Part shown: one piece after another, positions 1 to 4,846 of the stretch | Layout of the letters: each line of letters opens with the position of its first letter | Numbering within the stretch: position 1 is the first letter of the stretch | IMG/VR virus record: IMGVR_UViG_2713896779_000029 | Source of the DNA: a virus | Taxonomy: Duplodnaviria; Heunggongvirae; Uroviricota; Caudoviricetes | Reading direction: 5' to 3' (one strand) | Length of the DNA: 4,846 nt | Notes under the pieces: model-generated | Told to the model about the DNA's origin: nothing | Seen by the model: the letters and a program-made list of their open reading frames with translations, nothing else | Database searches by the model: none | Position numbers and translations under genes: made by a program

Positions 1-1
1 G

Positions 2-82
2 AGGAAAGACCTCTGCGAGGTACGAATCCGAACCGGCCAGACGGAGGTCGCTGTCTTCGTAGACTACGAATCTGAGAAGTAA
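2..82 (+). CDS. Possible 3' end of an upstream CDS (5' truncated by window edge), product unknown
   Basis: Frame 2 is open from the window edge to TAA at 80-82 and translates to a protein-like tail (...TGQTEVAVFVDYESEK). The other two + frames are Arg-rich or stop earlier. A stable stem-loop follows 8 nt downstream. No family recognised. Confidence 0.25.
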   Translation, partial: RKDLCEVRIRTGQTEVAVFVDYESEK

Positions 83-89
83 GAGACCA

Positions 90-111
90 GGCGAGGGAGA
101 AATCCCTCGCC
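90..111 (+). other. Perfect 9-bp inverted repeat with GAAA loop (RNA stem-loop or palindromic protein-binding site)
   Basis: ggcgaggga (90-98), gaaa (99-102), tccctcgcc (103-111); the arms are exact reverse complements. No U-tract follows, so it is not a canonical intrinsic terminator. Confidence 0.4.
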
Positions 112-199
112 ACCTCTGATGTGTCAGGCATCCTCAACGCACCCGCATTTTATATGCTGCAATGCAAGTGTTCATGTTAATTTCTTGAAGAGGACGATA

Positions 200-547
200 A
201 TGAAAAAAGTATTAATCGCAGCCCTTTTTTCCTGCGTGTCTTTTGGCGTTTTTGCACAACAGGGAGGTTTTCTGGGGTCTGAAGCAGAGCGTTCAACAAC
301 AGTAGTGCAGGCAAAAGAACAGAAGGACGAGGCATGGGTTATCCTTGAAGGGCACATCGTTAAAAAATTGGGTGATGATCGTTATGAGTTTCGCGACAGT
401 AGCGGAACCATTGTCACGGATATCGATGAAAGTGTATGGGCCGGGCAGAATGTGTCTCCGGAAGATAAGGTAATAATCGAGGGTGAACTTGATAAAGACC
501 TGAACAGTGTTGAACTGGATGTAAAAACGCTGAAATTATTAAAGTAA
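200..547 (+). CDS. YgiW/YdeI-family (BOF, bacterial OB-fold, DUF388-like) secreted protein
   Basis: ATG at 200 preceded by AGGA-containing RBS (gaggacgataATG); stop TAA 545-547. N-terminal signal peptide MKKVLIAALFSCVSFGVFA followed by QQGGF. Conserved family pattern W-V-x-L-x-G-x-I-V, DD-x-Y-x-F-x-D-x-SG-x-I, DID, GE-x-DKD-x-NSVE-x-DV matches my recollection of E. coli YgiW. Confidence 0.9.
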   Translation: MKKVLIAALFSCVSFGVFAQQGGFLGSEAERSTTVVQAKEQKDEAWVILEGHIVKKLGDDRYEFRDSSGTIVTDIDESVWAGQNVSPEDKVIIEGELDKDLNSVELDVKTLKLLK

Positions 548-562
548 CCGGTTCTGGTTATC

Positions 563-589
563 CCCGTCTTACTGACGGGTTTTCTGTTT
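563..589 (+). terminator. Rho-independent terminator downstream of the BOF gene
   Basis: Stem cccgtc (563-568) and gacggg (574-579), loop ttact, followed by T-rich tail ttttctgttt (580-589), 16 nt after the stop codon. Confidence 0.6.
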
Positions 590-667
590 GTACATTCCGG
601 CGTATTGCCTTACAATTCGCGCCGTCAGCCTGAACAACTGGCACCTGCTGCGTCACCGGAGAAGCCG

Positions 668-900
668 ATGGCGCAACATATAAAATCCCACAATTCCGAA
701 GCCGCCCCGACTACTAAGCAGGGGCGGCGTTTCCGTGTGCCTCAGTATGGCTGGTTTCATTATCTGTTCTGTTCGACCGATGAGGCCGATATGCTTCAAC
801 AGGCGTATTGGCGTCGCGGTGTCCGTGTGGAGCGGAGCCTGAACGCTGATCGTCTGACCTGGACCGTTTCTGTATATCTTCCTGTTCGTGCACATCTGCC
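668..900 (+). CDS. Hypothetical phage protein, 3' end lost in the N gap (or N-terminal part of the downstream DUF968-like gene)
   Basis: ATG at 668 with GGAG 6-9 nt upstream; open frame MAQHIKSHNSEAAPTTKQGRRFRVPQYGWFHY... runs into the N run at 901. The same frame continuing after the gap to 1174 is Trp/Cys/Arg-rich and looks like an out-of-frame read of the next gene. No family recognised. Confidence 0.45.
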
Positions 901-950
901 NNNNNNNNNNNNNNNNNNNNNNNNNNNNNNNNNNNNNNNNNNNNNNNNNN
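901..950. other. Assembly gap / masked segment (50 N)
   Basis: Run of exactly 50 N; true length and content unknown. Confidence 1.
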
Positions 951-957
951 AGGTAAT

Positions 958-2007
958 GTGCGGGTATTACTTCGACCTGTTCTGGTTCCGGAACTCGGGC
1001 TGGTGGTCCTTACGCCCGGTCGTGAATCACTGCCGGTTTTTCATTGCGGCAGGGTGCTGGTGGAGCCGGAACCGAAAAACATGCGGGCGCTGCCATCCGG
1101 AGCGGTTCCCACTGTTCGCCAGCCGCTGGTGGAAGACAAATCATTACTGCCATTTTTCAGTGATGAGCGGGTAAACCGTGCTGCGGGTGGCGCTGGTGCA
1201 CTGTCTGACTGGTTATTACGTCACGTGAAATCCTGCCAGTGGCCACACGGTGATTATCATCATAGCGAAACCGTCATTCACCGTTACGGTACCGGCGCGA
1301 TGGTGTTGTGCTGGCACTGCGACAACCAGCTGCGGGAGCAGACATCTGATTCACTGGAGCAACTTGCTCAGCAGAATCTGGCTGCCTGGATGATTGACGT
1401 CATCCGTCATGCAATGAATGGCACGCAGGAGCGGGAACTGTCGCTGGCAGAGTTATGCTGGTGGGCGGTTTGTCATCAGGTGGCTGATGCAATTCCGGAG
1501 TCTGTATTGCGTCGTTCGCTGGGATTACCGGTGGAAAAAATCCGCTCCGTATACAGTGAGAGCGACATCGTACCGGGAGAGCAGACCGCCACCAGCATAC
1601 TGAAGCAGCGGACAAAAAACATAGCGCCACCGCTTCACGCCCACCAGCCACAAACCACGCCACAGGAAAAGACGGTAGTAAGCATCGCCGTTGATCCGGA
1701 GTCCCCGGAATCTTTCATGAAACGGCCTAAACGTCGTCGCTGGGTTAATGAAAAGTACACGCGCTGGGTAAAGACACAGCCGTGCGTGTGTTGTGGTAAA
1801 CCAGCCGACGATCCCCATCACCTGATTGGCCATGGGCAGGGCGGTATGGGGACAAAATCCCACGATATTTTCACACTACCGTTGTGCCGGGAGCACCACA
1901 ACGAACTTCATGCTGACCCGCTGGAGTTTGAGAAAAAGTACGGGTCCCAGGTTGAGTTGATTTTTCATTTTCTTGATCACGCCTTTGCGACTGGCGTGCT
2001 TGGGTAA
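958..2007 (+). CDS. DUF968-like (YdfU-like) prophage protein with C-terminal HNH-like Cys/His motif; putative NinG-position nuclease. 5' boundary uncertain because of the adjacent gap
   Basis: 349-codon open frame starting at GTG 958, open upstream to the gap edge, stop TAA 2005-2007. C-terminal region KRPKRRRW...CVCCGKPADDPHHLIGHGQGG...CREHHNELH resembles the metal-binding HNH-like signature I associate with DUF968 proteins of lambdoid prophages. Sits immediately upstream of rusA and Q, as ydfU does next to the Q-like gene in the Qin prophage. Confidence 0.75.
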   Translation: MRVLLRPVLVPELGLVVLTPGRESLPVFHCGRVLVEPEPKNMRALPSGAVPTVRQPLVEDKSLLPFFSDERVNRAAGGAGALSDWLLRHVKSCQWPHGDYHHSETVIHRYGTGAMVLCWHCDNQLREQTSDSLEQLAQQNLAAWMIDVIRHAMNGTQERELSLAELCWWAVCHQVADAIPESVLRRSLGLPVEKIRSVYSESDIVPGEQTATSILKQRTKNIAPPLHAHQPQTTPQEKTVVSIAVDPESPESFMKRPKRRRWVNEKYTRWVKTQPCVCCGKPADDPHHLIGHGQGGMGTKSHDIFTLPLCREHHNELHADPLEFEKKYGSQVELIFHFLDHAFATGVLG

Positions 2008-2019
2008 AAGAGGTGACTG

Positions 2020-2476
2020 ATGCCTATAGATTTGGTTTTACCTTACCCGCCAACGGTGAACACCTACTGGCGTCGTCGTGGCAGTACATATTTTATCTCG
2101 GAGGAGGGAAAGCGTTATCGCCGGGCAGTGGCGCTTATTGTTCGCCAGCAGCGGCTGAAATTAAGCCTGTCCGGAAGGCTGGCGATAAANNNNNNNNNNN
2201 NNNNNNNNNNNNNNNNNNNNNNNNNNNNNNNNNNNNNNNAAATTAAGCCTGTCCGGAAGGCTGGCGATAAAGGTGATTGCAGAGCCACCGGATAAGCGCC
2301 GTCGCGACCTGGACAATATTCTGAAAGCACCGCTGGATGCGCTGACGCATGCGGGAGTGCTCATTGATGACGAGCAGTTTGATGAAATCAATATTGTACG
2401 TGGTCAGCCAGTATCTGGTGGACGACTGGGTGTGAAGATTTACCAAATAACGCATGAAGGACAGGCCCAAAAATGA
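2020..2476 (+). CDS. rusA: RusA-family Holliday junction resolvase (crossover junction endodeoxyribonuclease), interrupted by an N gap
   Basis: ATG 2020 preceded by aagagg RBS. N-terminal LPYPPTVNTYWRR and C-terminal PDKRRRDLDNILKAPLDALTHAGVLIDDEQ...SGGRLGVKI match RusA hallmarks (LPWPPS, RRRDLDN with catalytic Asp, DALT, DD, GGRL). Removing the N run plus one copy of the flanking 32-bp repeat joins the two halves in frame to give about 124 aa. Confidence 0.85.
2158..2271. repeat. Perfect 32-bp direct repeat (2158-2189 and 2240-2271) flanking a 50-N gap; probable unmerged contig-end overlap
   Basis: aaattaagcctgtccggaaggctggcgataaa occurs identically on both sides of N run 2190-2239. Confidence 0.8.
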
Positions 2477-3294
2477 AACTGGAAGATTTACCGAAGTACT
2501 ATTCACCAAAATCCCCCGGCCTGACAGATGCCTCTGCCTCGACGTCAAAAGATGCGCTGAGTATCACTGATGTGATGGCAGCGCAGGGCATGACACAGAA
2601 TCGGGCTGAGATGGGGTTTTCTGCGTTCCTTGGGAAAATGGGCATTAGTATGAATGACAGAGAGCGGGCAACAGAATTGCTGACAGAATATGCACTCAGT
2701 CGGTGTGATTGCGTGGCGGCGTTAAGAAAACTCCCGGCAGAAATAAAACCGGCAGTGATGCGCATTATGGCTTCGTATGCGTTTGAAGATTATGCCCGTA
2801 GCGCGGCGAGCAAAAAACAGTGCCCCTGCTGTCACGGAAAAAAATTTATTGAAAGCGAGGTTTTTACAAACAAGATCCAGTATCCGGATGGTAAGCCGCC
2901 AGTATGGGCAAAGTGCACAAAAGGCGTGTATCCGTCTTACTGGGAGGAATGGAAAAAAGTCAGGGAGGTGGTAAAAGTTGCCTGTCCGGAGTGTGGCGGA
3001 AAGGGGGAGGTTTCCACAGCCTGTAAAGATTGTCGTGGGCGCGGTGTTGCCATTCATCGTGAAGAGTCGGAAAAACAGGGTGTGCCGGTTTTCAGAAACT
3101 GTCAGCGTTGTGGTGGGCGTGGCTATGAAAGATTACCTTCAACGGAGGCATTTAATGCCATATGTAATGTAACCGATGCCATATCTCTTGATACATGGAA
3201 AAAAACAGTTAAACGTTTTTACGATACGCTGGTGGTGCAGTTTGATATTGAAGAAGCATGGGCAGAACAACAACTGAAAAAGGTGACCAGATAG
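2473..3294 (+). CDS. Q: Late-gene antiterminator Q (lambda Q family) with expanded zinc-binding region
   Basis: ATG 2473 overlaps the rusA stop (ATGA at 2473-2476); stop TAG 3292-3294. Blocks shared with lambda Q as I recall it: SPKSP, TDVMAA-GM, F/YxDYxRSAA, CxDCxGxG, CxRCxGxGYxRxP, and the C-terminal WxxTVKxxYDxLVVQ...VTR. It is 273 aa against 207 aa for lambda Q. Confidence 0.9.
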   Translation: MKLEDLPKYYSPKSPGLTDASASTSKDALSITDVMAAQGMTQNRAEMGFSAFLGKMGISMNDRERATELLTEYALSRCDCVAALRKLPAEIKPAVMRIMASYAFEDYARSAASKKQCPCCHGKKFIESEVFTNKIQYPDGKPPVWAKCTKGVYPSYWEEWKKVREVVKVACPECGGKGEVSTACKDCRGRGVAIHREESEKQGVPVFRNCQRCGGRGYERLPSTEAFNAICNVTDAISLDTWKKTVKRFYDTLVVQFDIEEAWAEQQLKKVTR

Positions 3295-3299
3295 CTTTG

Positions 3300-3342
3300 T
3301 TGATTTTTCCCGAATCTGTGGTAAATTTCCCCTAACGATGGG
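3300..3342 (+). promoter_or_regulatory. pR'-like late promoter with sigma70-dependent pause element (Q-utilisation region)
   Basis: -35 TTGATT (3300-3305), 16-bp spacer with TG at 3319-3320, -10 TAAATT (3322-3327), then 6 nt, then AACGATGGG (3334-3342). Lambda pR', from memory, has TAAATT-N6-AACGATGGG with identical spacing. Located 6 bp after the Q stop codon. Confidence 0.7.
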
Positions 3343-3376
3343 CTTTTTATGCCTGACGTTAGAAGATTTTTTACAC

Positions 3377-3398
3377 CCCGCCGCCAGGCGGGTTTTTT
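3377..3398 (+). terminator. Rho-independent terminator (tR'-like), about 45-65 nt downstream of the pR' start
   Basis: GC stem cccgcc (3377-3382) and ggcggg (3387-3392), loop gcca, followed by TTTTTT (3393-3398). Confidence 0.8.
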
Positions 3399-3503
3399 AT
3401 GACTGAAATCGCGTCAGTACAGTAAACGCGCTGGTGGCGGTGAATACCGGTCTTTCAGCTTGCTGGCTTTTTCGACAAGAGTTATTGGTGTGTCACGTTA
3501 ACC

Positions 3504-3553
3504 NNNNNNNNNNNNNNNNNNNNNNNNNNNNNNNNNNNNNNNNNNNNNNNNNN
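3504..3553. other. Assembly gap / masked segment (50 N)
   Basis: Run of exactly 50 N inside the tR'-to-methyltransferase intergenic region. Confidence 1.
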
Positions 3554-3693
3554 ATTTGTGGTAAATGGGCGGCTGGTGGGTGTTAGGGGCACTCACCAGC
3601 CATCTGCTCATGCGTCTGGATCACAAGCAAACCTCAGGCCCACTGCTTTGCGCAAAAGCAGAATGAGCCTATCAGAGACAGGCTTAATGATCC

Positions 3694-4752
3694 ATGCTTA
3701 ATACTGTAAAAATATCCAGTTATGAGTTAATCAACGCCGACTGCCTGGAATTTATGCGGTCGTTACCCGAAAATTCTGTTGACCTGATAGTCACGGACCC
3801 GCCGTACTTCAAAGTGAAACCCGCGGACTGGGATAACCAGTGGGTGGGTGATGAAGATTACCTGAAGTGGCTGGACCAGTGCCTTGCGCAGTTCTGGCGG
3901 GTGCTGAAACCAGCCGGAAGTCTTTACCTGTTCTGTGGCCATCGCCTGGCATCTGACACCGAAATCATGATGCGTGAGCGGTTTAACGTACTGAACCATA
4001 TCATCTGGGCAAAGCCGTCCGGACGCTGGAACGGGTGTAACAAGGAAAGCCTGCGGGCGTATTTTCCGGCCACAGAGCGCATTCTGTTCGCGGAACATTA
4101 TCAGGGGCCGTATCGCCCGAAAGATGATGGCTGTGAGGCGAAGGGCAGGGCACTGAAACAGCATGTGATGGCCCCGCTGATTGCTTACTTTCGTGATGCG
4201 CGCGCTGCCCTGGGGATAACGGCAAAACAGATTGCAGATGTCACAGGAAAGAAAAACATGGTGTCGCACTGGTTCAGTGCCAGTCAGTGGCAGCTGCCGA
4301 ACGAAAGCGATTATCTGAAATTACAGGCCCTGTTTGCCCGGGTGGCAGAAGAGAAGCATCAGCGCGGTGAACTGGAATGGCCACACCACCAGCTGGTCAG
4401 TACATACAGTGAACTGAGCCGACAATATGTCAGCCTGCAGGAAGAGTATAAAACCCTGCGGCGTTATTTTTCCGTATCGGCTGCGGTTCCTTATACGGAT
4501 GTGTGGACGCACAAACCCGTACAGTACTATCCCGGGAAACATCCGTGCGAAAAACCGGCAGAAATGCTGCGGCAGATAATCAGTGCGAGCAGTCGTCCGG
4601 GTGACCTGATTGCAGATTTTTTCATGGGGTCAGGTTCAACGGTAAAAGCGGCGCTGTCACTGGGACGTCGGGCGATTGGTGTTGAGCTGGAGACCGGACG
4701 TTTTGAGCAGACAGTCAGGGAAGTTCAGGATTTTATCAGTCAGAACGGATGA
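3694..4752 (+). CDS. DNA methyltransferase, N6-adenine/N4-cytosine type, beta class (motif IV before motif I); orphan, no adjacent restriction endonuclease
   Basis: ATG 3694, stop TGA 4750-4752. N-terminal ELINADCLEFMRSLPENSVDLIVTDPPYF carries catalytic motif IV (DPPY). C-terminal HPCEKPAEMLRQII...GDLIADFFMGSGSTVKAALSLGRRAIGVELE carries motif X plus motif I (FxGxGS/T SAM-binding). About 250 aa between them serves as the target-recognition region. Confidence 0.9.
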   Translation: MLNTVKISSYELINADCLEFMRSLPENSVDLIVTDPPYFKVKPADWDNQWVGDEDYLKWLDQCLAQFWRVLKPAGSLYLFCGHRLASDTEIMMRERFNVLNHIIWAKPSGRWNGCNKESLRAYFPATERILFAEHYQGPYRPKDDGCEAKGRALKQHVMAPLIAYFRDARAALGITAKQIADVTGKKNMVSHWFSASQWQLPNESDYLKLQALFARVAEEKHQRGELEWPHHQLVSTYSELSRQYVSLQEEYKTLRRYFSVSAAVPYTDVWTHKPVQYYPGKHPCEKPAEMLRQIISASSRPGDLIADFFMGSGSTVKAALSLGRRAIGVELETGRFEQTVREVQDFISQNG

Positions 4753-4792
4753 TATTGCAGAATCAGTGACGCACCGTTATTATTCTGCGCCC

Positions 4793-4846
4793 GGCCCTTT
4801 AGCTCAGTGGTGAGAGCGAGCGACTCATAATCGCCAGGTCGCTGGT
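4793..4846 (+). tRNA. tRNA with CAU anticodon, most like tRNA-Ile2 (ileX/ileZ type); 3' part truncated by the window edge
   Basis: ggcccttTAGCTCAGTGGTGAGAGCgagcgaCTCATAAtcgccaggtcgctggt: acceptor stem, D-arm (AGCTCAGTGG-GAGAGC) and anticodon loop CTCATAA with CAT at 4826-4828. Near-identical over the available part to my recollection of E. coli ileX. Elongator tRNA-Met cannot be fully excluded without the complete gene. Confidence 0.8.

Follow-up and report, generated by a model that had tools for sequence, protein, structure and literature searches.

A YgiW/YdeI-family protein as cargo of a hok/sok cassette in lambdoid prophages of Shiga-toxigenic Escherichia coli

The stretch of DNA analyzed here (the window; 4,846 nucleotides) originates from a lambdoid, non-Stx prophage of E. 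coli O121:H19. The window opens with the 3' end of a hok toxin gene (positions 2-82). Downstream on the same plus strand follow a GC-rich hairpin (90-113), a fold-back inhibition (fbi) element (132-144), a short spacer (150-199), a gene of the BOF (YgiW/YdeI-like) family encoding 115 amino acids (200-547) and an intrinsic terminator (563-589). Positions 1-592 are the window part of a mobile hok/sok-BOF cassette, which forms a single homology block shared with 933W. The whole cassette covers ~877 bp (L001 8716-9592), the first ~284 bp of which lie upstream of the window. A 90-aa open reading frame further downstream was considered as a homologue of K-12 Rem and rejected (BLASTP E = 14).

A preliminary description had proposed an open reading frame at 119-589 with a ribosome-binding site, a signal peptide and a terminator. 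These features are present, but the true start lies at 200. Position 119 is merely the first ATG of the longest open reading frame (142 aa), is not preceded by a Shine-Dalgarno sequence and, as a start, would leave the signal peptide behind an N-terminal extension. An in-frame stop is also found in the common alleles (933W, Sp11), and because this stop immediately precedes the ATG equivalent to 200, the latter is the true start. A Shine-Dalgarno sequence (AGAGGA, 189-194) is located 5 nt upstream of this ATG. The N-terminus (MKKVLIAALFSCVSFGVFA followed by QQ) shows the n/h/c organization typical of Sec signal peptides, with MKK, a 15-residue hydrophobic core and a predicted cleavage between VFA and QQ, so that residues 1-19 (nt 200-256) would be removed. 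After cleavage, the protein would consist of an acidic OB-fold domain of ~10.5 kDa with a pI of 4.5.

The proposed membership in the YgiW/YdeI (BOF) family is borne out by matches to the Pfam profile PF04076 (E 1.6e-30, 105.7 bits against a cutoff of 25.8, profile positions 10-102 of 103), to NCBIfam NF033674 (E 2.2e-37, 127.6 bits against a cutoff of 35) and to the sequence of the YgiW structure 1NNX (E 2.5e-25). This assignment is not new. RefSeq already names the product of the window gene, and the GenBank record of 933W notes the similarity of its protein L0136 to YgiW/YdeI. The window protein is 47% identical to K-12 YgiW over the mature domain and 36% identical to YdeI. It falls below the cutoffs that would indicate orthology to chromosomal ygiW or ydeI, narrowly for the YgiW subfamily TIGR00156 (103.1 against 108.15) and by a wide margin for the YdeI equivalog NF007471 (66.4 against 179), and the alignment shows that it lacks an N-terminal linker of 16 residues present in YgiW and YdeI. 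Transferring phenotypes from YgiW or YdeI is uncertain. The predicted AlphaFold2 model has five strands with a core pLDDT of 70-80, the mean of only 62 going with a shallow alignment. Its best match in the PDB is 1NNX (E 2.4e-9, TM 0.78 normalised to the target), followed by other OB folds, and as modelled the protein is a five-stranded OB-fold beta-barrel like YgiW. Shared with YgiW and Salmonella VisP are the BOF/OB fold, a Sec signal peptide, here predicted, and a QGGF motif. YgiW is a chromosomal core gene beside qseBC, whereas the phage gene resides in a hok cassette. The donor lineage was sought by a word-indexed search, which retrieved only E. coli prophage alleles, and by a full phmmer search, which found nothing closer outside the E. 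coli prophage clade than representatives with ~50-58% identity. Purifying selection acts on the BOF gene, with dN/dS of 0.21-0.24 between alleles. Judging by its sequence, the gene at 200-547 likely encodes a functional, Sec-exported OB-fold protein of the BOF (YgiW/YdeI/SipA) family, which would reside in the periplasm.

An intact hok/sok system lies directly upstream, comprising the toxin gene, the sok/hok leader and a predicted pairing of the mRNA ends. The toxin gene begins outside of the window at L001 8927, and its product matches the Pfam family HOK_GEF (PF01848; E 2.5e-12) and is a Hok/Gef family protein in RefSeq. The Rfam sok/hok leader RF01794 is found at L001 8758-8932, just upstream of the window, with 114.4 bits (gathering score 59). 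Positions 83-149 are the 3' UTR of the hok mRNA. The stable hairpin within this UTR (GGCGAGGGAGAAATCCCTCGCC, 90-113; -19.7 kcal/mol) is found in both local and whole-mRNA folds and is kept in 933W and Qin with compensatory changes. By analogy with R1 hok and published hok biology, it is likely the 3' end of the processed, active hok mRNA. The fbi element (CCTCAACGCACCC, 132-144) is complementary to the 5' end of the mRNA (GGGUGCUUGAGG, tac), with a duplex energy of -21.5 kcal/mol. Pairing of the 5' and 3' ends appears in the minimum free energy fold of L001 8758-9160 (z = -6.9).

In the canonical hok mechanism, fbi is expected near the 3' end of the mRNA. Cargo-free hok/sok systems (K-12 Qin hokD, R1 parB and 60 of 80 sampled phage loci) share the leader, toxin frame, 3' hairpin and fbi with the window at 90-97% conservation. 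K-12 hokD and all hok-only loci are homologous to the cassette up to window position ~149, just past fbi. At this point, hok-only loci carry AACCCGCTTCGGCGGGTTTTTT right after fbi and the terminator CCCGCTTCGGCGGG-T6 within ~10 nt. The former is missing from loci with BOF, and neither the window nor any other BOF-containing locus has a terminator directly after fbi. The next terminator is displaced ~415 bp by the spacer, the BOF gene and a hairpin, which together separate fbi from the position of the hok terminator.

The terminator closing the cassette (563-589; CCCGTCTTACTGACGGG followed by TTTTCTGTTT) consists of the hairpin CCCGTC-TTACT-GACGGG (-11.0 kcal/mol) and a T-tail. The scanner match is not significant in itself, because about one match per kb is also found in shuffled sequences (0.8 expected). 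A chance match is ruled out by conservation rather than by scan statistics, with 27/27 positions identical between alleles and only 39-65% identity in the neighboring non-coding DNA, or 39-50% in the DNA adjoining the terminator. Homology to 933W ends right after the terminator. The T-tail and the flank beyond it can be aligned to the hok terminator in two loci lacking BOF (L067, L128). The terminator thus occupies the position of the hok terminator and therefore also serves hok. Rfam matches to Hrs1 on the terminator (19.8 bits against a gathering score of 56.4), CsrC and ceN48 were far below gathering scores and were discarded as noise.

The spacer between hok and BOF (150-199) is the least conserved segment of the cassette. 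The two alleles are 65% identical in the spacer compared to 87% in the coding sequence, and conservation is essentially restricted to the Shine-Dalgarno and start region. The scanner found no intrinsic terminator on the plus strand of the spacer in either allele. Consensus scans agree with the earlier remark that 113-199 contains no convincing sigma-70 promoter: none with at least 9/12 consensus positions was found on the plus strand between hok and the ATG in either allele. This negative result is not strong, because the same scans also miss the hok and sok promoters. The sole plus-strand promoter match is at 589-616, downstream of the terminator. Reading by eye recovered a weak candidate at 131-158 (TCCTCA-16-TATGCT, 7/12). 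PmrA-type direct repeats were rejected on visual inspection, with GTTAAT and CTTGAA being only 2 nt apart instead of 5 and not kept in the 933W allele.

The BOF gene is tightly linked to hok. In all 46 assessable IMG/VR viral loci, hok lies directly upstream at a fixed spacing, and a BOF gene without hok was never seen among these. The linked block is found in two contexts, the nin region and the right end of 933W. The reverse does not hold, as shown by the hok loci without BOF (60 of the 80 sampled) and by K-12 Qin, where hokD has no BOF gene beside it. Of 38 viral loci with hok in the DUF968/rusA context, 20 lack BOF and 18 have it, another tally of this context giving 20 of each. L067 and L128 represent clean empty sites, in which hok and the downstream flank match those of BOF-carrying loci. 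Among 5426 complete E. coli genomes, 549 (~10%) carry the BOF gene, mostly STEC, and 4699 match window positions 1-900, which include the 3' end of hok. The BOF gene has the lowest GC (43.4%) and GC3 (40.5%) of the region, compared to 48-55% and 46-67%, respectively, in eleven neighboring genes. The direction of the event, insertion rather than deletion, we infer from GC content only.

A homologue of the window gene is L0136 of the Stx2 phage 933W, which is equivalent to H0152 of VT2-Sakai (Sp5), Z1498 of EDL933 and UniProt A0A4P8BAV1. Both proteins share 82% amino acid identity and are encoded in the same hok/sok-BOF-terminator cassette, with an identical terminator. SignalP classes the L0136/Z1498 signal peptide as SPI, and the protein was seen by mass spectrometry. 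The 933W cassette (hokW-L0136) is shared with the window as one sharp-ended block in a different genomic context, being located at the right end of the prophage, where it neighbors a tail-fibre gene and attR and runs on the opposite strand, whereas the window gene is in the nin region. L0136 also falls into another allele class, at 87% nucleotide identity, and none of the 549 genomes has an intermediate.

We suggest that the BOF gene encodes an exported cargo protein of the hok/sok cassette and is transcribed from the hok promoter, a reading that we consider the best explanation overall with a probability of about 0.65. The absence of a terminator between hok and BOF implies that hok transcripts should read through BOF, and the two genes are probably co-transcribed, judging by the lack of signals between them. 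Transcripts from the hok promoter would run through BOF and stop at 563-589, and the whole block from promoter to terminator travels as a single unit between phage contexts. A constitutive hok promoter would provide low constitutive expression of BOF in the lysogen, and after induction, early phage transcription across the nin region would contribute as well. In Sp5 lysogens, the one studied case, hokW mRNA is reported as constitutive and already present before induction (PMC8621323). Between hok and BOF, transcripts may be ended by Rho or cut by RNA processing, which would count against co-transcription. The 430-nt extension would also alter the canonical arrangement of hok mRNA with fbi near the 3' end, which likewise speaks against co-transcription. 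No RNA data on the BOF gene were found in the literature. Queries by locus tag (ECs2197 and others) and papers on expression in Stx lysogens yielded nothing, and the only expression evidence is a secretome, in which Z1498 was detected by mass spectrometry in supernatants of EDL933 without inducer (PMC12962677). Spontaneous induction could account for this detection, because the same secretome also held Stx2B and 933W structural proteins (PMC12962677).

Once exported, the mature protein would most likely act like its chromosomal relatives. It would bind to cationic peptides and/or proteins of the outer membrane while in the periplasm, and would raise tolerance to antimicrobial peptides, peroxide or metals. 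The proposed mechanism is taken from the functions of YdeI and SipA. YgiW, YdeI and SipA are located in the periplasm, where their partners are OmpF, OmpD and OmpA, respectively, to which they bind, and they confer tolerance to H2O2, Cd and antimicrobial peptides (PMC6370654). The family members YdeI (OmdA; E. coli and Salmonella) and SipA (Vibrio cholerae) act together with OmpD, OmpF or OmpA, and the tolerance they confer extends to polymyxin, LL-37, H2O2 and Cd (PMC6370654). By homology, a function in tolerance of envelope stress, antimicrobial peptides or oxidants is most likely.

An alternative with some merit, though clearly less probable, is that the BOF gene is a classic self-contained moron. 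A weak or regulator-dependent promoter of its own at ~113-199, in part within the hok 3' UTR, together with its own terminator, would then support expression in the repressed prophage independent of hok, and the adjacency to hok would be merely historical. The classic lambdoid morons, such as lambda bor and lom and the HK97/HK022 morons of Juhala and Hendrix, are patchy among relatives, have an odd base composition, are directly followed by a terminator and encode envelope products suiting lysogenic conversion. The preliminary description had claimed the classic moron layout, and parts of it stand. The gene is located in the nin-equivalent region, between replication genes and DUF968-RusA-Q. 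Comparing local GC content with the neighboring genes was suggested and sets BOF apart, the loci and empty sites without BOF show it to be accessory and not a conserved core component, and the conserved downstream terminator is real. Patchy presence, atypical composition, downstream terminator and a putative envelope product all match morons, as do its own Shine-Dalgarno sequence and predicted signal peptide. Identity between alleles falls at window position ~150, being 92-97% in hok and 87% in BOF, which suggests that hok and BOF can recombine separately. The -10-like TATGCT of the window also aligns by eye with CATACT in 933W. Chromosomal genes of the ydeI/sipA type are driven by stress-responsive two-component systems, which makes a non-consensus promoter plausible, but no comparable control is visible for the window gene. 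What does not stand is the free-standing unit. The BOF gene is always nested in, and moves with, an autonomous hok/sok and has no recognizable promoter of its own, since even 9/12 consensus is not reached in either allele. The putative promoter region overlaps the poorly conserved 50-nt spacer, the terminator is at a position shared with hok, and with the hok terminator missing upstream, hok transcripts enter BOF regardless. In lambdoid prophages of Shiga-toxigenic E. coli, the BOF gene is best read as accessory cargo and not as an independent moron.

Expression mainly in the lytic cycle is an unlikely explanation. Antiterminated early transcription of the nin region, or read-through from pL in 933W-type prophages, would here produce BOF for a purpose such as conditioning the envelope before lysis. 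The orientation of BOF along the delayed-early region between replication genes and Q is in agreement, as is the presence of other 933W proteins in the secretome containing Z1498. HokW protein was seen only after induction and helps phage release (PMC8621323). However, the conserved terminator after BOF would block early transcription that is not antiterminated and is typical of insulated cargo. Half of the comparable phages do without BOF, its positions in different phages are unrelated, and the homologues are host stress-tolerance proteins.

A similarly unlikely proposal is that hok/sok-BOF is a three-component operon, with BOF translated as part of a hok mRNA extended at its 3' end and linked in function to the toxin, either through a buffering or tuning of Hok action at the envelope or through a change in the 3' end processing by which hok mRNA is activated. 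As a rival to the cargo reading, a partnership with Hok is the least probable of all. Here, Hok toxicity would be modulated by the BOF protein, which might buffer leaky Hok or tune lysis assisted by Hok, or the inserted frame would retime 3' processing of the hok mRNA as part of a three-part module. Strict linkage with fixed spacing in every copy seen, the position inside the hok transcription unit between fbi and the terminator, and the action of both products at the envelope are in favor. The published hokW-sokW deletion lies directly upstream of H0152 and, in the part of the report accessible, comes with no polarity control, hence its phenotype may not be due to hok alone (PMC8621323). Against such a partnership, most hok loci work without BOF, including K-12 and R1, support from co-variation or interaction is absent, and the differing divergence of hok and BOF suggests independent histories.

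Recognizing the BOF gene as cargo is less a discovery than a clarification of an existing annotation. What is annotated as prophage "YgiW" is the cargo of a mobile hok/sok cassette, and the hok promoter probably governs its expression in lysogens. Deleting hokW-sokW from Stx phages may consequently have polar effects on the BOF gene. In a genome-wide association study of STEC, "ygiW_2" and a mokC-like gene were together associated with HUS (PMC11950266). Such matches in association or pan-genome studies most likely represent one physical prophage cassette and not two independent risk genes. A three-component operon, if true, would explain the joint association of ygiW_2 and the mokC-like gene. 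Should the BOF protein indeed make cells more tolerant of antimicrobial peptides or oxidants, it would add to the lysogenic-conversion factors that STEC prophages carry.

The BOF gene (window 200-547, + strand) is, judged from its sequence context, cargo of a hok/sok cassette. The window and its upstream flank share with phage 933W a single sharp-ended block of homology. It begins some 40 bp ahead of the hok mRNA 5' end and stops with the final base of the terminator at 563-589, and in 933W it holds hokW, sokW and the BOF homologue L0136. The cassette lies at the far right prophage end in 933W, beside a tail-fibre gene and attR and on the opposite strand, whereas it occupies the nin region in the window. 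A protein closely related to BOF is encoded on 47 IMG/VR viral contigs, and hok stands directly ahead of its gene at constant spacing in all 46 with upstream sequence. About three quarters of these IMG/VR loci show the nin context and the rest the 933W-type context. Deposited phage genomes include 45 records with the BOF gene, every one of them an Stx phage, and a DNA query across hok and BOF has a MokW, HokW or RelF feature annotated under the same match in the records listed. The constant linkage and the shared block speak against the preliminary description of the gene as a self-contained unit. What moves as a unit is the whole hok/sok-BOF cassette, not the BOF gene by itself, and the same probably applies to transcription. 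The literature searched yielded no description of a BOF gene nested in a type I toxin-antitoxin locus, and this nesting is the only non-obvious element of the finding.

The 3' end of the Hok/Gef toxin gene lies at window 2-82 (profile match), and just upstream of the window the Rfam sok/hok-leader model scores 114 bits (gathering threshold 59). In the predicted fold of the hok mRNA (8758-9160 of L001, the matching RM8352 prophage locus, in which window position 1 is 9001), the 5' end GGGUGCUUGAGG pairs with CCUCAACGCACCC at window 132-144 (whole-fold z = -6.9; duplex -21.5 kcal/mol). This modelled pairing corresponds to the tac-fbi fold-back, which holds full-length hok mRNA inert. Bases 83-149, the preliminary start at 119 included, are therefore hok 3' UTR. 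In the local MFE fold, CCUCU at 112-118, just 3' of the hok hairpin, pairs with AGAGG of the BOF Shine-Dalgarno sequence (189-194), and both are kept in the 933W allele. The pairing could translationally mask BOF on the long transcript, or is possibly fortuitous.

The proposed intrinsic terminator downstream of BOF (563-589) is real, with the hairpin CCCGTC-TTACT-GACGGG followed by TTTTCTGTTT (-11.0 kcal/mol). Shuffled sequence yields one terminator-like site per kilobase, and a scan match alone is not the argument. The case for function is that the terminator is identical at 27/27 positions between allele classes, beside 15-18 nt from the BOF stop codon to the hairpin that are only 39-50% identical. 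Hok loci without BOF carry a canonical terminator, AACCCGCTTCGGCGGGTTTTTT, within about 10 nt after the fold-back inhibition element (fbi). That hairpin is missing in every BOF-containing locus, where fbi is followed by a 50-nt spacer and the BOF ORF. The sole terminator there is the one after BOF, at a position matching the hok terminator of empty-site loci. This arrangement puts the BOF gene probably within the hok transcription unit, and a polymerase from the hok promoter would meet no visible stop signal before 563-589. A consensus scan finds no promoter-like or terminator-like match in the hok-BOF spacer of either allele. The scanner also misses the hok and sok promoters, so BOF may have a weak promoter of its own; the best candidate by eye is TCCTCA-16-TATGCT at 131-158 (7/12 match). 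Within the block, identity between alleles is lowest in the spacer (65%), compared to hok (92%), the CDS (87%) and the terminator (100%). On the minus strand, the spacer contains an antisense promoter-like TGAACA-16-TAAAAT (174-147) aimed at the hok 3' UTR, probably by chance since the 933W allele reads TAAAGC in place of its -10. On the plus strand, the first kilobase has a single sigma-70-like match, TGTACA-16-TACAAT (589-616), which begins at the terminator's last bases, upstream of a 90-aa ORF, DUF968, rusA and Q. Its TACAAT is kept in the BOF-less viral loci L067 and L128 (TTTACAAT), and it may be a promoter of the downstream nin/Q genes.

The BOF gene is accessory rather than core. In a sample of the 80 viral loci whose Hok matched best, the BOF gene is present in 20 and absent from another 20 that share its DUF968/rusA neighbourhood, and the remaining 40 represent other contexts or short flanks. 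L067 and L128 match the left side of the window through hok and fbi, and the right side from the terminator T-tail and TACAAT motif into the downstream gene, leaving a clean indel of ~415 bp. The K-12 Qin prophage shares the left breakpoint at window ~149. The BOF gene has the lowest GC among twelve regional genes (43.4%, GC3 40.5%; others 48-55%). Accessory status, foreign composition and a bounding terminator fit the earlier view of a moron in spirit, but self-containment is not supported, with the hok terminator missing and the gene probably within the hok unit. Of 5426 complete E. coli genomes, 549 carry the gene, with 660 places in total and no more than four in any one genome; these are overwhelmingly O157, O26, O111, O145, O121 and O103 strains. 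Window 1-900, which includes the hok 3' end, is matched by 4699 complete genomes. Only 11 of the 549 carry the window allele; the rest fall into a second class, about 87% identical to it in nucleotides and 82% in amino acids, and no allele lies between the two. A dN/dS of 0.21-0.24 between alleles indicates purifying selection on the protein.

The longest frame over the gene spans 119-547. The preliminary ORF and terminator at 119-589 hold, but not the start, as the biologically sensible one is ATG 200. This codon follows AGAGGA at 189-194, the product begins with MKKVLIAALFSCVSFGVFA followed by QQGG, by sequence a typical Sec signal peptide, and commoner alleles (933W, Sakai Sp11) have an in-frame stop codon immediately before the equivalent ATG. 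Matches of the 115-aa product to Pfam BOF PF04076 (E 1.6e-30), NCBIfam NF033674 (2.2e-37) and the E. coli YgiW crystal structure 1NNX (E 2.5e-25) bear out the YgiW/YdeI-family assignment, which is already in databases. An AlphaFold model of moderate confidence only (mean pLDDT 62, core 70-80, shallow alignment) has the expected five strands, with 1NNX as top PDB match and then other OB folds. The protein shares 47% identity with E. coli YgiW and 36% with YdeI, lacks their 16-residue N-terminal linker, and scores just below the YgiW subfamily cutoff and far below the YdeI equivalog cutoff; it is therefore an orthologue of neither. Among 1554 cluster representatives of the family (E <= 1e-3), none outside the E. 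coli prophage clade exceeds about 50-58% identity, hence no donor can be named. Distant homologues (37-48% identity) in Pseudomonas phage Y10 and an Acinetobacter "phage" record are possibly independent captures by other phages; some other low-identity phage-collection matches are bacterial contigs filed as phage. YgiW, YdeI/OmdA and V. cholerae SipA are periplasmic, with OmpF, OmpD and OmpA as respective partners; SipA binds cationic peptides, mutants of characterised members tolerate H2O2, cadmium and polymyxin poorly, and YgiW and SipA show complementation across species (PMC6370654). Given these homologues and an acidic mature protein (pI about 4.5), which fits binding of cationic ligands, the role is by analogy most likely envelope-stress or antimicrobial-peptide tolerance of the lysogen.

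Eight complete E. coli genomes, most of them O121:H19, have a chromosomal prophage that matches window bases 1-900 at 100%. Along the RM8352 locus (NZ_CP028110.1), RelBE-like genes are followed by a YdaS/YdaT-type immunity region, replication genes, an IS66 insertion and a DUF551 gene; next come hok, the BOF gene, the 90-aa ORF, DUF968, RusA and the Q antiterminator, and after these a DNA methylase, three tRNAs, an esterase of the nanS-p type and a holin. The BOF gene therefore sits, as proposed, in the part of a lambdoid prophage equivalent to the nin region. The region lacks stx. The prophage is probably defective because of the IS66 element in its early region (L001 4763-7357) and an IS3 element close to the holin. 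The genome has BOF in 2 places, the second copy being the common allele. Three runs of 50 N in the window (901-950, 2190-2239, 3504-3553) appear to be scaffold gaps rather than biology, and offset coordinates past 900 from L001. The first stands in for 34 real bases; the second is flanked by a ~32-nt duplicate (2158-2189 = 2240-2271), which makes rusA look split into two ORFs. In the complete genome rusA is one intact 375-nt gene (L001 11004-11378). The Q antiterminator (2473-3294, PF03589) has two DnaJ-type CXXCXGXG zinc-finger repeats (PF00684, below cutoff) and is followed by the DNA methylase (3694-4752). At 4797-4846 comes the beginning of a tRNA (tRNA-Ile in L001), and the window end cuts off the rest, explaining why ARAGORN reports none.

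The literature searched contained no transcript map or mutant of the BOF gene. In an MG1655 Sp5 lysogen with the 933W-type cassette, hokW mRNA is already there before induction and then stable, and HokW protein is seen only once sokW RNA is gone (PMC8621323). A 2026 EDL933 secretome without inducer detected Z1498 (type I signal peptide, location unknown; PMC12962677). UniRef uses its UniProt entry, A0A4P8BAV1, to represent exactly the 933W L0136 sequence, so the BOF homologue is made. Stx2B and 933W structural proteins occurred in the same samples (PMC12962677), and spontaneous induction may thus explain the detection. The hokW-sokW::km deletion published for Sp5 (primers YO-351/352; 2370-3046 of the VT2-Sakai locus L052) stops just past the hokW stop codon, with the BOF homologue H0152 next downstream in what is apparently the same transcription unit. 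Its lysis and phage-release phenotype could be partly due to altered H0152 expression, and the sections of PMC8621323 consulted mention no polarity control.

The cassette might also bear on disease associations. An Irish case-control GWAS linked HUS to ygiW_2 and group_5720 occurring together, the latter described as mokC-like (adjusted OR about 5.5), and treated the pair as possibly interacting genes; ydfU_1 (DUF968) and ybcQ_1 (Q), of the same gene neighbourhood, were also hits (PMC11950266). Given the hok-BOF anatomy, ygiW_2 and group_5720 are very probably two halves of a single hok(mok)-BOF prophage cassette (window 1-592). The additional hits from this neighbourhood suggest that the HUS signal stems from linkage to particular prophages. 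If the pair is one cassette, ygiW_2 and group_5720 would be prophage markers rather than independent determinants.

Follow-up and report, generated by a model that had tools for sequence, protein, structure and literature searches.

A lambda-family Q antiterminator with four cysteine knuckles and a probable second zinc ribbon that is missing in lambda Q

Introduction

The lambda Q family of antitermination proteins (PF03589) is separate from two others, Q21 (PF06530) and Q82 (PF06323) (PMC7171158). In lambda Q the arm spans residues 114–152 and swings by about 75 degrees about the body–arm junction when the protein binds the QBE; residues near the zinc ligands touch QBE positions 11–13, the tip of the arm (residues 133–137) touches sigma region 4, and residues 110–112, 117 and 122–126 touch the beta' zinc-binding domain of RNA polymerase (PMC9388147). 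The Q protein described here resembles lambda Q (structures 4MO1 and 7UBJ–7UBN) in its nozzle segment, its body and its zinc-ribbon arm, and also in the position of its gene directly upstream of a putative pR', which is followed by a terminator. The two proteins are about 41% identical over their common parts and differ in that lambda Q lacks the counterpart of residues 114–181 and has a single zinc site. To our knowledge, all solved structures and most of the mechanistic work in the family concern lambda Q.

Two further proteins are close to the one studied here. The Q protein of phi80 (gp17, 269 aa) and YdfT/QuuQ of E. coli K-12 (250 aa) are about 40–41% identical to it and share with it both the pR' layout and a module in which two cysteine knuckles, A and B, flank a beta-hairpin. 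In phi80 Q a third motif, C, reads CxC and not CxxC, and the hairpin of YdfT is shorter (A–B spacing of 35 versus 54 in our Q). The DNA-binding regions of lambda and phi80 Q were reportedly addressed by Guo and Roberts in 2004, and phi80 Q is said to be an experimentally studied protein. Among the closest relatives is the 97% identical quuQ product of the Stx2a-converting phage Stx2_EH1910, which has the same gene order (rusA, Q, methylase, tRNA) and a near-identical pR' and terminator. In this phage stx2AB follows the tRNAs in the late operon, whereas the matching prophage of E. coli O121 RM8352 carries a TerB-family pseudogene and other genes there.

Outside the family, the cysteine-rich domain of DnaJ has a V-shaped hairpin fold with interleaved zinc centres (motifs 1 with 4 and 2 with 3), and its closely spaced motifs 3 and 4 belong to different zinc centres. 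This domain (PF00684; 1EXK) and its relatives anti-TRAP and BSD2 are likewise among the closest known systems.

Results

The Q gene and its family

The window, by which we mean the whole analyzed stretch of 4846 nt, contains among others the following genes:

958–2007, gene for a DUF968 (YdfU-like) protein
2473–3294, + strand, gene for the Q antiterminator (273 aa), a long, four-knuckle member of the lambda Q family (open reading frame list and Pfam)
3694–4752, DNA methyltransferase gene
4793–4846, tRNA, truncated at the window end

The coding part of the Q reading frame (2473–3291, + strand) translates into 273 aa, and its start codon and the stop codon of rusA, the gene before it, overlap in the sequence ATGA. 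The product matched the Pfam family PF03589 ('Antiterm') over residues 178–265 with 171.8 bits (cutoff 26.7; E 3.3e-51) and, over its whole length, phrog_127 ('anti-termination protein Q-like', 3e-112), and it is 100% identical to RefSeq WP_000762899.1 ('antitermination protein') of E. coli O121 genomes. The predicted protein has a four-helix body with a helix-turn-helix, an N-terminal nozzle-forming segment and a Cys4 zinc-ribbon arm between the body halves (C184/C187/C210/C213, aligned with the lambda ligands). Its gene lies directly upstream of a putative late promoter, where a sigma-dependent pause element and a terminator follow. Q is a member of the lambda Q family, and its gene, family and architecture are already represented in databases by the RefSeq name, the Pfam labels on homologues and the PHROG consensus. 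Judged from its sequence, it is probably the ordinary late-gene antiterminator of a lambdoid prophage, predicted to be functional and built in the commonest architecture of the family.

The window contains three runs of exactly 50 N, at 901–950 (upstream region of the DUF968 gene), 2190–2239 (rusA) and 3504–3553 (intergenic or small-ORF region downstream of Q); open reading frame calls across them show stretches of X and are unreliable there. The C-terminus of the DUF968 protein is rich in Cys and His (CVCCGKPADDPHHLIGH...CREHHNELH) and resembles a nuclease motif of the HNH or zinc-finger type. K-12 Qin and the Stx2a phage likewise have this gene ahead of rusA and Q. Past the methyltransferase gene the matching O121 prophage carries three tRNAs (Ile, Arg, Arg) and then the TerB-family pseudogene. 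Insertion sequences were found near Q in the matching prophage.

Four cysteine motifs and a segment missing in lambda Q

The following parts of the protein were distinguished, all of them encoded on the + strand:

2473–2811, +, aa 1–113, N-terminal segment (nozzle/torus-forming region in lambda Q) and first half of the helical body (alignment to lambda Q 1–113, 1.6e-22; AlphaFold2 model against 7ubn_Q, TM 0.81)
2812–3015, +, aa 114–181, module missing in lambda Q, a long beta-hairpin between knuckles A and B (unaligned in the comparison with lambda Q; AlphaFold2)
2821–2844, +, motif A, C117-P-C-C120-H-G-K-K (CPCCHGKK; CxxCxGxx), which also contains C119 (translation)
2845–2982, +, aa 125–170, predicted beta-strands 125–136 and 159–170 (12 residues each) with the tip 137–158 (AlphaFold2)
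2983–3006, +, motif B, C171-P-E-C174-G-G-K-G (CPECGGKG) (translation)
3016–3126, +, aa 182–218, zinc-ribbon arm of the lambda type with motifs C and D, built as strand, helix and strand (alignment to lambda Q 116–152, AlphaFold2)
3022–3045, +, motif C, C184-K-D-C187-R-G-R-G (CKDCRGRG), aligned with lambda Q C118/C121 (translation, alignment)
3100–3123, +, motif D, C210-Q-R-C213-G-G-R-G (CQRCGGRG), aligned with lambda Q C144/C147 (translation, alignment)
3127–3291, +, aa 219–273, second half of the body, which holds the helix-turn-helix in lambda Q

A phmmer search against PDB sequences placed residues 1–113 of lambda Q (7ubm_Q, 207 aa) on residues 1–113 of our protein and residues 116–207 on residues 182–273. 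Residues 114–181 (68 aa) stand against 2 aa in lambda Q, which accounts for the 66 aa by which the two proteins differ in length. An earlier note on this DNA had explained the length of Q by an insertion relative to lambda Q; this extra segment is real, but according to the alignment it begins at residue 114 and not at residue 117. Two other statements of that note agree with the alignment, namely that motifs C and D correspond to the two motifs of lambda Q and that lambda Q has two motifs and one zinc finger. Its residue and nucleotide positions for the four motifs were exact upon translation, although motif A is only CxxCxGxx, so that Q contains three full CxxCxGxG motifs (B, C and D) and a partial one.

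For the conservation of the cysteines we used an alignment of 78 homologues that reaches down to 26% identity. Every sequence of this set has C210 and C213, and C117, C120, C171, C174, C184 and C187 are conserved to at least 90%, at a mean column identity of 52%. When the arm was aligned alone (42 sequences), all eight paired cysteines of motifs A–D were invariant. From the retention of eight cysteines at 26% identity we can infer that the four-motif pattern is not due to chance. The additional cysteine C119 is common within the clade of Q. Across the family the A–B spacing ranges from 14 to 63 residues, and the hairpin tip (residues 137–158), which is weakly basic, differs in length and sequence between homologues; the hairpin is the plastic part of the module. 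In many homologues (P0123, P0128, phi80 Q L003 1501–2307 and others) motif C reads CxCxGxG with one residue between the cysteines, a spacing that is unusual for a zinc knuckle and is kept in whole clades.

Likeness to DnaJ

The earlier note had seen in the four motifs the arrangement of DnaJ with two zinc ions. The resemblance of the knuckles is real, and the module is probably zinc-binding; however, the match to PF00684 (DnaJ_CXXCXGXG) stayed below the cutoff (29.8 versus 32.7 bits) and covered only residues 171–218, that is motifs B–D, on positions 1–52 of the 65 in the profile. The Pfam scan of Q gave no match to the DnaJ J-domain or the DnaJ C-terminal domain, and the NCBIfam DnaJ equivalog reached 23.4 bits at a cutoff of 377. 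In a comparison of an arm profile with the cysteine-rich domain of E. coli DnaJ (1EXK), motifs B and C aligned with DnaJ motifs 3 and 4 (E 1.7e-5 for the whole sequence, 19.5 bits for the best stretch). The likeness exists at the level of the CxxCxGxG knuckle, a broad class to which the arm of lambda Q belongs as well. Q does not belong to the family of DnaJ cysteine-rich domains, and its overall arrangement probably differs.

Prevalence of the four-motif form and direction of change

DNA at least 80% identical to the Q gene was found in 2494 of 5426 complete E. coli genomes. Using tblastn we obtained matches in 249 phage records, 131 of them with at least 80% coverage in one place; the full-length matches include phi80, ES18, SE1 and Stx2c and Stx2k phages, and the sampled matches of the lambda/P22 type fell into two pieces with the middle missing. 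All four motifs are present in phi80 gp17, in YdfT/QuuQ of the K-12 Qin prophage and in the Q protein of the Stx2a phage. Nearly all of the best 120 database homologues are 260–277 aa long, and most carry precomputed Pfam labels for both PF03589 and PF00684. When we examined representatives of 50%-identity clusters that cover both halves of the body, four cysteine pairs were observed in 30 of 49 and motifs C and D only in 10 of 49, several of the latter bearing the lambda motif sequences themselves. The extra segment also aligns to positions 115–162 of the 253-position phrog_127 consensus. The four-knuckle form is the norm of the family and lambda Q the exception. A supposed three-motif class (BCD) was rejected, as P0200, P0203 and P0208 show the exact YdfT motif sequences behind foreign N-termini and are probably fragments or fusions. 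The Q homologue of Serratia quinivorans (P0036) is labelled 'chaperone protein DnaJ' by its source, probably a misannotation that arose from the CxxCxGxG motifs.

To order the two forms we calculated a neighbour-joining tree from the body columns only (aa 1–113 and 184–273, about 200 columns), midpoint-rooted and without support values. In this tree two-motif proteins occupy about five separate positions among four-motif proteins (lambda together with P0214, then P0185, P0165, P0266 and P0190). The body of the two-motif protein P0165 is 82% identical to that of the four-motif protein P0131, and what P0165 lacks is a cleanly excised segment that begins at the first Cys of motif A and ends at that of motif C; its motif C sequence is still that of P0131. 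Such scattered two-motif forms and this excision make a loss in lambda likelier than a gain in the present lineage. The opposite direction, in which a lambda-type Q with two motifs gained a second zinc module here, internally duplicated or acquired, with an unusual, DnaJ-like Q as the outcome, would fit the appearance of the segment as an insertion against lambda Q, the CxxCxGxG signature common to all four knuckles, which would allow an ancient duplication at the knuckle level, and the profile match to the DnaJ domain. We nevertheless regard it as unlikely, since the four-motif form dominates the diversity of the family, phi80 Q and K-12 QuuQ included, and the two-motif forms are nested within it. 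Moreover, a hidden Markov model of the C–D module matched the A–B segments only at the knuckles (10–17 bits per stretch), a comparison against a tiny database that says little beyond the motif about an internal duplication of the whole module. The claim of an acquisition in this lineage gives way to the prevalence data, the nested two-motif forms and the P0165/P0131 pair, by which the module is the default of the family. Compared with several gains of a homologous module, repeated loss appears the more parsimonious course. The sequences suggest that the family probably had the module from the outset and lost it on several occasions, one of these losses falling in the lambda/P22 lineage. Some of the short forms may come from prophage genes in decay and represent no functional protein.

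Predicted structure and pairing of the knuckles

An AlphaFold2 model of Q with the 78-sequence alignment as input reached a mean pLDDT of 91.5 and a pTM of 0.80. The top Foldseek match was 7ubn_Q, the lambda Q chain of the loading complex with NusA engaged (E 1.4e-15, TM 0.81 by target length). The extra segment is modelled as strand 114–116, knuckle A, strand 125–136, a tip with two short helices (144–148 and 154–157), strand 159–170, knuckle B and strand 179–181. Behind the module follow knuckle C, strand 192–194, helix 196–202, strand 207–209 and knuckle D, the three elements of this arm corresponding to the B1–H3–B2 description of the lambda Q arm (PMC9388147). The pLDDT is 77–83 at the hairpin tip and above 90 in the strands and around motifs A and B, and these elements recurred in a separate model made for the arm by itself (pLDDT 87.7). 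The model of free Q most resembles lambda Q in its NusA-engaged, nozzle-folded state, with helices at 3–9 and 31–55 and a pLDDT of 62–66 at residues 11–30. In lambda Q residues 1–44 are disordered before NusA binds.

In the model, knuckles A (C117/C120) and B (C171/C174) lie at the foot of the hairpin, and most likely they hold a second zinc ion; AlphaFold2 models no metals, and this pairing is read from secondary structure and comparison. Four observations favour two tandem zinc ribbons, A with B and C with D, over the interleaved layout of DnaJ. A single long antiparallel hairpin is flanked directly by knuckles A and B, as in a classical zinc ribbon; the stretch from C to D has its homologue in the lambda arm, where both knuckles share one zinc; natural excisions remove A, hairpin and B as a unit and leave C and D behind; and the arm profile places B and C on DnaJ motifs that belong to different zinc centres. 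A true DnaJ-type domain, in which A and D would bind one zinc and B and C the other, could draw on the short B–C spacing, which resembles the single zinc site of anti-TRAP, but it demands that lambda Q re-paired two half-sites after the deletion of the other motifs, and we judge it improbable. One two-motif variant, P0190 (223 aa), seems to combine a B-like knuckle with D, without the cysteines of C and with 42 residues between the knuckles, which may reflect either plasticity in how the knuckles pair or an artefact of the alignment.

Very unlikely, finally, is that the extra cysteines form no structural zinc site and the module is a decoration that Q can do without, or senses redox state or metal and so modulates Q: natural deletions, the working Q proteins of lambda and P22 without the module and the frequent C119 would agree with this, but the A and B cysteines withstand divergence of their surroundings to 26% identity, both motifs bear the glycine signature of zinc knuckles, and the model is confident around them.

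Region downstream of Q

The following elements were assigned downstream of the Q gene:

3300–3342, +, putative late promoter pR' with sigma-dependent pause element (homology to lambda pR')
3300–3305, +, candidate –35 element TTGATT (read from the sequence)
3322–3327, +, –10 element TAAATT (read from the sequence)
3334–3342, +, pause element AACGATGGG, six bases past the –10 element and identical to that of lambda (read from the sequence)
3377–3398, +, intrinsic terminator, six G–C pairs followed by TTTTTT (terminator scan)

The promoter at 3300–3342 is taken as pR' by its homology to lambda pR'; a consensus promoter scan made no call at this site. The terminator lies about 45–65 nt past the putative pR' start and is, by analogy, presumed to be the target of Q-dependent readthrough. 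The order of TAAATT, 6 nt and AACGATGGG is held in common with lambda pR', phi80 and K-12 Qin, and equivalent terminators follow Q in phi80 (annotated) and in K-12 Qin. Given this common layout, the long form of Q presumably loads like lambda Q, at a promoter-proximal pause that depends on sigma.

The interval 3295–3400 would yield a short leader RNA of about 65–70 nt, and K-12 Qin has a similar unit. A 2026 preprint links Q genes of PF03589 with the prophage sRNAs PasD1, PasD2 and STnc100. An Rfam scan of the window found the truncated tRNA only and no sRNA family at gathering score over the leader between pR' and terminator. The 10-mer TGTGGTAAAT at 3317–3326, which overlaps the putative –10 element, occurs again at 3557–3566, 240 nt downstream and just past a masked run; the second copy could be a promoter-like site or due to chance.

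Discussion

Our findings are best explained by an ordinary four-knuckle Q of the PF03589 family with tandem zinc ribbons and an ancestral accessory module that has been lost repeatedly, a reading to which we assign a probability of roughly 0.7. In such a protein the N-terminal 113 and the C-terminal 55 residues would form the nozzle-forming segment and the helix-turn-helix body as in lambda Q, and the arm (residues 182–218) would hold its zinc by C184/C187 and C210/C213. Residues 114–181 would be a separable module between body and arm, near the DNA contact at QBE positions 11–13. As the module is inserted between the equivalents of lambda Q residues 113 and 116, it would lie in the hinge, inside the contact patch for the beta' zinc-binding domain. 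By analogy with lambda Q it may serve as an accessory buttress or a second arm in loading at pR', either by stiffening the hinge or by adding a contact to RNA polymerase or DNA. Since lambda and P22 work without it, the module appears to be accessory and not essential to core antitermination. A conserved hairpin base with a variable tip would suit a scaffold and a specificity element alike.

Only tentatively do we suggest that the A-hairpin-B unit is a functional second arm with its own contact in the loading complex (the beta' zinc-binding domain, sigma or extra promoter DNA) or a lock of the hinge. If it were a second arm, most lambda-family Q proteins, including some that drive Stx2a phages, would load in a way unlike lambda Q, and the only structurally characterized member would be an atypical, reduced form. 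The literature we searched contained neither a description of a second zinc module nor a test of its role.

Q is no new kind of protein, as phi80 Q and K-12 QuuQ have the same architecture. The finding rather concerns the model protein of the family: lambda Q lacks a conserved and probably zinc-binding module of 30–79 residues that most of its relatives have at the hinge, beside the contact with RNA polymerase. Because a 97% identical Q is encoded upstream of stx2AB in a Stx2a phage, this module could in principle bear on toxin expression.

Follow-up and report, generated by a model that had tools for sequence, protein, structure and literature searches.

A late-control cassette of E. coli prophages with a candidate Q-binding element different from that of lambda

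The Q protein of phage lambda binds as a monomer to a 13-bp asymmetric site, with its helix-turn-helix at positions 1–4 and its zinc-ribbon arm at positions 11–13, and the tip of the arm touches sigma region 4, relocated to a −35-like site (PMC9388147). The −35-like element that serves sigma region 4 after its relocation directly precedes the pause element (10.1101/2022.03.25.485794), the scrunched complex that pauses at lambda pR′ follows the consensus T+14 N Y+16 G+17 (PMC9191641), and the pR′ leader ends at +193 (PMC4914094). The locus described here, which lies in a stretch of 4,846 nucleotides that we call the window, shares with lambda a Q protein of Pfam family PF03589, a site (here putative) between the −35 and the −10, an intrinsic terminator and a 5′ stem to which the pause element contributes bases. 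It differs from lambda in its spacer, which is of 16 nt rather than 17 and of unrelated sequence, with an extended −10 TG that lambda does not have; in its Q, which has four CXXCXGXG motifs compared to two and a predicted recognition helix reading ISLDTWKKTVK in place of LTQPTWSRTVK; and in its leader, which is about 65 nt long compared to 193 nt. Of the two, only lambda has TTGACT.

The closest characterised relative is phi80. Its gp17 is a long-arm Q of 269 aa, 41% identical to the Q of the window, its leader is of about 74 nt, and it too is without TTGACT. The phi80 record (JX871397) annotates a gp17(Q) site, TCGCGGA, at nucleotides 2–8 of the spacer, in the upstream half after the −35. This is the position of TTCCCGA (3307–3313) in the window, including the co-varying base discussed below, and the two spacers read TCGCGGAA...ACTGG and TTCCCGAA..CTGTGG, respectively. 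Unlike the window, phi80 has the helix IKKTAAYEQLQ, another site sequence, a 17-nt spacer, the pause element AACGCT and the −10 TAGATT. The gp17 protein was reportedly the subject of a study by Guo and Roberts in 2004, as cited in PMC9388147. A second phage with a short leader is P22 (gene 23, P late and t late), where, according to the record, late transcription starts at 37887 and t late occupies 37917–37945, giving a leader of about 58 nt. P22 also has TAAATT and a pause block, AACGATGG, that is the same as ours over its first 8 nt, but its Q is of the lambda type (207 aa), as is its binding site, and it has TTGACT.

In phages of the 933W type, which have a 144-aa Q, the late leader is 258 nt long and is processed to the 74-nt RNA StxS (PMC7547250). 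The resemblance to the locus studied here lies in a constitutive late-promoter transcript that ends at tR′ in lysogens, which we predict for the window as well, and in the presence of stx2 downstream in the phage Stx2_EH1910; the processed 258-nt transcript and the 144-aa Q are the differences. The StxS paper describes two Q clades, of 144 and 207 aa, and the 273-aa type considered below is absent from it (PMC7547250). Nor is the window's type of promoter defined as a class in the pR′ survey of Zhang et al. 2018 (PMC6266700).

The late promoter and its setting

The order of genes in the window (YgiW-like, DUF968 or ydfU-like, rusA, a 273-aa Q, the pR′ cassette, a gap of 50 N, a DNA methylase and the start of a tRNA) is that of the nin/late-regulation segment of a lambdoid prophage. 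Judged by its sequence elements, the cassette at 3300–3398 is a late promoter with a pause signal and a terminator, of a type very common in E. coli prophages. Its features, together with the Q gene, are as follows:

2473..3294, + strand: gene for the Q antiterminator, 273 aa (Pfam PF03589, E = 3e-51)
3300..3305, + strand: −35 of pR′, TTGATT, 5 nt past the Q stop codon (4/6 compared to TTGACA)
3306..3321, + strand: spacer TTTCCCGAATCTGTGG, 16 nt, the proposed Q-binding element (direct reading)
3319..3327, + strand: extended −10, with TG at 3319–3320, G at 3321 and TAAATT at 3322–3327 (hexamer the same as in lambda)
3328..3333, + strand: the six bases TCCCCT between −10 and start (direct reading)
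3334..3342, + strand: sigma-dependent pause element, AACGAT followed by GGG, with the predicted start at its first base, A3334 (sequence and spacing identical to lambda)
3348..3351, + strand: TATG at +15 to +18, which fits T-N-Y-G (direct reading)
3334..3360, + strand: predicted 5′-terminal stem-loop, leader nucleotides 1–27 (−8.5 kcal/mol, z = −2.6)
3361..3376, + strand: A/U-rich linker AGAAGATTTTTTACAC, unpaired in the minimum-free-energy and centroid folds
3377..3398, + strand: intrinsic terminator tR′ from a terminator scan (six G-C pairs, loop GCCA, U6)

A previous sequence-only reading of this stretch had held that the −10 and the pause element match lambda pR′ with the same spacing, and direct comparison with lambda (NC_001416), where pR′ reads TTGACT-17 nt-TAAATT-TGACTC-AACGATGGG, bears this out: the hexamer TAAATT, the 6-nt length of the gap and the 9-nt AACGATGGG are all identical. 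It had also called the spacer unrelated to that of lambda, and we agree, as 7 of 16 positions are the same when the two are anchored on the −10, with no real similarity except the GG at −14/−13. The extended −10 TG (3319–3320), where lambda has GGG, had been overlooked. The window has a single match to the composite TAAATT-N6-AAYGATGGG, and 200 shuffles gave none. A sigma-70-type promoter directly 3′ of Q (TTGATT, 16 nt, TGnTAAATT) is kept in at least 69 IMG/VR loci and in 2083 genomes, and the −35 TTGATT is unchanged across 28 distinct sequences of the E. coli type. A generic promoter scan made no call at 3300–3335, but this is no evidence against a promoter, because the site scores 8/12 and the threshold of the tool is 9. 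We infer promoter activity, the start site and termination at 3300–3398 from these elements and by analogy with the known systems.

The pause element had been described as identical to that of lambda, which is true of AACGATGGG and its spacing, but not of the bases around it. At the place of lambda's TTGACT (the last T of the −10 plus five of the bases at 3328–3333) the window has TTCCCC, matching at 3 of 6 positions, and its TNYG lies one base further downstream than that of lambda. In both lambda and P22 the pause element is preceded by TTGAC(T/C), and phi80 is without such a −35-like element. From TATG, and by analogy with lambda, the 3′ end of the pause RNA would be expected at +17 (3350). 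The comparison suggests that long-arm Q proteins may engage sigma region 4 in a different way.

Two other readings of bases in or near the cassette were considered and set aside. A 22-codon ORF from the ATG at 3338 (3338–3406, running through the terminator) has no ribosome-binding site, and both HK225 and lambda have a stop two codons past the same ATG, so that it is probably non-coding. A second copy of TGTGGTAAAT (first copy 3317–3326) at 3557–3566 was tried as a second promoter, but its hexamer is TAAATG, without the final T, and recurrence of a 10-mer is expected by chance in 4.8 kb. In related genomes this copy comes after the terminator-like sequence of a small ORF.

The assembly behind the window is a draft with gaps, and some of the cassette copies discussed below lie in defective prophages. 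There are three runs of exactly 50 N (901–950, 2190–2239 and 3504–3553), of which the middle one has about 30 bases duplicated on either side (2160–2189 and 2240–2269) and splits rusA. The runs of N and the flanking duplication look like non-biological products of draft-assembly scaffolding; rusA is intact in complete genomes. At the place of the third gap, related genomes carry a 65-aa ORF that is winged-helix-like. At 4793–4846 lies the 5′ portion of a tRNA gene (anticodon CAT), cut off by the window edge, and in relatives it is annotated as tRNA-Ile or tRNA-Met and is followed by two tRNA-Arg, a group that we take to be the ileZ-argN-argO set of Stx-type phages. This tRNA was the sole match in an Rfam scan of the window, with none for the leader RNA, and ARAGORN called no tRNA in the window because the gene ends at the window boundary.

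The spacer and the Q proteins that accompany it

Within the spacer, the candidate core is TTCCCGAA (3307–3314), with C3311 (−23) as its specificity base. Scanning IMG/VR for TAAATT-N6-AACGATGGG gave at least 120 loci, and the matches listed fall, scattered chance matches aside, into only two promoter classes. The class of the window (at least 69 loci) has the spacer TTTCC(C/G)GAATCTGTGG, a Q stop codon 5 nt before the −35 and a terminator that ends at +63 to +66. A 273-aa Q lies upstream in 60 of the 69 loci listed, the remaining ones being without a full-length upstream ORF, in some cases owing to a contig edge. The other class, that of lambda and P22 (at least 42 loci), has a lambda-type spacer and a 207-aa Q. 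Among the matches listed, the −35 and the spacer of the window class are nearly invariant, and the hexamer after the −10 takes at least 10 forms. A full-text literature search for the spacer sequence gave chance matches only.

The element is also found well beyond E. coli. When one genome per species was scanned, which gave 80 homologues of Q in about 50 genera of Enterobacterales, the core TTTCC(C/G)GAA(T/A)CTG(T/G)G was seen to persist where Q is only 50–63% identical to that of the window. It is present in about 30 Enterobacterales prophages, with carriers in Klebsiella, Enterobacter, Kluyvera, Silvania, Pantoea and Erwinia, as well as in the phages HK225, PHB10 and phiEt88. In the relatives that keep the core, the −35 has become TTTACT and the −10 TAATTT or TTATAC, with unrelated sequence in the flanks. 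The conserved 3′ part of the spacer, CTGTGG, overlaps the extended −10 TG, and its conservation may reflect promoter strength rather than contact with Q.

The predicted recognition helix of the window Q is ISLDTWKKTVK, residues 237–247, an assignment that comes from alignment to lambda Q and the published domain description rather than from a residue-level contact map. Across the family each predicted type of helix, at the position of window residues 237–247, is paired with a spacer type of its own:

LTQPTWSRTVK (lambda): spacer TTGAATAAA.TTGGG
PETTWRRSYK: spacer AAGTGGCGAT.TTTG
TETTWRRN(Y/F)K: spacer GTGGCGG
TDYQWY.GYA (Qin/mEp460 type): spacer TTCAAAAA
H(I/V)RTWTRNWK: spacer TTTTGTCCGAA

Within the window's own type the pairing extends to a single base. 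Q proteins with D240 and K243 go with C at −23 (3311) in 72 loci, representing 48 distinct proteins, and those with A240 and E243 go with G at −23 in 18 loci, with no exceptions across the two sets (72 + 18 loci). The switch is seen between sister pairs that are 78–90% identical, within at least four lineages that are themselves 51–62% identical to each other. The codons of the helix lie only about 60–90 nt upstream of the spacer, and this linkage adds to every association between Q and spacer. Even so, a coupling that recurs without exception in separate backgrounds indicates a functional contact between the Q helix and spacer base −23, despite the linkage, and it is probably residue 243 that reads this base pair. 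Taking the bottom strand, the pairings would be Lys with G and Glu with C, both of which agree with established amino acid–base preferences, and such a reading would be chemically sensible. By this comparative evidence the spacer (3306–3321) is a candidate Q-binding element of a specificity different from that of lambda, and probably slightly different from that of its C-to-G sister class. A third variant of the spacer, TTTCCCTAA, has T in place of G at −22 and is found beside an unchanged SLDTWKKSVK helix in Enterobacter prophages (L150, L151, L152 and L153), and position −22 may be less tightly read than −23.

The Q protein itself is 32% identical to lambda Q. Against the lambda Q structure (PDB 7UBM, E = 5e-41) residues 1–113 and 182–273 align, leaving an insert of about 68 aa. 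Its four CXXCXGXG motifs are at C117, C171, C184 and C210, the insert supplying two extra. Four such CXXC motifs are found in 9 of 10 aligned Q proteins of the family, lambda Q being the exception. A Q from Pectobacterium polonicum (L199; NZ_CP139173, 1001–1950) is of particular use in separating arm from helix: this 271-aa protein has four CXXC motifs together with lambda's helix, and it lies beside a lambda-type 17-nt spacer, AGTTGAATAACATTGGG, and TTGACC. Its ends are nearly those of lambda Q, with an added insert of about 66 aa that carries two more CXXC motifs. With such ends, the insert and a lambda-type site together in one locus, lambda Q looks as though it arose from the long-arm form by deletion. 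In the sequences compared, site class follows the recognition helix of Q and not the enlarged zinc arm. The sequence-only reading had proposed a divergent and expanded Q with a different DNA specificity. What survives of this is a different spacer element matched to a different Q, which linkage, conservation and the co-variation at −23 all favour; the expansion, however, is usual in the family, and the length of the arm does not set the class of site.

The leader RNA and its terminator

The 65-nt leader folds as a whole with −21.9 kcal/mol (z = −3.5). In the 5′ stem-loop an outer stem pairs AACG (3334–3337) with CGTT (3357–3360) and an inner one pairs GGGC (3340–3343) with GCCT (3351–3354). 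The terminator has the stem CCCGCC/GGCGGG and loop GCCA at 3377–3392, followed by T6 at 3393–3398. Taking +1 as 3334, by analogy with lambda, the end of the U-tract is at +65, in agreement with the earlier placing of the terminator about 60 nt past the start. The accompanying view that so short an interval between pR′ and tR′ is out of the ordinary does not hold, as it is of about 58 nt in P22 and about 74 nt in phi80 and is similar in HK225, PHB10 and mEp460, and it is lambda and the phages of the 933W type that are long.

RNAalifold on 59 leaders found no structure, owing to the fact that the MAFFT alignment was ungapped and left the 3′ arms out of register. We therefore give more attention to an alignment-free swap test of the outer stem, in which each of 75 distinct leaders was searched for the matching tetramer 10–25 nt downstream:

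Leaders starting AACG: CGTT in 45/47 (alternative TGTT in 11%)
Leaders starting AACA: TGTT in 14/14 (alternative CGTT in 21%)
Leaders starting AATC: GATT in 3/3 (CGTT in none)
Leaders starting GATG: CATC in 1/1 (CGTT in none)

As a class average, the complement of a leader's own arm is present in 59% of leaders, compared to 13% for the arms of other classes. The predicted outer 5′ stem, to which the pause element gives its first four bases, thus co-varies across the family. The GTT of the 3′ arm is invariant in an alignment of 11 phages that includes lambda, P22 and phi80, and a literature search found no mention of a compensated 5′-terminal stem pairing. With its first base at +1, such a stem may be expected to shield the late transcript or the short RNA against decay that depends on the 5′ end. 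The leader as a whole is highly conserved among E. coli copies; outside E. coli only its pause element, 5′ stem and terminator escape divergence.

Mechanism, alternatives and distribution

We think it very probable, from the sequence comparisons and by analogy with lambda, that the cassette is a late-control unit working by lambda-like Q antitermination, with a site in the spacer that is read by its own 273-aa Q. Sigma-70 RNA polymerase would start at about A3334 from TTGATT, the 16-nt spacer and TGG TAAATT; sigma region 2 would then bind again at the −10-like AACGAT (+1 to +6), and the complex would scrunch and pause at about +17. The helix-turn-helix of the 273-aa Q would bind the spacer at the core TTCCCGAA (3307–3314), and loading of Q onto the paused polymerase would make it resistant to termination, allowing read-through of 3377–3398 and, beyond it, transcription of methylase, tRNAs and late genes, with stx2 among the late genes in some phages. 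When Q is absent, transcription would stop at about +65 to give a short RNA made up of the 5′ stem-loop, the U-rich linker and the terminator hairpin. The textbook mechanism stands in all this: the system is a known one and its short leader is unremarkable. What the comparison adds is a candidate site, a predicted residue-to-base contact and the absence of lambda's −35-like element.

Other accounts of the same data are considerably less probable. One is that the ~65-nt terminated RNA is the main product, a trans-acting small RNA of lysogens like StxS, with antitermination only a part of the function. The predicted fold, with its 5′ stem-loop, A/U-rich linker and U6 terminator, and the strong conservation of the leader in E. 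coli copies are what one would expect of such an RNA, for which StxS and lambda 6S RNA are precedents (PMC7547250). However, the leader matches no Rfam family, and its divergence outside E. coli, which spares just pause element, 5′ stem and terminator, fits functions in cis. An Hfq-CRAC orphan list also has no peak at the copy of the cassette in Sakai prophage Sp6, though this carries little weight since the list is reportedly of peaks more than 100 nt from features. On balance we regard a small RNA as the main product as unlikely. We place somewhat lower still the view that the spacer is kept merely as promoter architecture and by hitch-hiking with the Q gene, the Q proteins of the family being interchangeable here. 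Q and spacer are 5–130 nt apart and hence co-inherited, and CTGTGG contains the extended −10 TG; yet the −35, the −10 and the bases after it drift while the TTTCCxGAA core stays, other types of helix have spacers of their own, and the phi80 record puts a Q site in this place. Hitch-hiking would also have to account for a switch at −23 that follows two residues of the helix, in four lineages or more, with 0 exceptions.

Least credible, to the point that we would be surprised to see it upheld, is that the cassette is a decayed remnant in a defective prophage, where the hairpin merely ends the Q transcript and there is no functional late promoter. The gaps in the draft assembly of the window, and the IS elements and pseudogenes in the prophage around the copy in strain RM8352, are in keeping with decay. 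Against this, the cassette is present in the sequenced phages Evi, mEp460_ev081 and vB_EcoS-640R1 as well as in an Stx2a-converting phage, it is near-invariant over 2083 genomes, and Q is intact at 273 aa.

Within the preferred reading of lambda-like antitermination by a matched Q, a more specific proposal can be made, though we put it forward tentatively and consider it rather doubtful as a whole: that the long-arm Q proteins follow a code, in which Lys or Glu at residue 243 reads C:G or G:C at −23 and other helices read other spacers, and that they load without a −35-like dock. The two-zinc arm might perhaps replace the contact that lambda Q makes with sigma region 4. If this were true, lambda would not be typical of the Q family for which it serves as the model, and natural orthogonal pairs of Q and QBE, among them the one controlling stx2 in some STEC, could be predicted from sequence. 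To our knowledge, all that is known mechanistically of the Q-lambda family comes from lambda Q, its short-armed exception. The comparative data yield predictions that can be tested, namely the bases of the site, the residue that reads −23 and the position of the pause. The pairs of Q and site are probably orthogonal and could find use in typing the regulation of Stx phages and as antitermination parts for synthetic circuits.

The cassette is among the commonest late-gene switches of E. coli prophages. The 171 bases around the element are present, near-invariant, in 2083 of 5426 complete E. coli genomes (38%), and are 100% identical in strains of O121:H19; the copy in the O121 strain RM8352 lies in a non-Stx lambdoid prophage with IS elements and pseudogenes. 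Sakai prophage Sp6 carries the cassette, with the predicted leader at about 1554201–1554266 on the + strand. The arrangement is shared by phages Evi and mEp460_ev081, and phage vB_EcoS-640R1 has the cassette as well. The Q of Sakai Sp10 is of another type. Several small RNAs were tried as the leader RNA and rejected: Esr41 comes from SpLE1 and is unrelated, EcOnc11 is near the lysis genes in Sakai, EcOnc33 lies inside the esterase gene ECs_1527 on the opposite strand, and EcOnc04 is just upstream of another esterase gene, ECs_2189.

In phage Stx2_EH1910 (LC567834, 3274–7352) a cassette 97% identical to that of the window lies upstream of a methylase, three tRNAs and stx2AB. From this arrangement, toxin transcription would be under the cassette in at least one Stx2a phage, and the 273-aa type of Q would be one regulator of Stx2a production. 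In Stx2 phages with a 126-aa Q of the Q21 family (PF06530), the DNA shared with the window starts only at 3377/3378, the first base of the terminator stem. Among sequences of the window class, the DNA differs directly past the U-tract. Sharing that begins at the terminator stem and divergence that begins past the U-tract make the terminator the joint between the Q/pR′ module and the module downstream.

Follow-up and report, generated by a model that had tools for sequence, protein, structure and literature searches.

A probably non-specific adenine methyltransferase gene of the M.EcoGII family, and the structured leader preceding it, in the late region of a probably defective Escherichia coli O121:H19 prophage

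Introduction

M.EcoGII is a 349-aa beta-class DNA methyltransferase (MTase) encoded by a prophage of E. coli O104:H4 (Murray et al., 2018; PMC5778455). It modifies adenines whatever the surrounding sequence, with dsDNA, ssDNA, RNA and hybrids among its substrates (PMC5778455). The enzyme belongs to what has been called 'a very large family', of which the MTase of phage 1720a-02 was described as 'very similar' (PMC5778455). Context-free adenine methylation has been characterised for M.EcoGII, Anc291 and SUPREM only (PMC5778455, PMC11551740), the last of these (SUPREM/Anc284) being an engineered ancestor in which non-specificity is retained (PMC11551740). The nearest site-specific relative of the clade is M.PflMI, which has ~27% identity to M.EcoGII (PMC11551740). 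M.EcoGII is a dimer in size-exclusion chromatography, and its AlphaFold2 model comprises a Rossmann core (residues 1-134 and 260-349), a four-helix bundle with a helix-turn-helix (HTH; residues 160-237) and a long charged linker (PMC11551740).

M.EcoGI and M.EcoGII are unexpressed in the lysogen, with no detectable methylation there (PMC5778455), and uninduced cells of O111 STEC carrying homologues have no extra methylation motif (PMC6602927). Expression of M.EcoGII slows growth, both M.EcoGI and M.EcoGII are toxic on plasmids, and an anti-restriction role has been proposed (PMC5778455, PMC12707154). Plasmid DNA modified by M.EcoGII transforms E. coli 10^4-10^5-fold worse (PMC5778455), so that heavy methylation is not wholly an advantage. 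The family itself has thus been published already, along with its biochemistry, its location in prophages and its proposed anti-restriction role, and to that extent the finding on the MTase described here is already known; the position of the M.EcoGII family between Q and tRNA genes is in the literature as well. Here, we place a member of this clade from an E. coli O121:H19 prophage among its relatives, and describe the leader and the small partner gene that accompany it, which appear undescribed.

Results

The DNA analysed (the window; 4846 nt) is 100% identical to E. coli O121:H19 chromosomes, for example that of RM8352 (NZ_CP028110.1, 1298868-1303789), and its parent 45-kb neighbourhood (L001) is a lambdoid prophage adjoining potC. 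Coordinates below are those of the window unless given as L001, and every feature located by them is on the plus strand. The prophage begins with an integrase, exonuclease and kil, followed by early genes split by IS66, and continues with Hok/Gef, a YgiW-type OB-fold protein, DUF968/HNH, RusA and Q. Next come a 65-aa ORF, the MTase gene and genes for tRNA-Ile, tRNA-Arg and tRNA-Arg, and finally a TerB pseudogene, a NanS-like esterase, a holin, two IS3, a lysozyme, two IS600, a truncated portal gene and tail genes. The prophage lacks stx, whose position is taken by the TerB pseudogene. With five IS copies (IS66, two IS3 and two IS600), the truncated portal gene and several pseudogenes, the prophage is probably defective. 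The window contains three masking runs of N, one of which (3504-3553) consists of 50 N standing for 224 bp (L001 23406-23629), a length derived from the coordinate offsets on both flanks relative to L001; it hides the 65-aa ORF and terminator 2. The annotation has no restriction endonuclease gene up to 20 kb to either side of the MTase gene, and none is present in the masked DNA, which bears out an earlier note on this sequence that had described the MTase as an orphan lacking a restriction partner. PADLOC returned generic MTase_II models only at the locus, with no partner matches. The DUF968/HNH gene was considered as a hidden restriction partner and rejected, its product being a common protein of the lambdoid nin region whose variation is independent of the MTase. 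At the far end of the window lies the 5' part of a tRNA gene (4793-4846) with a CAU anticodon, called tRNA-Ile by PGAP and tRNA-Met by ARAGORN; because the gene is cut by the window end, ARAGORN made no call in the window and the tRNA was recovered in the parent record, where two tRNA-Arg genes and then terminator 3 follow.

The MTase ORF (3694-4752) begins with ATG and encodes 352 aa (WP_000935558.1), a predicted beta-class N6-adenine DNA MTase of the M.EcoGII family. Motif IV, DPPY (aa 35-38, nt 3796-3807), precedes motif I, FFMGSGS (aa 309-315, nt 4618-4638), which gives the beta-class order, and motif X, HPCEKP, is found at nt 4540-4557. PF01555 (N6_N4_Mtase) matches residues 29-340 (E=4.3e-43; score 148.3 bits, Pfam gathering threshold 26.7), and PHROG 'DNA methyltransferase' families match with E values of ~1e-100. 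In a sequence search of the PDB, M.RsrI was matched at E=3e-23 over residues 15-144 and 282-331, and M.RsrI, CcrM and M.MboIIA each align in two blocks (E=1e-15 to 1e-23), the aligned blocks overall covering residues ~8-144 and ~262/282-345. The protein falls below the NCBIfam equivalog cut-offs (PRK11524.1, 108.7 bits against 292; CcrM, 73.2 against 830). The assignment as a beta-class amino-methyltransferase, already made in the earlier note, is therefore upheld by the motif order, the Pfam match and the resemblance of both halves to solved beta-class enzymes. The same note had left ~250 aa between the motifs unassigned, and this figure has to be reduced: residues 39-144 and ~262-308 are part of the conserved catalytic core (PDB alignment; PMC11551740), so that the family-specific insert amounts to ~120-135 aa (about residues 145-281). 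The HTH-containing central domain would occupy aa ~160-237 (nt ~4171-4404; limits from PMC11551740). An AlphaFold2 model of the MTase, built from a shallow alignment of 16 sequences, reached a pLDDT of 49.7 and was too weak for a fold search; at this low confidence it has helices at residues 147-173, 177-184, 204-223 and 231-257, as in the published M.EcoGII model (PMC11551740). Both catalytic motifs, IV and I, are intact, the 15 allele-specific substitutions all lie outside DPPY and FxGxG, and dN/dS is ~0.18-0.22 against relatives and ~0.1-0.2 family-wide. Judged by this purifying selection and the intact motifs, the gene looks functional.

The protein is identical to M.EcoGII at 314 of 349 positions (90%) in a full-length alignment that takes in the HTH domain and the charged linker, with two gap positions and an ungapped central region, the reference having been machine-read from the supplement of PMC11551740 and so possibly containing small errors. 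The ~35 substitutions are mostly at aa ~211-270 and at the C-terminus. Identity to the phage 1720a-02 MTase is 316/352, and that to the reconstructed ancestor SUPREM/Anc284 is 70%. By sequence, the ORF is a member of the M.EcoGI/M.EcoGII clade, and these identities, with M.PflMI at only ~27% to M.EcoGII, place it well inside the group demonstrated to be non-specific. The earlier note had the central region reading a target motif; a protein this close to two non-specific enzymes most likely has no motif, and by analogy with these homologues the MTase of this prophage most likely methylates adenine in any context.

Upstream, the late antiterminator gene Q (2473-3294; annotated 'antitermination protein') encodes 273 aa that match PF03589 (E=3e-51) and, weakly, a DnaJ-like CXXCXGXG zinc finger. 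It is followed by a pR'-like late promoter (3300-3342) with a -35 element TTGATT (3300-3305), an extended -10 element TGgTAAATT (3319-3327) and a -10-like pause element AACGATGGG (3334-3342). Aligned with lambda pR', the stretch GGTAAATTT-N5-AACGATGGG is identical, and the element, eight bases past the Q stop codon, is presumably active as a promoter. Three hairpins resemble intrinsic terminators. Terminator 1 (tR'; 3377-3398, L001 23279-23294) has the form CCCGCC-GCCA-GGCGGG followed by TTTTTT, terminator 2 (L001 23606-23623 plus a T-run) is masked and coincides with the end of the 65-aa ORF, and terminator 3 (L001 25131-25150) comes after the tRNA genes. All of these elements, from Q and pR' through terminator 1, the small ORF, terminator 2, the MTase gene and the tRNA genes to terminator 3, are on one strand. 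In IMG/VR loci with other Q genes, homology starts at terminator 1 (L001 23277-23290) and stops after terminator 3 (~25151-25166), and by these boundaries terminator 1, the small ORF, terminator 2, the leader, the MTase gene, the tRNA genes and terminator 3 behave as a late-leader cassette. Prophages of Pantoea, Klebsiella and Salmonella likewise have Q, the small ORF, the MTase and the holin in this order, with three Q families (PF03589, PF06530 and one unassigned), and so do the viable phages SfV and mEp460; the tRNA genes are confined to the E. coli/Stx lineage and are absent from the cassettes of Pantoea, Klebsiella, Salmonella, SfV and mEp460. The MTase gene is thus late-operon cargo between tR' and a tRNA gene, as had been noted earlier, with pR' and a terminator upstream on the same strand and a tRNA gene from 4793. 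Since two terminators precede it and no promoter of its own is recognisable, the MTase gene would be transcribed only by Q-modified polymerase. From this anatomy we infer, we believe soundly, that its expression is late and Q-dependent, which would agree with the silence of close homologues in lysogens (PMC5778455, PMC6602927, PMC12707154). The simple promoter scan that we used needs 9/12 matches and missed pR' at 8/12; such a scan is insensitive, and an internal promoter for the MTase is accordingly conceivable.

The 65-aa ORF (L001 23422-23619; WP_000917750.1, phrog_331), which starts MLKQQDMTETARVVFNELS, encodes a winged-helix-like protein with sub-threshold Pfam matches only, all to winged-helix families (TrmB, E=0.004; MarR_2; DprA_WH), and with no sequence relative in the PDB below E=0.1. 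Lambda orf-64 was considered as a homologue and rejected for want of any similarity. The ORF lies ~150 nt upstream of the MTase gene in all 77 of 77 IMG/VR loci and is present in 61 of 82 species-representative MTase loci, with 40-50% identity in Xenorhabdus and Photorhabdus; SfV orf47 and mEp460 gp52 (51% identical) are its counterparts. Between genera it is 80-83% identical where the MTase is 75-77% identical, and it may regulate the cassette.

Between terminator 2 and the MTase ATG lies a structured leader of ~140 nt (3553-3693). Its 5' domain (3556-3641) contains GUGGUAAAUGGGCGGC, a long hairpin, GCUCAUGC and UCACAAGCAAACC, and its 3' domain (~3636-3693) forms a long hairpin, the base of which, AUGAUC, directly adjoins the AUG. 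The paired base of this hairpin (GAUCA/UGAUC) ends 1-2 nt before the MTase AUG, which has no clear Shine-Dalgarno sequence. Covariance models of the leader (R1) and of the 5' domain (R2) match 3553-3699 (133 bits) and 3556-3641 (78 bits), respectively, and the leader of the window folds with a minimum free energy of -63.3 kcal/mol (z=-4.3). The leader is as conserved across genera as coding sequence and is kept in most loci that lack the 65-aa ORF. In an alignment of 57 diverse leaders, compensatory changes were counted in 9 of 12 pairs of the long hairpin P2, and a second helix has one pair that varies between CG (27), UA (13), AU (11) and UG (5), and is never unpaired. Helix cells are paired in 93% of cases, against at most 46% when the partners are slid by 1-3 columns, and the covariation values were reached by none of 500 shuffles. 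On this covariation, the leader structure is supported as real. The conserved AUGGGC can pair with either GCUCAU (99% paired) or GCCCA (99%), and several of the helices are mutually exclusive or would be pseudoknotted, which suggests a possible switch. Searching L001 23150-25300 against Rfam 15 at E<=1 gave three tRNAs only, and the leader was without a match, so that a known riboswitch, including all SAM/SAH classes, is not supported. Among IMG/VR matches to the signature of the domain junction (3' domain), an MTase homologue follows at a fixed distance in 111 of 111. A conserved sigma-70 promoter at the 5' end of the leader (TGTGRAAAUGGG) was considered and rejected, the TGTG-AATGGG spacing varying by 1-3 nt and the candidate -10 hexamers often lacking A(-11) or T(-7).

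The leader covariance model gave a weak match upstream of lambda S, and direct alignment revealed clear homology of the MTase leaders with regions 55-170 nt upstream of the holin gene in lambda, P22, epsilon34 and ES18, the lambda element being at about 45017-45101 of NC_001416. The blocks shared by MTase leaders and lambdoid holin leaders are GUGAAA-(A/G)(U/C)GGG(C/U)GGC with a hairpin, and GCC..UGC(C/U)C(A/G)UGC with UCAC(A/G)(A/G)(A/G)C(A/G)AA(C/U)C, and in lambda a UA-to-CG double change preserves the AUGGGC/GCUCAU helix. The lambda version of the 5' domain occurs in 184 phage records. An 85-nt model of the 5' domain matches once per locus, on the plus strand and always before the first late ORF, which is the MTase where present and otherwise the holin, encoded by S of lambda and by gene 13 of P22. 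No second copy of the 5' domain was found before the holin in MTase-carrying phages with the covariance model. Given the single copy per locus, the MTase ORF, together with its own 3' leader domain, has apparently been inserted between the element and the lysis genes. The hairpin was rejected as a conserved terminator, as lambda has GUUUUG after it and the P22 and MTase-type leaders have no U-tract. The lambda, P22 and Trabulsiella versions of the leader have no Rfam match, and nothing relevant to a late-leader element was found in the open-access literature searched. Luk and Szybalski reportedly dealt with the tandem late terminators of lambda in 1983, and that work may cover the lambda hairpin.

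Of 5426 complete E. coli genomes, 1902 (35%) carry MTase-like DNA, amounting to 2633 copies, up to five per genome, nearly all of them chromosomal. The exact allele (at least 99% identity) is restricted to nine records. The family extends across Enterobacterales: protein relatives that are 73-93% identical occur in Citrobacter, Klebsiella, Salmonella, Enterobacter, Cronobacter, Pantoea, Erwinia and others, relatives that are 62-67% identical occur in Xenorhabdus, Photorhabdus and Ewingella, and 2969 protein clusters are related to the MTase at E<=1e-10. Deposited phages with the region are mostly Stx2a/c/d-converting, with the annotation 'DNA methylase', 'hypothetical protein', tRNA.

Discussion

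We consider it likely that the ORF at 3694-4752 encodes a non-specific m6A enzyme of the M.EcoGI/M.EcoGII clade that is carried as a Q-dependent gene of a late cassette, between tR' and the lysis genes of lambdoid phages, and serves in anti-restriction. In the mechanism that we envisage, the MTase, probably acting as a homodimer like its homologue, would use SAM to methylate adenine at N6 irrespective of sequence context, gripping DNA through the positively charged HTH four-helix bundle and the charged linker rather than through base-specific contacts. Late after induction, Q-modified RNA polymerase would read through from pR' and replicating phage DNA would be methylated in bulk, protecting progeny from the many restriction systems of types I, II and III that m6A blocks. 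Both the toxicity of the enzyme and its silence in the lysogen are presumed from its homologues, and such silence would spare the host chromosome toxic hypermethylation. The leader could act as an additional, post-transcriptional gate, possibly together with the winged-helix protein. The anti-restriction role would be in keeping with general knowledge of such modification. For the O121 copy itself, protection of progeny DNA is doubtful because the prophage appears defective, and the gene may at present be a silent passenger there.

A sequence-specific orphan MTase whose central domain reads an as yet unidentified motif, as the earlier note envisaged, would fit the RefSeq/NCBI name of the clade ('site-specific DNA-methyltransferase'), the helix-turn-helix of the central domain (PMC11551740) and the partial clustering of allele differences from M.EcoGII in and after that domain. 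Against this, the demonstrated non-specific enzyme is 90% identical with no gap in the central region, reconstructed ancestors are non-specific down to ~70% identity, and the closest site-specific enzyme reaches only ~27% (M.PflMI against M.EcoGII; PMC11551740), so that we regard a specific target as very unlikely. The possibility that RNA, be it late transcripts of the phage or its neighbouring tRNAs, is the biological substrate instead of DNA seems to us the most improbable of the explanations considered: M.EcoGII does methylate ssRNA and RNA:DNA hybrids in vitro (PMC5778455), and in the E. coli lineage three tRNA genes are directly 3' of the MTase gene, but the cassette does without tRNA genes in Pantoea, Klebsiella, Salmonella, SfV and mEp460, and the ~12-fold variation in RNA activity among variants was read by its authors as a promiscuous activity drifting neutrally (PMC11551740).

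Two further explanations concern not the target of the enzyme but its use. Low-level expression in the lysogen might make the MTase an epigenetic regulator of host genes, given that pR' is expected to be constitutive, that some read-through of the terminators could occur, and that other prophage MTases, for example M.EcoGIII, reshape host transcription (PMC6602927). Two terminators and a structured leader without a Shine-Dalgarno sequence nevertheless stand upstream of the gene, methylation by M.EcoGI and M.EcoGII is undetectable in the native lysogen, O111 lysogens have no extra motif, and non-specific methylation is toxic (PMC5778455, PMC12707154); such regulation is, in our judgement, highly improbable. 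We also think it unlikely, if less markedly so, that the gene is a functionless, never-expressed relic in the O121 genome. The IS elements, truncated portal gene and pseudogenes of the decaying prophage would be compatible with a relic, as would the presence of three MTase copies in the RM8352 genome. However, ORF, leader, Q and pR' are intact and identical in the O121:H19 genomes that match the window at 100%, the family-wide dN/dS is low, and the question bears on present use only, leaving the identity of the protein unaffected.

More tentatively, we propose that the structured leader and the winged-helix protein are undescribed gates that hold a toxic MTase untranslated until late in the lytic cycle, in a manner resembling Mu com/mom, and that the 5' domain represents a late-leader element common to lambdoid phages and a new RNA motif of the lambda late operon. 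Taken as a whole, we consider this proposal possible but rather doubtful. The covarying late-leader RNA of lambda and P22, which are two of the best-studied phages, has no Rfam family and could outweigh the enzyme in importance. The MTase gene is itself widespread, with one to five copies in about one-third of complete E. coli and carriage by many Stx phages, and prophage induction could consequently flood cells and virions with context-free m6A. Methylation of this kind bears on how toxin-converting phages evade restriction, on m6A-dependent defence systems and on how methylomes are read. The public name of the clade is misleading, its characterised member having no site.

Phage Mu carries mom, a gene for DNA modification that is toxic and kept silent in the lysogen, and com encodes its translational activator. 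An EcoSal review lists Mom alongside M.EcoGII as silent and toxic (PMC12707154). The O121 locus would resemble com/mom by analogy, with a small ORF just upstream and a leader hairpin abutting a start codon that lacks a Shine-Dalgarno sequence. Unlike com/mom, however, it has no sequence relationship to that system, its chemistry is different, and its small protein is winged-helix-like rather than a zinc finger; moreover, a terminator and ~150 nt separate the small ORF from the MTase gene, and the ORF is missing in 21 of 82 loci that keep the leader.

Much closer are M.EcoGII and M.EcoGI of the O104:H4 C227-11 prophages, which are prophage-borne orphans with the same DPPY...FxGxG order and a length of 349 aa against 352 aa (PMC5778455); compared with M.EcoGII, the O121 MTase has a C-terminus that is three residues longer, ending ...FISQNG. 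The same cassette, with Q, small ORF, MTase and then tRNA genes and stx or the holin, is found in 1720a-02, phiP27, SfV (MTase orf48), mEp460 (MTase gp53) and many Stx2a/c/d phages, but whereas these are inducible or viable, the O121 copy resides in a prophage that lacks stx and is probably defective. The alpha-class promiscuous phage adenine MTases of Drozdz et al., as they are presented in PMC5778455, share m6A of relaxed specificity and a proposed anti-restriction role, yet have the opposite order, FxGxG...DPPY, and an unrelated architecture. M.PflMI (CCANNNNNTGG) shares the predicted fold overall, including the HTH-type recognition domain, but not the long charged linker of M.EcoGII (PMC11551740). 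In M.RsrI, CcrM, M.MboIIA and M.PvuII the Rossmann core aligns around motifs IV-VIII and X-I, and these enzymes, all of which are site-specific, have no counterpart of the central ~135 residues (~145-281) of the O121 MTase.

The leader RNA and the methyltransferase cassette

The M.EcoGII-type adenine methyltransferase gene (window 3694-4752, plus strand) is directly preceded by a conserved, structured leader of approximately 140 nt (window 3553-3693), which runs up to a start codon that has no clear Shine-Dalgarno sequence. This leader contains helices that covary as well as pairings that are alternative or pseudoknotted; no match was found among Rfam families. When the two-domain junction signature of the leader was used as the query, a methyltransferase homologue followed it in all 111 IMG/VR hits. 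A GATC sequence, the Dam site (window 3688-3693), abuts the ATG of the methyltransferase gene on its 5' side, is kept in at least 90 % of leaders and contributes to the helix at the base of the 3' hairpin. Protein database records label members of this methyltransferase clade 'site-specific DNA-methyltransferase', yet the characterized member, M.EcoGII, is without sequence specificity.

The mask at window 3504-3553, which corresponds to positions 23406-23629 of L001 (the 45 kb neighbourhood in the parent record), covers both the second intrinsic terminator and a 65 aa winged-helix-like ORF (WP_000917750.1, phrog_331). This ORF co-occurs with the methyltransferase in all 77 close loci and in 61 of the 82 distant loci, and the pair is also present in phages SfV and mEp460. 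Comparison with loci carrying other Q genes placed the mosaic breakpoints at L001 23277-23290 (window 3375-3388) and at approximately 25151-25166, the latter beyond the end of the window. These positions fall at terminator 1, after the late promoter pR', and terminator 3, after the tRNA genes, so that terminators bound the methyltransferase cassette. Upstream, the -10 and pause element of pR' (GGTAAATTT-N5-AACGATGGG, window 3319-3342) is the same as that of lambda, but the Q protein encoded here (window 2473-3294), which weakly matches a DnaJ-like zinc finger, belongs to the PF03589 type and not to the PF06530 type found in the Klebsiella loci.

The prophage and its nin-region cargo

The prophage as a whole (L001 5500-44922) is decayed: IS66 is present in the early region, two copies each of IS3 and IS600 lie in the lysis and head region, the portal gene is truncated and a TerB pseudogene occupies the position where Stx phages have stx. 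The genome contains three copies of the methyltransferase gene. Two genes sit in the nin region as cargo: one for a Hok/Gef toxin, represented in the window by its 3' end (window 1-82), and one for a secreted YgiW/YdeI-type OB-fold protein (BOF, PF04076; window 200-547). The first mask (window 901-950) stands for about 34 bp where a 90 aa hypothetical ORF meets a DUF968 ORF. RusA appears split in the window because a duplicated 32 nt stretch (aaattaagcctgtccggaaggctggcgataaa) flanks the second mask (window 2190-2239); in the parent record it is an intact gene of 375 nt.

Relationship to other lambdoid phages

A stretch of 85 nt in the 5' part of the leader (window 3556-3641) has homologues that precede the holin genes by 55-170 nt in lambda (NC_001416, approximately 45017-45101; 1218-1302 of locus L083), P22 (903-987 of locus L286), epsilon34 and ES18. 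With one copy per phage, ahead of the first late ORF, this element may represent an undescribed late-leader RNA motif.

What the first reader, a model, noticed from the sequence alone, without database searches (positions are those of the whole stretch)
4793..4846. tRNA-Ile(CAU)-like gene directly downstream of the Q, pR' and methyltransferase block suggests a tRNA/cargo locus beyond the window edge
In Stx-converting lambdoid phages such as 933W, a tRNA cluster beginning with ileZ lies between Q/pR' and the toxin genes. The partial tRNA here is in the equivalent position and orientation. Whatever follows it is a prime location for late-expressed cargo such as toxin or effector genes.
Basis: partly seen in the sequence, partly recalled or inferred. 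Interest (0 to 1): 0.5.

Follow-up and report, generated by a model that had tools for sequence, protein, structure and literature searches.

The report
Truncated prophage tRNA-Ile gene, no toxin
The last 54 bases of the window are the start of a well-known phage-borne tRNA gene (first of an Ile-Arg-Arg trio common in E. coli prophages), and in every genome that carries this exact sequence the slot behind the trio holds a broken TerB-like gene rather than a Shiga toxin, so the finding is real but ordinary.

Summary
Observation confirmed. Window 4793-4846 is the 5' 54 nt of a tRNA with a CAU anticodon, cut by the window end (Rfam 35.3 bits against a cut-off of 29). It is 89% identical to E. coli K-12 ileX and 76/76 identical to the tRNA upstream of stx2 in Stx2a phages.

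The window is four draft-assembly contigs joined by 50-N gaps. All four are 100% identical and colinear to one degraded, IS-ridden lambdoid prophage of E. coli O121:H19 (ST655 lineage L1).

In all ten genomic places shown that carry the exact methylase, the order is: tRNA(CAU), tRNA-Arg(UCG), tRNA-Arg(UCU), a terminator hairpin, a TerB-family gene (internal stop in the O121 loci; intact in the one place with a different prophage backbone), DUF3927, a NanS-p-type esterase, then the holin. There is no stx.

The Stx2a phage of this lineage sits at argW. It shares only the last 205 nt of the window.

The toxin expectation fails. The trio occurs at 7588 places in 3061 of 5426 complete E. coli genomes, and tRNAs plus stx2AB occur in only 594 genomes.

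Verdict: already known, low interest.

The parts
4793..4846 (+). First 54 nt of a 76-nt tRNA(CAU) gene of the ileX/ileZ type (acceptor 5' strand, D arm, anticodon arm with CAT at 4826-4828, variable loop, start of the T stem), cut by the end of the contig and window
   Evidence: Rfam RF00005, 35.3 bits, 3'-truncated. The full gene is called in identical genomes. 68/76 identical to K-12 ileX, against 54/78 for metT and 49/78 for metZ.
3694..4752 (+). DNA N6/N4 methyltransferase gene (352 aa), ending 40 nt upstream of the tRNA
   Evidence: PF01555, E = 4.3e-43. The exact protein is found in 533 collection blocks, and every place shown has the same downstream context.
2473..3294 (+). Late-gene antiterminator Q (273 aa)
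   Evidence: PF03589, E = 3.3e-51. Annotated as antitermination protein in RefSeq.
3300..3342 (+). lambda-like late promoter pR' candidate: -35 TTGATT 3300-3305, -10 TAAATT 3322-3327, pause-type element AACGATGGG 3334-3342
   Evidence: The same TAAATT-N6-AACGATGGG arrangement is present in phage lambda just downstream of Q. The generic promoter scan missed it, at 8 of 12 consensus matches. Function is inferred, not shown.
3377..3398 (+). tR'-like intrinsic terminator (CCCGCC-GCCA-GGCGGG plus T6) about 50 nt downstream of the pR' candidate
   Evidence: Terminator scan at L002 15279-15294, mapped to the window by the offset; sequence read.
901..950 (.). 50-N scaffold gap (replaces 34 nt of the reference)
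2190..2239 (.). 50-N scaffold gap inside rusA. The 32 nt on either side are the same sequence (contig-end overlap).
3504..3553 (.). 50-N scaffold gap replacing 224 nt of the reference (a 65-aa ORF plus a terminator-like hairpin)
958..2007 (+). DUF968 (YdfU-like) gene of the nin-region-equivalent block
   Evidence: PF06147, E = 3e-78
2020..2476 (+). RusA Holliday-junction resolvase gene, interrupted in the window by the second N gap
   Evidence: RefSeq annotation L002 14004-14378, mapped with the offsets
200..547 (+). YgiW/YdeI (BOF) OB-fold protein gene. The 3' end of a hok/gef gene lies at 1-82.
   Evidence: PF04076, E = 3e-30; annotation

Best explanation
The fragment is the 5' two-thirds of a prophage-borne tRNA-Ile2-type gene, the gene called ileZ in Stx-phage annotation. 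Its anticodon is CAU, presumably converted to lysidine-AU by host TilS so that it reads AUA.

It is the first gene of the standard lambdoid trio tRNA-Ile(CAU), tRNA-Arg(UCG), tRNA-Arg(UCU). The trio lies in the late operon downstream of Q, pR', tR' and a DNA methyltransferase, and upstream of the lysis genes.

The window belongs to a degraded, IS-riddled, non-Stx lambdoid prophage of E. coli O121:H19 lineage L1. The contig stops inside the tRNA because that tRNA is an exact repeat shared with other prophages of the same genome, including its Stx2a phage.

Likely mechanism (inferred). After induction, Q-modified RNA polymerase starting at pR' reads through tR' and the later hairpins. The tRNAs are cut out of the late transcript and add decoding capacity for AUA, AGA/AGG and CGA/CGG. 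These codons are rare in the host but 2-8 fold more frequent in the prophage genes.

The slot directly behind the trio's terminator is a cassette (moron) site. Here it holds an inactivated TerB-family gene plus DUF3927, followed by nanS-p and the holin. It does not hold a toxin.
For: tRNA call: Rfam 35.3 bits against a cut-off of 29. The full 76-nt gene with anticodon CAT is found in all continuing loci.

Ile2 rather than Met: 68/76 identical to K-12 ileX, including a compensated U6-A67 in place of C6-G67 and conserved C4 and C5. The figures for metT and metZ are 54/78 and 49/78. RefSeq annotates it as tRNA-Ile.

Locus identity: all four window pieces are 100% identical and colinear with NZ_CP028110.1 1298868-1303789 and seven other O121:H19 chromosomes.

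Downstream content: tRNA-Ile, tRNA-Arg, tRNA-Arg, TerB pseudogene (internal stop), DUF3927, SASA esterase, class II holin. The same order appears in all 10 places shown that hold the exact methylase. The 4.1 kb downstream is 99.2-100% identical among the nine O121 loci.

Not the Stx phage: the L1 Stx2a phage is at argW. Its sequence, LC616037, matches only window 4642-4846 at 90.7%.

Repeat explains the break: the last 62 nt of the window are exact in that phage, its tRNA is 76/76 identical, and RM8352 has 7 places matching the cluster.

Inside the prophage: the integrase lies about 18 kb upstream, and the tail genes and effector locus lie downstream.

Codon bias: ATA, AGA, AGG, CGA and CGG occur at 7.2, 7.0, 4.9, 4.5 and 14.0 per 1000 codons in 31 prophage genes, against 2.9, 0.9, 0.8, 2.3 and 5.7 in 24 flanking host genes.

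Late-operon wiring: Q, a lambda-like pR' motif, terminator hairpins after pR', after the 65-aa ORF and after the third tRNA, and no sigma-70-like promoter found between the methylase and the tRNAs.

Cassette slot: the homology breakpoints with an Stx2a phage flank stx2AB on one side and TerB/DUF3927 on the other.
Against: The window holds only 54 nt of the tRNA and nothing downstream. Everything beyond 4846 is read from other, identical genomes, not from the source assembly.

Because the tRNA is an exact repeat shared with the Stx2a phage of the lineage, a short-read assembly cannot by itself say which path follows.

Lysidine modification, isoleucine charging, transcription from pR' and any benefit from codon supply were not and cannot be tested with these tools.

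ARAGORN and some GenBank records label the gene tRNA-Met.

The prophage is defective: the portal gene is truncated by IS600, IS3-family elements sit in the lysis cassette, and Q is itself interrupted by IS in some strains. The tRNAs may therefore rarely or never be expressed from this copy.

The codon comparison uses a small local host gene sample, not the whole genome.
Confidence: 0.88

Rival explanations
1. The source genome differs from the complete O121:H19 references. Beyond the contig break the window joins the stx2AB path, so the window is part of an Stx-converting prophage.
For: The tRNA and the 8 nt before it are exact repeats shared with the lineage's Stx2a phage, so the short-read graph is ambiguous at this point. 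Recombination between lambdoid prophages at such shared segments is well known (own knowledge). Related Q-methylase blocks at 91-95% identity do precede stx2 in other Stx2a phages such as Stx2_EH1910.
Against: All 8 complete genomes with 100% identical DNA link the methylase to the TerB/DUF3927/nanS-p path, and so do all 10 places shown that hold the exact methylase protein. No phage record in the collection carries this methylase at more than 91.4% identity. The L1 Stx2a phage has an unrelated methylase and Q region, apart from the last 205 nt.
Confidence: 0.04
2. The gene is an elongator tRNA-Met rather than a tRNA-Ile2. It would add AUG-decoding capacity, not AUA.
For: ARAGORN labels it tRNA-Met from the CAT anticodon. 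Several GenBank phage records and some RefSeq genomes annotate it as tRNA-Met.
Against: It is 89% identical to K-12 ileX and only 63-69% identical to K-12 metT, metU and metZ. It keeps C4 and C5, which pair with G69 and G68 in the full gene; I recall these as the TilS discrimination pairs (Ikeuchi et al. 2005, own knowledge, not checked here). NCBI's PGAP annotation calls it tRNA-Ile in most genomes. AUA is enriched in the prophage genes and strongly in stx2A, with 15 AUA in 319 codons.
Confidence: 0.05
3. In this particular prophage the tRNA trio is an intact but functionally idle relic. The element is too decayed to run a late programme, so the tRNAs do nothing measurable and persist only by hitch-hiking or by gene conversion with other copies.
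For: The portal gene is truncated, and terminase and head genes are missing. IS elements sit in the lysis cassette, and in Q in some strains. The TerB cargo carries an internal stop. No independent promoter was found in front of the tRNAs. Six other places in the same genome also match the tRNA-cluster query.
Against: The tRNA sequence is perfectly conserved, 76/76 with the Stx2a phage copy. Q, pR' and the methylase are intact in most strains. Q supplied in trans from other prophages could still drive pR' (inference). This rival concerns current activity, not what the feature is.
Confidence: 0.25
4. The tRNA is a host gene at the prophage boundary, an attachment site, rather than phage cargo.
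For: Many prophages and islands integrate into tRNA genes. According to the O121 paper, ileX and ileY are integration sites for SpLE1-like elements.
Against: The gene lies in the middle of the prophage, between the methylase and the lysis genes. The integrase and excisionase lie about 18 kb to the left. The tail genes, the effector locus and the real boundary tRNA-Ser lie about 29 kb to the right. It differs from chromosomal ileX at 8 positions.
Confidence: 0.01

Closest known systems
ileZ-argN-argO tRNA cluster of Stx2 phages (933W, Sp5/VT2-Sakai and relatives; Schmidt et al. 1997 and Plunkett et al. 1999, from my own knowledge; annotated as 'ileZ: tRNA-Ile' in AP012536/AP012537)
   Same: The first tRNA is identical, 76/76 with Stx2_EH1910 and with the O121 Stx2a phage Stx2_4151. 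The trio has the same order and anticodons, CAU, UCG and UCU. The position downstream of Q, pR' and the methylase is the same. The same terminator hairpin follows the third tRNA.
   Different: The cassette behind the trio is a TerB pseudogene plus DUF3927 instead of stx2AB. The Q and methylase alleles differ from those of the lineage's short-tailed Stx2a phage. The host prophage is defective.
E. coli chromosomal ileX/ileY (tRNA-Ile2, lysidine-CAU)
   Same: 68/76 identical. It has the same anticodon loop (CUCAUAA), the same C4 and C5, and the same length and cloverleaf.
   Different: There are eight substitutions, including the compensated 6-67 pair and changes at positions 27/28 and 43/44 of the anticodon stem. 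The gene is carried on a prophage inside the late operon rather than as a stand-alone chromosomal gene next to rpoD-mug.
Non-Stx lambdoid prophages of E. coli carrying the trio followed by TerB/DUF3927/nanS-p (for example in O157, O104:H4 and many commensals)
   Same: The arrangement of tRNAs, TerB-family gene, DUF3927 and SASA esterase is the same. It covers at least 80% of the query in 737 of 5426 complete genomes. An intact 143-aa TerB version is seen in L011.
   Different: Here the TerB gene has an internal stop, and the lysis cassette further downstream is broken by IS elements.
Phage lambda late-operon control region (Q, pR', 6S RNA, tR')
   Same: The Q gene is followed directly by a promoter with -10 TAAATT, a 6-nt spacer and AACGATGGG, then a hairpin terminator.
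   Different: Lambda has no methylase, tRNAs or cassette between tR' and the holin S. Here about 5 kb is inserted between them.

Membership tests
tRNA (Rfam RF00005) | Score at or above the family's gathering threshold for sequence plus cloverleaf structure | tested here: met
   35.3 bits against 29 for the 3'-truncated match at 4793-4846. ARAGORN calls the complete gene in 13 continuing loci.
tRNA-Ile2 (CAU/lysidine; ileX, ileY, phage ileZ) | CAU anticodon in a 7-nt loop CUCAUAA | tested here: met
   CAT at window 4826-4828, within the loop CTCATAA.
tRNA-Ile2 (CAU/lysidine; ileX, ileY, phage ileZ) | Body sequence of the Ile2 type rather than the elongator or initiator Met type | tested here: met
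   68/76 identical to K-12 ileX, against 54/78 for metT and 49/78 for metZ (alignment).
   C4 and C5 are in the window. G68 and G69 are in the full gene of the identical genomes. tRNA-Met has T4 and A5 at these positions. The window alone shows only the 5' halves of the pairs.
tRNA-Ile2 (CAU/lysidine; ileX, ileY, phage ileZ) | C34 converted to lysidine and the tRNA charged with isoleucine | not testable with these tools
   This needs biochemical assays or tRNA mass spectrometry.
Lambdoid late-operon tRNA trio (ileZ-argN-argO module) | Located downstream of Q/pR' and upstream of the lysis genes, on the same strand | tested here: met
   Q 2473-3294, pR' motif 3300-3342, methylase 3694-4752 and tRNA from 4793, all on the + strand. 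The holin lies 3.6 kb further on in identical genomes.
Lambdoid late-operon tRNA trio (ileZ-argN-argO module) | Followed within about 10-15 nt spacers by tRNA-Arg(UCG) and tRNA-Arg(UCU) | tested here: met
   Seen in all loci that continue the window sequence. It is not visible in the window itself.
Stx-converting prophage | stxA and stxB genes between the tRNA trio and nanS-p or the lysis cassette | tested here: not met
   No stx in the 12 kb downstream in RM8352, nor in any of the 10 contexts of the exact methylase. The slot holds TerB (pseudogene) and DUF3927. The lineage's Stx2a phage is a separate element at argW.
Host tRNA gene used as a prophage attachment site | Lies at the prophage-chromosome junction next to the integrase or at the opposite end | tested here: not met
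   The gene is internal to the prophage. The boundaries lie at potC/integrase and at tRNA-Ser/hyaA.

The most novel reading that the evidence does not exclude
The exact-repeat tRNA trio upstream and the partly conserved nanS-p downstream may act as portable homology arms shared by several prophages of one genome. Recombination between them could move the stx2AB cassette from the argW phage into this defective prophage, or move TerB/DUF3927 the other way. That would create Stx loci that no longer depend on an inducible, complete phage. The data show the shared arms and the alternative cassettes. They show no such exchange in any of the genomes examined.
Probability: 0.1. Interest if true: 0.35.

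Novelty: already known. Interest (0 to 1): 0.08.

Why it matters
It matters little beyond correct annotation.

The tRNA(CAU)-Arg-Arg trio in the late operon of lambdoid prophages has been described since the late 1990s. Here it is found in 3061 of 5426 complete E. coli genomes.

The practical lesson is a caution. The tRNA fragment, and even the whole Q-methylase-tRNA block, does not predict a toxin. The trio is followed by stx2AB in only about one genome in five of those that carry it, and in fewer than one in ten of its copies.

Because the tRNA is an exact multi-copy repeat, short-read assemblies break there. Toxin linkage therefore cannot be read from such contigs. For surveillance of O121:H19, this contig should not be taken as part of the Stx2a phage.

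Tried and rejected
1. ARAGORN on the window found nothing because the gene is truncated. Rfam's truncation-aware search was needed.

2. The generic sigma-70 promoter scan found no promoter between Q and the tRNAs. The pR' candidate was recognised only by comparison with lambda, and the global MAFFT alignment did not line up the motif.

3. Literature searches for 'ileZ/argN/argO' returned nothing useful; the library holds no paper with 'ileZ'. The original descriptions are therefore cited from memory. PMC7946995 documents the three tRNAs next to stx2a and the codon-compensation idea.

4. I tried to find the RM8352 Stx2a locus by searching tRNAs plus stx2AB in the E. coli genomes. RM8352 was not among the 60 rows shown. 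I solved this through Table S3 of PMC8767318 and the phage record LC616037.

5. I considered whether the N runs were masking rather than gaps. I rejected this because they replace 34 nt, minus 32 nt (an overlap) and 224 nt of the reference.

6. I considered the tRNA as an attB or host gene and rejected it.

7. I did not use the large protein-database, structure or metagenome tools. Nothing in the question required them.

Full report
**1. The observation**

The last 54 bases of the window (4793-4846, + strand) read GGCCCTTTAGCTCAGTGGTGAGAGCGAGCGACTCATAATCGCCAGGTCGCTGGT. Rfam's tRNA model matches them at model positions 1-52 of 71. The score is 35.3 bits against a gathering score of 29, E = 8.3e-05, and the match is flagged as cut at the 3' end. 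It is the only Rfam match in the window.

ARAGORN reports no tRNA in the window because the gene is incomplete. It does call the complete 76-nt gene, with anticodon CAT at position 34, in every locus that continues this sequence. The anticodon lies at window 4826-4828.

**2. What the window is**

The window is not one continuous sequence. It contains three runs of exactly 50 N, at 901-950, 2190-2239 and 3504-3553.

BLAST against a complete genome shows that these runs replace different amounts of reference sequence:
- The first replaces 34 nt.
- The second corresponds to an overlap of 32 nt; the same 32 nt stand on both sides of the gap.
- The third replaces 224 nt.

The window is therefore a scaffold of four short-read contigs.

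All four pieces are 100% identical to, and in the same order as, one locus in eight complete E. coli O121:H19 chromosomes, for example NZ_CP028110.1 (strain RM8352) 1298868-1303789. These strains belong to ST655 lineage L1 and are stx2a-positive.

**3. The surroundings inside the window**

The genes, in order, are:
- the 3' end of hok/gef at 1-82;
- a YgiW/YdeI OB-fold gene at 200-547;
- a small ORF;
- DUF968 at 958-2007;
- rusA at 2020-2476, split by an N gap;
- antiterminator Q at 2473-3294 (PF03589, E = 3e-51);
- a DNA N6/N4 methyltransferase at 3694-4752 (PF01555, E = 4e-43).

Six bases after the Q stop codon lies a promoter-like sequence: TTGATT-N16-TAAATT-N6-AACGATGGG at 3300-3342. Phage lambda has TTGACT-N17-TAAATT-N6-AACGATGGG at the same place after its Q gene. 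A GC-rich hairpin with a T run (3377-3398) follows, in the manner of tR'.

The generic promoter scan found no sigma-70-type promoter between Q and the tRNAs. Only 40 nt separate the methylase stop codon from the tRNA.

**4. What lies beyond the window edge**

In RM8352 the sequence continues in this order:
- the rest of the tRNA(CAU), annotated tRNA-Ile;
- tRNA-Arg(TCG) 7 nt later;
- tRNA-Arg(TCT) 13 nt after that;
- a strong terminator-like hairpin (AGGCTCGC-TTCG-GCGGGCCT plus T6);
- a TerB-family gene carrying an internal stop;
- a 43-aa DUF3927 ORF;
- a 616-aa SASA/NanS-p-type sialate O-acetylesterase;
- a class II holin;
- a lysis cassette interrupted by two IS3-family elements.

I looked up the exact 352-aa methylase protein across public assemblies. 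It is listed in 533 blocks of the collection, mostly on 5-10 kb contigs, as expected for draft O121 genomes. In all ten places shown it is followed by the same three tRNAs and the TerB/DUF3927/esterase/holin order. None has stx. The 4.1 kb downstream is 99.2-100% identical among the nine O121 loci.

One place, L011, has a different prophage backbone. It carries an intact 143-aa TerB gene and an additional cassette of about 560 nt.

**5. Not the Stx2a phage**

The O121:H19 population-genomics paper places the L1 Stx2a phage at argW. It lists RM8352 among the strains with a 65-kb Stx2a phage there (PMC8767318).

I fetched one of these phages, Stx2_4151 (LC616037). It has its own tRNA(CAT)-Arg(TCG)-Arg(TCT) trio followed by stx2AB (99.2% identical to the Stx2_EH1910 trio-plus-stx2AB segment used as the query). 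It matches the window only over 4642-4846, at 90.7% identity. No record in the phage collection carries the window's methylase piece at more than 91.4% identity.

The prophage that holds the window runs from an integrase next to potC to a tail-fibre and effector end next to tRNA-Ser/hyaA; the effector end carries an EspF-repeat protein gene and an EspV pseudogene. The prophage has lost its terminase and head genes, with the portal gene truncated by IS600. The tRNA lies about 18 kb from the left end and about 29 kb from the right end of this prophage. It is phage cargo, not a flanking host gene.

**6. Why the contig ends in the tRNA**

The tRNA(CAU) of the Stx2a phage is 76/76 identical to the one here. 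The last 62 nt of the window are exact in both elements. RM8352 has seven places matching the tRNA cluster.

An exact repeat shared by several prophages is the usual place for a short-read assembly to break. It also means that the contig by itself cannot show which path follows. Only the complete genomes do that.

**7. Identity of the tRNA**

ARAGORN and some database records call it tRNA-Met because of the CAT anticodon.
- It is 68/76 identical to ileX, with a compensated U6-A67 in place of C6-G67.
- It is 54/78 identical to metT.
- It is 49/78 identical to initiator metZ.

It keeps C4 and C5, which pair with G69 and G68 in the full gene. tRNA-Met has T4 and A5 at these positions. From memory (Ikeuchi et al. 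2005) these pairs are what TilS uses to select tRNA-Ile2 for lysidine formation; I did not verify that paper here.

I conclude that it is an ileX-type tRNA-Ile2, as RefSeq annotates it. The modification and the charging remain inferred.

**8. How it most likely works**

What is shown:
- The trio sits in the late operon behind Q, pR' and tR'.
- No promoter of its own was detected.
- A terminator follows it.

I also counted the codons that these three tRNAs read, in 31 genes of this prophage and in 24 host genes flanking it:

| Codon | Prophage genes (per 1000) | Flanking host genes (per 1000) |
|---|---|---|
| ATA | 7.2 | 2.9 |
| AGA | 7.0 | 0.9 |
| AGG | 4.9 | 0.8 |
| CGA | 4.5 | 2.3 |
| CGG | 14.0 | 5.7 |

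stx2A of a related phage has 15 ATA in 319 codons.

What is inferred: on induction, Q-modified polymerase reads through the terminators, the tRNAs are processed out of the late transcript, and they relieve rare-codon limitation for late genes. This is the standard explanation for phage tRNAs; it is cited in PMC7946995, and I recall it from Plunkett et al. 1999 for 933W.

In this decayed prophage the copy may be largely idle.

**9. The cargo slot**

Homology between this prophage and the Stx2a phage Stx2_EH1910 runs through the methylase, the trio and the terminator. It ends at L002 17166 / L001 11497. It resumes at L002 17899 / L001 12867, 87 nt after stx2B, and continues into nanS-p.

So stx2AB (about 1.4 kb) and TerB/DUF3927 (about 0.7 kb) are alternative cassettes at one site. 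In L011 a further cassette is bracketed by a second copy of the terminator motif.

In this element the cargo is a dead TerB-like gene.

**10. How common it is**

- The 292-nt trio matches 7588 places in 3061 of 5426 complete E. coli genomes.
- The trio plus TerB/DUF3927 is covered at 80% or more in 737 genomes.
- The trio plus stx2AB is covered at 80% or more in 594 genomes.

Most copies of the trio are therefore not next to a toxin.

**11. Verdict**

The feature is a textbook element of lambdoid prophages and is already known. Interest is low. The one caveat is that everything beyond position 4846 is inferred from identical complete genomes, not from the source assembly.

Noticed in passing
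window 901-950, 2190-2239, 3504-3553: Three runs of exactly 50 N. They replace 34 nt, an overlap of 32 nt (the same 32 nt flank the second gap) and 224 nt of the reference. The window is therefore a scaffold of four short-read contigs, not contiguous sequence. ORFs listed across the gaps, such as rusA at 2020-2476, are artefactually split.
   Followed up: yes
window 3300-3342 and 3377-3398: The late promoter candidate has the same TAAATT-N6-AACGATGGG arrangement as lambda pR'. A GC hairpin with a T6 terminator follows. The Q protein here is 273 aa, against 207 aa for lambda Q (624-nt gene).
   Followed up: partly
L002 17131-17166; L001 11462-11497; L011 11362-11395 and 11959-11990; lambda L018 around 975-1000: A terminator tail motif GGCCTTTTTT(G/A)TATC(T/C)GCG marks the cassette junctions after the tRNA trio and again before TerB in L011. 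Lambda's tR' region ends with a similar TTTTTTATATCTGC. This may be a conserved module boundary, or it may be chance.
   Followed up: partly
L011 11396-11958: In a different prophage backbone with the identical methylase, an extra cassette of about 560 nt sits between the tRNA trio and an intact 143-aa TerB gene. It has two small ORFs (74 and 68 aa) with no Pfam match.
   Followed up: partly
L002 17288-17719: The TerB-family gene in the stx-equivalent slot carries an in-frame TAG (read at L002 17424-17426) in the reference O121 locus, and gene callers find only fragmentary TerB ORFs, or none, in the other eight. It is intact in L011.
   Followed up: partly
L002 17042-17118 vs L019 27332-27408: The third tRNA (Arg, anticodon TCT) has A at position 37 in this prophage and G at position 37 in the O121 Stx2a phage (CTTCTAAG against CTTCTGAG). 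This difference in the anticodon loop could affect modification or decoding.
   Followed up: no
L016 15338-18284 and L017 19749-21618 (NZ_CP028110.1 1283337-1333617): The prophage is flanked by potC on the left and by tRNA-Ser/hyaA on the right. These loci are about 150 kb apart in K-12. This suggests a chromosomal inversion or a chimera formed between two prophages. The right end carries an EspF-repeat (TccP-like) effector gene and an EspV pseudogene.
   Followed up: no
L005 7339-9427; L008 7339-9427: In two O121 strains the Q gene of this prophage is itself interrupted by an IS element. IS content in the lysis region varies between strains, which indicates ongoing decay.
   Followed up: no
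annotation of the tRNA across records: The same gene is annotated tRNA-Ile, 'ileZ' or tRNA-Met depending on the pipeline. The tRNA-Met labels appear to follow from the CAT anticodon alone.
   Followed up: yes
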